Part shown: in pieces, positions 1-64,000 of the stretch
How the letters are laid out: each line of letters starts with the position of its first letter
Numbering within the stretch: the stretch's first letter is position 1
Sequence record: NC_049850.1
DNA length: 64,000 nt
Reading direction: 5' to 3' (one strand)
Made by a program: the position numbers and the translations under genes
Notes under the pieces: generated by a model
What the model saw: only the letters and a program-made list of their open reading frames with translations
Database searches by the model: none
Told to the model about the DNA's origin: nothing

Positions 1-561
1 TGCGTCCTGATCTGCGAGTGCGCTCAGCCCGTTCTGGCTCCAGTACCAACCGGCACTCATGAACAGATCGGCAGCTTGCGTCACAAGGTCAGGATTGCTG
101 ACGACGCGCGTGTCCCCGTAGATGGCTTGGCTGTATGCCGTGTAGTTCGAGCGCCCCGTCAGGTGGAATGCACCTCGCCCGCGAAACAGCCAGCCATCAC
201 CAGAAGCCACGTTGCCGTTGCCCATGCGCGAGGCATAGACCAGATTCGCAAGCTTCTGCGGGTTGCCAACATAGCTCGGCGCATACGCCTTGCTGGTATC
301 GGCTTGGTTCATGGTGAACCGCGAAGGCCACACGGCGACCAGCCGTTCCGGCGTCGTGTAGTTCAAGTTCTCCACGAGCTTCGAGAAGCCCGCAGTCTCG
401 TACGCGGCTTGCGCCATGAAATAACGCACACGGCGCGGACTCGCGTCGATACCGAATTTTGCCATCGCCGTGTTTGCTGCGTCTGCCATCCCCTGAAGCT
501 GTGCGGCCGGAATTTGTGGCGCAAATTTTGCGAGTTGCGCGCTCGTGATTGCGTATGCCAT
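1..561 (-). CDS. GH19 (chitinase-like) endolysin, 3' end truncated by window edge
   Basis: Manual translation (not in ORF track): MAYAITSAQLAKFAP...YFMAQAAYETAGFSKLVENLNY...LANLVYASRMGNG...GDGWLFRGRGAFHLTGRSNY...SAGWYW. These are typical phage GH19 motifs. Start overlaps upstream stop (TAATG). Confidence 0.9.
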   Translation of the reverse strand, partial: MAYAITSAQLAKFAPQIPAAQLQGMADAANTAMAKFGIDASPRRVRYFMAQAAYETAGFSKLVENLNYTTPERLVAVWPSRFTMNQADTSKAYAPSYVGNPQKLANLVYASRMGNGNVASGDGWLFRGRGAFHLTGRSNYTAYSQAIYGDTRVVSNPDLVTQAADLFMSAGWYWSQNGLSALADQDA

Positions 562-1025
562 TAGTTCACCTCAAGAAATCCGATACGTGCGTCAACGACA
601 CCGTTCTTGAAAGGATTGAATTTGTAGATCATCTGAACGTGCGCCGTGTACGTGCCGGGGCGCAGGTTAGGAACTACCAGATCGATCTTCTCAAAAGCGA
701 AACCTTTGACCTCCACGTTCATGTGTTGCGGATACGTGTAGACGACGTTGCCTGCGGCGTCCGTCAAGAACACGTTGTAGACTGCACGTCGTTCGGTCTT
801 GCTTTCGACGATGAGTGGTGGGTGGATAGAAACTTCGGACCCCGCACTAACTTGGTAGGTGTCCCTGATTGACACCGTTGTCTCTGGCGCGGGTTCGACG
901 ATCCAGACACAGGCCAAGATCATGAGCACGACCATCACCCATGGCGATAGTCGTGTGATCCATTGATCGACCCATAGTCCGAAACCAAAAAGTGCGTGGT
1001 GGCCGTTTCCTGCGAGCGTCTTCAC
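561..1025 (-). CDS. Membrane-anchored protein with beta-rich C-terminal domain, inside lysis cassette
   Basis: One hydrophobic segment (WVMVVLMILACVWIV) followed by a beta-strand-rich domain; lies between holin and endolysin. Confidence 0.6.
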   Translation of the reverse strand: MKTLAGNGHHALFGFGLWVDQWITRLSPWVMVVLMILACVWIVEPAPETTVSIRDTYQVSAGSEVSIHPPLIVESKTERRAVYNVFLTDAAGNVVYTYPQHMNVEVKGFAFEKIDLVVPNLRPGTYTAHVQMIYKFNPFKNGVVDARIGFLEVN

Positions 1026-1026
1026 G

Positions 1027-1386
1027 TCATTCTCCTTTGTTTCCCTCAGTCGCCGGAGACTGGGCCGCGTCGTCCACCTTGAACCCCAGACTCTCCAAAC
1101 GTTTCGTGTAAAAGCTTTCGAACAGCGCGATTGCGCGTGTCCCCATGAGACCGGCCGTCGCGATCAGGATTGCTGCAATCGGCCCGTCGATGTTGAACCA
1201 CTCGCAAGCCCAGAACGTCATGAGACCCGCGAATCCCGCCGTGATCAGGTCGCGCACCAGCGTGACGAACCTGAAATCTTGCCCGTTGTTGAGGTACTTG
1301 ACTGCGCCTCCGAAAATCGCGAGTCCGAAAACCCACGCGTACGTGCTCAGTCCGTAGCCGAACGGGTCCTTGTCACCCTGAAACAT
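1027..1386 (-). CDS. Holin (LydA-like)
   Basis: 119 aa, 2-3 TM segments, KDP N-terminal motif, GFAGL and AGLMG motifs, charged C-tail; upstream of endolysin. Confidence 0.8.
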   Translation of the reverse strand: MFQGDKDPFGYGLSTYAWVFGLAIFGGAVKYLNNGQDFRFVTLVRDLITAGFAGLMTFWACEWFNIDGPIAAILIATAGLMGTRAIALFESFYTKRLESLGFKVDDAAQSPATEGNKGE

Positions 1387-1485
1387 GATCGTGCTCCATG
1401 TCAGTCACTCCTAGATTAACCCGTTATAAAATTGGCGAATCCCATAAAATTGGGCTAGTAAATAGACCGGCAACAGGAGAAAACT

Positions 1486-1788
1486 ATGAAATACGGCGTC
1501 ACTTTCTACTCGAACCTCAACGTCCTCAACCACGTGGACAACAGTCGAGAGGTTGGCATGTTTGTCAAATCTGTGTTAGAATCTGAGGATGCCCGAAACC
1601 CGCTTGAGAACATTGAACTTTTTCGCGCGGCACGTGATCGCCTGAATGTCGAGATCGAAAAGCGGTTCGGTTCGGGCATGGAAGTTGTGTTGTTGGACGC
1701 CGAGGATTTCGACTTCGAAGCCGACGAGTTCAGCGACGCGATCTGTGTCAGCGTCCGCTCAAAGGAGAAGGGATACACCGTGCAATGA
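1486..1788 (+). CDS. Hypothetical protein
   Basis: GGAG RBS; ATGA-coupled to the exonuclease. Confidence 0.7.
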   Translation: MKYGVTFYSNLNVLNHVDNSREVGMFVKSVLESEDARNPLENIELFRAARDRLNVEIEKRFGSGMEVVLLDAEDFDFEADEFSDAICVSVRSKEKGYTVQ

Positions 1789-2699
1789 AGAAGGGAAAGA
1801 AAGGAAAAATCTATGTGGCAGATGGGAACTGGCTGCTGCATCGCGTGTTCTTCACGTTGCGCACGCACCGACCCATAGAAGAGGCTCTGCCGTACGCGTT
1901 TCTGTCGTTGGTATGCAAGGACGCGATTGCGACGCGTGCCGATAGAATGCTCATCGCGTTCGACGGCCCCAAGGTGTTCCGGTACGCGCTTTATCCGGAG
2001 TACAAAGCAAATCGCGACGACAAGAAATCGAGTGGGCCCGTGGTTGACACGCAGTTCACGCAGCCGCAGGGCGATGTGTACGACTACCTGCCAGACGTGT
2101 ACAGACTGTTGACCGAGGCCGGTATCACGTACTTCCAGCCGCGCAAGTACGAGGCAGATGACGTGCTGCGCTCCGTGGTGCACGAATACGTACCTGAGTA
2201 CAGCGTCGTGTGCGGAGCGCAGGACAAGGACGACTACCAGTTTCTTGGCCCCGGTGTCTCGCTCTACGATTCGTCTCGCAAGGGGCCGGACGGCAAACCC
2301 AAGCCAGCGACGATCACCGCAAAGTCAGTGATGGAAGAGTTTGGGCTGACTCCAGCACAGTTTCTCCAGTACCAGATTCTGCTGGGCGATCCAATCGACA
2401 ACATACCGCGCATCGGAAATTTCAAGCCGCTAGGAATCCGAAAGAAATTGATCGAGCACGGTACGATTGCAGATTGGTACAAGGCAGAGCCGGACGATCA
2501 GCGAACGTTCGACGTGAACCGTGTGAAGATAGCGCTGAACCGGAAACTCGTGACACTGTGCAAAGGCGTGCTGCCGCCGTCTACTCCGGACGAGTGGAAG
2601 CCGCCCAAGGTAAAGAGTGACGAGGCGCACGGATTTCCTGAGACCTACCACGCGTGGCACTCGACGCTGTACCCGAAGTCTCGTGGCCTTTTCGGCTAA
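1785..2699 (+). CDS. 5'-3' exonuclease / flap endonuclease (PolA N-terminal, T4 RNase H-like)
   Basis: DGNWLLHR, AFDG, YPEYKANR, EADD, DKD and LLGDPIDNIP motifs. Confidence 0.92.
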   Translation: MKKGKKGKIYVADGNWLLHRVFFTLRTHRPIEEALPYAFLSLVCKDAIATRADRMLIAFDGPKVFRYALYPEYKANRDDKKSSGPVVDTQFTQPQGDVYDYLPDVYRLLTEAGITYFQPRKYEADDVLRSVVHEYVPEYSVVCGAQDKDDYQFLGPGVSLYDSSRKGPDGKPKPATITAKSVMEEFGLTPAQFLQYQILLGDPIDNIPRIGNFKPLGIRKKLIEHGTIADWYKAEPDDQRTFDVNRVKIALNRKLVTLCKGVLPPSTPDEWKPPKVKSDEAHGFPETYHAWHSTLYPKSRGLFG

Positions 2700-2700
2700 A

Positions 2701-2740
2701 GAAAAACCCCACATGGACCGCAATCCATGTGGGGTTTTTG
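2701..2740. terminator. Bidirectional intrinsic terminator
   Basis: AAAAACCCCACATGGA-CCGCAA-TCCATGTGGGGTTTTT between convergent genes. Confidence 0.9.
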
Positions 2741-2742
2741 TG

Positions 2743-5178
2743 TTACGCGGAGCCCTTCAGGGTGAAGGCCGCGCTTGCGAGTGCCGTGTCGGCTGCGAGC
2801 GGGCCGACAACCAGCAGCGTGTCGCCTGCTGCCAGATTAAGGGCTGACGCCATCGTAAAGGTGGGCCGATTTGCGCCTACAGCCCAGTTGATGGTGCCTA
2901 CCGTGGTTGCCGTCGTGCTGCCAGCCGGGATGCGCTGGATGTTGAACGTGGTAGCCGCAGCCGCGCCCGTCTGCGCATAACCAGAACTGCCGGTCAAGCC
3001 AGCCGGAAGTGTGACTGCACGCGTGATCGGCATTTGCAGCACGATCTGCGAAGCCGTCATGGTGCCGCTCACACCGCCTGCAATGTCGTACGCCTGTGCA
3101 GGAGAGGTGCCGCTAACCTTGATCCAGTTCGTGTTGAACGCCAGCACTATATCCCCGACAGCCCAGCTACTCGTACCGTCTAGGCTGGTAGTACCGGCCA
3201 CCGTTACTCGGTAGGCCGAACCGTTGCCCGGAACAGTCTGGTACACTTGCTGGCCTGCGGCCTGCCGGAATGCCGTATCGATGGTTTGCTGACCGCCCGT
3301 CAACAGCGCCGTGTTCGGGTCGATGGTGCCAAGACCCTGATACTGGGACACGTGGTTAGCGCTGGCATCCCAGTCACCGATCACGTACACGGCCCCGAGA
3401 GGCAGTTGTGCGCGAGGCACGCGACCATACACGTAGCCATCTGTGGGGCCCGCGCTGCCCGTGTTCTGGTCAAGCGTGGCCACGCCTCCGGGCTGACCCT
3501 TCTGCGTAGTGGGTATAGCACCAACGTCGGAGGCGCTGAGCACTATGTTGGCATTGCTATAGCCGTTGACTGTTTGAATCTGGGTCTTCAGCAGGCCCGT
3601 TGAGTCGACGGTTAGACCCGCGCCCACGATCACGGCACCCAGCGTCGTGGTCGTCGCAATCGGAATCGAGCCGTTAGGAACCGTGTTCCATGCACCCCAC
3701 GTGTTGTTGACGCACGCGCGGTAGGCCATGCGCGTGCCCGATTTCCACGTTTGCACCACATCACCGCCAGTTCCAGTTGTCGTGAACGGCGCGACTTCTA
3801 GGATAGCAGCATCGGTTGCTGCGTTCGGCGTATTGAAGAGTGAGCTAACATCGGCAGAAAGCACAAAAAACAGGCCGGTCTGCTTATAAGCATTCATGTC
3901 AGCAGCGGCCGGTATTCTTGTTGGATGAACAAGACCAACTGTGGTATCCTGCACGACCACGTTTCCGTTTGCGTCGGGACCCACACCGTTCACAGTCATC
4001 ACGGGGCTGATGCCTAGGTCGAGGGTGCCGTCCCCAGCAATCGTGATGTGACCGTTGGTCGGGGCCTTCACACCACCAAGCGTCGTGGTAGTGGCCACCG
4101 GCAGCGTGTACGGCACCGGCTTGTTTATCAGGTCGTTGTAGTCACCCGTGGCCGCTACCCGCGCCGCATCCGGAATGTCCCCGATCTTCAGGTTCACGTC
4201 CCCGGTCTTTCCGTTGACGCTGGTAACCGGGAAGATGCTCGAATTCACGTTCAGCACGCCTTGCGTGGTGATGGTCAGCGTGTTGCCCACGATCACGGCA
4301 CCAAGATCAGTGTGCGTCGCAATCGGCAGGTTCGGAATCGTGGTGCTCAATGCCTGTCGGCCGAACACCACGATTTTGTCACCGACCGCAGGCAACTGCG
4401 CCAGCGGAGACGAAAACTGGAGCGTGGCGTCGGTCGAGGTCGTGATGACGCCCGTGACGTAGCGACAGAAGCTGAAGTTCTGGCCCGTCGCAAATTCAGC
4501 AATGATCTCGCCTGTGTACGCAGGGCTCATGCCCGGCACGTAGTCAGCAAGCGCGATCTTCACGGATTGCGTACCGACACCAGTGATCGTGGCCATCGCC
4601 TGATATGCGTAGTCGTACGCATCAAAGTTCCAGAGGCCGGAGCGGTCGGTGTAGGCGATGAACGCGGACTGTTTCTGGTCGACGCCCGTGATGATGTAAG
4701 CGTTCGGCGTTGCGTTGCTCGATTGCGGCAACTGATCCGGAGACCCGAGAACCGCCATCCGAAACTGGTTGTTCGATTCAGCCGTGTCGAGCCACATTTC
4801 GTAGTTCGTATCCACGACCGACAGGAATTCGTCGATGCGAATGGCGTTGCCGAGGCCCGGGCTCGATACCGATTCCTTTGTGATCAGTTTGTTCGAGACC
4901 GCGAGCGAGAAAAGTGTGTTGCCCACGTACATACCGATCTCACCGAACGCAAACGGTCCGAGTGAGTAATCGAGGTACGCGCTGTACTTCACGACGTTCG
5001 GATTTACTACGAACGGTGCTGTCGGCACGCCCTCGTAAATAGTATTGCCGTGGATATCAACGTCGCTTGGGCTTGGCGTGTAGTTGTACTGGTCGCCAAT
5101 TTTGAACGACGTGATGGTGATCGGGCCGGTGGCCGCCCTGATCAGGGCTTCCCCGGCCGTTGTGAGTTGTACGAACAT
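2743..5178 (-). CDS. Tail fibre protein
   Basis: N-terminal QLTTAGEAL...ITITSFKIGD baseplate-attachment-type domain; three P(I/V)ATxTxLGxV repeats each followed by a (T/S)VNG motif; knob-like DMNAYKQTG...TWGAWN segment; Gly/Thr/Ala rich. Confidence 0.88.
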   Translation of the reverse strand: MFVQLTTAGEALIRAATGPITITSFKIGDQYNYTPSPSDVDIHGNTIYEGVPTAPFVVNPNVVKYSAYLDYSLGPFAFGEIGMYVGNTLFSLAVSNKLITKESVSSPGLGNAIRIDEFLSVVDTNYEMWLDTAESNNQFRMAVLGSPDQLPQSSNATPNAYIITGVDQKQSAFIAYTDRSGLWNFDAYDYAYQAMATITGVGTQSVKIALADYVPGMSPAYTGEIIAEFATGQNFSFCRYVTGVITTSTDATLQFSSPLAQLPAVGDKIVVFGRQALSTTIPNLPIATHTDLGAVIVGNTLTITTQGVLNVNSSIFPVTSVNGKTGDVNLKIGDIPDAARVAATGDYNDLINKPVPYTLPVATTTTLGGVKAPTNGHITIAGDGTLDLGISPVMTVNGVGPDANGNVVVQDTTVGLVHPTRIPAAADMNAYKQTGLFFVLSADVSSLFNTPNAATDAAILEVAPFTTTGTGGDVVQTWKSGTRMAYRACVNNTWGAWNTVPNGSIPIATTTTLGAVIVGAGLTVDSTGLLKTQIQTVNGYSNANIVLSASDVGAIPTTQKGQPGGVATLDQNTGSAGPTDGYVYGRVPRAQLPLGAVYVIGDWDASANHVSQYQGLGTIDPNTALLTGGQQTIDTAFRQAAGQQVYQTVPGNGSAYRVTVAGTTSLDGTSSWAVGDIVLAFNTNWIKVSGTSPAQAYDIAGGVSGTMTASQIVLQMPITRAVTLPAGLTGSSGYAQTGAAAATTFNIQRIPAGSTTATTVGTINWAVGANRPTFTMASALNLAAGDTLLVVGPLAADTALASAAFTLKGSA

Positions 5179-5224
5179 AGTTTCTCCTGACGTGTTGTTT
5201 GCGTCTCCTTATTAAATTGACAAG

Positions 5225-6154
5225 ATGGCAATCCTCAAACCGATAGCCACGCAAACCCTTGCACGTTCGATCACGAAGCTGTACAGGGATGCCGTGGCAA
5301 ATTACCACCGGGCCGAACTCGGGGACCCGACGCGCGTGCTGTTCTTGCGCCCGTCGCAACTCCCATTCTGCCCAGCCGACTTTTTCGTCCAAAACGCGGC
5401 CCATGGGACGATGCGCAGCCTAGACTTTGCAGGCTGCTTCTACACCAGTGTCGGGACCGTGGTCCATGAGGTGTTGCAGCAGGCGCTGTGTCTCTCGGGC
5501 AAGCTGCTGGCCAATTACGAGTGCAAAGAATGCGGAACGTGGCACAACATGTCGTACAAGTACGAATGTTGCGGATTCCCCACGACCTACCACGAACTGA
5601 GCATCAAGTACAAGGGCATAAGCGGCCACATCGACGGCGTGCTCGACATGGGCGATGGCACGCACTCGGTTATCGACTTCAAGACGACTGGCGTCAATGC
5701 GGCGGCCAAGAAAGCGAAAGACCCGGGCGTCGTGTACGTCGAACAGATTGAGGCGTACGCCGTACTTCTCGAACTTCAATACGGGTTGAAAATTTCAGGA
5801 ATTTCTGATATCTTCGTACTTCGCGACAATCCGACCAAGGACCCTGCGATCTTCACGCGCGCGATCACGGATGAACGCCGTTCGGTGATCAAGAAGCGGC
5901 TGAAACGCTACCTGAAGATGCACCGCGAGACGTTGGACGTGTCGACGCTGAAAGAGGCGCTGGCGCTGCTCGAATACGACCGGTGCACCAACCCCTACTG
6001 CCCGGTCTGCAAGCTGGATGACGAGGGCCGACGCCGGGAAGTCAAGAAGGCGTACAAGCTGGGCAAAGCCGCTGGCCACGTTCCGATCCGGGGCATGGCA
6101 GAGCGTGCAATCGCGGCCAAAGCCGCAAGCAGCAAGAAAAAGAAAGCCGCCTAG
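5225..6154 (+). CDS. Cas4/AddB-like PD-(D/E)xK exonuclease
   Basis: RPSQLPFCP, GTVVH, ISGHIDG, VIDFKT, QIEAY; split 4-Cys set (FCP ... CTNPYCPVC); extra CKEC...ECC insert. Confidence 0.8.
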   Translation: MAILKPIATQTLARSITKLYRDAVANYHRAELGDPTRVLFLRPSQLPFCPADFFVQNAAHGTMRSLDFAGCFYTSVGTVVHEVLQQALCLSGKLLANYECKECGTWHNMSYKYECCGFPTTYHELSIKYKGISGHIDGVLDMGDGTHSVIDFKTTGVNAAAKKAKDPGVVYVEQIEAYAVLLELQYGLKISGISDIFVLRDNPTKDPAIFTRAITDERRSVIKKRLKRYLKMHRETLDVSTLKEALALLEYDRCTNPYCPVCKLDDEGRRREVKKAYKLGKAAGHVPIRGMAERAIAAKAASSKKKKAA

Positions 6155-6167
6155 TAAATAGGTGGTG

Positions 6168-6190
6168 CAGGGGCCTAGGCCCCTGTTTTT
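6168..6190 (+). terminator. Intrinsic terminator
   Basis: Perfect palindrome CAGGGGCCTAGGCCCCTG followed by TTTTT. Confidence 0.8.
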
Positions 6191-6205
6191 CGTTCTGGAG
6201 GAAGA

Positions 6206-6421
6206 ATGGATTACGTTGTGCGGTATCAACGACGCTGTGTCCCAAGCGCTGATCGCATGCGCCCGATGGCCCAGTTCCCGGGTGTCGTAAAGCTGGATCG
6301 GGTCGCGATGACGCTCGTGCGTGTCACGTGTGAGGGCGACCACGCGGCGTTTCTCGCGGCCACCGATCCGGAAGGCCCGACCTACGACTGGAAACGGATG
6401 CCGCAGGATCAGGGCAAATGA
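6206..6421 (+). CDS. Hypothetical protein
   Basis: GGAGG RBS; coupled to next gene. Confidence 0.6.
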   Translation: MDYVVRYQRRCVPSADRMRPMAQFPGVVKLDRVAMTLVRVTCEGDHAAFLAATDPEGPTYDWKRMPQDQGK

Positions 6422-6738
6422 ACCACCCGCTTGTCCGGAACCAAAAAGACGAGTATGATGTGTACATTGGCCGACCCTCGCGTTGGGGAAATCCGTTTTC
6501 CCTTGAGGGCGGCACTCGCAAGCAGGTTCTAGCCCTGCATCGTAAGTGGATCGACGGCCTGATTGAAGCGCCGTGCGGAACACGACCTCCAACCCGCGCT
6601 GAAATACGCAGAGAGTTGCGTGGCAAACGCTTGGGCTGCTTCTGCCGCCCGCGCGCCTGTCACGGTGACTATCTTGCGGAGATCGCGAACGCGAGCACTG
6701 GAGGTGGTCTTTTTGCCAATGTGAGGAAAAAGTCTTGA
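6418..6738 (+). CDS. DUF4326-family protein
   Basis: VYIGRPSRWGNPF and RGKRLGCFCRPRACHGDYL motifs. Confidence 0.85.
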   Translation: MNHPLVRNQKDEYDVYIGRPSRWGNPFSLEGGTRKQVLALHRKWIDGLIEAPCGTRPPTRAEIRRELRGKRLGCFCRPRACHGDYLAEIANASTGGGLFANVRKKS

Positions 6739-6801
6739 CCCTTGACGAATTTGCTGGAGATTGGCAGCAGTTGATCAAGAATTTCGTGGCCGACTATAAG
6801 G

Positions 6802-7824
6802 ATGGCGGCCGTAAGAACAAGCAGACGCAGGTACGCCCTGCCGAACAATGGATGGAGTTGCTGGATGACTACGTTGAACACAACACCGACTTCGGCGGCC
6901 TTCGCAGGTGATCCGGATATCGCGGCCCTAGGCAAATCGATTGCGGAGTTTATCCGCCTCAGCATGGACCGCAAAGGCTTCATGCGCACGCTGAGCGAGC
7001 AGACGGAGTTTGCGCGCACCCTGCACACGTGCCCGGAGTACGGACATGACGAATGGTGCGAAGCGCGTGCGATCCTGCGCCGGGCGGCCAAGCGCGGTGC
7101 CCGACTCGCGAGCCTTCCGTATAACAGACGCCTGCGGATCGTACTGCGGGAACTCAGGAGGAATAAGCAGCAATGAAGATCAGACGAATCTCAGTGTCCC
7201 TGTCGAAGACGATTCAGGCGGCACGGTTCGAGCCCGTTGAGGTGGGCTTCTCCATCGACGCCGATCTCGAAGATGACGACGACCTCGCAGAGGCGCGCGC
7301 CGAACTCTACAAGGAAGCATCGAAGTCGGTACGGCTGATGATGAAGCGCGATCTCAAGACGTGGCGCGCAGAACACGACCAATGGCATGAGGAAAATTCG
7401 TGATGACTACAGAAGATGTGAAGCAAGCATTCGCCACATTCCGGTCTACCGGCACCGTGAGCGTGATGAAGACTGCCGTCGACGCGCTGGTGTCGGACGC
7501 CAAGTTCCTCGTCAAGTCCGGTGAGTTCGACATTCTTCCGGGTGACGCGCAGGACCACATCGAGCAGGCAGAAGATGCGCTACGCAGTGCCGCGTGGTAT
7601 CTGGATGCCGCTCTGTACGCACTCGGGAACTCGCGCCAATGACACCGCAGCAACTGAAGAAAGCAGCGATGTACCTGTGCGCGCTGCGCGGACTCGATCC
7701 GAACGAGTTGGTGGCCCCAGACCCGAACGCACACCACACCGTCTACCAGTGGCGTCTGGCCGCTGACGAGATCGAGGCGCACCAGCAAATCGAAGCCGCT
7801 ATCTACCACGCAACAAAAGGGTAA
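6802..7824 (+). CDS. Run of 4 small hypothetical proteins (6802-7176, 7173-7403, 7400-7642, 7639-7824)
   Basis: Chain of 4-nt start/stop overlaps; start of first ORF uncertain. Confidence 0.65.
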
Positions 7825-7827
7825 TTG

Positions 7828-8982
7828 ATGTTCGCAAACGCAAAGAAGAAAACCGCAGCCACAACCGTGGACACGGAGCAGCATGCGCTGCATCGCAAGT
7901 ACCGTCCGACGAAGCTCGACCGCTATCTGGGTCAGGAAGCTGTGGTGACGCGCATCCGTGGCATGCTCGAAACCGGAAAAATTCCGAGCGCGATGGCGTT
8001 CTTCGGGCCGCGTGCCGCAGGCAAGACGACGCTCGCGCGTATCATCGCGACCGAGGTCAACGGTAAGCCTGTCGAGAAGCAGGGCGACTACAAGGAACTG
8101 AACGCCGCGACCCAGAAGGGCATCGACGACGTACGGGAACTCGAAAAGCTGTCGAAATTCCGCGCCATGTCAAAGCGCCGCTTCATCGTCATCGACGAGG
8201 CCCAGCAATGGCTGTCGAACGCACAGGCGGCACAGGCCGTACTCAAGCCGCTGGAAGAGCCGTCGAAGGATACGACGTGGATCATCTGTTCGATGGAGCC
8301 GGAGCGCTTCAACGCCACTGAAGTAGGCCGCGCCATCCTCTCGCGCTGCACCCAGTACGTGCTGGACGCGCCCACGGTTTCCGATCTCGGGAAGCAGGCC
8401 CTGCGAATCGCCAAGGGCGAGGGCATGGACTACGTGCTGGACGAAGATCGCGCGATCATCAAGCAGGTGGCCAAGAACTGCAACGGGAACATGCGTGAAC
8501 TCGCAAACCTGATGCAGTCGCTTCAGCAGTTCTACGACGGCATTCATGGCAAGAAGCCCAAGCTCCTGACACCGGAGGACGTGACCACAGCAATCGCAAG
8601 TACCGTTAGCGCCGACGAGAAGCTGGCAATCCAGTTCATGGTCGCTGCGTACTCGCGCAACTACGCAGATGCGTACGCGGCCCTGCTCGACGTGAGCGAT
8701 CAGTTCGGATTCGTGAAGAAGCTGGTGTGGATCGCCCAGTTCATCATGGGCATGGACGTGCTCAACGGGGCCAAGCATCCGAAGCTGTGGTGGAACACGG
8801 CAAACAAGGCAGTGTATGCAGAAGTCAAGAAGATGGGCCTGAACCGTGGCTTCAAGGCCGCTGTGCTGGCCAAGCTTCTGCACGTGCAGGCACAGGCAGG
8901 TCAGTTTGCGATCCCCGCTACCGATCTGCTGGCCGCACACTCGTACGACCTTTTCATCGAACTCGACCGACACGCAAAGTAA
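7828..8982 (+). CDS. dnaX: Clamp-loader ATPase, DNA Pol III gamma/tau (DnaX)-like
   Basis: LHRKYRP, Walker A GPRAAGKTT, GIDDVR, Walker B IVIDEAQ, ILSRC arginine-finger motif; the Zn module of bacterial DnaX is absent. Confidence 0.88.
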   Translation: MFANAKKKTAATTVDTEQHALHRKYRPTKLDRYLGQEAVVTRIRGMLETGKIPSAMAFFGPRAAGKTTLARIIATEVNGKPVEKQGDYKELNAATQKGIDDVRELEKLSKFRAMSKRRFIVIDEAQQWLSNAQAAQAVLKPLEEPSKDTTWIICSMEPERFNATEVGRAILSRCTQYVLDAPTVSDLGKQALRIAKGEGMDYVLDEDRAIIKQVAKNCNGNMRELANLMQSLQQFYDGIHGKKPKLLTPEDVTTAIASTVSADEKLAIQFMVAAYSRNYADAYAALLDVSDQFGFVKKLVWIAQFIMGMDVLNGAKHPKLWWNTANKAVYAEVKKMGLNRGFKAAVLAKLLHVQAQAGQFAIPATDLLAAHSYDLFIELDRHAK

Positions 8983-8985
8983 CCT

Positions 8986-11238
8986 ATGCACCACATCCAC
9001 ACGTTGCTGCTCGAAAAGGTAGGCCCCTTTCAGAAGCGCACTGTCTTCAACATACCGCCCGGCGTAAGCACGATTTACGGGCTCAACCGCGCCTCCGGAA
9101 AAGCCTCGAAGAACAGTAACGGGGTGGGTAAGTCGTTCCTGCTTTCGATGATTCCGGAAATCATCCACGACGTTCCACAACTCGGTGAGAAGTCGGATCG
9201 CGTGAAGCAAGGCATCAAGGAACTGCGCTTCAAGAGCCACAGCGGCAAGGAAGTGATCGCGCGCCGGGCGTCGCGTGGCAAGACCGATAAGCTGGAACTC
9301 TCGATCAACGGCAAGGAGAAGGAAATCCGGACCGTGGCCGAGGCCAAGCGCGTGCTCGCGCGCCTGTTCCCGCTCACCGAGGCCGACTATCGAACGTACG
9401 TGTCCATCGACGCGCGAGTCCCGCACCCACTGGTCATGGGCTCTGGTGCCGAGCGCAAGGCATTCCTTACCGAGTTCTTCGGACTCGACAAGCTGGACGC
9501 CGAACGCAAGCTGTATGTTGCTGAGTTGTCCAAACTTTCGAAGGTTCGTGCCGCCTACGACGAGTTGCGTGCACAGATCGAGCGCGCCCGCGAAGACCTG
9601 CTTGATCGCGAAACGCTGGACCGGTTGAAGAAACGCGCGGCCACCATCAAGAAGAAACTGTCCGCGCTCCAAGCGCTGTTCACGGAGGCGCAGGAAACAA
9701 CGCGTCTCGTGGCGTTTGCTGAGTCGATGGGTCCGCAGGTGGGAATCATCCAGAACGCTATCGGAGAGATCACCGAAGAATCGTTTGCAGATCATGTGGC
9801 GCAGATCAAGTACGAGTACGAGCAGACGAAGGCCAACATCGAAGAAGCGGAAGCGTACGAGCAATACAAAAAGGACGTGGCGCGCTACAATGAGGCACTG
9901 TCCAAGGTTAGCGAATCCACCCAATCTCTTGTCGAAACGAGTGGACGTGATCTCGCGGTCGAAATGGCCAAGAACGCGTACGACGCGTACATGCAATTGC
10001 AGGGCAAGGTGCGCGTGCTCGAAGCACAAGTGGCCGAGTTGCAGGAAGAGGTAGACGCCGAGTTGCCGGAGCGCGTCAAGCGGCCGGATGAAAACGAGGC
10101 TGATCTTGAGACACTGGTTCGTGTGTACGAGCACCAGATCGAGCACGCCGAGAAGTTCTCAGAAGGTAAGTGCGAGACCTGCGGCCAGACCGTGGTCATC
10201 AAGGACCCGAAAGTTTTGGCCAAGCGCCTGAAGATCGCGAAGCAGAAGCTTTCGGCCCACGCAAAGTACGAGGCATACCGGAAGGCTCGGGCCGCGCAGC
10301 AGAAGGCTGAGGTTCAGTTGAATGCCGCTCAGTCAGAATTGGAGCGTGTGAAAGCCCAGCAGAAAAAGCACCGGGCTAACGCAAAGGCACACAAGGAACT
10401 GGCGGCACTTCCTCCGGAGCCCGAAGAGTTCACGGGCAAGAAGCTGGAATTGAAGGTGCTGCGTCGCATGCTGGAAGAGATCACGGAACGCCGGTCGCTG
10501 CTGCGACAACTGGCCGACCACCTCGATACCATCATCGCGATTCAGAAGCTGAAGAAGTCGGATATGGAGATCGTGAAGCGTGCTGAAGAAGCAGCTTCCC
10601 AGATGAGCGATCTTCAAGAGCGGCTGTCGAGCGCTCAAGCCAAGATCGAAATGCACCGCACCGTTCGTGCCCGTATCGCGGACATGAAGGAGAGGGTAGC
10701 CGAAATGGAGGCACAGCTTGCCGAGGAAGAGGCGCTGAAGCATTTGGTTCAGGGCTTCCAAGACAAGAACCTGAAGAAGATGGCTATCGAGGCTATCAGT
10801 CAACGCCTGATGGTCCTGATCAACCGGTATGCGTCACGCGTGTTCCCAGAAGCATTCCAGTTCGAGTTCCAGTGGGACACGGACATCCGGATCATCGTGC
10901 ACAGGCCGAACGGCAAGGAGCCATCGGACGTACGGAAGCTGAGCGGTGCAGAGGCCGCGATCTTCACGTTGGTGATCGTGTGTGCGCTGCTCAACTTCGT
11001 GCCCGACCACAAGCGATGCTCGCTCATGGTTCTGGACGAGCCCGACGCACATATGAGCCCAGAAATGGCCGAAGCCATGTATAATGTGGTGAAGATTCTC
11101 AACACGATGGTGCCGTCTATCGTGATCATCACGCCAAAGACGGACCGCGTGTTCCAAGACTCGAAGCCATTCACGATTGTCAAGGACGCAAGCGGCGATT
11201 CACGTATCGTAGAGGGCTTCCCTCACGAGGTAAAGTAA
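8986..11238 (+). CDS. Rad50/SbcC-like (T4 gp46-like) ATPase
   Basis: Walker A (GLN...NGVGKS), long coiled coil, CETCG zinc hook, LSGAE signature, LMVLDEPDAHM Walker B/D-loop. Confidence 0.9.
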   Translation: MHHIHTLLLEKVGPFQKRTVFNIPPGVSTIYGLNRASGKASKNSNGVGKSFLLSMIPEIIHDVPQLGEKSDRVKQGIKELRFKSHSGKEVIARRASRGKTDKLELSINGKEKEIRTVAEAKRVLARLFPLTEADYRTYVSIDARVPHPLVMGSGAERKAFLTEFFGLDKLDAERKLYVAELSKLSKVRAAYDELRAQIERAREDLLDRETLDRLKKRAATIKKKLSALQALFTEAQETTRLVAFAESMGPQVGIIQNAIGEITEESFADHVAQIKYEYEQTKANIEEAEAYEQYKKDVARYNEALSKVSESTQSLVETSGRDLAVEMAKNAYDAYMQLQGKVRVLEAQVAELQEEVDAELPERVKRPDENEADLETLVRVYEHQIEHAEKFSEGKCETCGQTVVIKDPKVLAKRLKIAKQKLSAHAKYEAYRKARAAQQKAEVQLNAAQSELERVKAQQKKHRANAKAHKELAALPPEPEEFTGKKLELKVLRRMLEEITERRSLLRQLADHLDTIIAIQKLKKSDMEIVKRAEEAASQMSDLQERLSSAQAKIEMHRTVRARIADMKERVAEMEAQLAEEEALKHLVQGFQDKNLKKMAIEAISQRLMVLINRYASRVFPEAFQFEFQWDTDIRIIVHRPNGKEPSDVRKLSGAEAAIFTLVIVCALLNFVPDHKRCSLMVLDEPDAHMSPEMAEAMYNVVKILNTMVPSIVIITPKTDRVFQDSKPFTIVKDASGDSRIVEGFPHEVK

Positions 11239-11248
11239 GGAGAAGCAA

Positions 11249-11971
11249 ATGGTATTGAATGCGTACGGCCTTGTCGACGCGTCTCCGATTCAGGTGTCGG
11301 AGACGCTGCGCGCCCTGAACCTGAGCCACACTTTTGTCGGCGGCTTCGGTCGCACGACGCACACGACAATCGATGGCCTGTCGGCAGAACAGCCGGTATG
11401 GCCAATCATCATCGACCGGGTGCGCAACATCCACAAGGTGAGCGTGCCATACGATCGGCTCGTATACTTCGTGTGTGACGCGCGGGCCCAGCTTAGTCTG
11501 TGCAACGTCGACCAGTCCCTGTGGCCCGAGAAGCGTGAGGGCGATCTTGACACGGCCGTGATGAACGCGCTGCGCGCCCTGAACCCGGAGCCCGGAATCG
11601 CGTGGTCGTTGACGATGCAAGAGCCCACGCTCGACGATTACGTGGGGCAGGCTGCGCAGCCGTCGTTCCTGAATCTGATGCAGGGCGTCACCTGCAAGAT
11701 CAATCCCTATTCGCTGCGCAAGGAAGCGCAGCGGATGGCTGTTGCGTATTTGGCTTCCGGCATCAGTCGACCGGCGCTCCGACGCGCGTACCGTGGGAAT
11801 TCGAAGCTCGTTGACCTGATGACGATTCTCGATTCACCGGATGCCCTGAATCTGCGCAACGCCGTGGTGGCGGCCCGCACCAGTACGCCTGATCGTGTGG
11901 CCCCGGAATTCGGGGTCCACAGCTTCGAAATATCGTACATCATGCGTTCGTTCGCTACCAACGGCACCTAA
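11249..11971 (+). CDS. Hypothetical protein
   Basis: 240-aa ORF with GGAG RBS; no motif recognised. Confidence 0.75.
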   Translation: MVLNAYGLVDASPIQVSETLRALNLSHTFVGGFGRTTHTTIDGLSAEQPVWPIIIDRVRNIHKVSVPYDRLVYFVCDARAQLSLCNVDQSLWPEKREGDLDTAVMNALRALNPEPGIAWSLTMQEPTLDDYVGQAAQPSFLNLMQGVTCKINPYSLRKEAQRMAVAYLASGISRPALRRAYRGNSKLVDLMTILDSPDALNLRNAVVAARTSTPDRVAPEFGVHSFEISYIMRSFATNGT

Positions 11972-12024
11972 TTTAATAGGGCTGAAGTGTGAAAGCCCAC
12001 ACTTCATCTGATAGGAGAACTCTT

Positions 12025-12393
12025 ATGGCTTCGTACATCAGGCTGTATCTCGTTCCCGTCAATGGCGTTCAGCAGGTGATCGACGTGGACGCGACACTGC
12101 TGATACGCAACGGCGGAAAGTTCGAGCCCCCGCAAATAGCGAGCGCAATCGATCTGGTGAAGGTGCCGAGCACCAACACCTTCACGCCGTTTGTTCCCGG
12201 TGCCGTGGACGTTTCGCTCACGACACCAAACGTATGGAACGTGCGTGTGTGCTGGCGCGAGCCTGTCGGAACCGACGATAACCCGAGCACCGAGATCGTG
12301 ACGACCACCGACCCATCGGGCGGTGAGTGCGTATGCGGCATTACGTGCGATGGTGTCGCTATCACCTATGTCCCTGTTATCAACGTGTACTAA
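12025..12393 (+). CDS. Hypothetical protein, possibly virion-associated
   Basis: GGAG RBS before ATG 12025; rich in Val/Thr/Pro beta strands. Confidence 0.6.
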   Translation: MASYIRLYLVPVNGVQQVIDVDATLLIRNGGKFEPPQIASAIDLVKVPSTNTFTPFVPGAVDVSLTTPNVWNVRVCWREPVGTDDNPSTEIVTTTDPSGGECVCGITCDGVAITYVPVINVY

Positions 12394-12405
12394 GGAGTAC
12401 CACAA

Positions 12406-13257
12406 ATGGCAACTTACAAACCCAGCTTCCCGCGCATCAACGAAGGTCTGAGTGCACCCTCCGACCAGACCGTGGTTCCGGTGCTGACGCCGCAAATGCG
12501 TGTCATCGGCTTTGCGTCCATCGCAAAGACAACGTTCACGGGCTCGGAAACGACGCTCACGCTCGCCTCCGGCCCGGTGCCGCTCGTCAGCGTGCAACTC
12601 GCGCCCATCGTGGACACGAACGATGTGAACGGCACGCGCGAAGTTCAAGAATTCATGGCCATCATGTGGCCTGAAAACGTGCAGTACCAGCGCCCGTGGA
12701 TCGGCTATCCGGAACTCGTGCTCGCGGACGATCCGCACATGATCGACTACTGGGGCTTCTGGTCGCTGCCTGTCAACACCATCATGTATCGATTCAGCAA
12801 GGGCTACTACTTGACCGCACTCCAGTTCAATCTGGCTCCGGCCGCCGCGCGTGACGACACGACGCCGCCGACTCCGACGCCGCCGACCGATGGCGCTATC
12901 CGCTGGGCCGTGTCGCTCGACAAGGCAACCGTGCAGCAGACGTGTGCGTTCATCGACTTCAACTGGGTCGAACTGTTCAAGACGAACCAGTACGTGATCG
13001 CCAAGGGCAACGACGGCCCGAACCCGCTGTCGATCTCGGTGACCCAGCAGCCGTCGACGGGCGAGTTCAAGGCGAGCGTGCTCAAGGGCATCGGCCAGTC
13101 GATCATCGGCCAGAACCAAGTGCTCTACGACACGATCCGTATTCTGCGCCTGCGTGACCCGCAGCCGGGCACGTACACGTTCAAGTTCGCGGTCACGGTC
13201 ACGAACGAGACGGGAGCCCCGACGTATCCGGTCACCCTGACACTGACGGTGGTGTGA
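12406..13257 (+). CDS. Putative virion structural protein
   Basis: Beta-rich, Thr/Pro linker (TTPPTPTPPT), Ig-like C-terminal ending (PGTYTFKFAVTVT...YPVTLTLTVV). Confidence 0.5.
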   Translation: MATYKPSFPRINEGLSAPSDQTVVPVLTPQMRVIGFASIAKTTFTGSETTLTLASGPVPLVSVQLAPIVDTNDVNGTREVQEFMAIMWPENVQYQRPWIGYPELVLADDPHMIDYWGFWSLPVNTIMYRFSKGYYLTALQFNLAPAAARDDTTPPTPTPPTDGAIRWAVSLDKATVQQTCAFIDFNWVELFKTNQYVIAKGNDGPNPLSISVTQQPSTGEFKASVLKGIGQSIIGQNQVLYDTIRILRLRDPQPGTYTFKFAVTVTNETGAPTYPVTLTLTVV

Positions 13258-13661
13258 TCATGGTCGCCAGCAAGCTTACGAACAAGACGAGTGAGTCGGA
13301 CCTTCGGAACCTTGCGGCGCTGGGCGAACCCCTCAGCCAATGGAACTTCGACCTCGTGGTCGGTGGTGAAATTGACTGGGAGGTTTCCCGCGTCGACGTG
13401 GAACGAGGCAAGATGCGGATCAAGCGACTGCTCACGACGACAAGCAACCCCAAGAACCTGACGAACAAGACGGTGGACCTGCGGCTGTATCAGTCAGTGG
13501 GCGACACCCCGAAATGGATCAGCGCAATCTACCAACTCGGTGATCGCGTGGGCCTCGAAATGAGCGTGAACGCAGGCGGCTCGCTGCACGATGCGCCGCC
13601 CGTCATGGTCACGGAGGTGTACACGGTGAAAGGTCTGCTGTACTTCTCGCAGTCGCAGTAA
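13254..13661 (+). CDS. Hypothetical protein
   Basis: Coupled to upstream gene. Confidence 0.65.
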   Translation: MIMVASKLTNKTSESDLRNLAALGEPLSQWNFDLVVGGEIDWEVSRVDVERGKMRIKRLLTTTSNPKNLTNKTVDLRLYQSVGDTPKWISAIYQLGDRVGLEMSVNAGGSLHDAPPVMVTEVYTVKGLLYFSQSQ

Positions 13662-13695
13662 ATAGCAACGTAATCACAAAACCAACACTCGTCAT

Positions 13696-14778
13696 ATGCG
13701 CGCACAGGTCGAAACTGTACTAATCAACGAGGCGGTGAAAGTCATCACGCGTCTCGCACCGCCAGTGAGCGGTGCAATCACGCTCGAATCGACGGGCGCG
13801 GTTCTCAAGGTCCACAGTCAGGCCGAACTGAGCCGCTGTTCCGTCACGCTTCCGTGTGAAGTGGAAGGCGAAATGCTGATCGCGGTTCCGACCGAAGCGA
13901 TCAGCGCGGCTGTAAAGGGCCACGATTCCGTGGAACTGGAATTGAAGCAATCGCTTCTCCGGATCACAGACGGCGCGTACAATACGCGACTCACTACACA
14001 AGACGCGCTCGAACTCGAAATCGAAGAAGACAAGAGCGATGCGAAAGTCTGGAAGGTGAGTGCTGAGCAGCTTGCGGAATTGCACTCCATGGTCAAGGCC
14101 GTGGCACTGAAGCCCGTGGCCAACATGGCTACGTCCATCATGCCGATCTCGATCCGGCTGACGAAGAAGGGCGCGTTCGTTGCCTGCTACGACGCGAACC
14201 GTATGTGTTTCATGCAGAGCAAAGATTTGGTAGGAGACCTTGACATCACGGTCCCGCTCGACCTCATGAGCGCGGTGCTCGACTCGTTCAAGGGTGCGTC
14301 CTGTACGATCAAGGTCACGGACTCGTTGGTCTATGTCCAGAACCCCGTGCTCGATGTGGTGCTCGCGCTCCCGGCCTCCGATGAAGACGCGGTGATCGAC
14401 ACGGACATGGTGCAGGAGAAAGCGCGCGAGGTCCGCAAGGTAGACGGCACGGTCATCGAGATCGTGAAGAAGGACATCATGGCGTTCATGGACAACGCAC
14501 GGGCCGTCGCAACCAAAGAGCGCTCGGAACTCGCGATCACTACCGACAAGGGCAAGATCGGGCTGCTGGTCAAGACCACGAACGGCGTGTCGAAAACAAG
14601 CATCGGTGGCGGAGTCACCGCGAAGCTCTCGATGAAGGCCGACTTCGAATTCTTGGACGAGACGCTGCGCAAGTGCTCCGATCAAGTCCAGATCAAGTTT
14701 GTGGACGACGCGCAGTCCTTCATCATGGTCAAGGCCGCAAACGGCGTGTATTCGCTGGTTGCACTCAATCAGGACTAA
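13696..14778 (+). CDS. dnaN: DNA Pol III beta-type sliding clamp
   Basis: 360 aa, matching the length of bacterial beta; repeating alpha/beta pattern; ACYDANRM aligns with beta's VATDGHRL; DnaX-like gene nearby. Confidence 0.7.
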   Translation: MRAQVETVLINEAVKVITRLAPPVSGAITLESTGAVLKVHSQAELSRCSVTLPCEVEGEMLIAVPTEAISAAVKGHDSVELELKQSLLRITDGAYNTRLTTQDALELEIEEDKSDAKVWKVSAEQLAELHSMVKAVALKPVANMATSIMPISIRLTKKGAFVACYDANRMCFMQSKDLVGDLDITVPLDLMSAVLDSFKGASCTIKVTDSLVYVQNPVLDVVLALPASDEDAVIDTDMVQEKAREVRKVDGTVIEIVKKDIMAFMDNARAVATKERSELAITTDKGKIGLLVKTTNGVSKTSIGGGVTAKLSMKADFEFLDETLRKCSDQVQIKFVDDAQSFIMVKAANGVYSLVALNQD

Positions 14779-14780
14779 CG

Positions 14781-15400
14781 ATGGAACAGACACAAGAATG
14801 TCGGCTGTACGTGCCGATGGAGCCGTACCTTTTCTATGAGTCGGAAGGCGGGTACGCTCTGAACAAGGGGCCGCACACGCTGCCGCAGGATGCAGTCCTC
14901 AAAATCGGCGGCCCCATTCCGCTGTCCTGCATGTTCGATTGCTTCTGGCTACTGCACGAAGGCCAGAAGGTTGGCTACTACTTCCGCACCTCGTTTCAGG
15001 TGCAGAACGGTGGTGGCTATATCTGCGCCTACATGGGTGCTGCACGCGGACAGGCAGACAAGGTAGAAATCCTGCTGAACACCGAAGACCTCGTGGTGTT
15101 CCACTATCCGGGCAAGGGCACGATGATCATCAGCCCGCATGTCGGGCGAGAGGTCAACCAGATTTTTACAGAACAGTGATGAACATATTGATCTACATGG
15201 TGGCCGTTGTAGTGACGGCCATACTGGCAGGGGCGGCCGGCGTGGCGGGTGCGTGGTTCGCGACCCGCAAGCAAACGGAACTGGTATCGGCCGTGGTGCC
15301 GGGCCTCATTGGCTTTGGTGTAGGCTTCCTATCTGTCATGGTCACGATCTCGCTGCTCACTGACTATTTGTTCGCAAAAGGGTACATTCATGGCCACTGA
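14781..15400 (+). CDS. Hypothetical protein (14781-15179) and small 2-TM membrane protein (15179-15400)
   Basis: TGATG overlap; hydrophobic segments in the second ORF. Confidence 0.6.
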
Positions 15401-15932
15401 ATCCGATCTCGCGTCATTTCTCGACGACTTGAAAGAGGACGCGAAATTCAAGAAGTTTCGGCTGATCTTGAAGAACACGCGCGAGAAGATGAAGATCGAG
15501 CGCGACAGGGCCGAGGCGTTGGGCCTCATGGCAAACCGGACCTCGCGCTCGCTGCACGGCCGCAAGCAGTTCAGCCCGAAGTCGTTGCTCGAAGCCACGT
15601 CGAACGACCTGAGTGCCCGCGCGCGGCTCGTCGAGATTCGTGTGCGTGCCAAGGTCAACATCGATCTGCTGGTAGAAGCCTGCGACGCGCTGCGAAACCA
15701 CATCTACACCGAGTACGCGGACGAGATTCGACAGTTCGGATCGTCGGCAGAGCAACGCAAGGCACTGGTGGAGCGAGTGCAGGGCACGGCCCGCACCATG
15801 ATCGTCGAGGCTAACGCCATGATCGACATGCTCGACCAGATCATCAAGGACATCGACAGCGCGAGCCATCACCTGCGTCACATGGTGGACGTGCTCAAGC
15901 TGCTGGATGGCAGCAAGGGGAAGATCGTATGA
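15390..15932 (+). CDS. Helical protein, possibly UvsY-like recombination mediator
   Basis: All-helical; C-terminal LDQIIKDIDSASHHLRHMVDVLKLLDG resembles the UvsY C-terminal pattern; near a UvsW-like helicase. Confidence 0.4.
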   Translation: MATESDLASFLDDLKEDAKFKKFRLILKNTREKMKIERDRAEALGLMANRTSRSLHGRKQFSPKSLLEATSNDLSARARLVEIRVRAKVNIDLLVEACDALRNHIYTEYADEIRQFGSSAEQRKALVERVQGTARTMIVEANAMIDMLDQIIKDIDSASHHLRHMVDVLKLLDGSKGKIV

Positions 15933-17030
15933 TCTGGACAGTGATACACGCTATCCTGAGCGGCATCGGCTGGTACTTCTGGGCGCTGTTCGGCATCTTC
16001 GTGATCGCGCTCGGCGGCATCAGTGGGTTCTTCAGTGGCATGCTGTTCGCATGCTTTGACGCCAAGGATGGCCGCGAAGCCCCGATGATCGTGTTCGGTA
16101 CGCTGCTCGGGGTGGCAACCTCCCTCATCATCTACTGCAACTACGCACCACACCCATGATCGACAAGTTCTACGAATGGCTGCGCGGTGAAATCCTGCCC
16201 GAGCTATGGGAGCACTACAACCTACGCCGTGGGCCCGGGCCGCGAGAAATCGTTGGCCCCGTGCACTGCTGTGTTTTGGTCGAGCGGCCTTCGGGCCCAT
16301 TCGAATTGATGGTGCTGCGCCAAGACGACAAGGCCGTGCGCTACGCCACTTATCTGGCTTCGCTGTACGCTAAGTACTGGATCGAGAAGGCACCGGCTCC
16401 GGGCCCGTGCCGACTCCGGCTGCACGGCGTGCTGGCACGTGCCGCCATCATAAACATGGACACGTCGTTCTCCTACGAATTCGACGACGGCATCACCATC
16501 GGGGGCGAGACGCCCTCAACCACTACCGTAACCCTGACTCGGACCCAACGATGAGCACTATCATCCTTCGAAACAACAACACGGGCATCGACGCATGCGC
16601 GTGCCTCGACCGTGACACCAACACGATTCTGGCGTCGATTACGGCCGATCAGATCATGAGCCCGATTGGTGCGATCCAGTTCACGCCGGGGGTCCTGAGC
16701 GATCAGGCGCAGTTCATCAAGACCCTGCAATTCATCCGTATGGAGTGCCAACTTTCGTACGGCGGTCGCATGCGACTGAAGCTGGAGGACACGCAGGCCG
16801 TGGCATTCGCGCTCGCGATGTCTGGCCTCGTCGACTCGACTGACGAGACCGTGGTGCTTGCGTGGACGAACCTGACGTTCGAACTCACGCTCTCCAGCGT
16901 GACGGATACTGGAGCCCAGCAGTCGATCCGTTTCGTCGGTCAGAACTTGGCTGGCATCAAGAACATCGTGCGCGCCCAGAACGTGACGCTGTTCATTTCG
17001 GCCAAGAGCGCGTGGCCCATCGGTGGCTGA
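15929..17030 (+). CDS. Three hypothetical proteins (15929-16159 membrane, 16156-16554, 16551-17030)
   Basis: ATGA overlaps. Confidence 0.6.
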
Positions 17031-18564
17031 GGTAAAGCCAATCACGGTGCACGCCCGTGAGGCTTTCTTCATCAAAAAGCAGGACCTCCCATTGGACGTG
17101 CGGGAGGAACTGATCGAGAAGTACAAGTTCCGGTTCTACGAAGACAAGTCGTGCAGGCAGTGCGAATTCTTCGAAGACCGGCACTCGGATGCCTGTGACA
17201 ACTGCGGCGCGTTCTTGGGCGGTGCCGACCTAGCGTCTGTCGTCAAGATGGGCGAGAAGGACTTCATCAAGACGCCTCTGGGTGACGCGGGTGGCCTGAA
17301 GCAAGTGCTCGAAAAGAGCGACATCCAGTTCAAGTTCAAGAAGCACTTCCCGGACAAGACGTTCAGTAGGCCGATCAAGTTCACGGGCACGCTGAAGGAC
17401 TATCAGCCGGGGGCCGTGGAAGCGATCCTGAAGCGCAAGCGCGGGGTCCTGAAGGCACCACCGCGTTCGGGCAAGACCGTGATGGGCGCGGCGGCCGTAT
17501 GTCAACTCGGCAAGAAGACGATCATCATGGCGTCTCAGCGTGAGTGGATCATGGGCTTCCAAGAGACGTTCATCGGGTCCGACACGCAGGCCGCGCTGAC
17601 CGACTGCCGCAAGGACAAGATCGGTTTGTGCAAGACGTACGAAGATTTTCTGAAATACGATATCTGCCTCGTTACGTGCCAGACTTTCTGGAGTGATAAA
17701 GGTCGGAAGCTTTTGCGCAAGGTTCGCGACATGTTCGCGATGTTGCTCGTCGACGAAATCCACACGGGTGCGGCACCGAAGTACGCATCGGTTATCGCGG
17801 CCCTGAACTGCGAATACAAGATCGGGCTCAGCGGCACGCCGAACCGCAAGGACGGCCGGTACGTGCTGATGCGGAACCTGATGGGTCCGGTGATTGCCGA
17901 TATCAAGGTCGAGCGCTTGCGTCCGCACGTGCGTCTCGTCAAGACCGCGTATTCGCAGAACACGAAGGGGCAGGTGCAGTGGACGCGACTGGTATCCGGA
18001 ATCGAGAACAACCCACAGCGCCTGAAGCTGATTGCTGAGTGGGCGGTGAAGGACGCGAACAACGGCCACATGATCCTGATCCCGATGGCGCTGACGAAGC
18101 CGATTAAGGCGTTGGTGGCCGCCATCAACAAGATCGCGGGTGCCGAGATCGCAAAGCCGTTCCTTGGGTCCGGCTCGATGAAGAAGACGGATCGAGACCG
18201 CATCCTTCAGGAAGCGCGCCAGTACAAGATCAAGGTGCTGGTGGGGACGACGAAGCTGCTGACGACTGGCACGAACATTCCGCGTGCCTCGGCCCTGTAC
18301 CTGCTCACCCCGTCCTCCAACATGGAGAACGCGGAACAGCGTGGGGCCCGGGTGCTGACGCCGTTCGAGGGCAAGCCAACGCCGATCTGGCGTATCTTCC
18401 TCGACAACGTTGGCGTAAGTCGTCGATGCCTAGCGAATGAGTGGTGGGGTTGCATGAAGCCGAAGTTCAAGCCGGTCATGACCGACAAGGACGAGAAGAT
18501 GTTGCTCGATTACCTGAAGCAGAAGGGTAACGGTGGCTCGATGGAAGGTCGCATCGAACTGTAA
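17023..18564 (+). CDS. Superfamily 2 DExH helicase (UvsW/Rad25-like)
   Basis: LKDYQ Q-motif, APPRSGKT, LVDEIH, GLSGTP, EQRGARVL; N-terminal CRQC...CDNC. Confidence 0.9.
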   Translation: MAEVKPITVHAREAFFIKKQDLPLDVREELIEKYKFRFYEDKSCRQCEFFEDRHSDACDNCGAFLGGADLASVVKMGEKDFIKTPLGDAGGLKQVLEKSDIQFKFKKHFPDKTFSRPIKFTGTLKDYQPGAVEAILKRKRGVLKAPPRSGKTVMGAAAVCQLGKKTIIMASQREWIMGFQETFIGSDTQAALTDCRKDKIGLCKTYEDFLKYDICLVTCQTFWSDKGRKLLRKVRDMFAMLLVDEIHTGAAPKYASVIAALNCEYKIGLSGTPNRKDGRYVLMRNLMGPVIADIKVERLRPHVRLVKTAYSQNTKGQVQWTRLVSGIENNPQRLKLIAEWAVKDANNGHMILIPMALTKPIKALVAAINKIAGAEIAKPFLGSGSMKKTDRDRILQEARQYKIKVLVGTTKLLTTGTNIPRASALYLLTPSSNMENAEQRGARVLTPFEGKPTPIWRIFLDNVGVSRRCLANEWWGCMKPKFKPVMTDKDEKMLLDYLKQKGNGGSMEGRIEL

Positions 18565-18574
18565 GGAGTTGATA

Positions 18575-18937
18575 ATGAGGATTCACAAGCGGATGCCCGC
18601 GCGGCTCCGGAAGAAGTTGATGCAGAAGCAGCGGCCGTTTGGCACATACACCAGCACGCGGGGTGTTGCCATTCTCGATGCCATCATCGGTAAGGAATTG
18701 CCCGGCGTTGGTATCGAAAACACCATCCAGAAATGCCGCGCCATGTTCGACGAGCGTGCTAACATAGACGCAGAGGCACGTGCGCGGGCCGAGCGTGTTG
18801 GACTGGCTGATGAGTACAACGAGCAGCAGTACTGGCCAGAAGTTCCGGCAGGGGACCGCGTGGACCTGAAGCGTGGCCGCCGTGGTGGCACTGTAGTGGA
18901 ATTCGGCGTGGGTGATATCCACGTCTGGTCCAAGTGA
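18575..18937 (+). CDS. Hypothetical protein
   Basis: AAGGAG RBS; basic N-terminus. Confidence 0.65.
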   Translation: MRIHKRMPARLRKKLMQKQRPFGTYTSTRGVAILDAIIGKELPGVGIENTIQKCRAMFDERANIDAEARARAERVGLADEYNEQQYWPEVPAGDRVDLKRGRRGGTVVEFGVGDIHVWSK

Positions 18938-18948
18938 CGCAGTAAATA

Positions 18949-18986
18949 AGAGGGGCGGACACCCTAGTGTCTTGCCCCTTTTATTT
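18949..18986 (+). terminator. Intrinsic terminator
   Basis: AGAGGGGCGGACAC-CCTA-GTGTCTTGCCCCTTTT followed by a T-rich tract. Confidence 0.75.
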
Positions 18987-19036
18987 TGTGTACGAATGGT
19001 GTATAGTGCGCGCAGCACACTAACAGACGAGGACTG

Positions 19037-19813
19037 ATGGAAGCAATCAAGGGCGGGGCTCAGGGCCCCCGGCGCGGGCGTGGCCCGTACCGCAAGAAGG
19101 AAACGCCGGTCAAATACGACCCGGCCGATGACATCGCGAACGAGACACCGGCACCTGATATCGACGACGAACCCGCACCGAAGGCCAAGAAAGTAGAGGT
19201 CGAGGGTGCCGTATGTTCGGTCCCGATGCCCAAGGTGATTGAGGTGAAGCGGACGCCCGGTGTGCTGGGCGTCGTACCCGGCTGGGTATGGCGGTGCTCG
19301 AAGTTCCGGTGGCAACCGCGTGATTTCGGAACCGAGAACGAGAGGTTGCGCGAACGCGTGATCGACAGCAGCGTTCAGGACAGTAGCCTGTGCCGATTCC
19401 TCGAAGACCCGACAACGCCCATGACGTACTGTGTGGCCGGTTCTCCGGACGACCGGCAGGCCCTGTACTTTGCGGCCTATCTGGTGTCCGAGTTCCAGCG
19501 GCGTAGCCACAACGCAGTCGTCTGGCACAATCTGTACGGAGGGTTCGACAATCCCGTGCTCAAGAAGTACGACGATGACTCGAACATCCCGGACCCGGGC
19601 TTGCTGGTGCTCACGAACCTGAGCCCGCAAGCCACAAACACAAAGCTGGACAAGACGCGCGACCTGCTCACGCGTTTTGCTGGTATCCCGCGTATCCTCG
19701 TGGTGGCAGGCGAGGACCCGATTTCTTTCTGCGCAGCGCGCCTCAACGTCGAGGTCAATGCGATTGCGTATTTCCGTGGCAACACGTTGAAGCAACGAGT
19801 AGAGGTGATTTGA
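19037..19813 (+). CDS. Degenerate DnaC/IstB-like AAA+ protein
   Basis: Order of elements matches DnaC/IstB (CVAGSPDDRQALYFAAYL at the Walker A position, PGLLVLTNL at Walker B, RDLLTRF...PRILV) but the GKT and DD residues are absent. Confidence 0.45.
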   Translation: MEAIKGGAQGPRRGRGPYRKKETPVKYDPADDIANETPAPDIDDEPAPKAKKVEVEGAVCSVPMPKVIEVKRTPGVLGVVPGWVWRCSKFRWQPRDFGTENERLRERVIDSSVQDSSLCRFLEDPTTPMTYCVAGSPDDRQALYFAAYLVSEFQRRSHNAVVWHNLYGGFDNPVLKKYDDDSNIPDPGLLVLTNLSPQATNTKLDKTRDLLTRFAGIPRILVVAGEDPISFCAARLNVEVNAIAYFRGNTLKQRVEVI

Positions 19814-20154
19814 TGGCAGTAGTCAGAACCGCGCTGTACATTCAGGACCTGCTGGGTCCGCTGCACGAAGCGTACGTCGACTTTCATTACCAGCACGGCC
19901 GCAACCTGAAAAACGATCCGGACCTTACCCGCGTGTTGCGCGAGACCATTACGAAGGTGTTGGAGACGAACCTAGCGTTAGGCATCATGTGGGGGCTGTA
20001 CGTGGGCGACTACAGCACGAGCCGAGCCGTGAACGTGAACGGCAAATGGGAACCCAACTGCGCGGTGCGTGTGTCCATCGACCTGTACGACGTTCGATTC
20101 ATCATCGACCTGTCGAGCGTAGGTCCCGTCCTCAGCATGGAGGACGTGGCATGA
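19813..20154 (+). CDS. Hypothetical protein with tail-sheath C-terminal-like pattern
   Basis: NDPDLTRVLRETITKVLETNLALGIMWGLYV. Confidence 0.35.
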   Translation: MAVVRTALYIQDLLGPLHEAYVDFHYQHGRNLKNDPDLTRVLRETITKVLETNLALGIMWGLYVGDYSTSRAVNVNGKWEPNCAVRVSIDLYDVRFIIDLSSVGPVLSMEDVA

Positions 20155-20432
20155 GGATCACGATCAGCACCGAGTACAAGCTGTCGGTCATCAGCGAATG
20201 GAAGTGGCTGAACGGCCAGAAGTCGATCAGCTTCATCGACGGGAGCCCGCGTATCCTGCTGGGCGGCCGCGAGTCCGTAGCGTTCCCGGTGGAAGTGGGC
20301 AACATCTACATGCGGGACCCGAAGAACCCGGGCCTCGATTACAAGATCGTGCGGCCCCGCGATCTCAAGAGCTTCGTCTCGGACGAGACTTATGCTAAAA
20401 TTCTCGAACTTCAACAGGAGGTATGGAAATGA
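20151..20432 (+). CDS. Hypothetical protein
   Basis: GGAGG RBS; ATGA overlap. Confidence 0.65.
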   Translation: MRITISTEYKLSVISEWKWLNGQKSISFIDGSPRILLGGRESVAFPVEVGNIYMRDPKNPGLDYKIVRPRDLKSFVSDETYAKILELQQEVWK

Positions 20433-22264
20433 CCGAAACTCAACTGGACCAGATACGCTCGGACGCTCTTGACCTGACCATCAAGAGCGCGACTCTGGTT
20501 GTCGAGGGTTACCTACGCAACAACATCAACGAGACGGGCCAGAAGCTGCACGGTGGTGTGACGGCACTGATGCTGGAACGATTCTTTCTCTACTGCTCCG
20601 TCGTCATCGTTAAGGAATCGGGGCGCGTGCGTGCCTCGGTGGAGGGCACGCTTCGTGCGTTCCCTACCGATGAACTGTCCTTTCAACGCAAATTCGAAGT
20701 GGAAGTCCTGAACGTGGAAAAACCCATCTACATCAACGGTGAAAAAGCGGAACGCGCTATCTGCGCGGCATTCGTGATAGCGAGCGCGGCATGCCCAACG
20801 TCGCAGGAAGTGGAGGCCACGATGCACCGCGAGATTCGGGCGCAGGGCATTCGCAACTACCACCTTGAGTTGGGCGATCAGCCGACGCTCATACTCCGCG
20901 CGGACCCGGAGCGCGGGCTCTACGCAACGTGCACCATCAATCTATTCAACAGTTCGTCGGTCGCGGAAGCGCCGGTCGCTGTCACACTGGTGGACGAGAA
21001 GCGCAAGAGCAACATCATCGAGGACGATGCACGTGAGGCTGCAACCGTCGTGTCCAAGTACGCGCGCAATATGGCGTACACACTGCGCCGTAGCAGTCCG
21101 GCTCAGGTGCGTGCGGGGCTCACGGCGCAGGTCGAGCAAGCGTTCAGTGAAAAGTTCACGGACATCATGACGAATGTGCGCGTCTACGACGACGTGTCCG
21201 GTGCCGAGTTCGAGGTCACGGCCCGTCACCGGCTCATGCAGGCCGTGCACCACATCAAGTTCCACGTGGATTTCGTGCACGAATTGAACATCGCGGAACT
21301 GCGCTCGGCTCTCGACACGGCCTTCCGCATCAGTGTCGGTGCCCGCTGTGGCAACGACCACAACGCGCATCACGACAAGATCAAGCAGGACCTGACGGAC
21401 GCGGCGTACGCATACGATGAGCACATCCAATGTGCGTTTTCGTTGCTCTCGTCTGCGGCTGGCCTGCAATGCGTTGTCACTGTAGTGGACCCCGAGTATG
21501 ACCGCGTACCGGATTCATCCGTGGCGTTCGCACTGTTCGTTCCGGTGGCTGGCATACAGGAGCCGGGAATGGTAGAGCGCGACCCGTACGAGTTGGTCGA
21601 GTCGGGTCACGGCGGCATGAAGGTGGCGCTCGCGAAGCTGGACGATGACGACGTGGAAGACGATCTCGATGAAGGTGATAGTGAGGGATGTCAGTCCGAA
21701 GAGCCGCAAGTCGAGTACGACGTGCCGTCGCGTGGTATGGCAGTCGATATGGCGGCCAATGCATCCCGCCTGCAATCGCAGTTGAGCAAGGACTCGGCCT
21801 TCGCGTGGTCGTGGCACGACCAATACGCGCAGTCGATCCTGCCGTTCATGACGGGCAACAAGCCGGACAAGTTCCTGACTGCGCACAGCATAGCCCGGCA
21901 GATCATGATCAACACGTGGGGCATCGATCCGAAGAAGTTGCGTGAATGGCGTACCGGCGTCGAGTACAAAGCCGAATGCCTCGAACACGAGCGTCAGGCG
22001 CAGTGCGAAGACCGCGACCGCAAATGGAAGCTGGTGTACGGCACATGCAAGAGCGCGTTCAAGGCTGGTGTCGCTTATGACGACATCAAGACCCTGCTGG
22101 AGCATGTGGGCGACTCGCTCGGTGACGAGTGGAGTGTCGAAGTCTGGTTCTCGGAACCTCGCGTAGGCGAGCGTTCGCGAGGCACCGCCCACATCGAAAT
22201 CATCAACAGCGCAAACCCGGAACTGACGTTCTCGGGTGAGTGCACGGACTGGGAGAAGGATTGA
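20429..22264 (+). CDS. Large hypothetical multidomain protein (about 611 aa)
   Basis: Long ORF with RBS; acidic linker (DDDDVEDDLDEGDSE). Confidence 0.8.
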   Translation: MTETQLDQIRSDALDLTIKSATLVVEGYLRNNINETGQKLHGGVTALMLERFFLYCSVVIVKESGRVRASVEGTLRAFPTDELSFQRKFEVEVLNVEKPIYINGEKAERAICAAFVIASAACPTSQEVEATMHREIRAQGIRNYHLELGDQPTLILRADPERGLYATCTINLFNSSSVAEAPVAVTLVDEKRKSNIIEDDAREAATVVSKYARNMAYTLRRSSPAQVRAGLTAQVEQAFSEKFTDIMTNVRVYDDVSGAEFEVTARHRLMQAVHHIKFHVDFVHELNIAELRSALDTAFRISVGARCGNDHNAHHDKIKQDLTDAAYAYDEHIQCAFSLLSSAAGLQCVVTVVDPEYDRVPDSSVAFALFVPVAGIQEPGMVERDPYELVESGHGGMKVALAKLDDDDVEDDLDEGDSEGCQSEEPQVEYDVPSRGMAVDMAANASRLQSQLSKDSAFAWSWHDQYAQSILPFMTGNKPDKFLTAHSIARQIMINTWGIDPKKLREWRTGVEYKAECLEHERQAQCEDRDRKWKLVYGTCKSAFKAGVAYDDIKTLLEHVGDSLGDEWSVEVWFSEPRVGERSRGTAHIEIINSANPELTFSGECTDWEKD

Positions 22265-23002
22265 TGCTGAAATACATGCGTGGCTTTGACTGTCTGGGTG
22301 TTTCCACGGTAGAGGCCACGGGCCCGACCGAGGAAGATTACGCGCGGCTGAACGAGAAGATGGCGCGCGAGCAACGGGACTTCGATCTGATGGCCGCCGA
22401 GATCGGCAGTCTTCAGCTTGCGGGGACCGCCGACCGCATCAACGAGGTCGTGTACGAGGTGGCCAAGCGCTATTTCAAGGAAGTGGCGCTTGTCTGGAAC
22501 CTGAACGACATCTGTGTGGCCGTGCTCGACGCTGAACTCGAAATGATGGTGTGGATTCCGTTTACGAAGTTCGGCCCGATGTTTGCAATCGGTGCCGAAG
22601 TCGATCCGTATTCGAAAATCGCGCTGGGGAAGAACTGATGCGAGATTGCTACTTCATGGGCACGGGCGGATGAACGCACATCAGAGACGTATTCGACGCC
22701 GGGCCGCATTTGGCTATCCGGTGGTTCGTGCACTCAAGGGCTGCCTGCGCAAGCTCCGGGCCGGGGACATTACGATGGACCCGGTGCCGATTTTCCCGAT
22801 CCCACCCGTACCCGGGCACGCGATCCCGCTGATGGTGTTCGACTGGATGGACGCGGACCCGGCGTTTGCGGCCGACGTGCGCATGGCCGTGGCCCCGCGT
22901 GAAGCACGAGTCCAGTTCACGGTGCCGCGCATGGACCCAGACATGGAGCGCATGGTGCAGGACGAGTACACGGAGCATCTGCGCCGCACCCTGTCCAAGT
23001 AA
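22264..23002 (+). CDS. Two hypothetical proteins (22264-22638, 22670-23002)
   Basis: Coupled ORFs. Confidence 0.6.
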
Positions 23003-23038
23003 ATAGGTAGTTCCGATCAACCTGTAAATCAAAAACGA

Positions 23039-24412
23039 ATGGCAACAAAAGCAAGCCCACGTGCCGAACTAGCGGCGCTCCGGGCCATGACGCACAAAGA
23101 CAAGCGGGTGAGCGGAACCCTTCTCTCGCTGGTCGACGAATCGTACTTCCATTACACCGAAAGCCAAGAAGTCTATCAGGCGATCTTGCGTCACATGCGG
23201 GAAACCGGGACAACCCCGGCCTACCGTATCCTGATCGAGGACCCACAGGTCTCGGAGCAGAGCCGGAAGTTCCTGCGGGACAGCCAGCCAACCGTCACCA
23301 ACATCGACGAGGCGACGAAGACGGCACGCCTGCTCAACAAGTACAGGCAAATCCGGGGTCTGGAAGAGTTGGCCGTCCAGATCGACCAGACGCTGAACGC
23401 GAAGGGCAAACTCGATGTGAGTGCGCTGCTCGAAAACGTGGCGACTGGACTGGCAACGACCCGCAGCACCAAGAGCACGAAGGACTCGTTCACGCACTTC
23501 GGTGTCGGCAACAACGCGACGGCAATGGTCAAGGACTTGCTGTATGGTGAGGACAACGATGAGATCATACCGACCGGCATACCCGAATTCGACCGTCGGT
23601 CCGGGGGCATTGCGCGCGGCGCAATGTTCAGCATCGCCGCGACTTCGGGTGCAGGTAAGTCGACAATGGCAAACGCGCTGGCCATCAACATGGCGACCAT
23701 GGGCTACAAGGTGCTGATGGTGCCGCTCGAAATGAGCACCAAGGAAATGACGGCGCGGACGATGGCCAACATCGGTGACTTCGATGTCACGGACATCCTG
23801 CGCAAGAAGCTGGCGGCAGGCGAGCGCGATTTGGTGATGAAGCGGTACAAGCGGTGGGCCAAGAAGGTGAAGGACGCGGGTGGCCGTTACACGATTTTCA
23901 AGCCCGACATGGACATGACAATCGAAGAGGTGGTGGCCGCCACCAACGCGTACGATGTGGATGTCATGATCATCGACTATATCTCGCTGCTGAAGGGCGC
24001 TGACGGTGATGATCAGTGGCGTCAACTGGGGAGCATCGCCCGATACGCGAAGATCAACGCGGAATCCACGAACCGGGTCAACATCTTGCTCTGTCAGTTG
24101 AGCGAAGACGGGAAAATCCGGTATTCGCGAGCCATCAACGAGCACAGCAACAACGCGTGGACGTGGGCCCCGACGAAGGAGCAGAAGGAAACGGGGCTCG
24201 TGACCATCGAGCAGCCGAAGTCGCGTAACTCGGAGCCGTTCCCGTTCCCGGTGCGCATCAACTACTCGCGTATGCGGGTCGAGCAGGCACCTCAGTCCGA
24301 CGATCTGGGTGAACCGGGGGCGCTCGGCGCACCTGTGTCAACCGATCCAAAGTCTGAGCAGAGACGCAAACGTGCGAAAGAAGTGCCAAACTTGGCGGAC
24401 ATGAGTGATTAA
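23039..24412 (+). CDS. dnaB: DnaB-like replicative helicase
   Basis: TGIPEFD, AATSGAGKS Walker A, PLEMS, IIDYISLL, LCQL, KSRN. Confidence 0.92.
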   Translation: MATKASPRAELAALRAMTHKDKRVSGTLLSLVDESYFHYTESQEVYQAILRHMRETGTTPAYRILIEDPQVSEQSRKFLRDSQPTVTNIDEATKTARLLNKYRQIRGLEELAVQIDQTLNAKGKLDVSALLENVATGLATTRSTKSTKDSFTHFGVGNNATAMVKDLLYGEDNDEIIPTGIPEFDRRSGGIARGAMFSIAATSGAGKSTMANALAINMATMGYKVLMVPLEMSTKEMTARTMANIGDFDVTDILRKKLAAGERDLVMKRYKRWAKKVKDAGGRYTIFKPDMDMTIEEVVAATNAYDVDVMIIDYISLLKGADGDDQWRQLGSIARYAKINAESTNRVNILLCQLSEDGKIRYSRAINEHSNNAWTWAPTKEQKETGLVTIEQPKSRNSEPFPFPVRINYSRMRVEQAPQSDDLGEPGALGAPVSTDPKSEQRRKRAKEVPNLADMSD

Positions 24413-24424
24413 CCGGAGAAGAGA

Positions 24425-24743
24425 GTGAGTTACCACCCGTACTGCGCCGACGAAGGATTCGAGATTCTTGGGTCCTTCAACGAATTGCCGCCCGATCACT
24501 GGCTGCGCAAGCCCGCCCCGCACGTGGTGGACGCCCTATGGCGGTCTGTAGACGCCCAACGTAATGCTGAACACGAGATCAAGGTATATGAGTGATTTTT
24601 GGAGCGCTGGCCACGAGGCCGACACGATCAAGAAGCTGCGCCAACTGGGCATCAGCCCCCGGTTCTGGGAGAGTGAGCCCACGTCGTTTGAGGACGCGCT
24701 CGACAGGTTCTGGCGCAGTGCCGATGACTGGAGAGACGTATGA
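24425..24743 (+). CDS. Two small ORFs not in the track (24425-24595, 56 aa; 24588-24743, 51 aa)
   Basis: Manual translation: MSYHPYCADEGF... and MSDFWSAGHEAD...; they fill the gap and overlap neighbouring starts and stops. Confidence 0.6.
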
Positions 24744-25111
24744 GTCAACTAGGAATCCCGCCTACCGCCCTATATCTGGACGAGAAGACGACACGCACGC
24801 TCCATGACGTGAAGTCGCATCCGCGTCCGTTTCAGGATGTGTGGGACGGGAACAAGCGGGCGGAAGTACGCGTCAACGACCGCGATTACGGGCAAGGGGA
24901 CGCGCTGCTGATCCGTGAATACGATCCGGGGCCCCGACCGTGGGACCGGCATTCCGCTTTCTATACGGGCCGCGAGATCGTGGCGATCATCACCCACGTG
25001 CAGCAGGGTTATGGACTGCCTCCAGACCTCGTGGTACTCAGCATCGACGTGGTGGACCGGCAAGAACGTCCTGTCCTTAGCGGGGTTAAGGAAGAACGCA
25101 AAATTTTTTGA
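24740..25111 (+). CDS. DUF3850 / ASCH(PUA)-like protein
   Basis: HDVKSHPRPFQDVWDGNKRAEVRVNDRDYGQGDALLIREY...YTGR. Confidence 0.8.
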   Translation: MSQLGIPPTALYLDEKTTRTLHDVKSHPRPFQDVWDGNKRAEVRVNDRDYGQGDALLIREYDPGPRPWDRHSAFYTGREIVAIITHVQQGYGLPPDLVVLSIDVVDRQERPVLSGVKEERKIF

Positions 25112-25148
25112 GCCCCGTATAAACGTTTCACCGTAGAAATGAAAACGA

Positions 25149-25190
25149 AAAAGCCCCGTGCAACTCAATCGGTTGCACGGGGCTTTTTTA
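25149..25190 (+). terminator. Intrinsic terminator overlapping a sigma70 promoter
   Basis: AAAAGCCCCGTGCAAC-TCAATCG-GTTGCACGGGGCTTTTTT. Confidence 0.85.
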
Positions 25191-25201
25191 TGGGCTATGA
25201 T
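25173..25201 (+). promoter_or_regulatory. sigma70-type promoter
   Basis: TTGCAC-N17-TATGAT. Confidence 0.75.
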
Positions 25202-25232
25202 ACGCATATCGACTACTCACAAGGAGCAGACC

Positions 25233-25736
25233 ATGAACTTCGAAATCCACTACGCTCCGGCTTCCACCGTCGACGGACTGCGCCGTGGCACGCTCATGAG
25301 CTATTCGTACCTGACGGGGAGCCCACGCACCCGGCCCGTGGTCCCGCACCACGTGTATCTGTTCGTAGATGCGGATAACGAGGACAACCAGCAACTGGTG
25401 TTGATCACGGCTGTAGAGGAAGAGGATACGGGATGGACGAAGGTGAGTGCACGCGCCGTCCACACGCAGGCAGGTGAGGTTACGGAAGAACGACCGGCAC
25501 GCGGTATGAGTCTGGTGCAGCATGTGCAACTCGTGCTGGATGGTCCGGGCTCCGATAAACTCGATCCATATGTCCGATTCCACCTCGAACGCGGGATCGC
25601 GTGCGCCCGGTCCCAAACCCCGGTTCTCGAAGAGCAGGAGCGTGCGTCACTGAAGCGTGCGGTCGAGGCGTTGAAGAAAATGGGATGGGCAAAGGATTAC
25701 GAGGTGGTGAAGAACTTCGTCGACCGCTCTCAGTAA
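25233..25736 (+). CDS. Hypothetical protein
   Basis: AAGGAG RBS; first gene after the promoter. Confidence 0.7.
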   Translation: MNFEIHYAPASTVDGLRRGTLMSYSYLTGSPRTRPVVPHHVYLFVDADNEDNQQLVLITAVEEEDTGWTKVSARAVHTQAGEVTEERPARGMSLVQHVQLVLDGPGSDKLDPYVRFHLERGIACARSQTPVLEEQERASLKRAVEALKKMGWAKDYEVVKNFVDRSQ

Positions 25737-25742
25737 AGCCCA

Positions 25743-27296
25743 CTACACCAGATATGGGGAATCCACGACCCGCACCGGCTTCTTCTTGCCCTTGATCGCA
25801 AGCATAGAATTCACGGTTCTGGATTCCCTGCGCTTTTCATCCGCCTGCTTTACCATCCCCGGGTTCTGTCGACGTGCCTTAGCGATTTTCTGTGCACGCT
25901 CGTCGACGATCACCCTAGCCAGTTTCCCGCGCGTCACCAGCACACCCGTCTTTCGCTCGATCTCGCGCCCCAGCTTCCGCTGGCTTGTCCGGATTTCACC
26001 AGCCTTTGCTGCCTGCTTGAGAGAATCGAGGACAGACGCCGCCAACTCTTCTTTCGCCTTCTTCCTGTCCACAGCATCCTGTGTCTTGGCCTTGGCCCGG
26101 GCCTTGACCACCTTCTTCTTCACCTTTGGCTTGTGGAGTTCCTGTACCTCAGCCTCACTGAGTTCCTGCATGTCGGACTCAAGTTCGGGGGCTTTCCGAT
26201 GCTGGTGACCTACGCCCAACAGTTTGTCCTGCTCGTGGCGTCGACGTGCCGAATCCCGTTGTTTTGCTGCCGTGCTGCCTGCCTTTTTCGGTCTCCCGCC
26301 CTTGTTCTTCTCAAGCACAGGAATCGGTTCTGTGGATAGTTGGGATTCCGATCCAGTTCCGTCCGCGTGAACCACGTCAATCCAGTCTGCAAACGGGTCG
26401 ATTCCCACGCCAATCGTGGTGGAGTTCTGGGATTGTACAGGATTCCTGTGCTTCTCACCCTCGGCCGTAACGCCCACGCCAGCAGCCCCAATATCACCAA
26501 ACAAGTCACTGAGTTCCTTGTCGGATTGTGTTGGTGTGCCCGTGCCCGTCTGGGCCCCGATGGGTGTGCTATAACTGGACACCGATTGCTTTGGGGTCGT
26601 GAGTTCCTGTGAATTAGCGTCGATCACCCCGTTTCGGTTAGAGAGCGTGGATTCGAGCATCAGGACCCTCGATTCAGCTAGTTCTGCCCGCTGTTCGGCA
26701 TCGAGACGGGCCTGATCCTGTGGATCGATCTCTAGCCCCTGTTGGGTGGCCTGTAGTGCTCGTAGCGCATAGTTTTCTTCATTAAAAATTGGCGCTACGG
26801 GCCTCTTTTTAGGCTTTGTGCGTGGATACACAGGATCAGTAGATTGAGCGGGCACCGGTTTAATGAGGTGTTTTACGCCACCCGATTCGGACTCCGAAAT
26901 ATCGAGCATGAAGTCGTCATCGAGTTCACCAGATGCTTGGGAGTCCTCACGAACTTCGGGGCCCGGGCCCCATTCCCAGTCGTCCGCGTCCTCATCATCG
27001 TAGGAGTCCTGAGCAAGTGCGCACACACGCTTAGCACCCCCGATTTCCGAGATCGCGAGGTTGAGGTTCAGGGCGTGGAATTCGGCACCAGATTCACAGG
27101 GCTCACGCAAGACCGTGGGCTTCACCCCCATGTCGTGGAGCCGGGCGACCGTGGGATCGTGCATGAGACTCGACATCCGGATCGGCTGGTCTCCGTGCTG
27201 GACGAGCGCGAGAATCGGTTTGTTGGTGAAAGTGTAGCCCTGCACCGTGAACGAGCCGGGATGGGTGGGATCGAGTAAAATAATCAGATGTTGCAT
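25743..27296 (-). CDS. 517-aa protein with acidic low-complexity centre and basic, HTH-like C-terminus
   Basis: KNKGGRPKK motif; TSQRKLGREIERKTGVLVTRGKLARVI resembles a helix-turn-helix. Confidence 0.65.
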   Translation of the reverse strand: MQHLIILLDPTHPGSFTVQGYTFTNKPILALVQHGDQPIRMSSLMHDPTVARLHDMGVKPTVLREPCESGAEFHALNLNLAISEIGGAKRVCALAQDSYDDEDADDWEWGPGPEVREDSQASGELDDDFMLDISESESGGVKHLIKPVPAQSTDPVYPRTKPKKRPVAPIFNEENYALRALQATQQGLEIDPQDQARLDAEQRAELAESRVLMLESTLSNRNGVIDANSQELTTPKQSVSSYSTPIGAQTGTGTPTQSDKELSDLFGDIGAAGVGVTAEGEKHRNPVQSQNSTTIGVGIDPFADWIDVVHADGTGSESQLSTEPIPVLEKNKGGRPKKAGSTAAKQRDSARRRHEQDKLLGVGHQHRKAPELESDMQELSEAEVQELHKPKVKKKVVKARAKAKTQDAVDRKKAKEELAASVLDSLKQAAKAGEIRTSQRKLGREIERKTGVLVTRGKLARVIVDERAQKIAKARRQNPGMVKQADEKRRESRTVNSMLAIKGKKKPVRVVDSPYLV

Positions 27297-27353
27297 TTTT
27301 GTACCTATCTGTGTTATTGTTGGTCTACATGAAATTAGTGGAAGTGAGGAACT

Positions 27354-27596
27354 ATGAGCGTACAGATGATGCGGGTCAGACAGGAACTGGAGGCCACTGT
27401 TGTTGCGGAATACGGGCCCGGGGCCGAGGACGAAGAAATTACGATGACGCGGTATGAATTGCTGCTGCTGATGCAGGTGGGGGTTCGTCGTGTGGCGGCC
27501 CGGGACCCCGATTTGTCGTTTTTGGTGCGTGAGGGGCTGGGGCTTGGGGCCCGGGTCGAGCGTTCTAGGGTTCGGGATAAGTGGAGTAGGATTTGA
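27354..27596 (+). CDS. Hypothetical protein
   Basis: GAGG RBS. Confidence 0.5.
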   Translation: MSVQMMRVRQELEATVVAEYGPGAEDEEITMTRYELLLLMQVGVRRVAARDPDLSFLVREGLGLGARVERSRVRDKWSRI

Positions 27597-27621
27597 CAGG
27601 CGTGGAAAAGTTGGGTAAGAT
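27593..27621 (+). promoter_or_regulatory. sigma70-type promoter
   Basis: TTGACA-N17-TAAGAT. Confidence 0.8.
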
Positions 27622-27683
27622 CGGCCAATGTTGAATTAACTGGATTGGCGTGTTGAGCGCCAGCGAAACTACTGGGAGGTGTT

Positions 27684-28499
27684 ATGTCGGATCAGGTGAA
27701 TGGTGAGTTGGGGGTTGGTGAGTTGGGTGATGAACGCAGTGAATCACTCAAGGGCGAGTTGGGGGCTGGTTGTGGTCTTTATGACTTTTTCGTCGCATTC
27801 AGCAACTGGCTGGAGCGCGGCGAGTCCCAGCAATCTCTCGAACACGGCCTCGGATTCTCGCGCTATTATGGCCTGTGTTCCAATCTCAACAAGTGGCTGC
27901 TTGATCGGGACCATCGACTTTTCGGGACCGACCAACACGGTCAACCGAGGGGCTGCTTATGGTACGCACGCGTCGACGAGTTTCAACGGGCACTCCAAGC
28001 GCTGTTTGCTGATCGCGGGCTGGATCGTGCGACACCGTTTGATGCTGACGAACTGGCGTACGAGCGCGCGGCGCAAGACCATACTCTATACGTCAATCAG
28101 GGACGCCTCTCGTTCATCCGCGAAGCATGTGCCGGACGCACGCTGACCACCAGCCAGATCGAGCGTGCTGTCGACGCGTTCTACATCGATATCGACAAGG
28201 CGGCTCCCCGGATCACGCGGCACACCAAGCGTGAGTTGTTCGAGCCCGTGTACGGCCTGTGCCAGAATTTCGTGTTCTGGCAGCGTGCGCAAGGCGTTGA
28301 GCGATCACGCGTGCGCACGTTCCTGAACCGGGAGCTTACTCGTGAGTTCACGGCCGCTGGTATGGATTCTCTGTACCCGTTCAACGCGGGCCGCGCAGAA
28401 AAGTACAACGCGGAAGAAAACACGTTCCTGAACCCGCGACGCCGCAAGTGGATTCGTGATCGCGCGGCCGTCGCCCTCGTACGTATGGGGGTCAAGTGA
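27684..28499 (+). CDS. Two-repeat protein (GLCxN...PFN...NxxR family)
   Basis: Two internal copies of GLC(S/Q)N...F...(T/Y)PF(D/N)...Y...NxxRxx(F/W)IR. Confidence 0.7.
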   Translation: MSDQVNGELGVGELGDERSESLKGELGAGCGLYDFFVAFSNWLERGESQQSLEHGLGFSRYYGLCSNLNKWLLDRDHRLFGTDQHGQPRGCLWYARVDEFQRALQALFADRGLDRATPFDADELAYERAAQDHTLYVNQGRLSFIREACAGRTLTTSQIERAVDAFYIDIDKAAPRITRHTKRELFEPVYGLCQNFVFWQRAQGVERSRVRTFLNRELTREFTAAGMDSLYPFNAGRAEKYNAEENTFLNPRRRKWIRDRAAVALVRMGVK

Positions 28500-29286
28500 G
28501 TTACCAGCTTTCGATGGATGATGTTCTGGGGCTGGGCCACGGCATGCACCACATGGAAACGCGTCGGGGCATGATGACGAAAGCAGAGCCTGAACCGACC
28601 CCGGCCACGCGTCCGAAGCGCGTGAACAAGGTGTTCAGGGATCGGACGATTCGTATCAGCGCCGTGGACATGGATAAGCTGGCATGGACCTATGCCGAGT
28701 ATCTGGAGTCCGACTGCCCCGATGCCGAGAAGGATGCGGCACTCGATATCGCGCACCTGATGCTCAAAGTGCTCGACCAGATTACGGACATCCGTAAGCA
28801 TCCGAAATACGTAGAAACCAGCGACGATTACGCGGAGGCCGAGGCCCAAGCCGAGCGCGAACGCAGAGCCCGGCGCGCTAAGCGTGGACAAAACACACAG
28901 GAGAAATGAGTATGGCAGAATGGAACAAGCACCACGGCCGCCCTCTCGACCGTAGCGCGTGGACGCCGGAAGAGCATTCGATCATGGATGCCCACGAAAT
29001 GAGCACGGCCCTCGAATATCTGGTTCGCTCAGCCTACAAGCTGGGCAAAATCGCGGAATCTGGCGTCGAGGTCCTGCCCATCGAGTTCCCGTTCGAGTAC
29101 TCGGGCTACCGACTGGCCGCCGCGCTGGTAATGAACCACGACGTGGACGCGTACTACCTCGAAACCGGGATAATTGACCCGCTGGTCGAGGCGCTTCAGC
29201 GCTACGAGGAAAGTGGTGGTGCAGCCCATATCGGGTACAAGACTGGGATCATGGGCAACGAGCTTGCACCCGCACCGTATCACTGA
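28496..29286 (+). CDS. Two hypothetical proteins (28496-28909, 28906-29286)
   Basis: Coupled ORFs. Confidence 0.7.
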
Positions 29287-29292
29287 TATAGT
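29264..29292 (+). promoter_or_regulatory. sigma70-type promoter
   Basis: TTGCAC-N17-TATAGT. Confidence 0.7.
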
Positions 29293-29325
29293 CGCATTAG
29301 CTCAACATGTAAATGGGAGGTAAAA

Positions 29326-30455
29326 GTGGAAGAACCGAAAGCAAAGTTTGTGGAATACCCGGAACTCGTGGGCACGGAGCGATTCGAGGCGTTTGTGGAC
29401 CAGACACTGGAAAAACACCTCGTCGAGTGGTTCGGTGAAACGGCGCTCAAAGAAGCCGAGGGCATGATCAATCAAACGCGCATCGCTAGTATGGCGCGTT
29501 CGCTGCTCAACAAGTTCCTGTCGTACGCGCGTGTTGAACAGGGTCCGCTCCTGAAGCCGGACACCGCCATCGACGCGGCACGCGCGTTCGCCAACGTCGA
29601 GTTGCGCGCCGACCGCAAGGAACTGACGGACTGGGAAACCGTGTTCGCGTCCCAACTCGCGCGCCTTCTGGTTCGGGGGCCGCAGTGATCATGGCATTCA
29701 TCAACTGGTACAAGAAACTGTCGGGCGGCCGTGCGAGCCCTATCGCGACCGTCGCAGAGGCAATCAAGCAGGCGGCCCCGGGCCCGGACTCCAAGTACCC
29801 GACCGATGTATTCAAGGGTGACCATAAGAAACTGGTGGAGGAAGCCTCCGCGTTTCTGCGCACCAACAAACCGGGTGCCGAGTTCTACATCAGGACGAGT
29901 TCTTGGGCCGAGGATGTGGTGAAGTACGTGCTGGTGGCCCTGAATCAGGCTGGTCTGTACCCGCTTTATGAGTGGCGGATGGTGGATGTGCTAAAGCGGG
30001 AACACCCGATGATCGGCGGCCGATCCAACGACTACATCCACGTGCTGACGGTGCGTGAGCCCGTACCCGCACTTACCGCGACTGACGCACGCGAGGGTGC
30101 GGACGACGCTCGCAAGGAACTGCATGCGCGGGCCGCACGCACGGCCGCCTCGGTGCTGACCGGGATCGATATCGCAGTCGACGCCGCACGTCGACGTGCA
30201 GACCTGCGTGCCAAGATCGAGCTTGCGTACGATTATCTGGACAACAAAGAGTACGAGAGTGAGCTTCTGCGGCTGCTTCGTAACGAATTGACGGCGCGCG
30301 GGTTCCAGTACGAAATCGATATCCAGCGTGTCAGGACCGGCATGTACGACCACTCGTGGCGCGTCTGCGGCACCCTCCACTGGGGCAGCGACGCACAGCC
30401 GGATTTGTTTGACGAGGTTCCGCAAAAGGTCGTGAAGGAAGGCCGTGATGGCTAA
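29326..30455 (+). CDS. Two hypothetical proteins (29326-29688, 29685-30455)
   Basis: GGAGG RBS; coupled. Confidence 0.7.
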
Positions 30456-30897
30456 GCCGTATTACCGGGTCAGCGCGGAAATCGCTGAGGTGCAGGTCCT
30501 GTCGATTCTGTCGAACGAGGTGCAAGTCGAGTACGACCGGCTCGTGGCCGAGGCCAACACCAAGTTCTACAAGGGCTGTACCACGGTCATTCGCTCGCAC
30601 ATGGTCCACCACATGCAGAACCTGCTGGACCGGTTCTATCACTCGGACACGATTGCGGGCTACGTGATCACGTGTGATGACGACACGAATCCGGGCGACG
30701 AGTTGCACGGGCTCAACATGCTGATCCAGATTCCGCCCGGAGGGCAGCGTGGCGACGGTATGGTGGAGCACGTGTTTCGAGGCCGTCGTTCGAATCCGGA
30801 AGCGTCCAAGGCGCTTACTAACGCAGTGGCCTACGCATCGACGGTTCCGTACGAAGGGCCGGTTTCGGATGCTGATCTTTACATGGAGGGTTTTTGA
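30448..30897 (+). CDS. Protein with tail-sheath C-terminal-like motif
   Basis: IRSHMVHHMQNLLDRFYHSDTIAGYVITCDDDTNP resembles T4 gp18 IYEYRVVCDTTNNTP. Confidence 0.45.
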   Translation: MAKPYYRVSAEIAEVQVLSILSNEVQVEYDRLVAEANTKFYKGCTTVIRSHMVHHMQNLLDRFYHSDTIAGYVITCDDDTNPGDELHGLNMLIQIPPGGQRGDGMVEHVFRGRRSNPEASKALTNAVAYASTVPYEGPVSDADLYMEGF

Positions 30898-31106
30898 TGA
30901 AAGACAAACGTTACGATGCGCGGCTCAAGGAGTACGTGGAGAGCCCGGCCCACGTCGAGGCTTTCCTCGACGAGTACGAGGCACTGTGCCAGAAATTTGG
31001 CCTGAGTCTCAGCCACGAGGATGCGCACGGTGGTTTCATCATCGAGGAATTTCACGAATACAACATGAAGTGGGTGCGCGAGGCGTCCATGCAGGTGGCT
31101 GAATAA
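30894..31106 (+). CDS. Hypothetical protein
   Basis: GGAGG RBS. Confidence 0.65.
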   Translation: MMKDKRYDARLKEYVESPAHVEAFLDEYEALCQKFGLSLSHEDAHGGFIIEEFHEYNMKWVREASMQVAE

Positions 31107-31285
31107 TGGATCGAAGTGACGAGTACTACGAGGGCTACGAAGCGTTCGCCTTGGGCATGACGGATGCAGATAATCCGTACGCCGCTGGCACCGACGAGGG
31201 CATGGACTGGTTCGACGGTCTGGCGGATGCCGAGAACGACCACTACAACCCGCCCGAAGAAGGTTCGGCAAAGGAGCGAGCATGA
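31106..31285 (+). CDS. Ribosome modulation factor (Rmf)-like protein 1 (59 aa, not in track)
   Basis: YYEGYEAFALGMTDADNPYAAGTDEGMDWFDGLADA. Confidence 0.55.
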   Translation: MDRSDEYYEGYEAFALGMTDADNPYAAGTDEGMDWFDGLADAENDHYNPPEEGSAKERA

Positions 31286-31491
31286 CCCTGATCGAACTGG
31301 CAAACAAAGTGAACCAGATGCTGGCAGACGGTGCGGACCCCAATCTCGTGGTCGGAGGCCCTGATCCGTGTGGTGATCTGCTGTGCGAGTTGCTGGATAT
31401 CGGACTCGCGCATGGTGCCAATGCCGTACGCCGTGGCAAACAGCAGTACGTCGAATTACTGGGAATCTGGTCGTTACCGGACCCGAACTAA
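31282..31491 (+). CDS. Hypothetical protein
   Basis: AAGGAG RBS; ATGA overlap. Confidence 0.6.
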   Translation: MTLIELANKVNQMLADGADPNLVVGGPDPCGDLLCELLDIGLAHGANAVRRGKQQYVELLGIWSLPDPN

Positions 31492-31501
31492 CGGAGGAAG
31501 G

Positions 31502-32353
31502 ATGTCGAAGAAGATGAAGAAAGACGCGCTGGGTGACCTGATGAAGGCGTACGAGGCGTTGGAGACGGAACGCAAGTTCATGCCCGGTGCCTATACGATG
31601 GCCCGGCTCGACGGCCGTGCGTTCCACACGTTCACGCGTGGTCTGGAGCGCCCGTACTCGACGCGGTTCTCGCGATGCATGGCCGAGACGGCTGCGGCGC
31701 TCGTGCAAGATTTCCACGCTGATCTCGCGTACACCCAGAGCGATGAAATCACTCTCGTGTGGGTGCCGCGTGCGCAGGAAGAAATGATCTTCGGTGGCCG
31801 CATTTTCAAACTGAAGTCGCTTCTGGCGTCGCGTGCTTCCATCGCGTTTCTGCGTGCCGTGGCTCGCGAGATTCCGGAGAAGGCACACCTGAACCCGATC
31901 TTCGATTGCCGTGCGTTTGCGATGCCCAACGAAGCAGCGGCGTTCCAAGCATTCCAATGGCGTGAAATCGATGCGACCCGCAACTCGCTGATCATGCTGA
32001 CGCAGGCGCACTACTCGCAAAAGGAAATGCACAAGAAGGGCGTGGCCGACCAGCACAACATGCTGCACGCCAAGGGCATCAACTGGAACGACGAGCCTGC
32101 GTTCTTCAAGCGCGGGACGTACCTGCGCCGCACCAGTTACCTGAAGGAATTGACGGGTGCCGAGTTGACGCGGATTCCGCTGCACAAGCGTCCGGAAGGC
32201 CCTGTGGTCCGAAGCGCTGTATTCCCGCTGGCTGTGCCACCGATCTACCAAATCGATGCGCTTGACTGGATCATCAACGCACCGGACCCGGACCTTACGC
32301 ACCCGTGGTTCCCGAACGAGGCGCTGCGCGAGTCATTGCGCGCGTGTGCATAA
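31502..32353 (+). CDS. Thg1-like tRNA(His) guanylyltransferase / 3'-5' polymerase
   Basis: MKAYE, ARLDGRAFHTFT, YTQSDEITL, FDCRAF, WREIDATRNS, HNML...GINWND, KRGTY. Confidence 0.92.
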   Translation: MSKKMKKDALGDLMKAYEALETERKFMPGAYTMARLDGRAFHTFTRGLERPYSTRFSRCMAETAAALVQDFHADLAYTQSDEITLVWVPRAQEEMIFGGRIFKLKSLLASRASIAFLRAVAREIPEKAHLNPIFDCRAFAMPNEAAAFQAFQWREIDATRNSLIMLTQAHYSQKEMHKKGVADQHNMLHAKGINWNDEPAFFKRGTYLRRTSYLKELTGAELTRIPLHKRPEGPVVRSAVFPLAVPPIYQIDALDWIINAPDPDLTHPWFPNEALRESLRACA

Positions 32354-32364
32354 TCGTGTAAAGT
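32336..32364 (+). promoter_or_regulatory. sigma70-type promoter
   Basis: TTGCGC-N17-TAAAGT. Confidence 0.6.
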
Positions 32365-32387
32365 TTGGCCTCTTTTACGGAGGTTGA

Positions 32388-32531
32388 ATGAAAAGCGACG
32401 AGTTTTACGCCGGTCGACTTGCAGGTCTGTGTCACCGCCTGCGAGTCAACCCGCATCAAACGAAGTTCAAACGCGCTGACTGGTTCGCCGGTTACGACGA
32501 GGCAAAGCGCATTCTCAAGGAGAAGCAATGA
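32388..32531 (+). CDS. Rmf-like protein 2 (47 aa, not in track)
   Basis: MKSDEFYAGRLAGLCHRLRVNPHQTKFKRADWFAGYDEAKRILKEKQ; GGAGG RBS. Confidence 0.65.
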   Translation: MKSDEFYAGRLAGLCHRLRVNPHQTKFKRADWFAGYDEAKRILKEKQ

Positions 32532-33209
32532 AGGTTCGCAAGATCGCGAAGCGGCCCCCGACGTACCTGCGTGTGGGCACCGTGAACATACCGACCGGAT
32601 TCTACGGTGTGACGCAGCGGAAAACTAAGAACGGGGTGAACATCCACCTGATCACGGAGCGGAAGGAATTCATCGACCTGTACGGTCAGCCGGATTTCGA
32701 TACCACGGTCACGGTCACGGATCGTGGAGTCGCGCTGCTGGCCAGCCTCGATTTCCCGAGAGTGGTGCCTTACGCACAGCGGGTGCGCACATGAAGCACA
32801 AAATCCGACACTTTGTGGGGACCGTGGAGCAGCCACCGATTGAGGTGGACACCTCGATCCTCAACGATTCCACATACCAGTGGGCCAAGACGCTGGTGCG
32901 CTGGTACGACGAGATCGGTCACTGGAACAACGATTCTGAAAACTCCAGCCTCTTCAACCTGCTGAAGCAGGAGATCAAGGAATACGAGGCTCGGCAATGA
33001 ACAGATACGACAGTTTCCCCGAAATCCACCACCACGACGCGGCGGACCTAGCACGCGATCTCGTGAAGTGGATCGAGGCATCGGGTCCCGAATTGGGCTC
33101 TCCCCTTCTGGACTTCTGCTACCGTCTGGAAGACGAGATCACGGCATTCCAAGACCGTATCATTGCGGCAGACCGCGAAGCGTATTATCAGCACTATACG
33201 CAGAAGTAG
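32528..33209 (+). CDS. Three small hypothetical proteins (32528-32794, 32791-33000, 32997-33209)
   Basis: ATGA overlaps. Confidence 0.7.
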
Positions 33210-33238
33210 TTGACAAGTCCCGTTCAGTTGAATAAACT
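33210..33238 (+). promoter_or_regulatory. sigma70-type promoter
   Basis: TTGACA-N17-TAAACT. Confidence 0.85.
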
Positions 33239-33268
33239 GGCGGGACTTTATCTTTTCTGGGGCGCAAA

Positions 33269-34111
33269 ATGCAGACCAAACAGATCAACAAGCTGGAAGT
33301 CCTGAAGAACGTCATCAAATGCGACTCGAACGCCGAGGGCTGGGTCGATGTCTACAAGATGGCGGAAAAGCTGGAACTCTACAGCTTCCACGGGGGCCCG
33401 GACGACGCGCAAACCCGTCTCCGTGTGTATGCGGTCACCGAATGGCGTTGCACCGACACGCACGTGGGTCTCAGCGCCATCTACTTCGACGGCAAGCTCG
33501 TTGGCTGTATCGAACAGTGGTCGCGTAAGGGTGACGTGAACTACTCGTGGGTGAGTACCGAGGCCGCGATGGCGGTCCGCAACTTTCTGGCCGAGGGCAT
33601 GGAATTCCAGTTCCCGACCATCGGAGCCGACGACACTGTGGATTCGCGCTATCGCGTGAACTACCGTGATCAGATTCTGTGCGTCAACGGTTGGTACGCC
33701 GATAAACCGGTCACCTACGTCAAGGAGCCGCGCGCTCGGGCAGACGGGAAGTATCTGGCGTTCGACGCCGATTACGACTGCGTTATCCTGATCGCGCACG
33801 AGGACGGCACCACCGAACGGATTCCGGTGTCCGAGTTCTACATGGACCTGCACGTTCCGAAGCACGTGGTCGACGATCTGTTGACAGACGCCGAATAAGC
33901 GCGTACGATACGCCCATCTGATCACGGGAGGCCCATCATGAAGTACTTCTGGATTGCGGTTGTCGCGTTTCTAGTCTGCGACGCCTACCTGTACACCGAG
34001 AACGGTGAGTCGTATTTCTGGGGCAACCAACACCGTATCGAACGCCTTTTCAAACACGTGGCTCTCAGCCTCGGCACCTACCACGCTCAGGAGGATCAAG
34101 AAGATGAATAA
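33269..34111 (+). CDS. Hypothetical protein (33269-33898) and small TM protein (33938-34111, not in track)
   Basis: Second ORF begins MKYFWIAVVAFLVC...; GGAGG RBS. Confidence 0.65.
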
Positions 34112-35138
34112 ATACGCAGCGGAGTTCTTCGGCAAGTTTCACTACGCGGTCACGGTCGGCTACGACAGGGCCGATGGTGGCCCGTTCCAGTTCAACGATG
34201 GCATTTGCGAGAACTTCAGCGTGTACCTGCGTCGCGTTGGCGTCCCGGGCATCATCAAGGATGCGTATATGCGCGCCCTCAAGGACGCCTTCCAGTTCAA
34301 CGGACAGGACCGCGTGTTCCCGTTCAATCCGGGACGCATGGCCGAGTACAGTGAGGAAGTGCTCACGAACAAGGTCTACAAGAACGAGGAACGTCTTGCG
34401 TTCCTGCGCAACATGGTCAACGACTACGATCTGGTCGAACATCGCGTGGTTCCCAACCTGCTTGATCATTACTTCCGCGAACTGGACACGTGGCTGGACG
34501 TTAGCGCCGAAGGGCAGCGTCGGTTCCGAAACTACACCGGCATCTGCACGAACGTCGAGCACTGGCTCCAGTCCCATGGCGTGGACGATTTCGCACTCAC
34601 CTGTAACATGCGAAACCAGTTGACCCAAGAGTTCCAGATCGCGCTGAGCGCTCGTGACGAAGGTGTGTACGATGGCTACCCGTTCAACGCCAACGTCGGC
34701 CACTACCTGAAGGAAGCTCAGGCGTGCACGATCTACGACAACGCAGAGCGCGTAGCCTACATCCGTCGCCGGGCTGCACGTGCCTATCTGAACACGAGCA
34801 CCATCGACGCGTTCCTGACGGAATTCCGTCAGTGGTTCACGAACGGGCGCGCTGCCGACAACACGTTCTCGTCTGCGGCTGCTGTCTGTTCGAACCTGAC
34901 GCGGTGGATGCGGAGCACCGGAGCCGACGACTTCGCGTGCACGTGGGCACAGAAGAACCTCATGGAAAAATTCGTGCGCATGGGGCTTCACGCGCGATTC
35001 CCGTTCAACGAGCGCGCGATGGAATACGCAGACGAGCGTGACGCCGGAACGTTTTACAAAAACCCCAAGCGCTGTGCTTGGATCGAAAAGATGGGAATCA
35101 TTTCACATGCAGAACTCTGCAAGCAGTTCGGGGAATAA
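34104..35138 (+). CDS. Three-repeat protein (GICxN...PFN...NxxR family)
   Basis: Three copies: GICEN/GICTN/AVCSN ... FPFN/YPFN/FPFN ... YKNEER/YDNAER/YKNPKR. Confidence 0.8.
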   Translation: MNKYAAEFFGKFHYAVTVGYDRADGGPFQFNDGICENFSVYLRRVGVPGIIKDAYMRALKDAFQFNGQDRVFPFNPGRMAEYSEEVLTNKVYKNEERLAFLRNMVNDYDLVEHRVVPNLLDHYFRELDTWLDVSAEGQRRFRNYTGICTNVEHWLQSHGVDDFALTCNMRNQLTQEFQIALSARDEGVYDGYPFNANVGHYLKEAQACTIYDNAERVAYIRRRAARAYLNTSTIDAFLTEFRQWFTNGRAADNTFSSAAAVCSNLTRWMRSTGADDFACTWAQKNLMEKFVRMGLHARFPFNERAMEYADERDAGTFYKNPKRCAWIEKMGIISHAELCKQFGE

Positions 35139-35274
35139 GCTTGACGACCCGAAGATCGAGATCGTACGCCAATGCATCGAGCGTGCGGTCGTCGAAGCCG
35201 CTGATGGCGGCGATCTGTGGCTCACGACTTTCTTGGCCGCCGAGAAAATCGTGGACATGGTAAAGAGTAGTTGA
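35107..35274 (+). CDS. Hypothetical protein
   Basis: Short ORF; start uncertain. Confidence 0.4.
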   Translation: MQNSASSSGNKLDDPKIEIVRQCIERAVVEAADGGDLWLTTFLAAEKIVDMVKSS

Positions 35275-35299
35275 CGTAACGTCGGGGGCACTATACAGT
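35271..35299 (+). promoter_or_regulatory. sigma70-type promoter
   Basis: TTGACG-N17-TACAGT. Confidence 0.7.
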
Positions 35300-35329
35300 G
35301 CCCCTTCCAACAAGTGACTGGAGGTGTTA

Positions 35330-35536
35330 ATGAACAACGTAGCGTCCCGCATTCTCGGCATCCTGAGCACCGAACTCGATCTCGAACCCGAGCACCTGAG
35401 CGTCGACCATTCGTTCCATTTTTCGGAATTCGAAACCGCATTGGACGACGAGTTCGATCTTCTGTCTGGTGCCGTCGTCTACGAATTCATGTCCGTGCGT
35501 GACATGGCATCGCGCATCGAGCGAGTTCTGGCGTGA
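35330..35536 (+). CDS. Acyl-carrier-protein-like protein lacking the DSL loop
   Basis: SRILGILSTELDLEPEHLSVDHSF / EFETALDDEFD / SVRDMASRI align to AcpP helices I, II and IV. Confidence 0.65.
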   Translation: MNNVASRILGILSTELDLEPEHLSVDHSFHFSEFETALDDEFDLLSGAVVYEFMSVRDMASRIERVLA

Positions 35537-35901
35537 CGCATTTCACCCTTCACCAACGCGAAATCGTTGAGCGTGTATTGTCCCGACTGGAACAGGCGGC
35601 AGAGGACCCGGTGGACGGTGCTCATCAGTACCTGTGCTTGCACATAGGCAGCATCGGGCGCATGCTCAGCCACTCCAAAACACGCTATTTCTTCCACAAC
35701 CTGTTCGGGCGCGACACCCCGTACACGAAGGCGGCGCAAGCCCTGATCGAGCAGATCGCACAAGCACTCGATGGCAAGCGCGGCAACACGCTTCAGGGCT
35801 GGGTCAGCGTGCGTACCGGCTACATTCCGAACGCCGATGTCATGAACGCGGCTCGTGATGCGTGGCTTCATCGCGCACTCGAAATCGGGTATTTCGGATG
35901 A
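35533..35901 (+). CDS. Array-family paralogue (outlier 1)
   Basis: QYLCLHI...QIAQALDG...TLQGWV...AARDAWLHRAL. Confidence 0.7.
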   Translation: MTHFTLHQREIVERVLSRLEQAAEDPVDGAHQYLCLHIGSIGRMLSHSKTRYFFHNLFGRDTPYTKAAQALIEQIAQALDGKRGNTLQGWVSVRTGYIPNADVMNAARDAWLHRALEIGYFG

Positions 35902-36302
35902 ATTCGTTGCTCAAAATGCTAAAGCGCGTATTTACGCGCGGTGCCGCTGTCAATGGGGTTGACACGCGGCTGAGTCCGAAACAGATGGAGATCATGGTGC
36001 TGGTATGCGCCGAGATCAATTATCGCAACCCCGAGCACCAGCAGTTTATCTGTAGCGCGGTAACGCGCGCTGCCGAAGACCTAGATGCCTGTACGTGGTT
36101 CGGGCTGTCTCGTAGCTACCGACGCGCCGCAATCGGCATCCAGTTCCTGATAGACAGGGCCCTCAACAGCGGTGCACTCGGTCGTTGGATTTTCTATGAC
36201 ATGGGCGCACGTGCTATCGACTCCAAGAACGTGACCGCCGCCGTCAACCAGTGTCGGGCCGGTTGGCTCGAAACCATAATCGCGCGAGGACGCATCGAAT
36301 GA
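35898..36302 (+). CDS. Array-family paralogue (outlier 2)
   Basis: QFICSAV...LIDRALNSGALGRWI...CRAGWLETII. Confidence 0.7.
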   Translation: MNSLLKMLKRVFTRGAAVNGVDTRLSPKQMEIMVLVCAEINYRNPEHQQFICSAVTRAAEDLDACTWFGLSRSYRRAAIGIQFLIDRALNSGALGRWIFYDMGARAIDSKNVTAAVNQCRAGWLETIIARGRIE

Positions 36303-36514
36303 AGAAATATGTGGGAATTGCACTGATCTTGGGACTGATGCTTGCCGCGCTTGCGGCTGTCGCAAACCCGACCTCAGTAGTGATCGAAACGCGGTTCGGC
36401 TACATCCGCATCTACGACGTGTTGACCCCGGCAGGTCACCAGTGTACGATTGCGTCCTCTGAAGCTGACTCCAACAGTGCGGGTCGCGCATTGGCCATGC
36501 AGTGCTACAAATAA
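36299..36514 (+). CDS. Small secreted/membrane protein
   Basis: Signal-peptide-like N-terminus MKKYVGIALILGLMLAALAAVA. Confidence 0.6.
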   Translation: MKKYVGIALILGLMLAALAAVANPTSVVIETRFGYIRIYDVLTPAGHQCTIASSEADSNSAGRALAMQCYK

Positions 36515-36522
36515 GGAGAATC

Positions 36523-36774
36523 ATGAAGAAGCTCGTTCTGGCGGTGGCGCTCGTCGCTGCCCTCACTGGGTGCACGCGCCCGGATCAAGCACGTCGGCTG
36601 CTGACCCAACAGGGCTACACGCAGATCGAAATCACGGGCTACGCACCGTTCGCGTGCTCGAAAGACGACACGTTCCACACGGAGTTCCGTGCTGTATCGG
36701 CAGCAGGCCATCAGGTACAAGGCGTTGTCTGTTCAGCCTTGCTCAAAGGCGCAACTATTCGGCTGGAGGATTAA
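36523..36774 (+). CDS. Phage lipoprotein
   Basis: Lipobox LTG-C; GYTQIEITGY..FACSKDD...F.A...V.GVVC pattern common in large phages. Confidence 0.75.
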   Translation: MKKLVLAVALVAALTGCTRPDQARRLLTQQGYTQIEITGYAPFACSKDDTFHTEFRAVSAAGHQVQGVVCSALLKGATIRLED

Positions 36775-37158
36775 ATGCGTGCAACTCATGCAAAGCTTGA
36801 AGTCACGGGAGACCGCAGCGCCCTTATCACGGCCGACATCCTAGCGCGCTTTATCGGCAGCGAAATTACGTATCTCGCGGACTTGGTGGACGACACGCAA
36901 CCCCTGCGAGTCGTAAACCTGCGCTTCCGTGGTGATCTCGCAGACCTGCACGGTGAAAAGATCATGCTGCCGTTCGCGGATGCAGTTCGCGGCGGCAAGG
37001 CTCTCGGGCTGCTCATCAAGCGCATCAACTGCGCGACGGCGCAAGTGGGCTATGCAGCACACAGTTTGGTTGATCAGTATGATGGTGCAACCGTGGACAC
37101 CGATGCGGAAACCGGGAAGATCGTGGTGACCGTACGACTTCAAAGGAGCCGAGCATGA
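36775..37158 (+). CDS. Hypothetical protein
   Basis: GGAGG RBS. Confidence 0.65.
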   Translation: MRATHAKLEVTGDRSALITADILARFIGSEITYLADLVDDTQPLRVVNLRFRGDLADLHGEKIMLPFADAVRGGKALGLLIKRINCATAQVGYAAHSLVDQYDGATVDTDAETGKIVVTVRLQRSRA

Positions 37159-37688
37159 CGCCACGACAACGCGAAAACGCGCGGCTCGCAATCGATCAGG
37201 GCAATCGCTACCCGCCCGACAGCCTGCAAACCGCTCACTGGACGCTGGACGCGGCTCGCGGTATCATCCACGATCTGAGCGACCGTGGCTCGTTCGATGA
37301 CGCGCTGGACAAGTGCGATCAGGCGGTTCTCGACGAAATCACGGTCGCGATCCAGAACATCATCCGGGTCGCGCACGCCTCTGTTAGCGAGCACGCGGAT
37401 CAGCCGCCCTCAGCCACCGATGCGGCCATCGCGCTGGCGCATGAAGCCCAGTCGGCCGTCACCTCGATCTACGCTACGCATTTCGGTATCGGTGACGTGC
37501 AGTGGCATGAGGACATCGAGCGCGAAACTGGGCTGGACGAGCACGACCGTCAGGAATTGCAGGAGGCACTGGAACAGCGTTTCAGCGCCGTGTTCGACGA
37601 GCGCGAATTCGAGGCGTGCCGCACGGCCAGCGCTCTCGTCGCCTTTATCGTCAAGAACCTGTTGCCGTTCGAGGTCGACCGTGGATGA
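37155..37688 (+). CDS. Two-domain protein with C-terminal ACP-like domain (Ser position occupied by Glu)
   Basis: ETGLDEHDRQELQEALEQRF...EFEACRTASALVAFI vs AcpP [20 protein letters not shown]...EAEKITTVQAAIDYI. Confidence 0.7.
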   Translation: MTPRQRENARLAIDQGNRYPPDSLQTAHWTLDAARGIIHDLSDRGSFDDALDKCDQAVLDEITVAIQNIIRVAHASVSEHADQPPSATDAAIALAHEAQSAVTSIYATHFGIGDVQWHEDIERETGLDEHDRQELQEALEQRFSAVFDEREFEACRTASALVAFIVKNLLPFEVDRG

Positions 37689-39032
37689 TGTGGACGATTT
37701 CATGGACGACGGAGAACCCGTGGATCGCGATCAGGCACTCGACATCCTGAACACGGCTAGTGTGTACCTCAGCCGCTACGAGAGTGAGGCTCGGGGTTCG
37801 CACGCGGACGACGTTTGGATCGCAAACGGAAATCTGAAGCGGCTTATTTCGCAGTTGACAGCAGAGTGGTCGGCAGAGTAAACTGTCTTCTCTACAGTAA
37901 AGGAGGGGTCGCATGAAGTGGTATCACCCGAATCATGTAACACCGGATCGTGACCATTGCCCGTATTATGAGGACGACTACTCGGTCCCCGTGATCGTGA
38001 CGATGCGTCTCGAAGACGGTGATCTGGTGGTTGCGTCCACGCAGTGGATGTACTCGTACCGCGAACAGGGCTGGGTCGAGTGTGGGCTGGAGGACGGCCC
38101 GTCGCCTGCCGACTATTCGGATTACGGTGTGGTAGTGGCTTGGGCATACCCTCCTGAGCCGTGTGGGCCCAATGACTATGCGGAGGTAACGGATGTTTAA
38201 CGAAGACGAATACGGTGAGATCACCGACGATCTGTACGCACAGCGCACGATCTACGTGGCAAAGTATCACGACGGCCAATACCCGGAAGACGACGAGATT
38301 TTCGGGGCGTTCGGCACGCGCGAGGAAGCGGAGGCCGCCAACGAGGAAGAGCGTTCGAATTACACGGGCCGCTACTCACAGGGCTACCATCGCGCCAACG
38401 AACGGTATTACGGAGTAGACGCCGTGACGATGGAAACCCGTATCTCGGTCGACGACCTGCACCTGCTGCGTGCGCTGGAGGCCGGTGAATGCGACGAGGA
38501 CGAGCAGAATGCAGTGTTCCGCAGGGTAGCGCGCCTGCTGGGCCTGAGTGACGAAGACACCGACGCGGAGGACAAATGATCAACCTGACGCAACACGAGA
38601 AAAACCTGATCGCGCGTCTGCGTGACTGCCGTCAGGAACTGAGCCCGGCTGACCGTCACGGCCTGCTGGACCTGATCGACGAACTTCTGGAGGCAGACGA
38701 ACATGGCCCGGAGTAAGAATTTGGTGGAAGCGTACGAGAAGCTGACTCGCGAAGACGTGTACGACATGATCAACGGGTCGAAGGAAGGCCCGCAAGCCAG
38801 CCTCACCAACGCTGAGGTCCAGAGTTTTCTGGAACAGGTTCGCGACCTCGCGTCCAAGCAGTTCGGGATCACGCTCGTCACCGACTACAACGGCCAGTAC
38901 GGTGATGCAGGTGCCACGTACATGACGCTGCGCACCAACGACGCTGAAGCCACGTTCAAACTGATGAACGTCACGGACAACAGGGCCGAACAGAACCTGC
39001 GCGATATCGAGAACTGCTGGCGCGGCAAGTAA
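37681..39032 (+). CDS. Five small hypothetical proteins (37681-37881, 37913-38200 DUF551-like, 38193-38579, 38576-38716, 38703-39032)
   Basis: Overlapping starts and stops, RBSs; KWYHP...WAYPPEP pattern in the second. Confidence 0.6.
37855..37884 (+). promoter_or_regulatory. sigma70-type promoter
   Basis: TTGACA-N18-TAAACT. Confidence 0.7.
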
Positions 39033-39039
39033 AAAGCAG

Positions 39040-39068
39040 TTGACGCGACACAAAACGGACCCTATACT
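39040..39068 (+). promoter_or_regulatory. sigma70-type promoter
   Basis: TTGACG-N17-TATACT. Confidence 0.85.
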
Positions 39069-39107
39069 GGGTCCGTTGTCATTTCTAGACCCAGAAAGGA
39101 GATTTCG

Positions 39108-42100
39108 ATGGATATTCAGGTTGTCGCTGCCGCAATTTTCGGGTTTTTGGCCGGTGCCCTGCTCATGTTCCTGATTTTCGAGAACGTGCTGCTCAAGAAA
39201 GCGGTTGCGCAGACCGAAAAGCCGAAGTATGATGGCGGTCAGTACACAAACAGCGCGAAACCGAACAAGAATCGGGCCGATCCGGAGTGGCAATTCAGTG
39301 AATCGAAGTACATGAAGGCCAATTTTGGCCCCGACATCGATCCTGACCTGCATCCGTTCGGTGAACCTGAGCAAAATTCGGGTGAAACGACGACGGTCAC
39401 GAGTTCCGGGTACACGGTGAACGGAAAACCCGCGACTCCGGAGCAGGAAAAGGTGATCAAGGAGGCCATGGGGCTGGCGGACACCGCATTCGAGACCGCG
39501 AGCACGAGTTTCAGCCAGATGAGCGACGCGTTCAAGGCGCTTAGCAAGATCAAACCTCAGTAAAAGGGAGAAAACGATGCTTAACCACAATGACGCCAAC
39601 GTGGCATGGGCCGAATACATGGCAATCCGGGCTGACGGGAGCCGTGATCTGAGCGAGCGCGATGCGTTTGTCGTATTCCTCGAAGGTTTTGCGAAGCGCG
39701 TGGCCCATGCCGCCCGTGCCGAGTCCTATACGGACCGCCAGCACATGGAATACGTGGCGCACGCACTCGGGTTCGATGCCGAAGACGTACTGGATGACAA
39801 CGACGGTGATGGCCCGTACATCCATACGCGCAGCCGCACTCTCGAACCCCTCGTTCGCACCGAACACGCGATGCTCGTGGCGCTCCAACTGGTGCTCAAG
39901 GTCGAGCAGTGCGAGATCGCTGGTGCCAGACGCGAAATCAAGGTCACGGAAGTGGACGGCCCGACCACGGGAGCCGCAACGTACACGGCAATCGTCGAGC
40001 ATCCGGCATCGGAGCACGATATGCAGATCGCACTGAATCGTGCAATCGTCATGTGCGCCTCGATCATGGGCCAGCGCGAGGACCTGTTCTGATGGCCCCG
40101 ATTACCATAGAAACATTCGGTCTGCTCTGGTTCGTGGCCGGTATCTGTGCCACGCTAATCATTCAGGGCATATGGCGTGTTCTGAATCCGCCTGAAGACA
40201 AGGTGCAGGACGTGGACAAACGCCGACGCCAACAACGGGAGTACGACCATGAGTGAACTCTGGGAAAATCCCTTGTTCTCGCTCGAAGAACGTCTGGAGA
40301 TCGCGGCCGGTGCCGTGCAATTCCACAAGCGCATCATTGCCCAGTTGCGTGCGAAGTGTGCGGAGGCCGCTGTGAAACTGGACGAGGTTTCGCGCAACGC
40401 CGACTCGTGGCACTGCGACTGCAACGCCATCGACGACGTGGCTGACCGGCTGCGCGAACTGGGTGACGCACGATGACGTTGCCCGACTCGTTTTACAGGA
40501 AGCAGCACGACTCGATCCAGCGCTCGTTGGCCCGGCTATCCGAAAAGCTGAAGTTGTTGCGCGACGCGTGCCCGCACCTGAACGTGCAGAAGAAGGCGCG
40601 CTCGGACACCGGTAACTGGAGCCGTAGCGACGACCGCTACTGGTATGACTGCACGTGCCCCGCGTGTGGCAAGCACTGGACGGAGGACCAATGAACGTGA
40701 ACGACGCGTTGAAAGAAGTGATGCACGAGATACAGCACATGCCGGTCGAAGAGTTGCGTGCTCTCCACGAAGCCTCCAAGAACGGCCCGTGGGCCGAGGT
40801 GTTCCGTGCACTCTATCGTGATGCTGTCGACATCGAAGCCCCGGAAGAAAGTGCGGTTCCGAGCATGGCGTGCGTTGGTCGCAAAATCAAGGGTGAAGTT
40901 GTTTGGTACACGCGACCGAAACGTGGCTACCTGTATCAAGTGGCCGATCCGTGCTTCAAGATCGAGGGCCCGACGTTCGAGGACTGGGCACGTGATCATG
41001 GCTACGAACTCAGCACAGATGTTGAAGGTGACTACGAAAGTCAGAGGACGCGCGCCGCATTCGAAGGTTGGAAAGCTGCTAAAGCTGGAGGCTAAATGAC
41101 AAAAGATACGCTGAATATGCTCATCATGGACCTGCAAGAAGAAGGTTCGGAGTTGAGCGAACGCGCAGCCGTCTCCATCCACAAACTCCGACGCGATCTC
41201 GGGTTCGCGCGGGGCCGGTTGCGTGCGATCACTGCGCAGAACGAACGGCTGGAAGAAAGCGCAAGCCTGCACACGTGGCGAGAGTCCGAAGAACAGCGGG
41301 CACAACGTGGAGCAATGATGTGATGGATCGTGAAGAATTAAAGGTACTGGCGCTCGAAATGGGTGTCGGTGAAATGGTCACCCGCAAAAAGACTGGTAAG
41401 GACTGGTTCTTTGCCTCGGAAATGACGGGCAACGAATTGCTGGCCTACGGTGAAGCCGTCCTAGCGCGGGCGGGTAAGCCTCCGCGCCTCGATCTGCATG
41501 CGTCGTTCGAGCAGTGGTGGACGCACGGCATGAAGGATGGAGAGGAACGTGCCGATGTAATGCGACAGATGCGTGTAACTTGGGACAAGTTTGGCACGTA
41601 CGAACCGTATCGGAAAGACTGCCAAGATTCGTTCACGTCGTTTGCGGCTTGCTACGCACTTATCTACACAGGAGAATTTGGTTATGCCTGAAATCATCAG
41701 CGCCGGTCAACTGCCGGGAAACAAACGCTACGAAGCCACGTGCTCGAACTGCCGTACGCGTTTCTCGTTCCTGCAAAAGGAAGCACAGCACGGCTACGAC
41801 CGCAACGACAGCTACCTGTCGATTAGGTGCCCGCTCGCTGGGTGTGGACACATGGTGAACGTGTCGACCAGCACCAGCGCGGGTAGCTCTTGGTATGCGG
41901 ATCGCTAATGGCCATCATCGACACGATGCCTGCGACCCATCTGGAGTTCGCGAAGGACCCGAACGAGACGCGGCCCGAAGTCCTGTGGGCCGAGATCGAG
42001 CGTCTGCACGCTATGGCCTACCACTCGAACGGCACCCTGTGGCAGGAACTCGCAATCGAGGAAAAGATGAAGCGCATCAAGATGGAGGCCGGTGTCATGG

Positions 42101-42198
42101 CCAACATCCGGGACTTGCTTTGTTCGGTGACCGGGGTTAAACTGGATACCCTTACGATTCAACGTATCCTCAAAACCGCACAGGGAGAGCAAGCATGA
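39108..42198 (+). CDS. Ten small hypothetical proteins (39108-39563 TM, 39577-40092, 40092-40256 TM, 40249-40476, 40473-40694 Cys-rich, 40691-41095, 41096-41323, 41323-41691, 41684-41908 Cys-rich, 41908-42198)
   Basis: Continuous translationally coupled run; CxxC pairs in two members. Confidence 0.65.
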
Positions 42199-42599
42199 AG
42201 ACGAAAGAGATTCTGAATCTACTGCTGGAGATCAATCGGGCTGTGGCACGGGCCCCCGACAAACCTCTGGGCTTGGGCACCGTCGAAACTTTGGGTCGTG
42301 CCATCGAGGCGCTGAGCAAGAAGCAGAAGCGTAAGTTCGAGCGGCATGTCAACGACTGGTTCACGCGTGAGGTTGCCCGCATGTCGGCTACCAAAGCGCA
42401 TCGCATCGACGGCTGGGAGACGCTGGAAGAGTACGGTTTCGAGGTGCATGGTGGGACGGACGATGCCCCCGTCAACGACTACCAAGAACTGCAACACGCA
42501 ATCGAGCGTGAGACCGGCGTAAAGATTCCGCTGTTCGTGCTCTACCACACGACCATCGAGGGCATCATCCAGTACATCATTCACGGAGGCGCACAATGA
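42195..42599 (+). CDS. Protein with C-terminal ACP-like domain (no DSL)
   Basis: TLEEYG...DYQELQHAIERETGVKIP...TTIEGIIQYI. Confidence 0.55.
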   Translation: MKTKEILNLLLEINRAVARAPDKPLGLGTVETLGRAIEALSKKQKRKFERHVNDWFTREVARMSATKAHRIDGWETLEEYGFEVHGGTDDAPVNDYQELQHAIERETGVKIPLFVLYHTTIEGIIQYIIHGGAQ

Positions 42600-42799
42600 A
42601 GCGAGTTGCAATCGACTATCTGGTTCTGGGCGAGCACGGGCAATCCTTGTCGGAGTTCGAACGCGTGGTGCTCAAGCACCTGCTGCGTGGCTACGAACTC
42701 GTCGGCGGCCCGTGGCACGATCCACAGCGCGGGTGCATGCGACAGGCCGTGGTGGAGTATCAGGACAGCGAACCCGCAACCCAACACGTACAGGACTGA
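42596..42799 (+). CDS. DUF1737-like protein
   Basis: DYLVL...FERVVLKHLLRGYELVGGP...MRQAVV. Confidence 0.6.
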   Translation: MKRVAIDYLVLGEHGQSLSEFERVVLKHLLRGYELVGGPWHDPQRGCMRQAVVEYQDSEPATQHVQD

Positions 42800-42804
42800 C
42801 GAAC

Positions 42805-43577
42805 ATGGCAGAATTTTGCGATCTGTGTGCCGAAGACATGGGATTCCCCCATTCGGATTTCGAGGGCATCGGTGAAGTGACCGACGCTGACGGTAGCCCG
42901 TGGTACTACACGGTGCTGTGTGAAGGCTGCGGCCCGATTCAGGTGACGGGCGACGGCCGCAACGTGAGCCGCGAGTTCGACCGTCAGGAGGCGCTGCGTA
43001 ACAGCGCGGGAGCCGGTGATGCCCCGCAAGCACGATAGCGACTGGACTGCGATCTACTGGGGCTCGGACCCTGCGCGGCCGGGCCGTCTGTACCCGACAG
43101 TCAGAATCGTGCTCGGCTACTGCGATGGTGAAGAGTACGGATTCAGCCACGGGCTCCCCACCAACGTATTCTTCGACGACGAGGATGCGGCAATTCGGTG
43201 GGCACAGCGTGTGGACGCATACATCGAAGAGGCGATGCGCGGCTTCATGGAAGAGGCTGCGGATCGTATGTTCAGGAAGGAGAAAGACAGTGATTGACCA
43301 TATGGCAAACGCGTTCTTCGTGTACACGGCGCTCGCGTTCACGGGAATCGGGGCAGCGGTCGGGGTGCTGGCGCACGCCCACCATCGACGCAAGCGCGAT
43401 CTCCGAACCACCTACGAGTTCAGCCAGTTCTGCGAGTGGGCGGCCAAGAGGGGCTACGATCTGACGCTCACCTCCCATGTGTGGGATGTGGATAGCGCCG
43501 GAGACTCGCGGTACGTGTTCCAGTCGTTCACGACGAAAGCAGCATGGGATGCGTGGCTCGGGAGCGTCTTTCGATGA
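42805..43577 (+). CDS. Three hypothetical proteins (42805-43038 CxxC pairs, 43019-43297, 43290-43577 TM)
   Basis: Overlapping coupled ORFs. Confidence 0.6.
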
Positions 43578-43801
43578 AAGCCATCGATTATCTGAAAAGC
43601 CTGCACGAAGTGTGCGCTTTCCAATCCACGGAACGCCGTGGCACCGGCCCAGCCTCCAACTCGGAACTGGGCCGTTGGCTTAAAAGCGGTGCGCTCCACG
43701 TGAACGGAAAAGCCTACGGTCCCATGGACAAGATCGAATTCCCGATCACGTCAGTCGTCCTGTTCCCAAAATCGAAGCGCAGTCGTTCGACCCTGCTGTA
43801 G
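43574..43801 (+). CDS. S4-like RNA-binding domain protein
   Basis: ASNSELGRWLKSGALHVNG matches the S4 SRxxARRLIxxGAVxVNG pattern. Confidence 0.55.
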   Translation: MKAIDYLKSLHEVCAFQSTERRGTGPASNSELGRWLKSGALHVNGKAYGPMDKIEFPITSVVLFPKSKRSRSTLL

Positions 43802-43809
43802 GAGATTCA

Positions 43810-44070
43810 ATGTTTGGCATTCTGAAGAAGATTTTCGGGGACCCCGAAGACCCGACCGTGTGCGCTATGGCCTACGCGCGTGGCCGAAGCTATGCACTAG
43901 GCGAGTTCCTTAAAGTGGACTACAACGATGATGCCGAGCTTGGTCCCGTGGTAGACCGCCTGCAAGCTGAGTGCTGTGGCAGTTTCAACACAACGGGCAA
44001 AGAGCACGCGTTCGACCGTGGCATTCAGGCTGTGCTCGACGAGTACTACACCGAGCAGGGTATGCCTTGA
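43810..44070 (+). CDS. Hypothetical protein
   Basis: GGAG RBS. Confidence 0.65.
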   Translation: MFGILKKIFGDPEDPTVCAMAYARGRSYALGEFLKVDYNDDAELGPVVDRLQAECCGSFNTTGKEHAFDRGIQAVLDEYYTEQGMP

Positions 44071-44095
44071 CAGCGTAGGCAGAACTATTTAAACT
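44067..44095 (+). promoter_or_regulatory. sigma70-type promoter
   Basis: TTGACA-N17-TAAACT. Confidence 0.85.
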
Positions 44096-44121
44096 TGCGC
44101 CATTCCATTCAAGGAGAGCAA

Positions 44122-45273
44122 ATGTTTCCGACAATCAAACATATCAACGATCTGCAACCGTTCGTTGAAGGCATCGAAGAGATCAAGTTCCTGAAGCAGC
44201 CGGGTCAACGCACGGTCGTCTGCTACACGTTCATGGACAGCCACACGTTCGACACGCCGAAGGCCCGTGAGTGCCGTGGTATCTCGTTCGACATCAACGG
44301 CAACGTCGAGAGCCGCCCGCTCCACAAGTTCTTCAACATGGGCGAAAAGCCGTGGCTCATGGAGGACAACATCCGACGCGCGGGGCGCGCGGGTGCCATC
44401 GTCGGCATCTACAACAAGATCGACGGTTCGATGGTGAACACGTCGTACTCGATGGCCAGCGGCTTTGCCTACAAGTCGAAGAAGTCGTATTCGAGCGATA
44501 CCGTCCTCATGTTCGAGAAGCATGTGCCGGTGCGCATCGACGAGTTCTCGCGCCGTGTCGCGGGCATGGGCTACACCGCGACTTACGAGTTCACGCACCC
44601 GGAAGCCCAGATCGTGGTTCCGCACGCGGTGCCCGACATCAAGCTCCTGCACATCCGGGACAACACGACGGGCGAATACGTGATGCTGAACAAACAGCAC
44701 ATGATCTGGGACCTGATCCACGCGCACGCGGTGCCGTATTCGGTGAATCTGCTGCCGGAACTCTCGGTCGACGCCGCTATCGACAGTCTCGAATCCATGA
44801 TCGACAACGAGGGCTTCGTCTTCCAGTTCGCGGACGGTGACATGGTGAAAGCCAAGTGCCCATGGTATTCGTCGAACCATCGTGCGGTCTCGTACATGCG
44901 CGAACGCGATATCGCGGTGCTCGTGCTGAACGAGCAACTGGACGATCTGAAGGGCACGCTCGTGAAGCTGGGTCACGATCTGGGCCCCGTCGAAGAGGTG
45001 GAGCACCGGGTCAAGGAGCGCATGCTCCAGATCGACCGTGACATCGAATTTCTGGCGGACATCGGTCGCGTGCTCCGCGCCTCGAACCCGGCAGGCTGGA
45101 AAAAGGCGTTTGCGGCGTCCCACTCGAAGCTCGAAGTGTTCGGCCTCGCGGTCAAGCGACTGGAAGGCCGCGACGAGCAGATCGTGAAGTGGTATACGCG
45201 CTCGAAGCTGAAGGACGAATTCGGGCTACGCTCGCTCCTGAACGCAAGCCAGCAAGAGGCAATGGAGGGTTAA
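44122..45273 (+). CDS. RNA ligase, T4 Rnl1-like
   Basis: ECRGISF, SRPLHKFFNMGE, motif I KIDGS, TATYEF, EGFV, MVKAK. Confidence 0.9.
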   Translation: MFPTIKHINDLQPFVEGIEEIKFLKQPGQRTVVCYTFMDSHTFDTPKARECRGISFDINGNVESRPLHKFFNMGEKPWLMEDNIRRAGRAGAIVGIYNKIDGSMVNTSYSMASGFAYKSKKSYSSDTVLMFEKHVPVRIDEFSRRVAGMGYTATYEFTHPEAQIVVPHAVPDIKLLHIRDNTTGEYVMLNKQHMIWDLIHAHAVPYSVNLLPELSVDAAIDSLESMIDNEGFVFQFADGDMVKAKCPWYSSNHRAVSYMRERDIAVLVLNEQLDDLKGTLVKLGHDLGPVEEVEHRVKERMLQIDRDIEFLADIGRVLRASNPAGWKKAFAASHSKLEVFGLAVKRLEGRDEQIVKWYTRSKLKDEFGLRSLLNASQQEAMEG

Positions 45274-45961
45274 ATGATCAGCGCAACAGAACTTCGTGCG
45301 CTTTACTGTGATCCTGTGGCCGCTACACTGGGTCGCGTAGAACGAGCCCTAGTCCAAAACTTGGATAAGGCACTCGACCGCAACAAGGGCGCGACACCGC
45401 CGCGTACCAGCGTGTTCGTGGACGCATCGCTTTCCGATGACGAGCTAGAGCGCGTGCGCACCGTTATCGTCGCCAACGGCTTCGGGTTTGCAGTCGACCT
45501 CAGCTACGGTAACGCGCTGCTGCGAAGGATCATCGTCACGTGGCAAGCACGGGCCAGACGCCGGGTCCCGGACCAGCAAACCGTCACGATCTCGGAAACG
45601 ATCGTGCACGACCGATCAGGAGCGCGCCAAGCATGAAAGACAAAGACGTTGTGTTGTGGATTTGGGCCGTGGTAGCCGCAATCATCGTGTGCTCGGCTCT
45701 GGATCACTTAGGGGTCGCGTTGTGAAGTACTTGATCTACGACTGGTGCATCGACATCGGTGTCTGGAACAAGCACGACGACATAAACCGTGTGATCGACG
45801 CGCTTGCGCAGCAGGGTTACGTGACGGACGATGTGGTGATCACCTCGATCTGGATCAGTCACTCGCGCAAAGCCGACAGCAACTGGTTGCCGATGGACAA
45901 TCTGACCGACGAAGAGTTGGCGGCTGTCTTCATCGGCTACTGCGAACGACAGGAGTGTTGA
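45274..45961 (+). CDS. Three small hypothetical proteins (45274-45636, 45633-45725, 45722-45961)
   Basis: Coupled ORFs. Confidence 0.55.
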
Positions 45962-45963
45962 AA

Positions 45964-46800
45964 ATGTACGAAACGATGGATGCCCGGATCAAGGACGCGC
46001 TGGATCACGTGGAACGCACGCAGGGCGTGAAAATCCTGATGGCTGTGGAATCGGGCTCGCGCGCATGGGGCTTCGAGAGCCCGGACTCGGATTACGACGT
46101 GCGGTTCATCTACGTGCGTGCGTTCAACGAGTACCTGACGGTGCGCGAGCGCCGTGACGTACTGGATTGCCACACGCAGGGCTTCAAGGACTGCCTGAAG
46201 GGCACGCCCATGGATCACCCGGACCTCGATCTCGTGGGCTGGGACGTGAAGAAGGTGCTGGCTTTGATGCAAAAGTCGAATCCGCAACTTCTGGAATGGA
46301 TCAACTCGCCTGTCGTGTATCGCGGCAACCACGCGGCCGTGGATGACCTGTATGTTCTGGCCCACAAGATGCTGCGTGCGCGGCCCGTGATCCAGCACTA
46401 CCTGCACATGGCCAAGGGCAACTATCGCGAGTATCTGAGGACGCCGATGGTGCGCTACAAGAAGTACCTGTACGTGATCCGTCCTCTGCTGGCCGCGCGC
46501 TGGATGCTGGAACGCCTCGATCCGCCGCCCGTGCGATTCGATGTGCTGAACGCGGCGGTCGGAGACGAGGGCTTGGGGGAACCGCTGGCTCGTCTGCTGG
46601 AAGTCAAACGCCGTTCTGGTGAGGCTGAATTGCATCCGGCCGACCCGGCACTGAACCTGTGGATCGAGGACGCGATTCGCGATATCGAAGACGCGCTGGC
46701 CTACGTTATGGAGGGTCCGGATCACGGGCTCGATCTGGACGCCGAATTCCGGGACCTGCTATACGCGTGGGCCCCGGGTGCCGTGGGGACCAGACAATGA
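45964..46800 (+). CDS. Pol-beta superfamily nucleotidyltransferase (RlaP/YcgL, PF10127-like)
   Basis: AVESGSRAWGFESPDSDYDVRFIY, LDLVGWDVKK, KSNP, KKYLYVIRPLLA. Confidence 0.88.
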   Translation: MYETMDARIKDALDHVERTQGVKILMAVESGSRAWGFESPDSDYDVRFIYVRAFNEYLTVRERRDVLDCHTQGFKDCLKGTPMDHPDLDLVGWDVKKVLALMQKSNPQLLEWINSPVVYRGNHAAVDDLYVLAHKMLRARPVIQHYLHMAKGNYREYLRTPMVRYKKYLYVIRPLLAARWMLERLDPPPVRFDVLNAAVGDEGLGEPLARLLEVKRRSGEAELHPADPALNLWIEDAIRDIEDALAYVMEGPDHGLDLDAEFRDLLYAWAPGAVGTRQ

Positions 46801-47631
46801 AGCTGCTGTCAACAGGGAAGTTGTATAACTCGTCGTACTCGGGCTGTGAGGGCTGGTCCTCGTGTCTGGTTGGCACGATTTCGCTTGTGGCCGACACGCA
46901 GCGGGAACTGGACGCGCTGAAGGTGATGCACGAGCAGGATCAGCGCCAATACTCCGACAAGTACACGCGTCGCGAGGTTGTGTGGGAGGACGCATGAAGG
47001 TCAGAAAGATCGCGAAGCGCGCTCCCAAGTTCCTGACGCGGCACTGGAACGAAGAGGTGGTGCGCATAGCGGATGCGCTGGAACGGGACGGAGAAGAGGC
47101 GTTGCGCGCCATTCAAGTGAGTCACGTGCGCTTACCGGGCTACGAAGACGTGTATACGCAAGGCCCGTTCACCATCGAGTTCAAGCCGCAGCACCAGCCG
47201 AAGATCATCGAGTGGATCAACGTGAGCACGCTCGGTGAGCAGGTCCAAAAACGTGTCGTAGGAGGTGTCAAATGAGTAACGCAGCAGTAGAAGCAATCAA
47301 GTTCGCGCTCGATCAAGGGCTAGACGGCCTGTCGTTCCTGAACGCGTGGCTGCACGGTGATTTCGATGTCCTGCGGCGCGAGTGGCCGGAGGCCCCGGAA
47401 GACGTGTACCCGGTGATCGGTGAAGTCCTCGATCAGAAAGTGCCGCTTCCGAACGGTGAGTACGTGCTGATGTACCCGACCTCGACTTCCGAGATCGAAG
47501 GAGATAGCAACGTGCAGGAGGTGACATTCAAGGTGACGTTCGATCAGGACAACAAGGTGTCGCCGGAAACCCTGCTGGGCGGCGCGCAGTCGAGCCAGCT
47601 TGGGCACCGGTTCGGTGCACCTCAGTCGTAA
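46797..47631 (+). CDS. Three hypothetical proteins (46797-46997, 46994-47275, 47272-47631)
   Basis: ATGA overlaps. Confidence 0.65.
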
Positions 47632-47635
47632 ATGG

Positions 47636-47664
47636 TTGACGTGTGATGCAACTATCGGTATAAT
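47636..47664 (+). promoter_or_regulatory. sigma70-type promoter
   Basis: TTGACG-N17-TATAAT. Confidence 0.9.
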
Positions 47665-47706
47665 TCGTTTCATCAGTTAGGCAATCGGCGTAGCGAAAGG
47701 AGGTTC

Positions 47707-48485
47707 ATGACGTACAATCAGTGGAAAGACAAGCTGTTCGAGATTTACCGTATGTATCGTGATACGGGGCGTGGTGCCGATGCACAACTGGCGATGGCCG
47801 CTGAATGCCATCGAGCCCTCCACTTGGAGAGCGTGACTTACGAGTTAGTGGTGACTCCGCATGACATGACCAGCTTTACCATTGACATGTACATCAAGGA
47901 CCCCGACGAGCCCGAGTTCTTGGTCCATGAGCAGTTCTCGGATACGACGATGGGCGAATGGGCGATGCTGAATTCTCTGATGACCGATTTCGATGTACAA
48001 CACGAAGGAGCAATGTATGGCAACTAAGAATCACGCACCCGAATTTCTCGTCACCGTCGACGCGCAGAGCAAGGCAACAGCCGTACTCGAAGTGCAGATC
48101 ACGTCGAAGCTGGATCGTAGTCTGGTGAATCGTGCGGCTGGCCTGTATGGCTTCTTTCAGGTAAGCGGTGAAGAGGCCGCTGACATCGTATCGAGCGGCG
48201 TGGCGCTCACCAAGTTGCCGTCCGTCCTGTCGCTCGTGGGCTTCGGTGCCGCGAACCTGAAACCGAAGCGGCTGTTCCCGGACACTGGGGCGTTTCCGTT
48301 CGGCAAACCCGAGGGCGCGTATGTCGTCTGACTCACGGATCAAGCTTCCGCGCGAACTGGAGGCCGCGATCCACAAGCGTCTGGTTCCGCTGTTGTACAA
48401 GCGCGATCAGGGCCGGGTGATGGGCGTGATCCGCGAAGAGTTCAGCCGGTATTTCGCGCAGCAACAGAAACCCACGCATCAATGA
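47707..48485 (+). CDS. Three hypothetical proteins (47707-48027, 48017-48331, 48321-48485)
   Basis: RBSs; last ORF (54 aa) found by manual translation. Confidence 0.65.
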
Positions 48486-48510
48486 AAAAGGGCCCAAATG
48501 GGCCCTTTTC
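48485..48510. terminator. Bidirectional terminator at the convergence of the two gene blocks
   Basis: AAAAAGGGCCC-AAAT-GGGCCCTTTT. Confidence 0.85.
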
Positions 48511-48605
48511 TGTATCTGATGTATGCTGAGTCACTTTGGCTCTTTTAGGCCCTGTACGGTGCGTTTTTAATGAAGAAAACAGCATCCTACAGGGCCTTGT
48601 TACGT

Positions 48606-50486
48606 CTAGCTCTTGAGCGCGGCACGCCGGTTCTTCAGCAGCGCAATTTCCGCCTCGATCTCGTGGTTGCCGGGATCGCGTTCCAGCTTCTTGTTGAGAC
48701 GCACGATCTTGGCGCTGAGGCTTCGGTACAGCTTGATATTGTCGCCCATGGATTCAGCGAACCTGCTGCTGCGTGCCGCCTGATTGACGACGCGTGCTTC
48801 GTGCTTCTCCTGAGCCGTTGCCCCGTTGTACGACCAGCGGTGCATTGAGCCCAGCGCCTCAGTCGTGTCGACCGCGATCTTCGGGTAGTTGTGCATGCGG
48901 GCCCGGACTTTTTCCGCAAGCCCCATAGTCGACACAATGGCCAACATACGCTTCTTCGTGTTGTGGTTCCGAATGTTCCCGCGACCAAGAGACTGGATCG
49001 CCTTGTCGACCACATAGTCCTCTGCCACGTCATAGTCAGGCAGCAGCGCGGTCAGCAGTTGATCGAGCAGCGGTGGCGGATTGATGGCGGCCAAGAAGGC
49101 AACGACGTTCGAGTGCATGAACTCGTTACGTCCCTCGACGGCACCCACGCTCAGGTGATGGTAATACTTGCGGTTGAACGCGTGGCTCAGATACTCCTTG
49201 TTGACGACGACCACGCCCTGCTGCACCACGTTGTCACGTTTGACCGGAGCATTGTCTTTCCACCACGACTTGATCAATCGGTTGCTGGATTTCACCATCC
49301 ACGCAAACACGTCGACCTCGCACCCGATTTCGCGCATGTACGATTCGAGTTCGATTTGCTCGGGTTGCAGAATCCCCTTCTGCACGTCGGGATCGCGTTT
49401 GGCCCGCACCAAGTCCTGCAAGTGCTCGGTCGTCACACCCAACTCTTCCATCTTCAGCTTGAACGGCATCAGCTTTTCCACCGGCATGATGACGCCGCGA
49501 TCCAACTGGTTCTTGCTCGGCATCGCCTTGTCCATGAGAAGTGGGACAATCGTCAGCTTCTCGTATCGGGCACTGACCTCCGAATGGGCCTTACCAAAAC
49601 CGCCCGGCAGATGCTTGTTCAGGAATCGGTCGGTCTCGTTCTGGACTTGACAGCCCTCCATCTTCAGCAGGTGGTACATCTGACTGTTCTCGAAGTCGGC
49701 ACTCATGATCATGACGCTCTTGAAGCCCACGAACGGCTGGCTGGGCAACGTGATCCCGATGAACGAGCGCTTGGAGCCGTGGCCACGGAACGATCCGAAC
49801 ATCTGCATGCGCACCGGCCCATCATCACCAGTACGCAGCGCGTCGTATATGTTGACGAGCGTGCCAAACGACCGCGCGTCGCCCTTCATCTTCACGAGAC
49901 TGGCCAACCGGTTTGCGGGCAGCGAACGCGCGCGCAGCGTCATCAGGCCCTGCGCCTTCTTCCCGGTAACGCTGACGAGTTCTTCGGTATCGAACAGTTG
50001 GTGGAACAGGCGCTCGGTGGGCTCGTCGAACGTCATGTTCATGTTCTCGGTCACCCACTTGCGCGACTCGTCGAATATGACAGTCGTTTCCTTGAACTTC
50101 GGGTGTCGGCGCAACTTGATGAAGGCCGCGTGTGTCAGGAACAGAATCGAGCCCGGCAGAAATGGGAGCGGGGCCTTGGTGTCAGTCGAGCGCCCGTCGA
50201 GCGCGGCCCGGATTCTCTCGTCGACGGTGGCCGTGGTCGACGTGTGTTTGTCGGCCGAGCGCGCGTACTCAGCACGTATCATTCGCTGCTCGTTCTCGTC
50301 GAGCAGGGCCCGGAGATTACCCAGCGTCTGACGCAACAGGGCTTGGGTCGGAGCCACGTAGAAAATGTAGCCCGTGCCCTTGACGCCCCTCATGCCACGA
50401 CGGATGTGCTTGGCCATGAAGTTGACGGCGGCCCGAGTCTTGCCAAGTCCGGGAACGCCGGACACGTATTGAACGGTAATGGTCAT
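48606..50486 (-). CDS. SF2 helicase-like protein, candidate origin-binding protein
   Basis: GVPGLGKT Walker A at the extreme N-terminus, YVAPTQALL (Ia), FLTHAAF (Ib), VIFDES (II), IQSLGRGNIR (VI); likely start 50486, not 50645. Confidence 0.7.
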   Translation of the reverse strand: MTITVQYVSGVPGLGKTRAAVNFMAKHIRRGMRGVKGTGYIFYVAPTQALLRQTLGNLRALLDENEQRMIRAEYARSADKHTSTTATVDERIRAALDGRSTDTKAPLPFLPGSILFLTHAAFIKLRRHPKFKETTVIFDESRKWVTENMNMTFDEPTERLFHQLFDTEELVSVTGKKAQGLMTLRARSLPANRLASLVKMKGDARSFGTLVNIYDALRTGDDGPVRMQMFGSFRGHGSKRSFIGITLPSQPFVGFKSVMIMSADFENSQMYHLLKMEGCQVQNETDRFLNKHLPGGFGKAHSEVSARYEKLTIVPLLMDKAMPSKNQLDRGVIMPVEKLMPFKLKMEELGVTTEHLQDLVRAKRDPDVQKGILQPEQIELESYMREIGCEVDVFAWMVKSSNRLIKSWWKDNAPVKRDNVVQQGVVVVNKEYLSHAFNRKYYHHLSVGAVEGRNEFMHSNVVAFLAAINPPPLLDQLLTALLPDYDVAEDYVVDKAIQSLGRGNIRNHNTKKRMLAIVSTMGLAEKVRARMHNYPKIAVDTTEALGSMHRWSYNGATAQEKHEARVVNQAARSSRFAESMGDNIKLYRSLSAKIVRLNKKLERDPGNHEIEAEIALLKNRRAALKS

Positions 50487-51055
50487 TTGTAGAAACGTAC
50501 AAACGGTTGAGGTACTGTAAAATTGGGGATCGGGGGTCAGGTCATGGCTCGGGTCCTCTAGGACGCGGAAATAAGGTGAAAAAGTGCAATAATTGAGGTA
50601 GGTGTAGAAACGCCTCGCTCCTAAATACATTAAGGAGTGACCCATTTACACGCAGGGTGGGTTCGGGAGGGGCGCAGCCCCTTCCGGTGGGGTGAGCGCA
50701 GCGAACCCCTCACCGATCAATTCACGCAGCAACGTGTTCAACAAGGGGTCTCGTGTCTGCTCTGGGAATGCGTGTCGCTTCGCTCCACGCTGCCCACTCG
50801 CTTCGCTCGTGATTGCTGTCGCTCAGCCGGGGCTGCGCCCCGTCAACCTAGGTGCCCGGCCCGAACGTGGTTTTGACGCATTCTATTAGGAGTGGGTCGT
50901 TTATACTCACGCTCCTGAAATGCTAGTTTTTATGCTTATTTTGAAAAACAACGAAAAACCCCAAAAACGAGGGTTCTTGGGGTCTTGATGTGTGTTCCCT
51001 TACTTTGCGGTTTTAAGCATCGATTCCGCGTGTTTTTAATGAGAAAAACTACACG
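50487..51055. repeat. Non-coding region with GCG(A/C)AGC mini-hairpins, a 13-bp inverted repeat, short direct repeats and an AT-rich flank
   Basis: GGGGCGCAGCCCC 50669-81 / GGGGCTGCGCCCC 50829-41; GCGCAGC 50696; GCTTCGC 50777 and 50800; TGTAGAAACG x2; TTGAGGTA x2. Confidence 0.8.
50940..50985 (-). terminator. Intrinsic terminator (minus strand)
   Basis: Minus strand reads ACCCCAAGAAC-CCTC-GTTTTTGGGGT followed by TTTTCGTTGTTTTT. Confidence 0.6.
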
Positions 51056-52322
51056 CTATTCGGGCTTAATCTGGGCTCCACATGACGGGCAGAAGTTGAG
51101 GTGTACGACCTTCCTCACGTTCCAGTCCCCGTACTCGATGGTGTGCTCCCACAGTTCGACGAACGGGTCGTAGGTCCGCAACTGATCCGTGACCCCGAGC
51201 CCGGCCCTTACGTCTTGCAGGTATTGTGCACGCTCCGTGCAGCACGCCGTCATCAGTCTAGGTCCGCACGCAGTTGCGTGTACAGGTCGACCGCCTTCTT
51301 GGTCGGCGCGTACGCCTGCTCGAACGAGCGGCCGCCATCCGCAAGCGTCGCCTGCATGATCGGGACCGCGAACCCGTTCTCGACCAGAAAGTCGACGGAC
51401 GCCGGGTTGATCGTGGACTGGGCGACGGGCCCGTGGTCGATCATGACGTTGAGCGTGTTGATCACGGCCTGCAACCGATCCTGAGACAGGTCGATGAATT
51501 CGTACGTCAGATCGTCGTACTCGTGAACATGCGTCATCACGTCACGCAGATCGCGGTAGATTTCGTTGACCGTGCTGCTCGCCACCTGCGCGAGACGCGG
51601 CAGGATGCTCGTGTGCACGACGTGGGCCAGATGGGAGAGCCGGGCCATGCGCTGACCCACGATCAGTTCTGCTGCTGTTTGCGTTGTCATGCTTTTCTCC
51701 TTAGAACATTTCCAGTTCGGCGTTGGCGGACACGAAATACGTCTCACCACACTCGTCGCATTTCTGCTCGACGCCGCGCGGATCGCCGTACCAGCCGTCC
51801 TGCTCTTCGCCGCAGTACGGGCAGTTGATGTGCATGGCCTTGACCGTGACCGTCTGCACGATACGATGGTCATCGGCCGTGGTCGGCGGTTTCTTACCGG
51901 CCAACAGCCCGGTTTCCTTGTCGCTCATTTTCTCTCCTTGCGTTGTAAGTTTCGATCTGCATCAGATGACGACGCACTTCCACCAACGTCGAGTGAAAGT
52001 TGCGGCGCACGCGACTCTGGTTCCCAAGCAGGTAGAAAATCTCATATCCGGTTTCCCATTCGTAGCTGCCATCCAGTTGCTGAACGCGACCGGCCCACGG
52101 ACGAAAGTGCGGCTTTTCACGAATCTGGGCGGCAGTACGCGGGCACCCGGTCCCCGGATGGCGCACCATCCTGTTGGCCGAGAGCATGGCGTGCACCCGC
52201 CCGATTGCGCCGTCGAGCGTGCGGTGTACGGTGGTGCGCGGACGCTGCTGCATCCCACACGTGCCTCGCACGGTCCATCGACCCTGCTGAAACTTCATAT
52301 GCGGCTTCGGGTGGTATCGCAT
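51056..52322 (-). CDS. Four hypothetical proteins (51056-51253 and 51701-51928 Cys-rich; 51253-51690; 51894-52322)
   Basis: RBSs; CPSCG and CPYCG...CDECG motifs. Confidence 0.65.
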
Positions 52323-52348
52323 GTTACCTCCGTTGAATAGATGCCGCC

Positions 52349-52377
52349 ATTCTAGCGATAGCCGATCACGTGGTCAA
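52349..52377 (-). promoter_or_regulatory. sigma70-type promoter
   Basis: Minus strand TTGACC-N17-TAGAAT. Confidence 0.8.
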
Positions 52378-53081
52378 GAACTTCTTACGCTTGTAATCCC
52401 AGCCGAGCGCCGTGTAGAAGTTCCAGATGTTGCCGTGCGTGTTCTTCTCGATCTGGCGCAGAGGGTTGTTCTCGATTCCGTGTGTACTGTCGTAGAACTC
52501 AAGCTGGAACTTCCAATCGTCCTCGAACTGCATGTTCCAGAAACCACGGTCGAGTCGCTTCTTCGCGTAGAACGCGCTACCGGCTACCCTCTGCCAATGA
52601 TGGACCCATGCGCCAAGCGTCTGGTTCGAGCGTCGGTAATCCGGGTCGCCGTACCCCGGGATCAGCACTACGTGCACGTTGGTTAGGACACGCGTCGCGT
52701 ATTCCGGCTCGTGATACTCAACGAAGTGCACGCGTCTCATGCTCGAAATTCCAATGTTGTCCAGTTCCACCCGATACTGGTGAAAAAGTCGTAGATCGAC
52801 CGATGGCTCTTGCTCTCGACATGCCGCAACGGATTGTCCGGCACGTAGTCCCAGCCGTCTGCGTACGCGTTCCAGTCACCGATGTCCATGTAGGTCGTGA
52901 ACTTCCGGAATCCGGGCACCCGGTTCTTCATGTTCTGGCGCACGCGTTCCACCTGCGCGCGACGCCAGCCGCTGAGTGCGGTAGCCGCGTGGTAGCGTCC
53001 GACTTCCCCGAGCCCGGGGATGCCAATGTCGTGCAACACGTGCGGCTGCGTACGCCACTCAAGCACGTAGATTCGATCCAT
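52366..53081 (-). CDS. Tandem paralogue pair (52737-53081 and 52366-52740)
   Basis: Shared IPGxG and NPLRxxExxxHxxIxxFxTxxGW motifs. Confidence 0.75.
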
Positions 53082-53089
53082 GTCTCTCC

Positions 53090-56000
53090 TTACCAGTTTT
53101 CGATCATCCAGTACACCCACGCCATCCGCGTCTTTCTGAGCAGCGGGTCGGCGTCGGTGGTCCGGATACGGTGCTGCCACCACAGCCACTCGTCCAGTCC
53201 GGAACAGCGGTCGAGTAACCGGGCGACACGGACGATCAGATTGTCGACCGCGTTGTTGATTTCTCGATCCGTGAACTCTTGGCGTAGGCCACCGGACGCC
53301 CGGTAGATGGCGCTGCACACACGGTCAGCCTGCCTGTCTTCGAGCCACATGTAGGCACGGCACAGGATACGGCGTTGCAAGTCCGTGATGCCAAGCTTTT
53401 CCGCGAACTCGATCTTTTGCTGTTCACCCCGCATCACCAGTTCTCCAACATGAACTGAGTCCACGCGATCCGCGACTCCTGAACCCACTTGTGATTCTGC
53501 GAATAGGCTGGGTAGCCGCGCCGTGCCAGCCAGTCCGTGTATGAGATACAGCAGTCGATTTCGTTGTGGATGCGCCGCGACAAATCGCGCTCGGCCGCAA
53601 ACATGGCACGACGCTCGGACGCTTTCGGCATCCGTTCCGCAACGATGTCGTTGACTCCATGTCCGATAGCGCCGCAGATGTACGTGTTGTTCCCGGCGCG
53701 CAGATGCTGGAGAGCACGAACCAACAGTTCTCGATGTAACTCGTTCATAACCAGTTCTCCAGCATGAAATCCATCCACGCGATCCGCGACTCACGCAGTT
53801 TCGCCGTGTCCTGATCATCGATGTGAACCTGACCAGTGTGATACAGCCACGCCGAATAGCTGCCAACCGGACTCAGGGCCGCGTGGATACGCGCGGTCAG
53901 CCGGTCTGTGGCCTCAGTCAGATACCGGAACTGATCGCGGCGTTCGCGCTCCGTGATCATGCCCGTCCGCTGCATTTGGTGGACACTGCGCATACATTCC
54001 TCACGTGCCTCGAACAGTGCAAAGCAGATCATGGAGTTACGGCCGTCGACCATGCGATCACGTGCGACGCGTAGCACACAGCGTGCCGTATATCGGATTT
54101 TTGCGTTGTTGAATTCTTCGGTCATACCCAGTTCTCCAGCATGAAATCCATCCACGCGATGCGGGTGGCGCGACGGGCCTCTACGCTACTGTGGCCCGTC
54201 CCGTACGGAATGCCGTGCCGCATTTGCAGCCACGAGTCTAAGGAACTTGCGCCCCCAAGCTCCTGACGAATGCGAGTCGCCAGTTTCTTGTGTGCGAGCC
54301 CGATGTATTCGAGCGCCGCAGCCCCATCTTCCACCGTGATCGTGCCCGCGTTCACCTTCTGCTCGACGATAGTGCTGTGTTCCTCAGCCACGTTTGCGAG
54401 GGCAAAACAAATCATGCTGCTCTGCTTTCGCACGATGCGGAGCCGCGCGCACACCAAGAGCAAACGTGCGTAGTTCTTAACGGCGTGAGCCTCTACAATA
54501 TCGTCGACTTCTTGTGTTTCGCTCATACCCAGTTCTCCAGCATAAAGTTGATCCACGCTAAACGCGTGGCCCGCATCGGGTCCATGAGTTCTCGGGCCCG
54601 GAGTCCACGCGGCAGATGCCCATTATTCAGAACCCACGACGTGAGCGACGTGTACCCCTGCAATTCGAGCAGGATGCGGTTATGCAGCGCGTCACGGGCC
54701 GCGTTCATCACGTCGATCACGTGGTTGCACTCGGTGGCCGACAGGCATCCGCGCAACAACGCGCTCCGGGCCGCAGCTACATGGTTGTCCTTTACGACCG
54801 AGATCGCGGCACAAATGTACTGCGACCGGCCTTCCTCGAATCGTTCGCGCGCCCCTTGCAACAGTGTCCGCGCCGCTGACCGAATTTCGTCATGCGTGGG
54901 CGTCATGCGGCCTCCACCTGCTCGATCATCCACTGGACCCATACGATGCGGGTCTCGCGGATTCCCTTCAGGTCGTAGTACGGATCGTTGCTGTTACGCA
55001 GTTGCCGGGACGACCAGCCGTTGAGCGTAGTGTACGGGTAGATCAGGATATTGATCCACGCACCCAGATCACGCCGGGCACACACGAGATCGTTCAGCGT
55101 GTAGTTCTGGTTCGGGAGCAGGAGATTCAGGTACTTGTAGGCGCGATCCAGTGCGTTGCACAGGAACTCTTCATCCTTGTTGCGGATATAGCCCTTCGCC
55201 AATTGCAGCAGCCGGATTTTCAGCGCTTTGTGTTGCATGGTCACCTCCAAAAGAAAACGAGTTGCAAGAATACAGCGCGGGCCGTACCTTGTCAACTCGT
55301 TTTCATCACTTCCAGTTATCCAGCATCCACTGAATCCACGCGATCCGCGTTTCTTGTGTGAGCGCTGCCGGAAGGTAGCGCTGGTTGTAGCCGGTTTCCT
55401 TCTCGATGTACGATTCCAGTGTCCACCGGAAACCCATCTGATCGCGCTCGGCACCCATGGCCGCAGCCAGAATTCCATACACGTGCTCGCGCAGGTCCTC
55501 GGCGGTATCGACCATGTTGCGCTCACGCCCGATCTTGGAGATCAGGCAGCACACGAAGTCGTCACCACGCAGCAGCCGTCGCTGTGCCTCTTCCAGAATC
55601 TGGCGGTATTCAGCCTTCATGCGACTGCTCCGGATGCTTGAGGCGGCCACGTGGTTCCTCGTCGTTTTCCGCGCGCTCGACACCGACCGTGTAATTCGCA
55701 GTCGAGGCCGTTACGGTGGCCAGCACCGCAGTAAGTTCGACCGGCGTCAGCCCGTGCTTGGAGCCGAGGCCCTGCATGAACGTGTACAGTTCTGAGGTTG
55801 CGAGTGCGACACCCCAATGTCGCTCGTGAATCGGCATCAGTCCCATTATGCCCAGTTCTCCATCATGTAGGTGAGCCACTGGACACGCGTTTCCTTCATG
55901 TCGCGCTTGTCCAGACGTTGGTGACCCGTGCACAGGCGCACGAAGTCGTCGAGGACAACCGGCTGATCTTCCGGGGTCCGTGTGCAGTTACGCAGAATCT

Positions 56001-58012
56001 GCGTCACGTGCGTGCGCAGCACCTCAGCCGCGTCCGGCGCGTTCAGGTGGTTGCCAGCGATACGGATGGCCGTACACACGAGCATCACACTGTCCGTCTC
56101 GATCAGATCGCGCGCCTTTTCCAGAATGCGGTAGTAGGTGTCACGCATCTGCATCTTCCCCTTCCTGCTCTTGTTCCTCGGCCGCGATGCGCGGCAATTC
56201 GCGGGTGAAATCGATATCCTGCTCCACCATCCACCGGGCCCAAATGGCACGCGTCTGCTGGAGGTCTTCGAACACAAGTCCCGCTGCCTCGTACCCGTGG
56301 ACGCGGTGAAGCCATGCTTCGAGCGTGCCCCCATCACCCAGCACCTTACTGATGTACCACACAATCTCGCTGGCTTCTGCGCTGATGGTGGTGCCCTCGA
56401 TTTCCAGCGCGTTGAAGAACGAACCGGGGCCCTCGACCTCGGCGCGGGCACGCTGCTCGCGATTAATCTGGACAGCCGCCCCCTCGATTGCGTGGCACAG
56501 GAACGAGTGGACGTTACCGCAATGCGAATTCTGGCCCGGGCCATTTTCGAGCACCAGTTCTGCGGCACGCAGCAGAAGTTGCTTTTGGATTTCTTTCATC
56601 GTCATTCTCCCATCATGTGACGGAGCCACGCGAGGCGGCCAAGCTTAGCGCGTTCGTTGCACGTGCTGCCGCGCGGTACTCCCAAGGTGTACGCCACCCA
56701 GCTTTCGTAGGTATTGAAACCCTTGATCTGGGACTGAACGAACCGCACCAGTTCTGCACCGGCCTGAACGTACTCACGCTGCTCATCCGTAGTCAGTCGG
56801 GCCGCCGGATTGTCGATGAATCCGGCGCTGCGCCCCGTCAGAATGTTGGCGGCACCCTCGATTGCGTGGCACAGGAAGTGGTGCTGATCGTACTGCGCGG
56901 ACGCGATCACCAGTTGGTGGGCGAGCGCCAGAATCTCGTATTTCTTGCTCTTCATTGCCAGTTGTTCTCCATCATCCACGTGATCCACGCAAGGCGCGTT
57001 GCCCGCATCTTCACTTGTTGTTCGGGGCCCGCCATGCTGGCCAGCGTCAGTTCCGGATGCCCGTTTTCGCGCAGCCACACTTCGAGCGTGTGGGCGCGTG
57101 AGCCGTCCTTCAACTCCAGCAGGTTACCGATGTGGTAGTCGATATCCAACTCTGCGATATGATACGCTTCTTGCTCCTGCGCCGTCAAATCAGCCGTGAG
57201 TTGGGTGACTGCCCACTGAACGGCGCTGCACACGAATTCCTCGTTGCGCGCCTGAATCAGGTCCCATGCGGCCCGCAGGATTTCCCGGTGAATGTTCTTC
57301 TGCATCACCAGTTCTCCAGCATGTGCCGTACCCACGCGATGCGAACTTCACGCGTTCGCACGATGTGCTCGACTTTCGTCACCAGATCGTAAAGCGGAAT
57401 GCCCAGCTTCTTTTCCAGATAACTGTCGATGGTGCAGGAACCCGGGACCTCGCGGTCGAGAGCCGCGTTGATCGAGTTGTAGAGGGAGCGCGAGGCCACG
57501 CGCATTTCCTGCGAGCGCGCTGTCGGCCAACGCCACACGGCACGGTGGTCGACAGAATCGCCGCCCAGCGCGCTACCCGCGCTGGCCACATGGCCGCAGA
57601 TCAGGGTTCGCTGGTCGACCGGTGTTGCGATAAGCCTTTCGAGTACCACTTCGAGGATTTCACGTTCTTGCGATGTCAGCATCCATTAACTCCAGTTGTC
57701 GAGCATCCACGTGATCCACGCGATGCGGGTTTCTCTTAGTGCCTGCTCCTGCGCACGCTGCTCCGTGTACGACAGATTCCACGGATCGTTCCGGATATGG
57801 CCGTGCTTCACGAGCCACGTGTTGAGCGAATGGGAGCCCTCCAGCAGCGTCGCGATCCGGGCCTTGATGGATTCTGCGGCATGTTTAGCGACTGCCGTAC
57901 CATCGGCCTTCGCGTACCGGTCGACGGCGACGCAGATGTACGTGTACCGCTTGCACGCGATGTCGGCTCGCGCCCATAGCAGCAGGTCGATTTCCTTGCT
58001 AGTCAGCTTCAT
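53090..58012 (-). CDS. Tandem array of 13 paralogous 102-154 aa genes plus one unrelated 78-aa ORF (55610-55846)
   Basis: Members: 57686-58012, 57305-57682, 56952-57305, 56602-56955, 56141-56605, 55846-56154, 55306-55620, 54903-55238, 54523-54906, 54122-54526, 53745-54125, 53434-53748, 53090-53434. Shared (I/L/V)CxA, (T/S)LxxW and RxxRxAWxxxMxxxW. Confidence 0.9.
55267..55295 (-). promoter_or_regulatory. sigma70-type promoter inside the array, enclosed by an inverted repeat
   Basis: Minus strand TTGACA-N17-TATTCT; arms AAAACGAGTTGCAAG (55254-68) and CTTGTCAACTCGTTTT (55288-303). Confidence 0.8.
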
Positions 58013-58160
58013 GGCCAGCCACCTCCACGTGAGCCACGCATTTCAGGCCCGTAGTGTATTCGATGAATGCCGCGCACTCCCAGTGCTTTTCGGCCGCACG
58101 GTCTGCGGCACCTGCGAGCGCCGCGAGAAGCAGAATCGCACCCAGAATCATCTGTTTCAT
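57999..58160 (-). CDS. Small secreted/membrane protein (53 aa, not in track)
   Basis: MKQMILGAILLLAALAGAA...; GGAGG RBS. Confidence 0.6.
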   Translation of the reverse strand: MKQMILGAILLLAALAGAADRAAEKHWECAAFIEYTTGLKCVAHVEVAGHEAD

Positions 58161-58190
58161 GGAAACCTCCCCGATGTCTAAAGCGCTACT

Positions 58191-59485
58191 TTACACGCCC
58201 GGCGACTGCCGCGCAACAGAAATATCATGCTTTTTGTACGCGGCCTCGCAAACCACGTCCGCGCTCAGCCAGTTGGCAGCGGCCACACGCTTCATCGCCT
58301 TCACCCACTCGCGACGGAACGCCACGGAATCGGCACCGAACGAGGCCAGCGCGTCGTGCTCGAATTGCATGGAACTGAGCATTTGACGGTGCGGCCGAAG
58401 TTGGGCCTGCCATTCGGAGAACGCAGGGTTCTGGCATTCGGTCAGGAGAATCGCGTCGATGTGATTGCCCTCCAGTGATCGATCGTACAGGTCGTCCGGG
58501 ATCGCGTGTCCAACCACGCACTTACAGCCGTTGTCGCCCCTGTACATGCAACCCCAGCCTCCGTCCATCTTCGTGATGGTGGAAGGGCGGCCCTGCTCCA
58601 GAATAGCGAGTGCGAGGTGGTCGAACAGGATTTGTCGTGCGTCTCGAATGTCGTCGTAGCTCATCAGAATTCCTCGTCGTCGTTGGGGGTGGGTTTCACA
58701 CGCGAGAAGAACATCAGTTCCTTCAGGCAGTCCATGCGTGTCGCGCACACCCGCGTCGCATGCAGAGGATCACCGTCGTCGCCATCGGGCCATAGCATAG
58801 CCACGAATTTGTTGTCGCCTTCAGTGCTGATCGTGATCGTTTTGTGGTTCACCGTAAACCACGCGATGATCTGTTCCGGTCCGTACTGGGGAATCTTGCC
58901 CTCTTTCTTCACCCGGTTTGCCAGTGCCTCGATGGCGCGAACGTACGTCGGGCCCATTGCTTCGAGGCCAATAACACCGTCCCAGCGTACGACCACCGCG
59001 TCCGGTGCCGAGGTCACGACACGGATACGCTGGCCCTGAGTATTCAGGAACTGGAGCAGCGTCGCGATGGACATGCTTTCGGTGAAACCCGTAGGCTCCT
59101 TGGCAACCTTCATGCCCTTGGCCTTGCGTTGCGACACGCCCTCGTCGGCACTCACGTACACGTTGACGACGCCGTTGCCGACGTAGGTCGCAGTATCACC
59201 GAAAACCTTTTGATCGTGGCTCGTGGCCTTGGTCCGGAGTTCGGGAATCGATTGGAAAGTGCAGTGTTCGAAAGCGCGGCGGCCGTCCGAGAACAGCGCG
59301 TGCACCCGCACCACGTGTGGGGTCAGGTATACCGTCTTGTACTTCTTGTTGCTGAACGTGTGATTCATCGTGGGCCAACGACGGCGCGCGTCCGCCAGAG
59401 CATCTGCTTCCGTTTCGTAGTTCAACGCCATATCGTTCAGCGTATCGTGGTTCATGATCTTCCATTGTTTGGGCAACGCCGCCAT
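58191..59485 (-). CDS. Two hypothetical proteins (58191-58664 with CMYRGDNGCKCVVG motif; 58664-59485)
   Basis: TGATG overlap; AAGGAGG RBS. Confidence 0.7.
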
Positions 59486-59518
59486 GCTCTGCTTCCTCCT
59501 TGTTAATCGATGGGCCGG

Positions 59519-59547
59519 ATTCTACTGCGCGTTCAACGCCGTGTCAA
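59519..59547 (-). promoter_or_regulatory. sigma70-type promoter
   Basis: Minus strand TTGACA-N17-TAGAAT. Confidence 0.9.
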
Positions 59548-59870
59548 CGCCGTTCGATGATCATGTACTGGGTGCCGCGCACGTCCGGGTTGGTGCGCAG
59601 ACGACGCGTCAGCCCCGGCCACCGGTTATCCGCATCGTCTTCCGATTCCGTGTGGTACAGGTAGAACCGACGCCACTGATGCTCCGAGGTCTCCATGTCG
59701 ATCTCCAGCACGTCCACGTAGTCTTCGCCCCGGCTGGTCTCCGCCAGATCGAGACGCTTCAGAATTTGGTCTTCCGACAGCGGCTGTCCCGACAGCACTT
59801 CATCCACGTAATCGTTGTGGGCACCGCTCGGATAATACTGATGGTGTGCAAAAATCATGGTCTTCAGCAT
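59544..59870 (-). CDS. Hypothetical protein
   Basis: GGAG RBS. Confidence 0.65.
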   Translation of the reverse strand: MLKTMIFAHHQYYPSGAHNDYVDEVLSGQPLSEDQILKRLDLAETSRGEDYVDVLEIDMETSEHQWRRFYLYHTESEDDADNRWPGLTRRLRTNPDVRGTQYMIIERR

Positions 59871-59883
59871 TTTCTCTCCATAA

Positions 59884-59920
59884 ACAAAAACAGGGGAACC
59901 ACATTGTATGGTTCCCCTGT
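59884..59920 (-). terminator. Intrinsic terminator
   Basis: Minus strand ACAGGGGAACCAT-ACA-ATGTGGTTCCCCTGT followed by TTTTGTTT. Confidence 0.85.
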
Positions 59921-59927
59921 CTGGGTG

Positions 59928-61241
59928 TCAATAATTTAGCCGTTCGTCTTCTTTGGCCCAGCCCGCGAGTACCGCGTCTGCCGCCTCGTCGCAATCTGCT
60001 CCGTGCAGTGCGCGCGTCACCGGGACCGCGCCTTCTTCCGACAGGTACAGGCACGCGAACACCGAACCGCTCTTGATCGGCAGCGGATGGCTGATGGCAT
60101 CGTAACGTGCGGCGGCCAGTGCATTGTTCTCGATCTCGGTGCGCAGGTCACGAAAGCGCTGCCGCAACGCGTCGTCTGCGCCCGTATCACGCTTGAGCAC
60201 GATTTCGATGTAGTTCAACAGTGCCACGTCTTGCTTGCTCAGCACGGTCATGTGTTCTCCTTCATGGGTTGTGGAAGTTCGTCGTAATACTGATGGGCAC
60301 ACAGCCAGTCGTAGATGAGAGGTGCCGCTTTGAGGTCGTCTGCGTAGAACAGTTCGAGCCATGACCCCTTGATGTAGAGGTTGCAGAACCGCTGTCCCAT
60401 GCGCAGGCCGTCGTTGAGCCGCTTGTGCTCACTCACAAACTGCATGTGTGCCGCGTTGATCACGATGATCTCCTATTTGATGACCAGATGGAAGAGGAAG
60501 TACAGGACACACGGAATCCCGATACCGACAATGATACCGGTGGCCGTCGCATTGTCCTCTGCATCATGGAACACGCCACGCACCTTCATGAACGTGAGCA
60601 TCAGGATCATGACGGCGCAGCACGCTGCTACCAAGAACAGAATGGTATCGTCTGCGCTCATGATCAGCCTCGCGCCCGGATGTAGGCCATAGCCTTGTCG
60701 AACGCCTCTTCGAACTCGCGCTCCGTACTCGCGTACTCGCCGCTGCCCCAGAAGTAGTCGAGGCCGCCCTCGTGCTCGATGCTCAGGCACGTGGGTTTGA
60801 CCGATACCGAATACTGTGCGTAGTCGCCCACGCCGTAGGTGAAACGCACCTCGACTGTGCGGTCTGCGTCGACGCGCTGGTAGATGCGATGGACAACGGC
60901 ACCGTCACCTTCGTCCTCGTCGTCGCGCCGGAAGATCGGGACCTCGATGTTGACGTGGGCCGTGCGTCGCTGGGTGTAGTGCAGAACGTGTTCCATCATT
61001 CCTCCTTGAACGTTACATCGTCTCCGCGATCATAGGCTTCCGCCAGATCAGCGGCCTGCTCGCGCATTTGCTGAGCCAGATTCGAATGATACGCGGATGA
61101 ACTCGGCATGTCAAATGCATCTGCCTCGACGGCCCACGAATCGTGCAGGTCAGCCAGCGCCCGCAGCGCCTGCGGTGACTGCGAGAGCATGCGCGACTCC
61201 TGCTCCCCGATCTTGAACGTTCGGAATACGCGATCAGCCAT
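59928..61241 (-). CDS. Five hypothetical proteins (59928-60251, 60248-60463, 60473-60661 TM, 60664-60999, 60996-61241)
   Basis: Coupled ORFs with RBSs. Confidence 0.65.
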
Positions 61242-61251
61242 TTTGAAGTCC

Positions 61252-61479
61252 TTAAGAATGAGGAATCGGGCCGCGATCCGACTCCATCGCGTAGATGTAG
61301 GTGGCACCCCAGCCGAGCGCAGACCATCCGGTCAGCAGGTTGAGCACGGCGATGCCAAACACACGGTGGTGTTCACGGCTGATCGCAACGTACGTGGGCA
61401 CGAAGTACATGAATATGAGGATCGCGCCCCCGATGATCGACCACGCGTCGCCCCAGTTGAGGGTCAGGGTAATCAGCAT
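61252..61479 (-). CDS. Superinfection immunity protein (T4 Imm-like) 1
   Basis: YFVPTYVAISREH...IAVLNLLTGWSALGW. Confidence 0.85.
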   Translation of the reverse strand: MLITLTLNWGDAWSIIGGAILIFMYFVPTYVAISREHHRVFGIAVLNLLTGWSALGWGATYIYAMESDRGPIPHS

Positions 61480-61673
61480 CACGCCTTCCGTTGGTTCGTG
61501 AACGCCCACACGAGAGCGCCGCCCCAGCCGATCAGCGACCAGCCGAATACGATGTTCAGGGCCGCGATAGCCGTTACCTGCGGGTGTGCGCGGCGGACTG
61601 CCACGATGGTCGGGGCCATGTACAGAACCACGGCCATGACCACGACGCAGATTGTTACGATGAAGCCAAACAT
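61479..61673 (-). CDS. Superinfection immunity protein (T4 Imm-like) 2
   Basis: YMAPTIVAVRRAH...IAALNIVFGWSLIGWGGALVWA. Confidence 0.88.
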   Translation of the reverse strand: MFGFIVTICVVVMAVVLYMAPTIVAVRRAHPQVTAIAALNIVFGWSLIGWGGALVWAFTNQRKA

Positions 61674-61682
61674 TTTCTCTCC

Positions 61683-62298
61683 TTACGCGGTTTTGAGAAG
61701 TTTTTCACGGATACGTTGAGCGAACGCGTGTTGGATCACCTGTGCCTTGCTCATTTCGAGGCTGGTATCCCCGATTTCCGCGTCCATCAGACGAAGGATA
61801 CGGAGAATGACACGGTGCTCCAGTTCACGTGTGGTCGCGATGTCGGGCTGGACCTCGGCCACGCTTAGCAGCCACTGGGCGAACGCGTACACCTCGTCAT
61901 CGTCGGCCACGATCTTGAACTGGGAATACGCCATGTTCGAAAGCAGGTTAGCCGTATCGTAGCTGTCGACGCCCCGGATTTTCACCTCATTCGTCAGCAT
62001 CGGCAATCCTGAAAACGAATTCGGTCTTGACACTGGGACGCAGGATCACGTCCGCTGCGTACACGATGTCGCCTACATGTCCTTCACGCAGGTACTGCAC
62101 GCTGTCAATCAGCTTGATCGCGGCCACGATTTCGCGGTCTCCGGATTCGCCCTCCGAAAACAGGGCCGCCGAGCCCAAATATGTAGTCCAGTACGGACTG
62201 CCGTGATCGGTGGCGTACGCGAAATACAAGAGGCGGCCGTTTTGCTGCTGACACACGAGCATGCGTTTCAGCGGCGGTTGCTTGAATTCAATTGGCAC
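61683..62298 (-). CDS. Two hypothetical proteins (61683-62000, 61987-62298)
   Basis: Overlapping ORFs. Confidence 0.6.
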
Positions 62299-62827
62299 CG
62301 GAGCCCCCGCACACTTTGTTGATGAGGTCCCAGTACAGATCGATCATGAGTTCCGCGATCTCGTAGACCCGGTGGAAGCCCATGAAATCCTCCAGATCGA
62401 CTGCGAACAGGGATTCGAGGTGCTTCTTCACCATCTGGTACGCTTCGTCCGTGTAGCCGAGATCGGTGTACAGATCGTCGGAAAGGCCGATGTAGAACGT
62501 CTCGGCCCGCTTGTTCGGACAGTTGTAGCACAGGACACCGCGAACCACGGTCTTCACGAATTCCGCGACTTCCACACGGTTGGCCACATTCGGATACTCC
62601 ACGTCATAGAACGGGAACACGGTCATGTAGTACTTGCCGTTTTCCAGAACCGTGAACTTGGGGTTGGGCGTCACGATAACGCCTTGATCCTTGACCGGCT
62701 CCTTGTTGGGGCCGACGCCTAGCGCCGCACCCCACGCAGCCTGAAGGTCGGCAGGCAGGATGTAGCCACGCACTTGCAGCACTTCTCGGTGGTAGCGTTC
62801 CCACCACTGTTCGAAATTTTCAGCCAC
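62288..62827 (-). CDS. Protein with C-terminal ACP-like domain (Ser position occupied by Asp)
   Basis: FVKTVVRGVL...DLYTDLGYTDEAYQMVKKHLESLFAVDL...RVYEIAELM. Confidence 0.55.
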   Translation of the reverse strand: MAENFEQWWERYHREVLQVRGYILPADLQAAWGAALGVGPNKEPVKDQGVIVTPNPKFTVLENGKYYMTVFPFYDVEYPNVANRVEVAEFVKTVVRGVLCYNCPNKRAETFYIGLSDDLYTDLGYTDEAYQMVKKHLESLFAVDLEDFMGFHRVYEIAELMIDLYWDLINKVCGGSGAN

Positions 62828-63982
62828 CGTTCGTTCTCCCGAAAAGCTTGTCCATAGATTTGTCGAAACTGATGTCGACGAGCAGGAAACAGGCGGCCAT
62901 TGCCATAAAGTAGGCCCCCTTATCGAACCTCTCGAACGCTACCGCGTCGACAGCGCCCACGAGCATAACAATGCCCGCCACCAATTTAAACATTCCCACC
63001 CTCCAGTTCGCCCTGAGCCAGAACCCGGATCATGGGGTTCGTGAAAGCCACGTTGAAACTGTCGATGCGTTCGGCACTCACGTCGGCAAGCAGCGTGAAT
63101 GCTTGCGTTCCGAACTCACGCTGAAAATGCCACACGGGAACGCGCACGTCGGTCTGCCCCAAGCAGTACGCTACATACGGCGCAATCTGGTTCAGCGTTG
63201 CTTGATCGGGAACCACGATCACGACAGCCGGATTGTCGGCGTTAAGTGCATCGTACATCACGTTGTCGATCCACTCGAACAGACGCCCCGGGATGATGTG
63301 GTCCCGGTCGTGCGTGCCCACGAACGCGGTTTCGTGATACACGTCGCAGTCGCTGTAAATCAGCGTATGCTTCTCGTCGCTGGGTGCGTCGAACGCCACC
63401 GGCTGCTGGATCGACCATCCGTTGCGCTCCGCATCGAACGAGACGCGGATGCCTCGCGACATGCGCACGCTTTCCTGATCGATCTCGACGACGCGGACAC
63501 GCTGACCCTGATCTGGTGGCTGAACGTCCGGATACGTGAGCGTGACGTACAGAGTGCCCCGCTCGTTGTCGTGCACGTCGTAGTTTCGCTCACAGTAGTC
63601 CGAACGGAAGGCCAGCGGCGCGTCCATGAGCGTACGGATACGACGACGCACGGTCGCGGCGCTACTACAGTCCAGCATGCGGGAGATTTCCTCCAGTTCG
63701 CTACGCAAATCCCTGTGGCTCATCTTATACCCCCGTCATACGAACGACAGCGTACGGATTGGGTTTGACGTGGAAATCACCGAACGATTCAGCCACGTTC
63801 CAGTCGCGTCGACCAGTCGGGCTGATAACCGTGGTCACGGCCACCAGATCGCGCGTGTTCAGCTTGCCCGTCGCCCGGTCACGCCCGTAGTGAAGGCGGT
63901 ACTCGTGGTCGTACAGGATTCCGGCGTCGATACGTTTGATGTAGGCTTCACGTGCAGCCGCAGTCTGGAACGTTCGGTGCAT
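62820..63982 (-). CDS. Three hypothetical proteins (62820-62993 TM, not in track; 62986-63723; 63725-63982)
   Basis: Coupled ORFs. Confidence 0.65.
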
Positions 63983-64000
63983 GTTGTACTGGTCCTCGCG

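Follow-up and report, generated by a model that had tools for sequence, protein, structure and literature searches.

Predicted Rmf-fold mini-proteins of opposite charge flanking the Thg1-like gene of Burkholderia jumbo phage BcepSaruman belong to a widespread phage and prophage family

The DNA analysed here, a 64-kb stretch referred to below as the window, comes from the Burkholderia jumbo phage BcepSaruman, whose laboratory host is B. cenocepacia, and positions in the window are converted to positions in the sequence record by adding 186000. [quoted passage not shown] The features of this locus are listed below.

30897..31106, + strand: gp329, 69 aa
31106..31285, + strand: gp330 (BcepSaruman_330), 59 aa, acidic mini-protein with a predicted Rmf fold
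31282..31491, + strand: gp331, 69 aa, acidic, between gp330 and the Thg1-like gene
31502..32353, + strand: gp332, Thg1-like tRNA-His guanylyltransferase, between gp330 and gp333 and outside the RMF-like family
32379..32383, + strand: GGAGG, the Shine-Dalgarno sequence that precedes gp333, within the 34 nt separating the Thg1-like gene from gp333
32388..32531, + strand: gp333 (BcepSaruman_333), 47 aa, basic mini-protein with a predicted Rmf fold

Assignment of gp332 to Thg1 was supported by both Pfam (Thg1, E 4e-28) and PHROG (E 7e-66). Searches of gp331 against Pfam, PHROG and an HMM of the mini-protein family returned no family match, and it is not RMF-like. A homologue of gp329 lies directly upstream of Thg1 in a related uncultured phage (L014:6677-6937), where it evidently marks shared synteny. 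Although gp330 and gp333 were said to have been missed by the ORF track, GenBank carries both as annotated CDSs under the name 'hypothetical protein'. In BcepSauron, the orthologue of gp330 bears the label 'DNase type 1?'. Both genes sit in a long, co-directional and tightly packed gene block, which holds Thg1 and also contains Rnl1 and an RlaP-like nucleotidyltransferase. The start codon of gp330 has one base in common with the stop codon of gp329, and its own stop overlaps the start of gp331 (ATGA); the stop of gp333 likewise overlaps the start of gp334 (ATGA). An SD-like AGGTGG, read directly from the sequence, precedes gp330. Comparison with BcepSauron gave dN/dS values of 0.23 for gp330 and 0.18 for gp333. 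Since these values are accompanied by SD-like sequences and by start and stop codons that overlap those of the neighbours, we regard gp330 and gp333 as real, translated-looking genes. The basic copy had further been credited with a promoter of its own; however, a promoter scan found no sigma-70-like site before gp333, which follows Thg1 after only the 34-nt gap in a packed block. A phage-specific promoter may be present there. The claimed opposition in charge was confirmed by computation, with a pI of 4.05 and a charge of -14 for gp330 versus a pI of 9.8 and a charge of +4.7 for gp333.

The relationship of the two proteins to Rmf was then assessed with profile searches, and both gave a significant match to the Pfam RMF family, PF04957 (gp330, E 8.9e-6, 26.1 bits; gp333, E 7.8e-4, 19.9 bits). 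When all 264 kb of the genome were scanned in six frames with the same profile, the values were closely similar (E 4.7e-6 for gp330 and 8.2e-4 for gp333). Both proteins score under the curated gathering cut-off of 27.9 bits; the positional orthologue of gp333 in the related phage (32.1 bits) and one prophage copy (29.6 bits) score above it. PF04957 was matched by 37 of 38 members of the phage family, with a best E-value of 1.9e-11. When a profile built from 45 family members was run against 177,635 PDB sequences, only Rmf chains matched (E 1.2e-7 to 1.3e-6), and Rmf was also the best PDB sequence match of gp333 by itself. Within the window the family HMM matched only gp330 and gp333, and an HMM built without gp333 still recovered it at E 8e-6. 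Given the PF04957 E-values of 8.9e-6 and 7.8e-4, the Rmf-like residue skeleton is evidently more than chance, and the two proteins appear to share detectable sequence ancestry with bacterial Rmf. The proposal that this skeleton is kept thus holds at the level of the profile match, but not residue for residue in gp330, which has A-F instead of A-G and a leucine instead of W/Y following the glycine.

Structure prediction led to the same protein. AlphaFold (AF2) models were obtained at a pLDDT of 87.8 for gp330, with helices at residues 5-15 and 30-47, and at a pLDDT of 91.4 for gp333, with helices at residues 4-14 and 26-46. In fold searches of the PDB, Rmf occupied ranks 1-3 for both models (TM 0.60-0.74). 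Against Swiss-Prot, ranks 1-21 for gp330 were all Rmf, and E. coli Rmf superposed with an rmsd of 1.3 A over 42 residues. Taken alone, the Foldseek E-values are weak (0.1-2.4), as a result of the very small size of the proteins. Rmf was nevertheless the top structural match in both databases, and the models give gp330 and gp333 the two-helix hairpin fold of Rmf. The lack of a profile or structural match, which the sequence-only reading had named among its grounds for refutation, was thus not borne out. Prediction of a complex between gp333 and gp330 returned a score of 0.00, a value that the tool gives as no evidence either way.

Searches of different depth defined the family to which the two proteins belong. 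Single-protein word-index searches with gp330 or gp333 recovered nothing beyond the query itself and the orthologue in Sauron; no more than two related loci matched a strict DNA pattern, and a narrower family alignment found six viral and two genomic loci. An exhaustive profile search collected 56 representatives at E<1e-3, mostly acidic and 46-76 aa long, and a fold search of BFVD returned more than 150 viral matches. Feature searches of the ESM Atlas gave weak leads only. BcepSaruman itself has a third family member, which is unannotated, and a weak candidate for a fourth. The Burkholderia prophages have 2-3 copies each, and the related uncultured phage carries nine RMF-like modules in an array around its Thg1, among which the module that follows Thg1 is basic. 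In that phage the acidic copies outnumber the single basic copy by approximately 7 to 1, and acidic copies were also present in Burkholderia prophage loci in which no basic copy was found. Fusions of family members had no other known domain attached. Since gp333 is closest to the family copy X_d, and gp330 is closest to X_e and a prophage copy, the two appear to be old paralogues. By these comparisons the family is widespread, mostly acidic, fast-diversifying and often multi-copy. Its nearest named relatives are ORFs called 'ribosome modulation factor', namely the Burkholderia ubonensis prophage protein P0078 and Myoviridae sp. ctu2j3 A0A8S5UIL5, which profile and fold alike place in the family of gp330 and gp333. 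Their names come from the Pfam match only, whereas the BcepSaruman genes remain hypothetical; annotation pipelines already give the Rmf label to such phage and prophage genes. No study of phage-encoded Rmf-like proteins, and no experiment on any phage member, turned up in literature searches; a search for RNA sequencing runs covering the locus found none, and a comparative paper on jumbo phages does not mention Rmf.

Rmf proper is a strongly basic protein encoded by a chromosomal gene; it works with short HPF, binds the 30S subunit near the anti-SD and promotes 100S formation. At approximately 50 aa, Rmf (E. coli P0AFW2, PDB 6H4N chain v and 9IOT; Vibrio parahaemolyticus 2JRM) is similar in length to gp330 and gp333, and like it they have two predicted helices with a linker of some 12-14 residues between them. 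They also have in common with it the scaffold residues Gly16, Ala19, Pro30, Tyr31, Trp40, Gly43 and Ala47 (E. coli numbering), and the best conserved part is the linker together with helix 2. In the E. coli hibernating ribosome, the 16S backbone is hydrogen-bonded by Rmf Arg3, Lys5, Arg8, Arg11 and Arg15, the N-terminal extension of Rmf intertwines with S7, and its linker and helix 2 position the 16S 3' end (Beckert et al. 2018). gp330 and gp333 differ from Rmf in having no N-terminal basic arm, and at the positions of its five conserved basic residues they have either no residue at all or an Asp, Glu, Ala or Met. In the alignments, Met1 of gp330 falls at Rmf Asp7 and Met1 of gp333 at Rmf Arg8, and Arg3 and Lys5 have no counterpart in either protein. 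The Arg8 position is occupied by Asp or Met in the two proteins, the Arg11 position by Asp in both, and the Arg15 position by Glu in gp330 and Ala in gp333. Moreover, gp330 and most family members are strongly acidic, unlike Rmf, and the genes of the family are borne by phages and prophages, frequently in more than one copy. Both proteins fall under the 40-bit cut-off of the NCBIfam Rmf equivalog model NF011162 (gp330, 13.0 bits; gp333, 16.9 bits). Rmf has been described as confined to Gammaproteobacteria and as rich in conserved positively charged residues (Beckert et al. 2018). As a proxy for the order of the phage host we used the order of an Undibacterium genome (Burkholderiales), in which none of 151 sampled genomes passed the Rmf model, with E. 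coli positive as the control. Since the equivalog scores lie under the cut-off, the arm and the five basic residues are missing and no Rmf was found in the 151 genomes, we conclude from these comparisons that gp330 and gp333 are not Rmf orthologues. Their job probably differs from that of Rmf as well, because the family is without the parts by which Rmf grips ribosomal RNA.

These results bear directly on the function that had originally been proposed, in which both proteins are ribosome modulators, the basic copy binding the 30S subunit near the anti-SD to silence or hibernate ribosomes and the acidic copy antagonising it. Genuine Rmf fold and homology speak for such a role, and so does the fact that the best-conserved segment, the linker with helix 2, is the one that places the 16S 3' end in Rmf. 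In addition, gp333 is basic and retains the equivalents of Rmf Arg24, Lys26 and Arg37, the last of which touches S1 domain 4 in the structure of the E. coli hibernating 70S ribosome. However, the loss from both proteins of the rRNA-backbone residues and of the S7-intertwining arm, their failure against the equivalog model and the lack of Rmf in the sampled proxy-order genomes make this role unlikely, and canonical hibernation of the Rmf/HPF type, with formation of 100S particles, is likewise an unlikely activity for either protein. The pairing of an active copy with an acidic antagonist fared no better against the approximately 7 to 1 excess of acidic copies in the related phage. Because acidic copies occur where no basic copy was found, acidic members are unlikely to serve generally as dedicated antagonists.

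Going by their charge, copy number and genomic context, we infer instead that gp330 and gp333 are probably small host-takeover adaptors, paralogues within an Rmf-fold phage family rather than orthologues of Rmf, whose expression would go along with that of the small-gene block that follows the replication genes. On the Rmf scaffold, each adaptor would present a charged surface peculiar to its family. The part conserved with Rmf is the scaffold itself (Gly, Ala, Asn/Cys-Pro-Tyr/His, Trp, Gly, Ala), with the rRNA-binding parts missing or reversed in charge. For the basic gp333 type, possible targets are the ribosome and RNA, for instance tRNA or the 16S 3' end, and we favour gp333 as the only plausible RNA or ribosome binder of the two. 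The acidic gp330 type, which to judge by its residues cannot use the electrostatic mode of Rmf, would more likely bind a basic protein surface as a decoy or nucleic-acid mimic. In this respect gp330 would fit the pattern of T7 Ocr and phi29 p56, decoys or nucleic-acid mimics that are very small, strongly acidic, early-region proteins, although it has no sequence or fold relationship to them and the analogy is functional only. A further possible relative is CrpP, a small Rmf-fold protein (~65 aa) carried by mobile elements, the ICEs and plasmids of Pseudomonas. Its claimed ciprofloxacin-modifying activity has reportedly been disputed in a refuting paper.

The shared scaffold takes in the linker and helix 2, the elements with which Rmf holds the 16S 3' end, and so even acidic copies may act on the ribosome, through the basic ribosomal proteins S7 or S21. 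A more far-reaching version of this idea would have the Rmf-derived phage mini-proteins, acidic ones included, bind in the 30S pocket used by Rmf, or close to it, through S7, S21, S2, S9 or S1 instead of rRNA, so that initiation is reprogrammed or hibernating ribosomes are woken, with the basic copy next to Thg1 providing a coupling to tRNA repair. We consider this version improbable.

Association with tRNA repair had also been suggested, and in one such reading gp333 would be an accessory factor of the phage Thg1/tRNA repair system, for example a tRNA- or Thg1-binding subunit, with the acidic copies as passengers. A basic RMF-like gene does directly follow Thg1 in Saruman as well as in the related phage, the two Thg1 proteins being only 52% identical, while other copies have moved. 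Between Saruman and Sauron, moreover, conservation is 98% for gp333 but down to 73% for Thg1, and Rnl1 and the RlaP-like nucleotidyltransferase occupy the same gene block. However, no RMF-like gene was found near Thg1 in any of six other Thg1 jumbo phages (FLC9, RsoM2USA, LR756511, V45v66, CcrColossus and CcrSC), and a general linkage of RMF-like genes to Thg1 was rejected on these grounds; CcrSC does encode RMF-like genes, four in number, but each of them lies over 30 kb away from its Thg1. The phage-family profile also recovered no RMF-like gene from pEa_SNUABM_47 or 201phi2-1, although these negatives are weaker. The adjacency thus appears confined to the clade of Saruman and the related phage as an inherited neighbourhood, and common descent alone may explain it. 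An accessory role in tRNA repair is therefore improbable. The view that the two genes are chance open frames or decaying remnants without function, to which their very short length and Pfam scores under the gathering threshold might lend some colour, was rejected on dN/dS and has next to no probability in the face of purifying selection on both genes, SD-like sequences, coupled stop and start codons, orthologues in Sauron and in the phage with the 52%-identical Thg1, confident fold predictions and a large conserved family.

Rmf has so far been treated as a gammaproteobacterial hibernation factor. The present comparisons show that phages and prophages of hosts outside that group have acquired and multiplied its fold, for the most part in a version with the charge reversed, which cannot work in the way Rmf does. 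Because gp330 and gp333 are short, predicted to be well folded and easily expressed, the question of what they do is directly testable. Should any family member act on the ribosome, it would stand for a new class of phage modulators of translation; should none do so, the Rmf hairpin would be a general-purpose scaffold for small phage effectors, and the automatic 'ribosome modulation factor' label now spreading through phage and prophage annotation would be misleading.

The window is identical (100%) to MK552140.1, Burkholderia phage BcepSaruman, a jumbo phage of B. cenocepacia of 263,735 bp (record coordinate = window + 186000), and its sister phage BcepSauron is 87% identical across the region. 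Both mini-genes likened to ribosome modulation factor (Rmf) were found at the coordinates and with the translations proposed from sequence alone. They had been missed by that reader's ORF track only, as GenBank annotates both.

31106-31285, plus strand: gp330 (BcepSaruman_330), 59 aa, GenBank 'hypothetical protein'
31502-32353: gp332, Thg1 (Pfam Thg1 E 4e-28; PHROG tRNA-His guanylyltransferase E 7e-66)
32379-32383: SD-like GGAGG of gp333, located by sequence inspection
32388-32531, plus strand: gp333 (BcepSaruman_333), 47 aa, GenBank 'hypothetical protein'

The two genes lie on either side of Thg1 as described, but gp330 is not directly adjacent to it, being separated by gp331 (69 aa, unrelated). 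One copy is indeed basic (gp333, pI 9.8, net +4.7) and the other strongly acidic (gp330, pI 4.05, net -14). Genes are tightly packed, with one base common to the gp329 stop and the gp330 start, ATGA overlaps at gp330/gp331 and gp333/gp334, and an SD-like AGGTGG upstream of gp330. A promoter of its own for gp333 was not supported, since a consensus scan, which a phage-specific promoter might escape, revealed no sigma-70-like promoter or terminator in the 34-nt gap before the gene, and gp322-gp380 form a single co-directional block. Within the same block of about 60 small genes, gp370, a T4 RnlA-like RNA ligase, and gp374, a putative nucleotidyltransferase, lie 12-14 kb downstream of Thg1, at about 44000-47000 in the window (record 230122-232800). 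Saruman and Sauron both carry RtcB, Rnl1 and Rnl2 (PMC7824862).

Both gp330 and gp333 are real genes. Their dN/dS values against Sauron (0.23 and 0.18, respectively) were similar to those of their neighbours (0.13-0.19); gp333 differs from its Sauron orthologue by one residue, and gp330 is 68% identical to its own. Identity between the two phages is mosaic, at 93-99% across most of the region, with far more diverged stretches at 28900-29750, 31150-31300 and 31450-32350 that involve gp325-gp326, gp330 (72%) and Thg1 (60-86%; 72.6% for the protein), while gp331 and gp333, which lie among the diverged genes, retain 96%. This mosaic, together with a dS of 0.69 for gp330 at its observed dN/dS, suggests allele replacement by recombination rather than positive selection. 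The Sauron orthologue of gp330 (Sauron gp332, L002:3707-3889) is labelled 'DNase type 1?' and is actually an RMF-like mini-protein. Tentative Sauron labels nearby include 'porin', 'capsid protein (inclusion body)?', 'polyamine transporter' and 'carbamoyltransferase', for which the Saruman counterparts are hypothetical; Pfam gave no match for gp327 and gp328, the counterparts of the 'porin' and 'capsid protein' genes.

The likeness to Rmf is real at three levels. The Pfam RMF family (PF04957) matched gp330 with E 8.9e-6 (26.1 bits) and gp333 with E 7.8e-4 (19.9 bits), and scanning the complete phage genome in six frames returned the same two loci (E 4.7e-6 and 8.2e-4). In the reverse direction, a 45-member phage and prophage profile (alignment A6) matched only Rmf among 177,635 distinct PDB sequences (2JRM, 1.2e-7; 6H4N chain v, 9.4e-7; 4V8G, 1.3e-6). 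AlphaFold2 produced confident models for gp330 (pLDDT 87.8; helices 5-15 and 30-47) and gp333 (pLDDT 91.4; helices 4-14 and 26-46), and Foldseek placed Rmf at ranks 1-3 for both among 350,542 PDB chains (TM 0.60-0.74). Against Swiss-Prot folds, the top 21 matches of gp330 were all Rmf, with E. coli Rmf superposing at 1.3 A rmsd over 42 residues. Taken alone the Foldseek E-values were weak because the proteins are tiny, and the conclusion therefore draws on the agreement of fold rank, sequence profile and reciprocal search. The structural finding is solid, and both gp330 and gp333 have the Rmf fold, as modelled.

However, neither protein is Rmf. Both missed the PF04957 gathering cut-off of 27.9 bits, and against the NCBIfam Rmf equivalog they scored 13 bits (gp330) and 16.9 bits (gp333), far under its cut-off of 40. 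In Rmf, a network of hydrogen bonds joins the conserved residues Arg3, Lys5, Arg8, Arg11 and Arg15 to the 16S backbone within the cleft that separates h28 from h37/h40, the N-terminal extension is interwoven with S7, and Arg37 contacts S1 domain 4 (Beckert et al. 2018, bioRxiv 10.1101/382572). In HMMER alignments, Rmf Gly16 lines up with a Gly conserved in the phage proteins, which places Met1 of gp330 at Rmf residue 7 and that of gp333 at residue 8; therefore Arg3 and Lys5 have no counterpart in either. Asp (gp330) or Met (gp333) stands at Arg8, Asp at Arg11 in both, and Glu (gp330) or Ala (gp333) at Arg15; the phage-family consensus has Asp and Glu at Arg11 and Arg15. By these alignments, the rRNA-binding residues of Rmf have been lost. 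What is common to Rmf and the phage proteins (Gly16, Ala19, Pro30-Tyr31, Trp40, Gly43, Ala47) looks like the hairpin scaffold, and gp333 also retains equivalents of Arg24, Lys26 and Arg37. The host is a poor match as well: in the order of an Undibacterium genome, which stood in for that of the host (Burkholderiales), none of 151 sampled genomes scored above the Rmf equivalog cut-off, the E. coli control being positive; this agrees with the description of Rmf/HPF-type 100S formation as a gammaproteobacterial trait (bioRxiv 10.1101/382572).

BcepSaruman encodes further copies outside the window.

Record 81476-81772 (L009:2977-3273), minus strand: third copy, unannotated 98-aa ORF, PF04957 E 4.4e-4, RMF-like N-terminus
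Record 251231-251407 (L035:632-808), minus strand: gp420, weak fourth candidate, 58 aa, E 0.003 with the phage-family profile

The 98-aa ORF is a third paralogue absent from the GenBank record. It occupies the gp147-gp148 gap, starting 2 nt past the gp148 stop and overlapping the gp147 start, and its product is identical in BcepSauron; the first ~40 residues are RMF-like, and the ~55-aa C-terminal extension had no family match. The divergent gp420 has 'NRY' where the family has 'NPY'.

Searched exhaustively with a profile, a set of 1.84 billion representatives yielded 56 proteins at E<1e-3, which shows that gp330 and gp333 belong to a multi-copy, mostly acidic phage family. Most members are 46-76 aa and strongly acidic, with the motif E-G-x2-A ... 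G ... D-N-P-Y-x2-G-T/S ... D-W-x-D-G ... A, and 37 of 38 matched PF04957. The nearest relatives of gp330 reside in early regions of Burkholderia ubonensis prophages, which have two or three RMF-like genes each. Some pipelines already name such ORFs 'ribosome modulation factor', as NCBI did automatically for one of these prophage members; literature searches found no published study of phage-encoded RMF-like members. One B. ubonensis prophage with three such genes (L012:3941-5633) also has an Avd-like gene beside a reverse transcriptase, the signature of a diversity-generating retroelement. BFVD contained >150 viral fold matches, nearly all 'uncharacterized', including several copies in Caulobacter phages CcrSC and CcrBL9 and others in phAPEC8, Serratia PS2, Rhizobium phages and a haloarchaeal virus. 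RMF modules, single or repeated, also occur within some much larger metagenomic proteins (P0012, 637 aa; P0018; P0022; P0031) in which Pfam recognised no further domain; in P0012, Pfam identified two strong modules and the phage-family profile matched four stretches.

The link to tRNA repair proposed by the sequence-only reading was not borne out as a general coupling to Thg1. The neighbourhood recurs in phage X (loci L013-L015), an uncultured phage related to the Saruman clade, with contigs of up to 229,672 bp; its Thg1 is 52% identical to that of Saruman and has a gp329 homologue directly upstream. That Thg1 is surrounded by nine RMF-like modules (e.g. L014:5873-8873): six form a tight downstream array and three lie upstream, including one within a 159-aa protein. 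Rnl1 and RlaP also lie upstream. Of these modules, the one that directly follows Thg1 is basic (pI 9.2) and pairs best with gp333; all others have an acidic or mildly acidic pI of 4.05-5.0, and gp330 has its best partner among them. Since each pairs with its own orthologue, gp330 and gp333 are old paralogues, and the pairing of Thg1 with a following basic RMF-like gene survived while other copies moved. Phage X proteins occur on >900 contigs, many from assemblies labelled Staphylococcus or Enterococcus, a spread more suggestive of a widespread contaminant, or of a host associated with reagents, than of those species. No RMF-like gene was found within 6 kb of Thg1 in FLC9, RsoM2USA, a 595-kb uncultured phage, Variovorax phage V45v66 or CcrColossus, and these five genomes yielded only one weak match, ~400 kb from that phage's Thg1. 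The four RMF-like genes of CcrSC all lie >30 kb from its Thg1; phage-family profile scans of pEa_SNUABM_47 and 201phi2-1 found none, although BFVD gives a weak fold match in the former. Among the Thg1 phages examined the linkage is thus confined to the Saruman clade and phage X, an inherited, clade-specific arrangement that does not reflect functional coupling in general; the basic copy may nevertheless have a specific role alongside Thg1.

A dedicated acidic antagonist opposing an active copy one to one does not fit the distribution of copies: the Burkholderia prophage loci examined have acidic copies and no basic one, and acidic copies in phage X outnumber the single basic one by about 7 to 1. 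Complex prediction for gp333-gp330 scored 0.00, which for this tool is evidence neither way. Canonical Rmf-style hibernation by either protein is unlikely. We infer instead that they are probably small adaptors for host takeover that use the Rmf hairpin as their scaffold. In this reading the basic gp333 type would be the sole plausible RNA or ribosome binder, and the acidic gp330 type would act as a decoy or mimic by binding some basic protein surface. Action on the ribosome by another mode of contact is a possible alternative and the most interesting reading, and both proteins are easy to test.

Follow-up and report, generated by a model that had tools for sequence, protein, structure and literature searches.

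Sequence comparison confirms that gp341 of Burkholderia phage BcepSaruman reads as an acyl carrier protein (ACP)-like sequence that lacks the last part of loop I and the initial turn of helix II, and hence also the serine that receives phosphopantetheine. The stretch of DNA analyzed here (the window; 64,000 nucleotides) is identical in sequence to part of the BcepSaruman genome (MK552140.1; 263,735 bp; genus Sarumanvirus; host, B. cenocepacia). It corresponds to record coordinates 186001 to 250000; a window position equals the record position minus 186000, and positions below refer to the window unless stated otherwise. The gene and its putative expression signals are located as follows.

35271 to 35299, + strand: sigma-70-like promoter match, TTGACG-17 nt-TACAGT (TATAGT in BcepSauron), with 9 of 12 consensus positions matched
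35285 to 35304, + strand: hairpin GGGGCACT-ATAC-AGTGCCCC, overlapping the -10 hexamer and conserved in BcepSauron
35320 to 35324, + strand: GGAGG Shine-Dalgarno sequence, 5 nt 5' of the gp341 ATG, read from the sequence
35330 to 35536, + strand: coding sequence of BcepSaruman_341 (gp341, QBX06754.1), annotated as a "hypothetical protein" and identified by open reading frame (ORF), annotation, and ACP-profile matches

The original prediction had placed an ORF at these last coordinates, and it is indeed present there. It spans 207 nt and 68 codons, and the 68-amino-acid product contains 14 Asp and Glu residues together with 4 Lys and Arg residues, giving a net charge of approximately -10. The start codon is the ATG at position 35330; a GTG at 35324, the start favored by the ORF lister, overlaps the ribosome-binding site of gp341. 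As had been proposed, gp341 is the first gene past a sigma-70-like promoter, which is defined by its consensus match only and overlaps the conserved hairpin. The -35 hexamer of this match also overlaps the stop codon of gp340. In BcepSauron, the hairpin is retained through compensatory changes (G>C and C>G). A genome-wide search for the promoter-hairpin motif as a recurrent element returned only two perfect copies. Downstream of gp341 lie small genes with overlapping start and stop codons, and this tightly packed run, of which gp341 is part, adjoins replication genes. gp341 is translationally coupled to small genes without known function.

The sister phage BcepSauron encodes a protein that is 100% identical to gp341. 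At the DNA level, the two genes differ at five positions, all of them synonymous (nonsynonymous differences, 0). Their DNA identity is 97.6% versus approximately 94% for the aligned block between positions 33001 and 35536, a block that takes in gp341 itself. Synonymous changes make up 23 to 28% of the possible single-base changes in gp341, and the neutral probability that five of five differences are synonymous is about 0.0007 to 0.0016. Because such a pattern is improbable under neutrality, gp341 is a real gene under purifying selection and not a decaying remnant.

The resemblance of gp341 to ACPs is present in the sequence, yet simple searches leave it within chance. No NCBIfam family was found for gp341 at an E value of ≤10, nor did a sequence search of the PDB with phmmer give a match at an E value of ≤10. 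In a PHROG search, gp341 did not match PHROG 5934 (ACP), and the sole match was to an unrelated PHROG (E = 0.34). When E. coli AcpP was used as a single query, gp341 came sixth among the 620 ORFs of the window (E = 4.7). A word-indexed search of 5.8 billion proteins revealed no homologs beyond the two Sarumanvirus copies. Likewise, tblastn against 50,697 phage records retrieved gp341 only from the two Sarumanvirus phages, IMG/VR contained it only as Sarumanvirus copies, and a scan of GTDB genomes with alignment found no relatives outside Sarumanvirus.

An exhaustive phmmer search of 1.84 billion representatives with gp341 gave three nonself matches. The sole full-length match, P0002, is a metagenomic polyketide synthase of 1147 amino acids with four tandem PF00550 domains, which aligns to residues 8 to 68 of gp341 with 37 to 39% identity. 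Its E value of 2.4e-10 was rejected as proof of homology, as the repetition of four near-identical units inflates it; scored against the best single repeat, gp341 reaches 27.1 bits (E = 0.5). The other two matches, P0003 and P0004, are unrelated repeat proteins. Large protein searches started from a single P0002 repeat, or from the ACP-like domain of gp347 described below, returned nothing useful.

Custom carrier-protein profiles were built from sequences chosen independently of gp341. The polyketide synthase (PKS)-type profile comprises 16 ACP domains that belong to bacterial polyketide synthases encoded on four plasmids, and the FAS/phage-type profile comprises E. coli AcpP and ten ACPs from phage records. 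With the PKS-type profile, gp341 ranked second among the 620 window ORFs through residues 32 to 66, covering helix II to helix IV. Its score was reached by 86 of 20,000 composition-preserving shuffles, and hhalign gave a P value of 0.0034. The FAS/phage-type profile also placed gp341 second of 620 (E = 0.006), with an ungapped match to residues 1 to 30 and a score reached by 14 of 20,000 shuffles. In gap-tolerant local alignments, in which the deletion site was left unspecified, 2 to 4 of 20,000 shuffles reached the score of gp341 with the FAS profile; with the PKS profile, this number ranged from 33 to 260 of 20,000, depending on the gap-open cost.

Two modified profiles gave higher significance. 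After the FAS profile was iterated on the phage's own ORFs, with gp341 left out of the model, gp341 scored 14.0 bits (P = 1.9e-6; E = 0.0038 among 3289 genome ORF fragments), a score that none of 20,000 shuffles reached. When nine columns (V-E-D-L-G-A-D-S-L) were removed from the FAS profile, gp341 ranked first in the window: an ungapped alignment of 45 residues scored 23.6 bits (E = 1.2e-6), and no shuffle scored above 12.8 bits. This removal was chosen post hoc; an approximately thousandfold correction for position and length leaves the match significant. gp341 thus ranks first or second of 620 ORFs in the PKS-type, FAS/phage-type, and nine-column-less profile searches. From these profile matches, we consider it very likely that gp341 shares ancestry with the carrier-protein family or, at a minimum, closely follows its sequence pattern.

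The original prediction had quoted three segments of gp341 that resemble helices I, II, and IV of AcpP and had noted that the VEDLGADSLD segment is missing. All three segments are present and collinear with ACPs. The segment with the phosphopantetheine serine is absent, appearing as a gap in the profile alignments, and the predicted register is preferred to one with Ser28 as the attachment serine by 7.5 bits (FAS-type profile) and 14 bits (PKS-type profile). The segments map onto the window as follows.

35339 to 35416, + strand: putative helix I and loop I equivalent, residues 4 to 29, ending in Ser28-Phe29 (S27-F28 of AcpP), from the ungapped FAS/phage profile match
35417 to 35425, + strand: putative deletion junction His-Phe-Ser, residues 30 to 32, from gap placement in the alignments and the column removal that yields 23.6 bits
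35426 to 35458, + strand: putative helix II equivalent EFETALDDEFD (ELVMALEEEFD in AcpP), residues 33 to 43, from the sequence, the per-residue profile scores, and a low-confidence AlphaFold2 helix at residues 31 to 42
35492 to 35530, + strand: putative helix IV equivalent, residues 55 to 67, beginning with S-V-R-D (T-V-x-D in ACPs), from the PKS-type profile match to residues 32 to 66 and an AlphaFold2 helix at residues 56 to 67

Residues 1 to 29 show an ungapped alignment with the helix I and loop I region of FAS-type and phage ACPs. Within residues 4 to 29, the block scores against the FAS/phage profile are +16.8 and +4.3 bits, and the best ungapped offset against the PKS-type profile gives +11.1 bits. 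Residues 18 to 29 fit the FAS-type loop I pattern, hydrophobic-x-x-Glu-x-hydrophobic-Ser/Thr-x-x-x-Ser-Phe. Approximately nine residues are missing beyond this point, equivalent to V29 to L37 of AcpP and including G-A-D-S-L, the G-x-D-S-L motif. The unmodified iterated profile puts the gap at the same site, and in the profile alignments the (G-x-)D-S-L serine motif is absent from the N terminus of helix II.

The acidic recognition helix II itself is present in gp341. Within it, positive profile scores are obtained for E33, A37, L38, D39, D40, E41, F42, and D43, and residues E33, D39, D40, E41, and D43 correspond to AcpP residues E41, E47, E48, E49, and D51. The deletion does touch the docking surface of ACP, two residues of which, D35 and D38, are removed and changed, respectively, and it may also disturb the fold of gp341.

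Structure prediction with AlphaFold2 yielded a pLDDT of 63.6 from the single sequence and a pLDDT of 55.0 with a pTM of 0.35 when a five-sequence alignment was supplied. The latter, low-confidence model contains helices at residues 2 to 15, 31 to 42, and 56 to 67, the places expected for helices I, II (shortened), and IV. A Foldseek comparison of this low-confidence model with the PDB, proposed as a check in the original prediction, gave no significant match (best E = 0.84; TM, 0.44 to 0.48), and an ACP or PCP chain occurs in 10 of the 14 top entries. Because ACP domains were supplied in the alignment behind the model, this ACP-rich list may reflect the input and carries little weight. Foldseek against the BFVD viral structure library gave no significant match for this poor model. 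From the sequence, we infer an ACP-like helical fold for gp341.

Other ACP-like domains are encoded by the same phage, one well supported and one ambiguous within the window.

37446 to 37661, + strand: ACP-like C-terminal domain of gp347, residues 98 to 169, with Glu129 (37539 to 37541) in the serine column, from PHROG, PDB, and FAS/phage profile matches
42195 to 42599, + strand: gp363, a possible third ACP-like domain with an insert of approximately 15 residues at the expected D-S-L position, ambiguous from carrier profiles

The gp347 gene occupies positions 37155 to 37688. Its C-terminal domain matches PHROG 5934, "acyl carrier protein" (E = 1.2e-4), and the FAS/phage profile (E = 8e-7), and against the PDB, ACPs account for 20 of 21 matches (best E = 1.6e-4). 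The context of the serine column reads G-L-D-E-H-D. By these matches, the domain is a clear ACP homolog without the attachment serine. In gp347, an N-terminal extension precedes the ACP domain; the same layout recurs in the ACP of Burkholderia jumbo phage BCSR5, where the serine is retained. The case of gp363 is ambiguous. It matches the carrier-protein profiles in two pieces around the insert (E = 0.0012 and 4.9e-5 among window ORFs); its best PDB sequence match is to a NuoC/NDUFS3 motif (E = 0.027), and it has no PHROG match.

Outside the window, gp119, already annotated as an "acyl carrier protein-like protein," shows Asp in place of the serine and matches PHROG 5934 (E = 9.8e-4). The 617-amino-acid gp422 contains ACP-like domains in tandem, three strong and two weak (PHROG 5934, E = 4e-5). 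In the strong domains, the serine column holds Asp, His, and Ser, with Ser found in the last domain only (G-W-D-S-M-D). An extra module in BcepSauron gp350 places Ser in this column in one small, unconfirmed alignment. Altogether, at least four genes of the phage encode ACP-like domains, of which there are six or more; these genes lie near 69, 221, 223, and 252 kb of the record. The serine has been lost by different apparent routes: deletion in gp341 and replacement by Glu, Asp, or His in gp347, gp119, and gp422. No BLASTP alignment was obtained between gp341 and either gp347 or the BcepSauron gp350 module, and a jackhmmer search within the window from gp341 found nothing. The other serine-replaced domains argue for a repeated use of a cofactor-free ACP fold in this phage.

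Three further candidates from the window were rejected as carrier proteins. The ORF at 27684 to 28499 and gp339, both weak profile matches, belong to PHROG 2510 repeats and are not ACPs. gp413 (61683 to 62000, - strand) has the sequence G-V-D-S-Y-D but no ACP match in the PDB. Of the four such domains that had been counted in the window, two are therefore supported (gp341 and gp347), and only one more, the ambiguous gp363, can be added. The accompanying claim that none has the Ser holds inside the window; outside it, the last gp422 domain retains G-W-D-S-M-D. To call these genes an ACP-mimic "system," as had been suggested, is too strong because they are dispersed over the genome, and no transferase, synthase, or acyltransferase was recognized among the neighbors. 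In particular, PHROG and NCBIfam searches of the ten neighbors of gp341 revealed no phosphopantetheinyl transferase, synthase, ligase, or acyltransferase and no recognizable function, and the genome annotation lists no partner enzymes for carrier proteins.

Few proteins of the bacterial cell have as many interaction partners as ACP, which is known to be toxic in its unmodified form. We propose that gp341 descends from an ACP of which it would have kept helix I, loop I, most of helix II, and helix IV. Through the loss of the approximately nine residues with the serine, it could be loaded with neither cofactor nor acyl groups, and gp341 probably acts through protein-protein binding, not fatty acid carriage. 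Its retained acidic helix II would then offer a surface for occupying host enzymes that dock ACP. The model for such a mode of action is apo-ACP, which inhibits glycerol-3-phosphate acyltransferase more than holo-ACP does and stops the growth of E. coli (reviewed in PMC3896788). In addition, docking to host FabZ has been predicted for one phage ACP (PMC13291599). The inability of gp341 to be modified, its binding to host partners, and its effect on the host are what we infer from the aligned sequence and this precedent. The expected outcome would be that host lipid and envelope synthesis is shut down or redirected during infection.

Because helix II is retained and apo-ACP inhibits glycerol-3-phosphate acyltransferase, we favor the reading of gp341 as a decoy that would occupy ACP-dependent host enzymes and curb host lipid and envelope synthesis, with a probability, by analogy, of roughly 40%. 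SpoT, which the original prediction had listed among the ACP-binding proteins, is an unlikely target, since it reportedly does not bind apo-ACP (PMC3896788). A broader proposal, that Sarumanvirus has multiplied the ACP fold into a cofactor-free set that jams or rewires the host ACP hub (lipid, lipid A, Fe-S, and other ACP-dependent enzymes), is doubtful.

gp341 could instead be an ACP-derived adaptor or subunit for phage proteins, such as gp422 or products of the same operon, a plausible role to which we give a rather low probability. It would fit a phage with at least four genes for ACP-like domains, most of them without the serine, and two proteins, gp347 and gp422, in which such domains are fused to other regions. 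The coupling of gp341 to small genes of no known function points in the same direction. However, the genes with ACP-like domains are scattered over the record (69, 221, 223, and 252 kb), and helix II, the surface recognized by host enzymes, is retained in gp341.

It is improbable that the likeness to ACPs arose by chance or convergence, in which case gp341 would be an acidic, helical early protein of other origin, for instance, a nucleic acid mimic or an inhibitor of a host defense or DNA-binding protein. A net charge of approximately -10 in 68 residues is like that of many phage inhibitor proteins, and its acidic composition would suit a DNA mimic of the kind of Ocr or ArdA; PHROG gave no match to any family of this kind, and Foldseek, with the poor model, none of significance. 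Moreover, curated libraries see no ACP in gp341, the structure models are poor, and the best single-domain match has an E value of 0.5. Against this, the likeness is collinear over all four structural segments in two profiles made from separate sequence sets, the iterated-profile score is reached by 0 of 20,000 composition-preserving shuffles, and the rank is 1 or 2 of 620 in the profile searches.

We regard it as very unlikely that gp341 still works as a carrier, with a promiscuous host transferase attaching phosphopantetheine to Ser28 or to Ser32, the latter located where the shortened helix II begins. For Sfp-type enzymes, short helical D-S-L peptides suffice, the distance from Ser28 to Phe42 is 14 residues, as between Ser36 and Phe50 of AcpP, and Ser28 falls in the serine column of small MAFFT alignments. 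Nevertheless, Ser28 was rejected as the attachment serine on the profile emission scores and on the ungapped loop I match, in which Ser28-Phe29 fall on the conserved Ser-Phe. For residues 24 to 29, the register with Ser28-Phe29 as the Ser-Phe of loop I scores +4.3 bits, versus -3.2 bits for the register with Ser28 as the attachment site in the FAS profile, and +5.15 versus -8.8 bits in the PKS-type profile. Also absent are the Gly and Asp that are conserved ahead of the serine, and no partner enzymes lie nearby. A decaying, functionless remnant of a phage ACP is least credible of all: the internal loss of a functional motif in an orphan of one phage genus could look like decay, but this reading is contradicted by the selection signal of five synonymous differences out of five, together with the intact frame, a strong ribosome-binding site, and a gene more conserved than its surroundings.

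Compared with AcpP (PF00550), gp341 is similarly small and strongly acidic. Collinear with AcpP are helix I, the loop I pattern h-x-x-E-x-h-[ST]-x-x-x-S-F, helix II with E-x-x-x-A-L-[DE]-[DE]-E-F-D, and the start of helix IV with [ST]-V-x-D. It differs from AcpP in the apparent absence of V29 to L37 with the modified serine, in being missed by curated models, and in lacking a fab-type gene context. ACPs with an intact serine occur in other large phages, including Ralstonia phage phiRSL1, described in a recent preprint as the next relative of the phage group of BcepSaruman. These phage ACPs (PHROG 5934; phiRSL1 ORF083 and BCSR5 QRE00220) are, like gp341, stand-alone proteins from jumbo phages of related hosts, encoded among small genes without known function, and the loop I pattern of gp341 resembles the phage/alphaproteobacterial type. 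However, ACPs of the phiRSL1 ORF083/BCSR5 type keep G-A-D-S-L and share 37 to 63% identity with E. coli AcpP, whereas gp341 appears to have lost the motif.

The proposed functional model, apo-ACP, is likewise an ACP body without a prosthetic group that binds a partner enzyme and arrests growth (PMC3896788). It is a full-length host protein that can be converted to holo-ACP, in contrast to the divergent gp341, which would not be convertible if the deletion is as aligned. Within the phage, gp347, gp119, and gp422 share with gp341 an ACP-like sequence with an altered serine column (Glu, Asp, and Asp/His, respectively), but they have a full-length loop with a point change at the serine and match PHROG 5934, whereas gp341 would have lost the site by deletion. 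The tandem ACP domains of the polyketide synthase P0002 resemble gp341 in the region from helix II to helix IV, at the identity given above; unlike gp341, they are megasynthase domains and bear L-G-L-D-S-I.

Phage ACPs are already known as annotated auxiliary genes, and gp119 was already labeled ACP-like. Our literature search retrieved no paper on serine-less phage ACP mimics or on these phage genes. What is new, as far as the alignments indicate, is a carrier-protein derivative with its hallmark motif excised, in a phage with several other serine-less copies. gp341 also offers a methodological lesson, in that a protein invisible to curated libraries became recognizable once the profile permitted excision of the hallmark motif. 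If gp341 is only a scaffold, or its likeness to ACPs is due to chance, it would be another orphan gene of a jumbo phage. If the decoy reading is true, nature would have supplied, in gp341, a genetically encoded inhibitor of ACP-dependent enzymes. It would then open a new way to study the shutdown of envelope synthesis by large phages and provide a compact probe of ACP-partner interfaces, themselves antibiotic targets, in Burkholderia. Should the broader proposal hold, the cofactor-free ACP set of the phage would represent a class of host takeover factors without prior description.

ACP-like sequences are found both inside the window and elsewhere in the genome of BcepSaruman (MK552140.1), as well as in other phages. 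The following features of the window and of the sister phage BcepSauron (L002) concern carrier-protein-like genes.

gp347, window 37155-37688: N-terminal extension joined to an ACP homologue
BcepSauron gp350, L002:4425-5246: ortholog of gp347
gp363, window 42195-42599: candidate carrier-protein-like gene with a two-piece profile match

In gp347, the phosphopantetheine serine is replaced by Glu129. Its BcepSauron ortholog extends beyond gp347 by an additional C-terminal module of approximately 96 residues, one Ser of which (I-N-S-A-D) falls in the column of the phosphopantetheine-carrying serine in one small MAFFT alignment. Carrier-protein profiles (3.6 bits) did not confirm this extra module as an ACP domain. 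For gp363, the carrier-protein profiles match in two pieces, separated by an insert of approximately 15 residues at the D-S-L position, and the best PDB sequence match is a conserved motif of the complex I subunit NuoC/NDUFS3 (E=0.027).

Two further ACP-like genes are located outside the window, and a family of ACP fusions is present in Vibrio phages.

gp422, MK552140.1 251736-253589 (L004:16737-18590), minus strand: 617-aa protein
gp119, MK552140.1 69003-69254 (L024:19003-19254), minus strand: annotated "acyl carrier protein-like protein"
Vibrio phage 277E43-1 P0098, L019:395-928: ACP-fusion family, also represented in Vibrio phage sequences L022 and L023

The gp422 protein matches the phage acyl carrier protein family PHROG 5934 (E=4e-5) and contains five ACP-like domains in tandem, two of them weak. 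Its three strong domains have Asp, His, and Ser in the serine column; G-W-D-S-M-D is retained in the last gp422 domain only. In gp119, Asp occupies the phosphopantetheine serine position (F-D-D-L-D versus A-D-S-L-D). Members of the Vibrio phage family (L019, L022, and L023) carry an N-terminal ACP domain fused to a C-terminal extension. Two of them retain D-S-L-D, while a point change removed the serine in one (D-N-L-D).

The window that holds gp341, the ACP-like protein without the phosphopantetheine-serine segment, also includes the following features.

Hairpin 1, window 35285-35304: intergenic, TATAC-type loop
Hairpin 2, window 39054-39077: intergenic, TATAC-type loop
gp339, window 34104-35138: three copies of an unknown phage domain (PHROG 2510/2176/6418)
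ORF 27684-28499, window: two copies of the same domain, a paralogue of gp339
gp344, window 36299-36514: small protein of the gp341 operon, signal-peptide-like N terminus
gp345, window 36523-36774: small protein of the gp341 operon, signal-peptide-like N terminus

Both hairpins are equally spaced downstream of TTGACG and overlap the -10-like hexamer; they are the only two perfect-stem copies genome-wide. In BcepSauron, the stem pairing of hairpin 1 is preserved through a compensatory G>C/C>G change. The gp345 protein has an L-T-G-C lipobox, a PHROG 902 match, and a weak match to Cor-type superinfection exclusion proteins. Immediately 3' of gp341, the two phages are mosaic (window 35533-36302 versus L002:2537-3572): BcepSauron has an additional gene between the orthologs of gp341 and gp342, and a different gene takes the place of gp343.

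Outside the window, gp436 (MK552140.1 259771-260307) is annotated as a putative guanosine pyrophosphohydrolase. Given this annotation, BcepSaruman may disturb (p)ppGpp signalling by a separate route of its own.

Follow-up and report, generated by a model that had tools for sequence, protein, structure and literature searches.

The stretch of DNA analysed here, the window, is 64,000 nucleotides long and corresponds to positions 186001-250000 of MK552140.1, the genome of Burkholderia phage BcepSaruman, a jumbo myovirus of 263.7 kb infecting B. cenocepacia. The gene in focus, BcepSaruman_347 (gp347), is embedded in a long co-directional series of small genes without annotation. Its ATG shares bases with the stop codon of BcepSaruman_346 (ATGA), while its own stop codon and the start of BcepSaruman_348 overlap by 8 nt. 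Because it has a ribosome-binding site and overlaps with both neighbours, we regard BcepSaruman_347 as a normal, translationally coupled gene of an accessory block. The product is acidic (pI 4.6, net charge about -18, D+E about 19%) and is divided into two parts, the coordinates of which are collected in Table 1. The N-terminal part (residues ~1-85 plus a linker to ~95) forms a separate domain, in agreement with the earlier note, which had described the gene from its letters as a fusion of an N-terminal domain to an acyl carrier protein (ACP); the peptide quoted there corresponds to residues 98-166.

Table 1. Features of BcepSaruman_347 and its immediate surroundings (positions in the window)
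Feature	Position	Strand	Basis or remark
Shine-Dalgarno-like AAAGGAG	37142..37148	+	6 nt ahead of the BcepSaruman_347 ATG
CDS BcepSaruman_347 (QBX06760.1, hypothetical protein)	37155..37688	+	ORF equals the annotated CDS exactly; 177 aa
N-terminal helical domain, residues 1-85	37155..37409	+	Family profile; AF2 model
Linker, residues 86-95	37410..37439	+	In the AF2 model residues 87-95 merge into the first ACP-like helix (87-110)
ACP-like (PP-binding-like) domain, residues 96-170	37440..37664	+	Pfam, PHROG and PDB sequence matches
Helix-II 'recognition helix' segment, G126-F143	37530..37583	+	Ungapped match to 1acp_A 26-72
GAG codon of Glu129, phosphopantetheine-Ser column	37539..37541	+	Alignments to ACPs
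3' end of BcepSaruman_347	37671..37688	+	Site of 288 extra bases in BcepSauron

The C-terminal half finds ACPs in three libraries (Pfam, PHROG and PDB), which upholds the proposal that an ACP-like domain lies at this end of the protein. The Pfam profile PF00550 (PP-binding) aligns to residues 107-165 over profile positions 8-67 of 67 (E = 0.0014), and its 19.3 bits narrowly miss the gathering score of 20.8. PHROG 5934, 'acyl carrier protein', is matched with E = 1.2e-4 over 74 of its 93 profile positions. When the whole protein was compared with PDB sequences by phmmer, all seven matches with E up to 10 were ACPs, and for the C-terminal 85 residues alone ACPs made up the best 20 of 22 matches (best E = 1.6e-4). 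ACPs are a tiny share of the PDB sequences, and since proteins so rare in that library dominate the match list, the resemblance goes beyond chance. The match to 1acp_A is ungapped, and residues 96-169 align to nearly the entire 81-residue ACP 6lvt_A with a single gap of two residues, covering all four ACP helices. The domain (residues 96-170) has a pI of 4.55 and a net charge of about -10.

The structural prediction was made with AF2 for the full-length protein, from an alignment of 17 sequences that is deep for the N-terminal part only, and reached a mean pLDDT of 63 (49-63 in the C-terminal half). Helices 87-110, 117-125, 129-146 and 149-169 are predicted with low pLDDT at the positions of ACP helices I, II and III-IV, helix II of this low-confidence model beginning at residue 129. 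Foldseek with the full model gave no ACP match in the PDB and returned only noise with E > 2, so that the case for an ACP fold is made by sequence profiles only. Profile-profile comparison by hhalign, with thin profiles of two sequences each, gave E = 0.09 and paired the Glu with Ser. This weak result, the model of low confidence without an ACP fold match and the sub-threshold Pfam score are what one would cite for an absence of ACP homology, that is, for an acidic helical segment resembling helix II by chance. Such an explanation seems very unlikely to us because the three libraries agree, the PDB matches are overwhelmingly ACPs, with an alignment that extends over all four helices and has one short gap, the predicted helices coincide with ACP helices I, II and III-IV, and the BcepSauron ortholog described below lies above the Pfam gathering score. 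At the level of the profiles and alignments, the C-terminal half of BcepSaruman_347 is confirmed as ACP-like and not as a chance resemblance.

Helix II is the face of ACPs on which their various partners dock. In BcepSaruman_347 the motif G-L-D-E-H-D stands opposite G-[LMA]-D-S-L-D in all printed ACP alignments, with Glu129 aligned on Ser36 of E. coli ACP in the ungapped match to chain residues 26-72 of 1acp_A. The replacement of the attachment serine by glutamate, the central observation of the earlier note, thus recurs in every alignment, and no Ser is found in the phosphopantetheine-Ser column; the closest hydroxyl residue is T125, four positions upstream and beyond the motif. The GAG codon of Glu129 is identical in BcepSauron and is hence not a sequencing slip. 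Several other positions are kept with respect to E. coli ACP (D128 = D35, D131 = D38, E134 = E41, E140 = E47 and F143 = F50), whereas S36, L37 and E48 are altered to E, H and Q, respectively. Neutralisation of D35, E41 and E47/48 blocks the action of AcpS on E. coli ACP, and D35N ACPs evade AcpS, yet Sfp-type transferases load them (bioRxiv 10.1101/2025.01.28.635281). Because Glu129 takes the place of the serine, the C-terminal domain of BcepSaruman_347 is predicted to receive no 4'-phosphopantetheine. A PPTase is absent from the phage record as judged by annotation alone. The alignments suggest that BcepSaruman_347 has lost the cofactor-carrying part of the ACP and largely retains the part by which partners recognise it.

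The ortholog in BcepSauron gives a view of how this arrangement changes over a short distance. A word-based search of 5.8 billion proteins returned BcepSauron_350 as the only relative, and an exhaustive phmmer search of 1.84 billion representatives yielded nothing for either ACP-like module and gained just two proteins, both for the N-domain. Orthology of gp347 is therefore confined to two phages of one genus, BcepSaruman and BcepSauron, which are 93-94% identical. Over 175 residues BcepSauron_350 shares 91% identity with gp347; it retains the Glu (motif G-L-D-E-N-D) and has 96 residues more. The difference in length is an in-frame indel of 288 bp (96 codons) immediately ahead of the stop codon, and the extra 96-aa stretch of BcepSauron is a second ACP-like module, absent from BcepSaruman. 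BcepSauron_350 exceeds the gathering score of PF00550 (30.4 bits, two stretches), and NCBIfam ACP models match its residues 204-240. When the second module is aligned together with a canonical ACP, the Ser of its motif Q-I-N-S-A-D falls on the attachment site and the Asn on D35. Given this Asn and the escape of D35N proteins from AcpS, the second module, if it takes up the cofactor at all, would probably do so through an Sfp-type transferase. The three ACP-like modules and the ACP of the contig L007 (see below) were compared pair by pair with BLASTP and showed no significant similarity to one another, which indicates that the second BcepSauron module did not arise from the first by recent duplication. 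Of the two possible directions of the 288-bp indel, a deletion in BcepSaruman would be the simpler, judged from these two phages only.

The two halves of the gene differ in their substitutions between these phages. The ACP-like part (codons 93-175) has two non-synonymous and four synonymous differences, corresponding to a dN/dS of about 0.14, and values of 0.09-0.32 are found for the neighbouring genes. Codons 1-60 of the N-domain, in contrast to the rest of BcepSaruman_347 (Fisher p = 0.016, with small counts), have 14 non-synonymous against five synonymous differences (dN/dS about 0.83). On these small counts, the pseudo-ACP looks maintained by purifying selection, and part of the N-domain surface looks fast-changing. 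The same comparison bears on the idea that BcepSaruman_347 is a decaying relic of a multi-ACP phage protein, in which the Glu domain persists only as a soluble acidic spacer or as a folding aid for the N-domain and has no ACP role. The second module is absent from BcepSaruman by an in-frame indel, gp422 of the same phage likewise has degenerate repeats, and there are no close relatives elsewhere, all of which would fit such decay. Nevertheless, we consider it unlikely, because the ACP-like part has a low dN/dS, with two replacements compared with 14 in residues 1-60 of the N-domain, and specifically retains the helix-II docking residues.

The N-domain belongs to a rare, phage-only and helical family without an assigned fold or function. 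The founding matches cover residues 7-75 (E = 2.3e-4 and 3.5e-4 in the exhaustive phmmer search described above), and a profile built from them and run against 5.8 billion clusters found 15 proteins with E-values from 1e-12 to 1e-19, most of them stand-alone proteins of 84-118 aa. In phage-like contigs and prophages their genes lie between other small genes of early or accessory type, and one family gene is located on a Pseudomonas megaplasmid. The motif of the family is W-x3-A-A-R-G-I-x2-D-L-x-D-R ... D-E-D-V-R-x-E-I-V, and in most of the relatives it reads W-A-H-A-A-A-R-G-I ... D-R-R-G-I-K ... D-E-D-V-R-x-E-I-V; W29, A33, I37, R44 and E61 are invariant in an alignment of 14 sequences, and R35 and G36 are nearly so. 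Its core, W-x3-A-A-R-G-I ... R ... E-I over some 75 residues of helical structure, is present in BcepSaruman_347, and AF2 models the N-domain with four helices (pLDDT 78).

Comparisons of this domain with known families and folds gave little. It has no Pfam or PHROG family, its profile hits only noise with E > 1 among the PDB sequences, and Foldseek with its model returns nothing below E = 2 from the PDB; the matches in BFVD are the protein itself, BcepSauron and unnamed viral proteins only. The earlier note had called it an effector domain, a designation that we abandon since there is neither a catalytic signature nor a named match in Pfam, PDB or BFVD, and for the same reasons the N-domain looks like a binding module. 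We also considered that it might be a hidden ACP repeat and rejected this, as the hhalign probability was 0.25% and a suggestive MAFFT placement proved to be an artefact. A likeness to LYR-motif proteins, the three-helix bundles that bind ACP in eukaryotes, was examined as well. No match to the Pfam Complex1_LYR profiles was obtained with E up to 10, no LYR proteins occur among the matches of the PDB profile search, and the Foldseek comparison gave none below E = 2, so that any likeness to LYR-motif proteins would be functional only.

The fast-changing first 60 residues could also be understood differently, since a dN/dS of 0.83 is of the kind seen at contested surfaces. Together with the charge and pI of the whole protein and the long series of small accessory genes around it, this may suggest a general acidic decoy, for instance a nucleic-acid mimic acting against host defence, for which the ACP ancestry would be irrelevant. 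However, no anti-defence or DNA-mimic family is matched in PHROGs, Pfam, PDB or BFVD, and ACPs are equally acidic, so that the ACP ancestry of the protein accounts for its charge; we therefore hold this to be extremely unlikely.

A connection between the N-domain and ACPs is also seen outside Sarumanviruses. The Logan contig L007 (70 kb), which comes from an unrelated phage and is made up of small co-directional genes, encodes a protein with two N-domain copies; its gene starts right at the stop codon of the preceding one, which encodes a canonical ACP. This ACP has 90 aa, the motif G-F-D-S-I-S and matches to PF00550 and to NCBIfam ACP models (E = 2e-13). Moreover, a gene for CoaD (pantetheine-phosphate adenylyltransferase; TIGR01510, 134 bits against a cut-off of 103.3) is situated 3.3 kb downstream. 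BLASTP of 12.7 kb of L007 against BcepSaruman showed nothing in common apart from the N-domain, and in a homology search for phage ACPs the L007 ACP was an orphan. In 12 further N-domain contexts, no PP-binding match was obtained for 49 neighbouring ORFs; among about 14 distinct contexts, an ACP is involved only in the Saruman/Sauron fusion and in L007. Two rare gene types that are fused in one lineage and adjacent in another are classically taken to be functionally linked, and for the N-domain and ACP this is seen in two cases only.

Other genes of BcepSaruman also contain ACP-like domains. BcepSaruman_119 (gp119) encodes 83 aa under the annotation 'acyl carrier protein-like'; Asp occupies its Ser column, and it is matched weakly by the profiles (Pfam E = 0.071; PHROG 5934 E = 9.8e-4). 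BcepSaruman_422 (gp422), just past the end of the window, encodes 617 aa and passes the PF00550 threshold with 31.2 bits. It has about five ACP-like repeats, of which only the last carries the canonical G-W-D-S-M-D; in weak alignments repeats 1, 2 and 4 have Glu, Asp and His, respectively, in the Ser column, and repeat 3 cannot be aligned there. Both genes are confined to the genus. From these domains it appears that BcepSaruman employs the ACP fold repeatedly as a module, in most instances lacking the serine.

A further small gene, gp341 (window 35324-35536), was considered as an ACP and discarded, having no Pfam or PDB support and being missed by the ACP-like HMMs. Its sole hint of similarity was a phmmer match to gp119 with E = 3.

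The acidic residues in the Ser column lead to the question of whether Glu129 has a role of its own. The domain might mimic holo-ACP, as the earlier note supposed, the carboxylate of Glu129 replacing the phosphodiester on Ser36 so that partners read the domain as permanently 'loaded', with the N-domain delivering or reading this state. Four of the five degenerate domains that can be aligned at the Ser column are acidic there (gp347, gp119 and gp422 repeats 1 and 2, repeat 4 having His), although D and E are ordinary in the first turn of a helix, the protein contains plenty of both and the gp422 repeats align only weakly. In ACP-Isd11 complexes an Arg contacts the negatively charged phosphate oxygens of phosphopantetheine (Ppant), and the interface includes the residue at the Ser site (PMC8547962). 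Arg is also conserved in the N-domain family, at the invariant R44 and the nearly invariant R35, and the N-domain adjoins a genuine ACP in L007. Nonetheless, most partners recognise the pantetheine arm and the acyl chain, neither of which is supplied by a single carboxylate. The mimic is in our judgement quite unlikely, and a carrier that is unable to be loaded (apo-locked), with the docking helix kept, is a simpler reading than a phosphate mimic.

The interpretation that we prefer, and in which we place about as much confidence as doubt, is that BcepSaruman_347 is a non-loadable pseudo-ACP interaction module, either a decoy or an adaptor. It would be a non-enzymatic and strongly acidic accessory protein made from two binding modules. 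Its C-terminal domain would descend from a type II ACP, having retained the acidic helix-II face without uptake of 4'-phosphopantetheine, and its N-domain would represent a small phage-only family tied to ACPs by fusion and gene adjacency. Such a carrier-shaped protein may occupy or recruit ACP-binding proteins and would never carry an acyl group. Possible partners are the ACP-dependent enzymes of the host or the serine-bearing ACP-like domains of the phage itself. What is observed is the homology, the missing serine, the retention of docking residues, purifying selection and the association of the domains, and beyond this we infer the binding itself, the identity of the partner and the effect on the host.

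Several lines of evidence count in favour of a decoy or adaptor. The Glu and the domain are conserved, with two amino-acid changes in 83 residues, and the gene has a ribosome-binding site and translational coupling. To these are added the ACP homology with its kept docking residues, the N-domain family, L007, gp119 and gp422, and the precedent of a Plasmodium falciparum ACP (see below). Counted against it are the sub-gathering Pfam score, the weak AF2 model, the minimal comparative power of two phages and the involvement of an ACP in few N-domain contexts. Furthermore, the serine-bearing module is absent from BcepSaruman without obvious harm, and the whole ACP-like region could be on its way out. 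A bolder version, which we would call decidedly unlikely, takes the N-domain as a new phage-specific ACP-binding module, an analogue of LYR proteins, and gp347 as a 'reader plus pseudo-loaded carrier' in which Glu129 stands for the Ppant phosphate. With three genes of serine-less ACP-like domains, Sarumanviruses would then capture or shut down host ACP-dependent enzymes of fatty-acid, lipid A or acyl-homoserine-lactone synthesis during infection.

Compared with AcpP, a type II ACP (PF00550), BcepSaruman_347 has predicted helices of the same size and order, a pI of about 4.5, the pattern G-x-D-[site]-x-D and equivalents of D35, D38, E41, E47 and F50. In contrast to AcpP, DSL is changed to DEH, the domain is fused to another one, its score is just under the family cut-off and it is not expected to act as a carrier. 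Stand-alone carriers of about 80-90 aa are annotated in PHROG 5934, which contains phage ACPs considered as auxiliary metabolic genes and is the closest phage-family match of BcepSaruman_347; unlike these, BcepSaruman_347 is fused, divergent and serine-less. Overproduced unmodified apo-ACP is reportedly toxic to E. coli, as Keating, Carey and Cronan are said to have found in 1995. An unloaded ACP can thus perturb host lipid metabolism simply by occupying partners, as we propose for BcepSaruman_347, but in that case the host's own protein is overexpressed artificially. We know of no phage protein that exploits interference of the apo-ACP type or targets the ACP interaction network by imitation; ACP is among the most connected proteins of the bacterial cell. 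The mitochondrial ACP of P. falciparum, in which Ser is changed to Phe, binds Isd11-Nfs1 without Ppant and acts as a binding subunit (eLife 2021, PMC8547962). It shares with BcepSaruman_347 the loss of the attachment serine under persisting selection, but is a eukaryotic organelle protein with Phe instead of an acidic residue and a LYR-motif protein as its partner.

Serine-less ACPs are hence already known from apicomplexan mitochondria, as are phage ACPs as auxiliary genes. In the searchable literature we found no account of serine-less phage ACP-like domains, the N-domain family or the genes treated here; the two phages, though not their ACPs, are mentioned in the Matilda preprint and in a jumbo-phage review. 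A serine-less phage copy of ACP maintained by selection would probe which ACP partners matter in infection, and its value as a probe is greater because the fused domain elsewhere adjoins a true ACP and a gene of the CoA pathway. If our interpretation is true, the principle of an 'ACP without prosthetic group', so far a matter of apicomplexan mitochondria, would be extended to viruses. If BcepSaruman_347 is instead a mere decaying remnant, it would provide a clean example of domain loss between two phages that are 93-94% identical.

Deviations from the canonical acyl carrier protein (ACP) motif at or next to the phosphopantetheine-attachment serine are also found in other proteins of BcepSaruman and its sister phage BcepSauron. 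For instance, BcepSaruman_422 (annotated 'hypothetical', but 'peptidase' in BcepSauron) scores 31.2 bits against PF00550 and consists of roughly five repeats that resemble ACP, with a D/E-rich acidic linker around residues 270-300; only the last repeat carries the canonical G-W-D-S-M-D, and the serine column holds Glu, Asp and His in repeats 1, 2 and 4, respectively. Asp occupies this column in BcepSaruman_119 (gp119; F-D-D-L-D-L-T-D), which is 98.8% identical to its BcepSauron counterpart and has weak profile matches (Pfam, E = 0.071; PHROG 5934, E = 9.8e-4). The second ACP-like module of BcepSauron_350, the longer ortholog of gp347, has N-S in place of D-S, the natural counterpart of the D35N mutation in E. 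coli ACP, which blocks AcpS but not Sfp (bioRxiv 10.1101/2025.01.28.635281). The best PDB sequence matches of this module are designed helical repeat proteins, and these are low-complexity noise.

Coordinates of the features discussed
Feature	Location	Strand	Remarks
BcepSaruman_119	MK552140.1 69003-69254 = L014:19003-19254	-	83 aa; annotated 'acyl carrier protein-like'; outside window
Second ACP-like module, BcepSauron_350	L002:4526-4819		residues 176-273
BcepSaruman_422	MK552140.1 251736-253589 = L004:22237-24090	-	617 aa; 1.7 kb past window end
BcepSaruman_339	window 34005-35138	+	annotated start 34104
BcepSaruman_341	window 35324-35536	+	acidic protein, 70 aa
Fast-changing N-domain stretch, gp347	window 37155-37334		codons 1-60
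Stand-alone N-domain family member	L017 5001-5258		Pseudomonas fluorescens CFBP13716 megaplasmid pMPCFBP13716, 971 kb
ACP-N-domain-CoaD region	L007:4083-4762 and L007:8095-8601		phage-like contig of 70 kb from Logan (SRR34093465)

BcepSaruman_341 is probably the 'ACP mimic 1' of the earlier note; judged by eye, it resembles an ACP with the D-S-L region missing. It has no match to ACP in Pfam and none at all in PDB, nor was it picked up by the ACP-like HMMs built here, and the sole ACP-related hint is a phmmer match to gp119 at E = 3. Three internal repeats of BcepSaruman_339 match PHROG 2510, of unknown function (E = 2.6e-43). In BcepSauron, the genes next to it bear the annotations 'carbamoyltransferase' and 'aminotransferase (DegT)?', names that have no counterpart in BcepSaruman.

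In the comparison of gp347 with BcepSauron, 14 of the 16 amino-acid differences fall in codons 1-60 (Fisher p = 0.016). There dN/dS is ~0.83, whereas the ACP-like part has 0.14, and this concentration suggests that the N-domain surface is under relaxed or diversifying selection. The N-domain family itself extends beyond phage contigs, since one member lies on a bacterial megaplasmid. On L007, an unrelated contig, a tandem N-domain protein immediately follows a canonical ACP, and a gene for CoaD (pantetheine-phosphate adenylyltransferase) is located 3.3 kb downstream; together these genes look like a phosphopantetheine/CoA module carried by a phage.

Follow-up and report, generated by a model that had tools for sequence, protein, structure and literature searches.

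The oriS origin of herpes simplex virus (HSV) is dyad-symmetric and refolds into a hairpin that is recognised by UL9, a virus-encoded SF2 helicase. Mini-hairpins are documented at single-strand initiation sites, namely ssiA and ssiB of plasmid RSF1010 and the priming sites of phages G4, St-1 and alpha3 (PMC13037366). In RSF1010 a helicase encoded by the plasmid exposes the ssi hairpins, which then serve a dedicated primase (PMC13037366). The first-pass annotation of the DNA analysed here had invoked the occurrence of GNA-loop mini-hairpins at phage origins and promoters, a precedent that is indeed on record (PMC13037366). As to jumbo phages, the RSL1/Saruman group included, we found no description of a replication origin in the searchable literature, from which subscription journals are mostly absent. 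Here we describe a gap in a jumbo phage genome holding an element related to the known mini-hairpin initiation signals. That the element is an origin is plausible and the best available reading, albeit unproven and, in our estimate, a little short of even odds.

The hairpin core and its surroundings

The window is a stretch of 64,000 nucleotides (58.4% G+C) corresponding to bases 186001-250000 of the Burkholderia jumbo phage BcepSaruman (record position = window position + 186,000). Positions are those of the window unless given as record positions. The non-coding gap at 50487-51055 (~570 bp) is unannotated in the public record, and its sequence was 100% identical to BcepSaruman (MK552140.1, 263,735 bp) and 98.9% identical to BcepSauron. 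It is flanked by two minus-strand genes, gp381 (48606-50486) and the small gp382 (51056-51253); on the + strand nothing lies downstream and there is no divergent gene. It had been called the largest non-coding gap, which holds within the window but not genome-wide, as two larger unannotated gaps exist at record 28203-29497 (1295 bp) and 9710-10453 (744 bp). No strict GNA hairpin was found in either of these in a genome-wide scan. The ORFs within the gap (79, 65 and 62 aa) gave no PHROG match, and copies of the gap differ by indels of 1-2 nt, indicating that it is not coding. A tRNA scan of the gap found no gene.

The whole BcepSaruman genome was scanned on both strands for C(GNA)G triloop hairpins whose stem was either perfect over at least 5 pairs or of the arrangement outer stem-GA-short stem-GNA-short stem-GA-outer stem. 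Only 12 strict hairpins were found in the 263,735 bp; one of them lies in a second helicase gap (gap 2, see below) and 5 are packed into the 160 bp between 50675 and 50835, a cluster far above chance. Hairpins A (50669-50681, GGGGC-GCA-GCCCC) and B (50689-50709, GGGGT-GA-GC-GCA-GC-GA-ACCCC, with tandem G.A pairs and a GCA triloop) have their GNA loops on the + strand. Those of hairpins C (50770-50790, GCGTG-GA-GC-GAA-GC-GA-CACGC), D (50795-50811, CAC-GA-GC-GAA-GC-GA-GTG) and E (50829-50841, GGGGC-GCA-GCCCC) are on the - strand. B, C and D share a common design, in which tandem G.A pairs stand on each side of a GC-GNA-GC mini-hairpin. Since the opposite strand has pyrimidine mismatches at the G.A positions, each hairpin has one clear folding strand. 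The core containing them (50661-50866) is 66% G+C, against 40-50% in the flanks.

All the motifs listed in the first-pass annotation were recovered at the positions it had given: the 13-mers at 50669-50681 and 50829-50841, GCGCAGC at 50696, GCTTCGC at 50777 and 50800, and the direct repeats TGTAGAAACG (50488 and 50603) and TTGAGGTA (50507 and 50593). Its proposal of hairpins on both strands also held, with two on the + and three on the - strand. Two of its structural readings had to be amended. The 13-bp inverted repeat is exact in sequence, but its arms are two self-complementary local hairpins with a common stem sequence, and their long-range pairing is not conserved. The GGTGAG/CTCACC stem assigned to the GCGCAGC at 50696 is better read as the full hairpin B. 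The global single-strand fold was only modestly better than that of shuffled sequences (z = -2.5 and -1.7), a point against the initiation reading, and the predicted minimum-energy fold did pair the two 13-mers long-range. We rejected this pairing as a functional structure because it is absent from gap 2, which points to the local hairpins as the selected feature.

Iteron-like repeats flank the core. The two copies of the 10-mer TGTAGAAACG are the only exact ones in the genome, and the one at 50488-50497 (+ strand), a partial iteron-like repeat, adjoins the helicase start codon. An outer dyad is formed by GTAGAAACG-N5-CTCCTAA (50603-50625, + strand) as its left arm and the inverted GTATAAACG-N5-CTCCTAA (50886-50906, - strand) as its right arm. 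The shorter motif GTAKAAACG has three copies in the gap, two direct and one inverted (flank 40% G+C), and 8 genome-wide; the composite GTAKAAACG-N5-CTCCTAA is nearly restricted to the gap. GTAKAAACG was rejected as a general (T4-late-like) promoter, given its 8 genome copies and the absence of TATAAATA, of which the BcepSaruman genome has zero copies. To the right of the core lies an AT-rich flank (50867-51055, 40% G+C). The A/T-rich tract that had been noted at 50880-51050 is real (38.6% G+C versus 58.4% for the window), but it also holds a minus-strand intrinsic-terminator-like hairpin with a T run (50955-50986), which ends the upstream gp382 operon.

An AT-rich 17-mer, boxA (GTTTTTAATGAGAAAAA; 51032-51048, + strand), has six copies in the genome. 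A second one lies at 48563-48579, at the opposite end of gp381, and these two direct copies bracket the helicase-plus-gap unit. The other copies of the 17-mer, also written GTTTTTAATGRAGAAAA, are at record 9875, 99166, 112992 and 212779. The 744-bp gap includes one copy, another is inside the annotated CDS gp321, and that of gap 2 immediately precedes a sigma-70-like promoter of gp195. Around most copies there are inverted repeats, whose sequence differs from one to the next. As the orientation of boxA relative to genes is inconsistent, its role as a simple promoter was rejected.

The adjoining gp381, annotated as 'helicase' in BcepSauron, encodes on the - strand an SF2 (DEAD/ResIII-type) helicase with a DEAD/ResIII N-terminus that belongs to the phage-only family phrog_2467. 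Its AlphaFold (AF2) model (pLDDT 87) has a generic SF2 fold, whose nearest solved folds are XPD/DinG (TM ~0.4, a weak likeness) and whose close structural kin are unnamed phage proteins. Searches of gp381 against PDB sequences gave no match outside the Walker A region, and those against NCBIfam no match. A UvsW-like identity was not borne out by the sequence and structure searches. BcepSaruman additionally encodes a DnaB-like helicase and a DnaG-type Toprim primase, the latter at record ~130.9 kb. By its position alone, gp381 would be a putative participant at the hairpin element.

The second copy and the related phages

A diverged copy of the core was found at record 112,669-112,751, on the opposite strand and inside another gap, of 567 bp (gap 2, record 112.5-113.1 kb). 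Gap 2 separates gp194 ('DEAD type helicase') from the divergent gp195 and lies in front of gp194, an SF2 helicase paralogous to gp381 (36-38% identity, same PHROG); in a tree the two were old paralogues, not sisters. Five tRNA genes are located 3-5 kb from gap 2 (record ~116.4-117.9 kb), in small gaps between hypothetical genes. Taken as record 112,669-112,830 and window 50655-50850, the two cores lie in opposite orientation 124 kb from each other, as inverted repeats that could permit inversion of the intervening segment.

The most conserved part is the block at 50763-50800 (38-40 nt, including hairpin C), which is identical between the gaps except in the loop (T versus CA) and of which a metagenome relative retains ~97%. 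Between the two gaps its orientation with respect to the helicase genes is inverted. Near-identity of the core block despite helicases only 36-38% identical suggests concerted evolution or very strong selection. The 11-mer GAGCGNAGCGA has 5 copies in the genome, 4 of them within the two helicase gaps. The fifth, GAGCGCAGCGA at record 23767-23777, is within the gp060 coding sequence and flanked by a 9-bp inverted repeat.

Both gaps of BcepSaruman and both of BcepSauron were then aligned. Among these four copies, the outer stems of hairpin B vary (GGGGT/ACCCC, CAGGGA/GCCCTG and GCATGGA/TCCATGC), with three outer-stem pairs changed on both sides between copies, around a constant GA-GC-GNA-GC-GA core. 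Hairpin A of gap 2 (CCGTGC-GCA-GCACGG) has an unrelated stem and the same GCA loop, and hairpin C has a GAA, GTGA or GCGA loop, with GTAA in the metagenome relative. Loops thus vary solely within GNA/GNNA, matching the mini-hairpin DNA classes GCGNAGC and GCGNNAGC (PMC13037366). The outer inverted arms are not common to both gaps. Between BcepSaruman and BcepSauron there were 0 differences in 50599-50924, where ~5.4 were expected from the 56 in 3396 aligned bp. The hairpins are genuine, specific to a strand and conserved by way of compensatory changes, and their folded form is presumably DNA.

Homologues of the helicase were detected by tblastn in PhiXhv-12/15/16, Ep032/Ep026, BCSR5, phiRSL1 and Motura, and in all five phage records examined a divergent junction precedes the gene, with 320-800 bp of non-coding DNA. 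Scans of IMG/VR and metagenomes added 22 loci, giving 27 non-redundant helicase loci whose helicases are 19-47% identical. Taking the 700 bp before the gene as the upstream zone, we counted 33 strict hairpins in 18.3 kb upstream and 9 in the other 165 kb (1.81 versus 0.054 per kb, 33-fold, binomial p = 1.5e-25), with 20 of the 27 loci carrying strict hairpins upstream. Conservation in relatives, which had been named as a check, was therefore borne out. Moreover, C(GNA)G hairpins made up 26 of the 64 perfect triloop palindromes upstream but 9 of the 215 elsewhere, indicating more than a general excess of hairpins in non-coding DNA, and all four central loop bases occurred. Antisense-strand hairpins lay at -150 to -230 from the helicase start in 12 of 15 cases, and sense-strand hairpins farther upstream (median -345; Mann-Whitney p = 0.004, or p = 0.013 with per-locus means). 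The layout in BcepSaruman, with + strand hairpins on the left and - strand hairpins on the right, matches this polarity. The mini-hairpin cluster is confirmed, and it extends to a conserved family-wide signature.

Individual relatives agreed with this pattern. In both phiRSL1 and PhiXhv-12, the sole close pair of strict hairpins genome-wide is in the helicase gap, and the 11-mer GAGCGCAGCGA occurs once in the 231 kb of phiRSL1, within that gap. The helicase gap of PhiXhv-12 contains a 17-21 nt repeat in four copies, with zero elsewhere in 227 kb, the gap-specific 17-mer resembling the BcepSaruman iteron-like motif. The closely related PhiXhv-16 is devoid of these repeats and has two 28-nt repeats (GATTTTACTGTAACG...) instead, indicating that repeat sets change fast while the gap persists. 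In contigs of an activated-sludge relative with a ~75% identical helicase gene, 50732-50843 was kept with 3 substitutions and 2 indels, and both core flanks were replaced. This relative has both copy types. In two small public runs, contigs from relatives terminate inside 50770-50799 (region 50742-50816), as expected if the stretch is repeated in those genomes too. As an exact pattern, the conserved 40-nt block had no match in JGI metagenomes, was absent from 185,579 bacterial and archaeal species genomes and was found in IMG/VR in BcepSauron alone.

The phiRSL1 gene divergent from the helicase is annotated as 'recombination endonuclease like protein', and several other relatives have, judged by ORF size, an unannotated ORF of ~340-360 aa at that position. 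We take this size to fit T4 gp47, an Mre11/SbcD-like nuclease. A like-named recombination endonuclease gene of BcepSaruman, gp192, is two genes downstream of gp194. Synteny with recombination-endonuclease-like genes suggests that the gap belongs to a replication and recombination module.

Possible roles: initiation region, promoters, RNAs or recombination

We assign a probability of roughly 0.45 to the gap being a single-stranded DNA initiation region, that is, a replication origin or a priming site like RSF1010 ssiA/ssiB or that of G4. This reading is based on the strand-specific folds on both strands, covarying stems, DNA-type loops, repeats, AT-rich flanks and helicase linkage. Related phages have the same type of cluster before their homologue of the helicase gene, which makes the gap a good, if unproven, origin candidate. 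The gap would be a cis-acting region for the initiation of phage replication that works via single-stranded DNA. Its core carries five mini-hairpins of the GCGNAGC class, all of them very stable and three reinforced by tandem G.A pairs, and opening of the duplex would expose them as structured landing sites resistant to coating by single-strand binding protein. With two hairpins on the + and three on the - strand, such sites would be available on each opened strand. The AT-rich flanks would presumably aid the opening, as would a protein sitting on the GTAKAAACG...CTCCTAA repeats. The Toprim primase, the DnaB-type helicase or the adjacent SF2 helicase would then start outward synthesis both ways, with the + strand hairpins on the left and the - strand ones on the right directing template-dependent synthesis outwards. 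The hairpins may thereby serve for priming or for helicase loading.

Cumulative GC skew, which had been suggested as a check, came out against an origin at this gap. It is lowest near 102 kb and highest at ~235 kb. The maximum falls, 2 kb from the gap, on a convergent gene boundary, so that the position of the gap is terminus-like, not origin-like. The origin proposed by the first-pass annotation is favoured by the conserved hairpins, the flanking iteron-like repeats, the AT-rich DNA and the helicase linkage, but not by the skew. Skew decides little, however, because it follows transcription direction and because the helicase gap of PhiXhv-12 is at no skew extremum. Gap 2 lies at a divergent junction ~10 kb from the skew minimum. 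Its being at such a junction, nearer the minimum, and its synteny with the relatives make it the better primary candidate: gap 2, before gp194, is probably the primary site and the gap at 50487-51055 a second, duplicated one. According to a 2026 preprint (bioRxiv 10.64898/2026.10.21.760668), the genomes of Sarumanvirus carry terminal segments that are bidirectional, and the minus-strand block starting at 234.6 kb may be one of these, which would alter the place of the gap relative to the genome end.

A narrower version of the origin reading would unite the hairpin cluster and the phage-only SF2 helicase in one conserved origin module with the helicase as initiator. The helicase would recognise or create extruded GA-GC-GNA-GC-GA hairpins on both strands, as a counterpart of UL9/oriS. 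We regard both the module and this manner of action as rather unlikely. That the antisense hairpins keep a fixed distance from the helicase start fits a role in helicase-gene expression equally well.

The main rival to the origin reading is that of divergent hairpin promoters. The hairpins would be extruded from the template strand of supercoiled DNA, as in N4 early promoters, and drive outward transcription, of the helicase to one side and of the divergent recombination genes to the other, or else would be regulatory binding sites. The outward layout of the hairpins fits bidirectional leading-strand starts and divergent hairpin promoters equally. Hairpins on the helicase template strand are those found 150-230 nt before the start in 12 of 15 cases; in BcepSaruman they are A and B, ~190-215 nt upstream, with stems and loops of N4 type, and the GC-GGA-GC hairpin of the N4 promoter falls into the same class (PMC13037366). 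Most of the phage-record relatives examined have the gap at a divergent junction, where two promoters are needed, and no sigma-70-like promoter was found in the gap at 50487-51055 or in that of phiRSL1. Nevertheless, a search for T7/N4-like RNA polymerase (PF00940) gave no match, a weak test as that family is missing from the control genomes, and jumbo phages of this group are reported to have no RNA polymerase of their own (PMC7824862). The gap at 50487-51055 moreover retains both strand sets without a divergent gene, and a leader of 150-230 nt would be required. We consider promoters or regulatory sites of this kind unlikely.

Structured RNAs have somewhat poorer prospects. Convergent or overlapping transcripts would run over the core, for instance a long helicase 5' leader and an antisense RNA, with GNA/GNRA hairpins close to their 5' ends acting in regulation or in R-loop priming, as in ColE1 or T4 oriF/oriG. 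The GTGA, GCGA and GTAA loops of the other copies are classic RNA GNRA tetraloops, GTAKAAACG motifs in inverted orientation stand on either side of the core, each on the strand required, and the covariation is as compatible with RNA as with DNA, so that the non-coding RNA offered as an alternative in the first-pass annotation keeps that much in its favour. It fits no known RNA family: Rfam gave chance-level matches only in the gap (E above 6) and no match in gap 2 or in the gaps of five relatives. Besides, GTAKAAACG with its few genome copies, and TATAAATA with none, do not behave as a general promoter, and two opposite-strand RNAs would be needed everywhere, even where the + strand has no gene downstream. 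The public sequencing runs that matched the stretch yielded contigs of relatives, with no RNA run among them. Given that each hairpin has its purine-rich G.A/GNA elements on one strand and that both strands are used, one unwinding event is simpler than two RNAs.

A recombination element or mobile-element relic is improbable. The gap could be a cruciform or hairpin target of neighbouring Mre11/SbcD-like or endonuclease VII-like nucleases, a site favouring the segment inversions that have been reported in this phage group, or a miniature transposon. Consistent with this are the inverted cores 124 kb apart, the bidirectional terminal segments reported for relatives (bioRxiv 10.64898/2026.10.21.760668), the recombination-endonuclease-like gene beside the phiRSL1 gap and near gp194, and the boxA copies on both sides of the helicase-plus-gap unit. 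On the other hand, the inversions reported involve repeats of kilobase length instead of 40-110 bp, inspection by eye revealed no target-site duplication, and a family-wide position next to one gene is unlike the behaviour of mobile elements. A miniature inverted-repeat transposon, the other alternative raised earlier, was rejected, as there are just two partial copies and the outer inverted arms lie outside the shared part.

Comparison with known initiation systems

The candidate is precise: its hairpins are defined within a core of 200 bp, compensatory variants occur naturally, a paralogous second copy is present, and its signature recurs across phages whose helicases are just 19-47% identical. 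If it is an origin, mini-hairpin initiation signals would reach from small ssDNA phages and IncQ plasmids to very large dsDNA genomes, and an uncharacterised phage helicase family would be assigned a role. Should it instead be a hairpin promoter, the finding would be just as notable, in phages that apparently lack a polymerase of N4 type. Should the origin module with a helicase initiator hold true, it would be the first defined origin for RSL1-like jumbo phages and their uncultivated relatives, and a bacterial-virus counterpart of herpesvirus UL9/oriS. With regard to HSV, any likeness between gp381 and UL9 would be one of role, the nearest solved folds of gp381 being, and only weakly so, XPD/DinG.

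The promoters of the N4 virion RNA polymerase are hairpins extruded from template DNA, with a stem of 5-7 bp and a 3-nt loop of G-purine-A that a C-G pair closes (PMC13037366); the hairpins described here differ in being clustered, in having G.A pairs and in using all four central loop bases. In the complementary-strand origins of G4, St-1 and alpha3, GCGNNAGC mini-hairpins mark the priming site in SSB-coated ssDNA (PMC13037366). These are sites for DnaG primase, and BcepSaruman likewise has a DnaG-type Toprim primase. However, they belong to ssDNA phages and involve one strand and one site, whereas BcepSaruman is a dsDNA phage of 264 kb with hairpins on both strands.

The oriV of RSF1010 (IncQ) resembles the gap in having C(GAA)G-type hairpins on opposite strands, near iterons and an AT-rich segment (PMC13037366). 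As in an ssi-type site, the gap has strict C(GNA)G hairpins, five in 160 bp, with covarying stems, and they are on opposite strands, + at 50669-50709 and - at 50770-50841, from which we infer the direction of synthesis. RSF1010 has two hairpins, against five with a GA-GC-GNA-GC-GA core here. The partners there are RepA, RepB' and RepC; their candidate counterparts in BcepSaruman are the Toprim primase, the DnaB-like helicase and the phage-only SF2 helicase.

Follow-up and report, generated by a model that had tools for sequence, protein, structure and literature searches.

The leftward-transcribed right arm of BcepSaruman, a giant (jumbo) Burkholderia phage, carries a fixed, ancient tandem multigene family of 13 intact paralogues, interrupted by a single unrelated gene. 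Their products are predicted to share a helical fold with a conserved base and a variable tip, and the best explanation of the array is a repertoire of early-expressed, non-enzymatic helical binding proteins built on this plan, a reading that we hold tentatively and at somewhat less than an even chance.

A fixed, ancient tandem array

The analyzed window, a stretch of 64,000 nucleotides, corresponds to bases 186001-250000 of the BcepSaruman genome (MK552140.1), and its positions 53090-58012 are identical (100%) to bases 239090-244012 of that record. The array comprises gp388-gp401 (Table 1), for which GenBank lists 14 minus-strand genes, every product being a 'hypothetical protein'. An earlier note, made from the letters of the sequence, had described 13 coupled minus-strand genes of 102-154 aa. 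The number, strand and coupling hold, whereas the annotated lengths are 100-154 aa; gp396, annotated at 100 aa, reaches 102 aa only with an upstream ATG as start. Adjacent genes overlap by 1-11 nt, with two exceptions: gp401 and gp400 are separated by 3 nt, and a 67-nt gap, the sole intergenic gap of such size, occupies 55239-55305. This gap contains a sigma-70-like promoter match on the coding strand, and gp395 matched neither the family profile nor Pfam or PHROG, in agreement with the proposed interruption of the array by one unrelated ORF and a putative internal promoter. The gp395 gene is kept in BcepSauron (97%).

Table 1. Members of the family and associated features in the window
Feature	Coordinates	Strand	Evidence
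Distant member (outlier 1), 122 aa	35533..35901	+	profile E 5e-9; hhalign probability 94%
Distant member (outlier 2); start GTG 35862 or ATG 35895	35862..36302	+	profile E 3e-5; ORF list
gp388 (BcepSaruman_388), member, 114 aa	53090..53434	-	annotation; profile E 7e-28; alignment
gp389, member, 104 aa, modelled	53434..53748	-	annotation, profile, alignment; AlphaFold2
gp390, member, 126 aa	53745..54125	-	annotation, profile, alignment
gp391, member, 134 aa, second model	54122..54526	-	annotation, profile, alignment; AlphaFold2
gp392, member, 127 aa	54523..54906	-	annotation, profile, alignment
gp393, member, 111 aa; first gene past the internal promoter match	54903..55238	-	annotation, profile, alignment
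Putative sigma-70-like promoter match (TTGACA, 17 nt, TATTCT)	55267..55295	-	consensus match only
gp394, member, 104 aa	55306..55620	-	annotation, profile, alignment
gp395, unrelated ORF within the array, 78 aa	55610..55846	-	no family profile match
gp396, member, 100 aa	55846..56148	-	annotation, profile, alignment
gp397, member, 154 aa; acidic C-terminal tail (net charge -15)	56141..56605	-	annotation, profile, alignment
gp398, member, 117 aa	56602..56955	-	annotation, profile, alignment
gp399, member, 117 aa	56952..57305	-	annotation, profile, alignment
gp400, member, 125 aa	57305..57682	-	annotation, profile, alignment
gp401, member, 108 aa; transcriptionally first array gene	57686..58012	-	annotation, profile, alignment

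Profile search, clustering and alignment agree that the 13 genes form a real family of diverged paralogues with conserved ends and a variable middle, as had been claimed. When the profile of the 13 was searched against the 925 six-frame ORFs of the window, exactly these 13 were matched (E 5e-23 to 5e-35), and BLASTP single-linkage clustering at E<1e-4 placed all of them in one cluster. Pairwise identity among them averages 25.6% (range 15-37%), the invariant columns of their alignment are L, C, R, W and M, and the predicted pI varies from 4.6 to 9.2, so that their surfaces differ. The two outliers reported outside the array are genuine profile matches, whereas the accompanying count of 15 copies is too low: gp441 and gp445, two more distant members located beyond the window near the right genome end, bring the genome total to 17, with 13 copies in the array and 4 dispersed. 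Two further candidate relatives, gp403 (58191-58664) and a three-repeat protein at 34005-35138, were rejected, with hhalign probabilities of 0.3% and 1.4%, respectively.

The array had originally been labeled a gene accordion. Gene accordions, such as those of the poxvirus K3L type, consist of recent, near-identical copies, the number of which varies between close isolates. The BcepSaruman genes are likewise in tandem, but they display only about 26% identity and are equal in number in both Sarumanvirus genomes, BcepSaruman and BcepSauron, the only two of the genus. All 13 genes are present and intact in BcepSauron, in unchanged order and with 95.9% nucleotide identity over the region. Neighboring copies are slightly more alike than non-neighbors (mean identity 28.6% versus 25.0%; order-permutation p = 0.002), and a 56-nt repeat found at nine gene junctions could support unequal crossing-over, both of which would suit a recent, reversible tandem amplification under present dosage selection. 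However, identity among the junction repeats is limited to 61-84%, conservation of the last helix together with the ribosome-binding site accounts for them, and the paralogues, at 15-37% identity, are as distant from one another as from homologues of unrelated phages. The accordion reading is thus already refuted for the present array and retains next to no probability. The closer sub-pairs noted among adjacent genes stand in part: gp390 and gp391 are reciprocal best matches (37% identity), whereas gp397 and gp398 have the motif FLCHAIEGAA in common and an overall identity of just 26%. The nearest paralogue of gp394 is gp396 (32-34%).

Comparison of the two Sarumanvirus genomes yielded a dN/dS of 0.26 for the 13 genes, versus 0.21 for neighboring genes; the variable parts of the proteins gave 0.31 and the base 0.18. 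The gp392 and gp398 proteins are 86% and 73.5% identical to their BcepSauron orthologues, with dS values of 0.39 and 0.60, respectively. Selection is purifying throughout, variable parts included. Because dN/dS is below 1 even in these parts, the comparison of the two genomes gives no indication of an arms race, and the loops may vary from weaker constraint alone. Neutral or selfish expansion, whereby the copies would persist with none being individually functional, could be invoked given that jumbo phages tolerate many small genes and that the family has no known function. However, all 13 reading frames remain intact across two genomes with differences at about 4% of their bases in this region, the dN/dS values, overall and particularly in the base, indicate constraint, and an independent array shares the same pattern of conservation (see below), which renders this alternative very improbable.

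Extent of the family and copy number in other phages

Judging from sequence profiles, the array belongs to a large, widespread and uncharacterized phage family, which includes phrog_8421 (function not assigned) and about 1400 sequence clusters. At a threshold of E<=0.01, 12 array proteins out of 13 matched the phrog_8421 profile (best E 2.7e-10); its members are small phage proteins like those of the array, and the Sarumanvirus proteins match it weakly, with no match at E<=1e-3 for the two outliers or for gp441 and gp445. Exhaustive profile search retrieved 1411 cluster representatives at E<=1e-3. A word-index homologue search with the 13 sequences returned nothing beyond BcepSaruman's own proteins, and tblastn against an annotated phage collection matched Sarumanvirus and BcepIL02 gp33 (hypothetical) alone.

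The claim that the genes display no catalytic motif and belong to no described family is consistent with searches of Pfam, NCBIfam, PADLOC, PDB and Foldseek. No protein among the 13 of the array or among 92 members of the family scored above the curated cut-offs of Pfam-A and NCBIfam, the scattered matches being due to chance; no array member (0/13) matched the PADLOC defence-system profiles, and the family has no match in a PDB sequence search. Likeness to Acb2/Tad1-type sponges, Ocr-type mimics and anti-CRISPRs was found neither at the sequence nor at the fold level (PDB and Foldseek, two models), and no member matches the Pfam Acb2_Tad1_hairpin family. A profile search with a long first sequence revealed no fusions of the family domain to known domains, C-terminal extensions in four homologues had no Pfam match, and a literature search for the family and phrog_8421 found no description. 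The labels 'histidine kinase' and 'helix-turn-helix Cro subunit' attached to three members in BcepSauron are unsupported by profile and fold searches. DUF6197 (PF19698), a candidate on account of a Cys-containing motif, was matched by no family member in Pfam; a DUF6197 gene lies 3.4 kb downstream of a family member in one contig but is a separate gene.

Copy number varies between phages, as the earlier note had proposed to check. The relative phiRSL1 has no copies and 33 other phage loci have 1-2 copies each, in contrast to the 17 copies of BcepSaruman and the 12 copies arranged in tandem in L015, an unrelated 33-kb metagenomic contig; the survey left aside BCSR5 and Motura, which are more distant relatives by terminase. 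Independent expansions of the family have occurred in two or more unrelated phages. A more modest cluster is found in a 236-kb phage-like contig, where 4 domains are distributed over 3 adjacent genes, a two-domain fusion encoding one 243-aa protein being flanked by a further two members. Neighbor clustering across the 33 loci identified no conserved partner gene, an analysis that is confounded by spurious high-GC ORFs and by the synteny of related phages. In one 257-kb contig, the family gene is located two genes upstream of NAD-salvage genes.

Predicted fold and distribution of variation

AlphaFold2 modeled gp389 as a bundle of six helices with high confidence (pLDDT 96.0, pTM 0.86). In the gp391 model (pLDDT 95.1), helices 1, 2 and 3 are longer than in gp389, with helix 1 extended at its N-terminal end and the helix 2-3 hairpin extended as well. 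Foldseek searches of the PDB with both models retrieved nothing significant (best E 2.2 and 0.36, TM <= 0.42). The members are small, soluble proteins predicted to be all-helical, with a fold that has no solved relative.

The conserved base consists of the C-terminal half of helix 1, the N-terminal half of helix 2, the C-terminal half of helix 3, helix 4 and the very hydrophobic C-terminal helix, whereas the variable tip is formed by the N-terminal end of helix 1 and the helix 2-3 hairpin; another variable loop precedes the last helix. Pairwise identity among the 13 paralogues is 0.51 in the last helix and 0.24-0.27 in the base but drops to 0.13 at the tip of the hairpin and to 0.14 in the loop. 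Amino acid differences from BcepSauron are distributed similarly, amounting to 11.3% in the tip, 8.8% in the loop and 1-4% in the base, and the 12-copy L015 array displays the same pattern of base and tip conservation. As to whether the variable segments share one face, a check suggested earlier, the models place them at one pole plus one loop, the pole being assigned from helix topology rather than from measured distances. Predicted structure and variation together support the reading of a scaffold with a variable tip.

Four columns stand out: Cys25, Arg93 and Trp96 (gp389 numbering) are present in all of 92 diverse members and Arg13 in 68%, and the 12 members of L015, the most divergent independent array, retain every one of the four. 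The near-invariant Cys, two Arg and Trp hint at a possible shared site, which a pure scaffold would not require. These residues could form a pocket or reactive site, in which case the proteins would be small enzymes, redox-active proteins or sponges, for example for a nucleotide signal, and the variable tip would merely tune specificity or regulation. The invariant Cys is placed at the N-terminal end of helix 2, and a Cys at a helix N-terminus beside an Arg is a common reactive-thiolate arrangement. The sufficiency of one copy in most phages and the NAD-salvage genes in the 257-kb contig point in the same direction; indeed, the predominance of single copies is easier to reconcile with one common function than with a repertoire. 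However, no enzyme, sponge or cofactor-binding family or fold was matched. Furthermore, the conserved columns are spaced like a core-facing helix face and about three quarters of the circumference of the last helix is hydrophobic, so that the Cys and Trp may be mere packing residues. A shared site would also leave the 12-17 copies, their differing tips and the purifying selection unexplained. On balance, we regard it as unlikely.

Probable early expression, possible function and comparison with known multigene families

The context of the array is of the early type, in line with the expression timing proposed for it. Sigma-70-like promoter matches occur on the coding strand of this arm, whereas the structural module is without any; in a P22-like Burkholderia prophage, the family gene lies within the early-left operon; and in the related phage Matilda, genes of the terminal segment peak earliest (10.64898/2026.10.21.760668). 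For BcepSaruman itself, we infer the timing from these observations. At five junctions of the array, the final codons of the upstream gene contain a GGAG, positioned 8 nt ahead of the following ATG.

In the repertoire of binding proteins that we favor, the host polymerase would use sigma-70-type promoters to transcribe the array genes early, and these would be translated as coupled units, the last codons of one gene doubling at several junctions as the ribosome-binding site for the gene that follows. The encoded proteins would be non-enzymatic binders, in which the conserved base would supply the fold and perhaps also a docking site common to all, and the variable tip would give each paralogue its own host partner, be it a defence effector or a take-over target. 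One or two copies would suffice in most phages, and old local duplications would have generated repertoires of 12-17 in a few large ones. We likewise infer, rather than observe, an anti-defence role of the array.

Tight translational coupling, which favors equal co-expression, could also serve a single assembly, in which the paralogues would bind each other through the hydrophobic last helix and form hetero-oligomers with one structural or regulatory role. The conserved, mostly hydrophobic surface of that helix and the natural 243-aa fusion in the 236-kb contig, encoded beside two more members, are compatible with such an arrangement. Conversely, single chains are confidently predicted as compact monomers (pTM 0.86), and most phages have a single copy, so that an oligomer, if any, would usually be a homo-oligomer. 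We consider a common assembly quite improbable.

Function is known for only a minority of jumbo phage genes, and host-interaction genes are believed to reside in the genome 'arms'. Large eukaryotic viruses encode diverged multigene families, including the Bcl-2-like and ankyrin/PRANC proteins of poxviruses and the MGF proteins of African swine fever virus. Like the array, these families consist of many old paralogues of one small fold with each copy maintained, combine a conserved core with variable surfaces, and reside near the ends of large linear genomes, in regions that are expressed early and lie outside the core. The analogy is one of working principle: there is no sequence or fold relation, Foldseek rows with Bcl-2-family complexes being non-significant (E about 1, TM 0.3-0.4), and the partners of the poxvirus proteins are known. 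The broader proposition that the family is a repertoire scaffold of new helical fold, multiplied independently by large phages (to 12 and 17 copies) to neutralize or hijack many host proteins early in infection and thus a bacterial-virus counterpart of the poxvirus families of immune evasion, is doubtful at present.

The poly-immunity loci of bacterial polymorphic toxin systems are also arrays of tandem small divergent, often helical proteins, each neutralizing a different partner. The tandem divergence is alike, whereas the BcepSaruman array is phage-borne, has small hypothetical genes as neighbors with no adjacent toxin gene, and matches no Pfam immunity family.

The analysis adds a large unannotated family of about 1400 clusters with a confidently predicted fold for which no relative has been solved, a base and tip architecture, and the formation of long tandem arrays by repeated, independent growth. 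Should the members recognize different host proteins, the arrays would constitute a ready-made catalogue of probes for host defence or physiology in Burkholderia and related bacteria, as well as a bacterial-virus example of the multigene-family strategy of large eukaryotic viruses. Should the invariant Cys, Arg and Trp residues make up a site instead, the family would represent a new small enzyme or ligand binder carried by many phages. Under either reading, structural and expression studies would find in it a clearly defined target. A comparable case is Bacillus phage G, which carries about 35 copies of a zinc ribbon, the function of which is not known (PMC7824862). Both are expansions of small domains in jumbo phages, but the fold and family differ, and the family described here has expanded in at least two unrelated phages while being absent from phiRSL1.

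Composition and annotation of the array

The array is 100% identical to bases 239090-244012 of Burkholderia phage BcepSaruman (MK552140.1), a myovirus of the genus Sarumanvirus with a linear genome of 263.7 kb, and 95.9% identical to BcepSauron. It lies inside a ~29-kb block of small minus-strand genes that reaches the right genome end. For the array itself, GenBank lists 14 minus-strand genes (gp388-gp401), every one as 'hypothetical protein'. Thirteen of the 14 could be aligned over their whole length and formed a single cluster by BLASTP alone, with a mean pairwise identity of 25.6% (range 15-37%) and invariant L, C, R, W and M columns; gp395 was rejected as unrelated. When a profile built from these paralogues was run on the window translated in six frames (925 ORFs), it recovered exactly those 13 genes (E 5e-23 to 5e-35) and, more weakly, two plus-strand members. 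Thus, with small corrections, the 13 tandem diverged paralogues described in the earlier note were confirmed. Its two outliers were found as well. A piecewise scan of the remaining genome added gp441 and gp445, two further distant members near the right genome end, and an iterated profile converged on 17 members for BcepSaruman.

Coordinates of the array and associated features (window positions equal record positions minus 186000; the last three rows refer to other contigs)
Feature	Position	Strand	Remark
Array, gp388-gp401	53090-58012	-	
gp395	55610-55846	-	
Weaker member	35533-35901	+	hhalign probability 94%
Weaker member	35862-36302	+	
56-nt DNA repeat	53082-57736		at nine gene junctions
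Possible terminator-promoter junction	59888-59931	-	TTGACA-17-TACAAT
High-dS segment	54523-54906		
High-dS segment	56602-56955		
High-dS segment	58664-59485		
High-dS segment	60664-60996		
gp386 and gp387	52366-53081	-	directly downstream of array
gp403	58191-58664	-	just upstream of array
Separate paralogue pair, first gene	27657-28496	+	
Separate paralogue pair, second gene	33975-35135	+	
377-aa ORF	34005-35138		
12-copy array	L015:10001-18029		JGI 3300064013, Ga0598427_000095; contig GC 53%
Three adjacent family genes	L003:9634-11242 (236-kb contig)		ENA KERN20 scaffold
Lone member	L005:10001-13381 (257-kb contig)		ENA KERN20 scaffold

Neither the array members nor any of 92 diverse relatives reached the cut-off of a Pfam or NCBIfam model, and PADLOC and PDB sequence searches matched nothing. 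The earlier impression that no described family is represented therefore stands for these resources, but 12 of the 13 match phrog_8421 (function unknown). Exhaustive searching of 1.84 billion cluster representatives with a profile brought up 1411 proteins at E<=1e-3, of which 117 reach E<=1e-10, and their length is almost always ~100 aa; homologues bearing source names are called 'hypothetical protein'. Three family members in BcepSauron (MK552141.1; genes 391, 398 and 400) are labelled 'histidine kinase' or 'helix-turn-helix Cro subunit', names for which profile and fold searches gave no support. Nor did the profile searches link the family to DUF6197.

Predicted fold, variable regions and possible function

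The AlphaFold2 model of gp389, computed from the 92-sequence alignment (mean pLDDT 96.0, pTM 0.86), consists of six helices (3-18, 24-39, 43-63, 70-76, 80-84 and 86-103), and that of gp391 (pLDDT 95.1) has helices at 3-32, 39-59, 65-90, 96-104 and 112-132. gp391 owes its extra length to extensions of the helix 1 N-end and of the hairpin between helices 2 and 3, which, judging from the up-down topology rather than from coordinates, are predicted to share one pole. By helix topology, the variable parts fall at one pole and in one loop, in support of the scaffold-plus-variable-surface reading in the earlier note. Against the PDB, Foldseek found no significant match to either model (best E 2.2 and 0.36, TM <= 0.42); in a viral model library, the sole matches were uncharacterised phage proteins (BcepSauron paralogues, BcepF1, RiverRider and PhiW-14).

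Identity among the 13 is 0.51 in the last helix (14 residues; 1.1% amino acid differences from BcepSauron), 0.24-0.27 in the base segments (25-36 residues; 2.5-4.0%), 0.14 in the loop before the last helix (12-23 residues; 8.8%) and 0.13 in the hairpin tip (6-31 residues; 11.3%). The picture of fixed ends and a variable middle is supported, and the N-end of helix 1 varies at the same pole as the hairpin. Isoelectric points of array members range from 4.6 to 9.2. Between BcepSaruman and BcepSauron, dN/dS is 0.26 for the family and 0.21 for 20 neighbouring genes; within the family, the variable parts give 0.31 and the base 0.18. Purifying selection acts on all regions, variable parts included, and a neutral expansion of the family is unlikely.

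The results speak for a conserved helical scaffold that has a single variable pole; selection maintains every copy, and the genome arm that carries them is early-type and non-core. The leading, albeit tentative, working principle is a repertoire of binding proteins that differ in their host partners; the context suggests that these partners may be defence proteins. Across the 92 sequences (gp389 numbering), L9, C25, R93 and W96 are conserved in 100%, W73 in 96%, A12 and M100 in 95%, A27 in 92%, L64 in 87%, L56 in 84%, R90 in 78%, W99 in 77% and R13 in 68%, and most of these columns are spaced as core-facing helix stripes. The main rival to the binding repertoire, a function exerted at a shared site on the invariant Cys/Arg/Arg/Trp columns, appears rather unlikely. 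Ranked next, and more doubtful still, is mutual assembly of the proteins through the last helix, which is hydrophobic at 7 of 8 consecutive positions.

Copy number, age and divergence

Homologues occur in phage-like contexts, including contigs of 236 and 257 kb and of 45-110 kb, a P22-like prophage of Burkholderia gladioli (early-left operon, with repressor and recombination genes on either side) and Lessievirus BcepIL02 (gp33). Copy number varies widely. phiRSL1 (terminase 59% identical), which is the closest relative among sequenced phages outside the genus, has 0 detectable copies; in IMG/VR and GTDB genomes, there is 1 copy at 24 and 2 at 9 of the 33 loci; and an 8-kb stretch of L015, a 32.9-kb JGI contig, holds 12, against the 17 of BcepSaruman. 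The 236-kb contig carries four domains in three adjacent genes, the middle one a natural two-domain fusion (P0152, 243 aa). The tandem array of the unrelated L015 contig, composed mostly of a divergent subfamily whose members are mutually best hits, is an independent expansion; its conserved and variable regions are those seen in BcepSaruman, and R13, C25, R93 and W96 are kept in 12/12 members. Radical-SAM and YqeY-domain genes precede it. Two genes downstream of the lone member on the 257-kb contig come a phosphoribosyltransferase gene and a NAMPT-like gene; this proximity to NAD salvage genes may be a coincidence.

Between close relatives, copy number does not vary: BcepSauron, the only other genome of the genus, carries these 13 genes too, in unchanged order. 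Furthermore, most paralogues resemble metagenomic homologues as closely as they resemble one another. The array is thus fixed and ancient rather than the gene accordion proposed earlier, and a recent accordion is unlikely. Identity between adjacent copies slightly exceeds that between non-adjacent ones (28.6 vs 25.0%; permutation p = 0.002), and therefore old local duplication contributed. Mutual best hits are limited to gp390/391/392 and gp394/396.

For gp392 and gp398, dS between the two phages (0.39 and 0.60) is far above that of neighbouring genes, and it is also raised in some non-family genes of the arm. This patchy divergence suggests replacement of single genes through recombination with more distant relatives. 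These two are among four genes (high-dS segments in the table) with dS of 0.31-0.60, most neighbours being <0.1.

Expression signals, gene junctions and neighbouring genes

Array genes overlap by 1-11 nt, with two exceptions: gp401 and gp400 stand 3 nt apart, and elsewhere there is a single gap of 67 nt, whose coding strand contains a TTGACA-17-TATTCT match. In the small-gene arms, the coding strand is enriched in sigma-70-like matches: on the minus strand, record positions 1-40 kb have 22 and positions 240-260 kb have 10, and the structural module has 0 in 140-160 kb and 1 in 160-180 kb; a local scan gave 6 observed vs 2.7 expected. In the related phage Matilda, terminal-segment genes are at peak by the first time point. 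By analogy, and given the promoter matches, early expression of the array is likely. Further upstream, a strong 16-pair hairpin with a T run behind it overlaps a near-consensus promoter match (TTGACA-17-TACAAT), and the two may represent a terminator-promoter junction between arm transcription units.

GGAG within the last codons of the upstream paralogue precedes the following ATG by 8 nt at five junctions and by 11 nt at another two. This GGAG apparently doubles as coding sequence and ribosome-binding site for the next gene, which accounts for the 56-nt repeat at nine junctions and, within this array, for part of the 'fixed' C-terminal end.

The 377-aa ORF, with three apparent internal repeats judged by eye, is unrelated to the array family by hhalign, and no relation to that family was found for gp403, which has a Cys-rich motif and matches phrog_17693 (function unknown). 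A separate plus-strand paralogue pair was detected by BLASTP, and gp386 and gp387 form a tandem pair, both matching phrog_9342 (function unknown).
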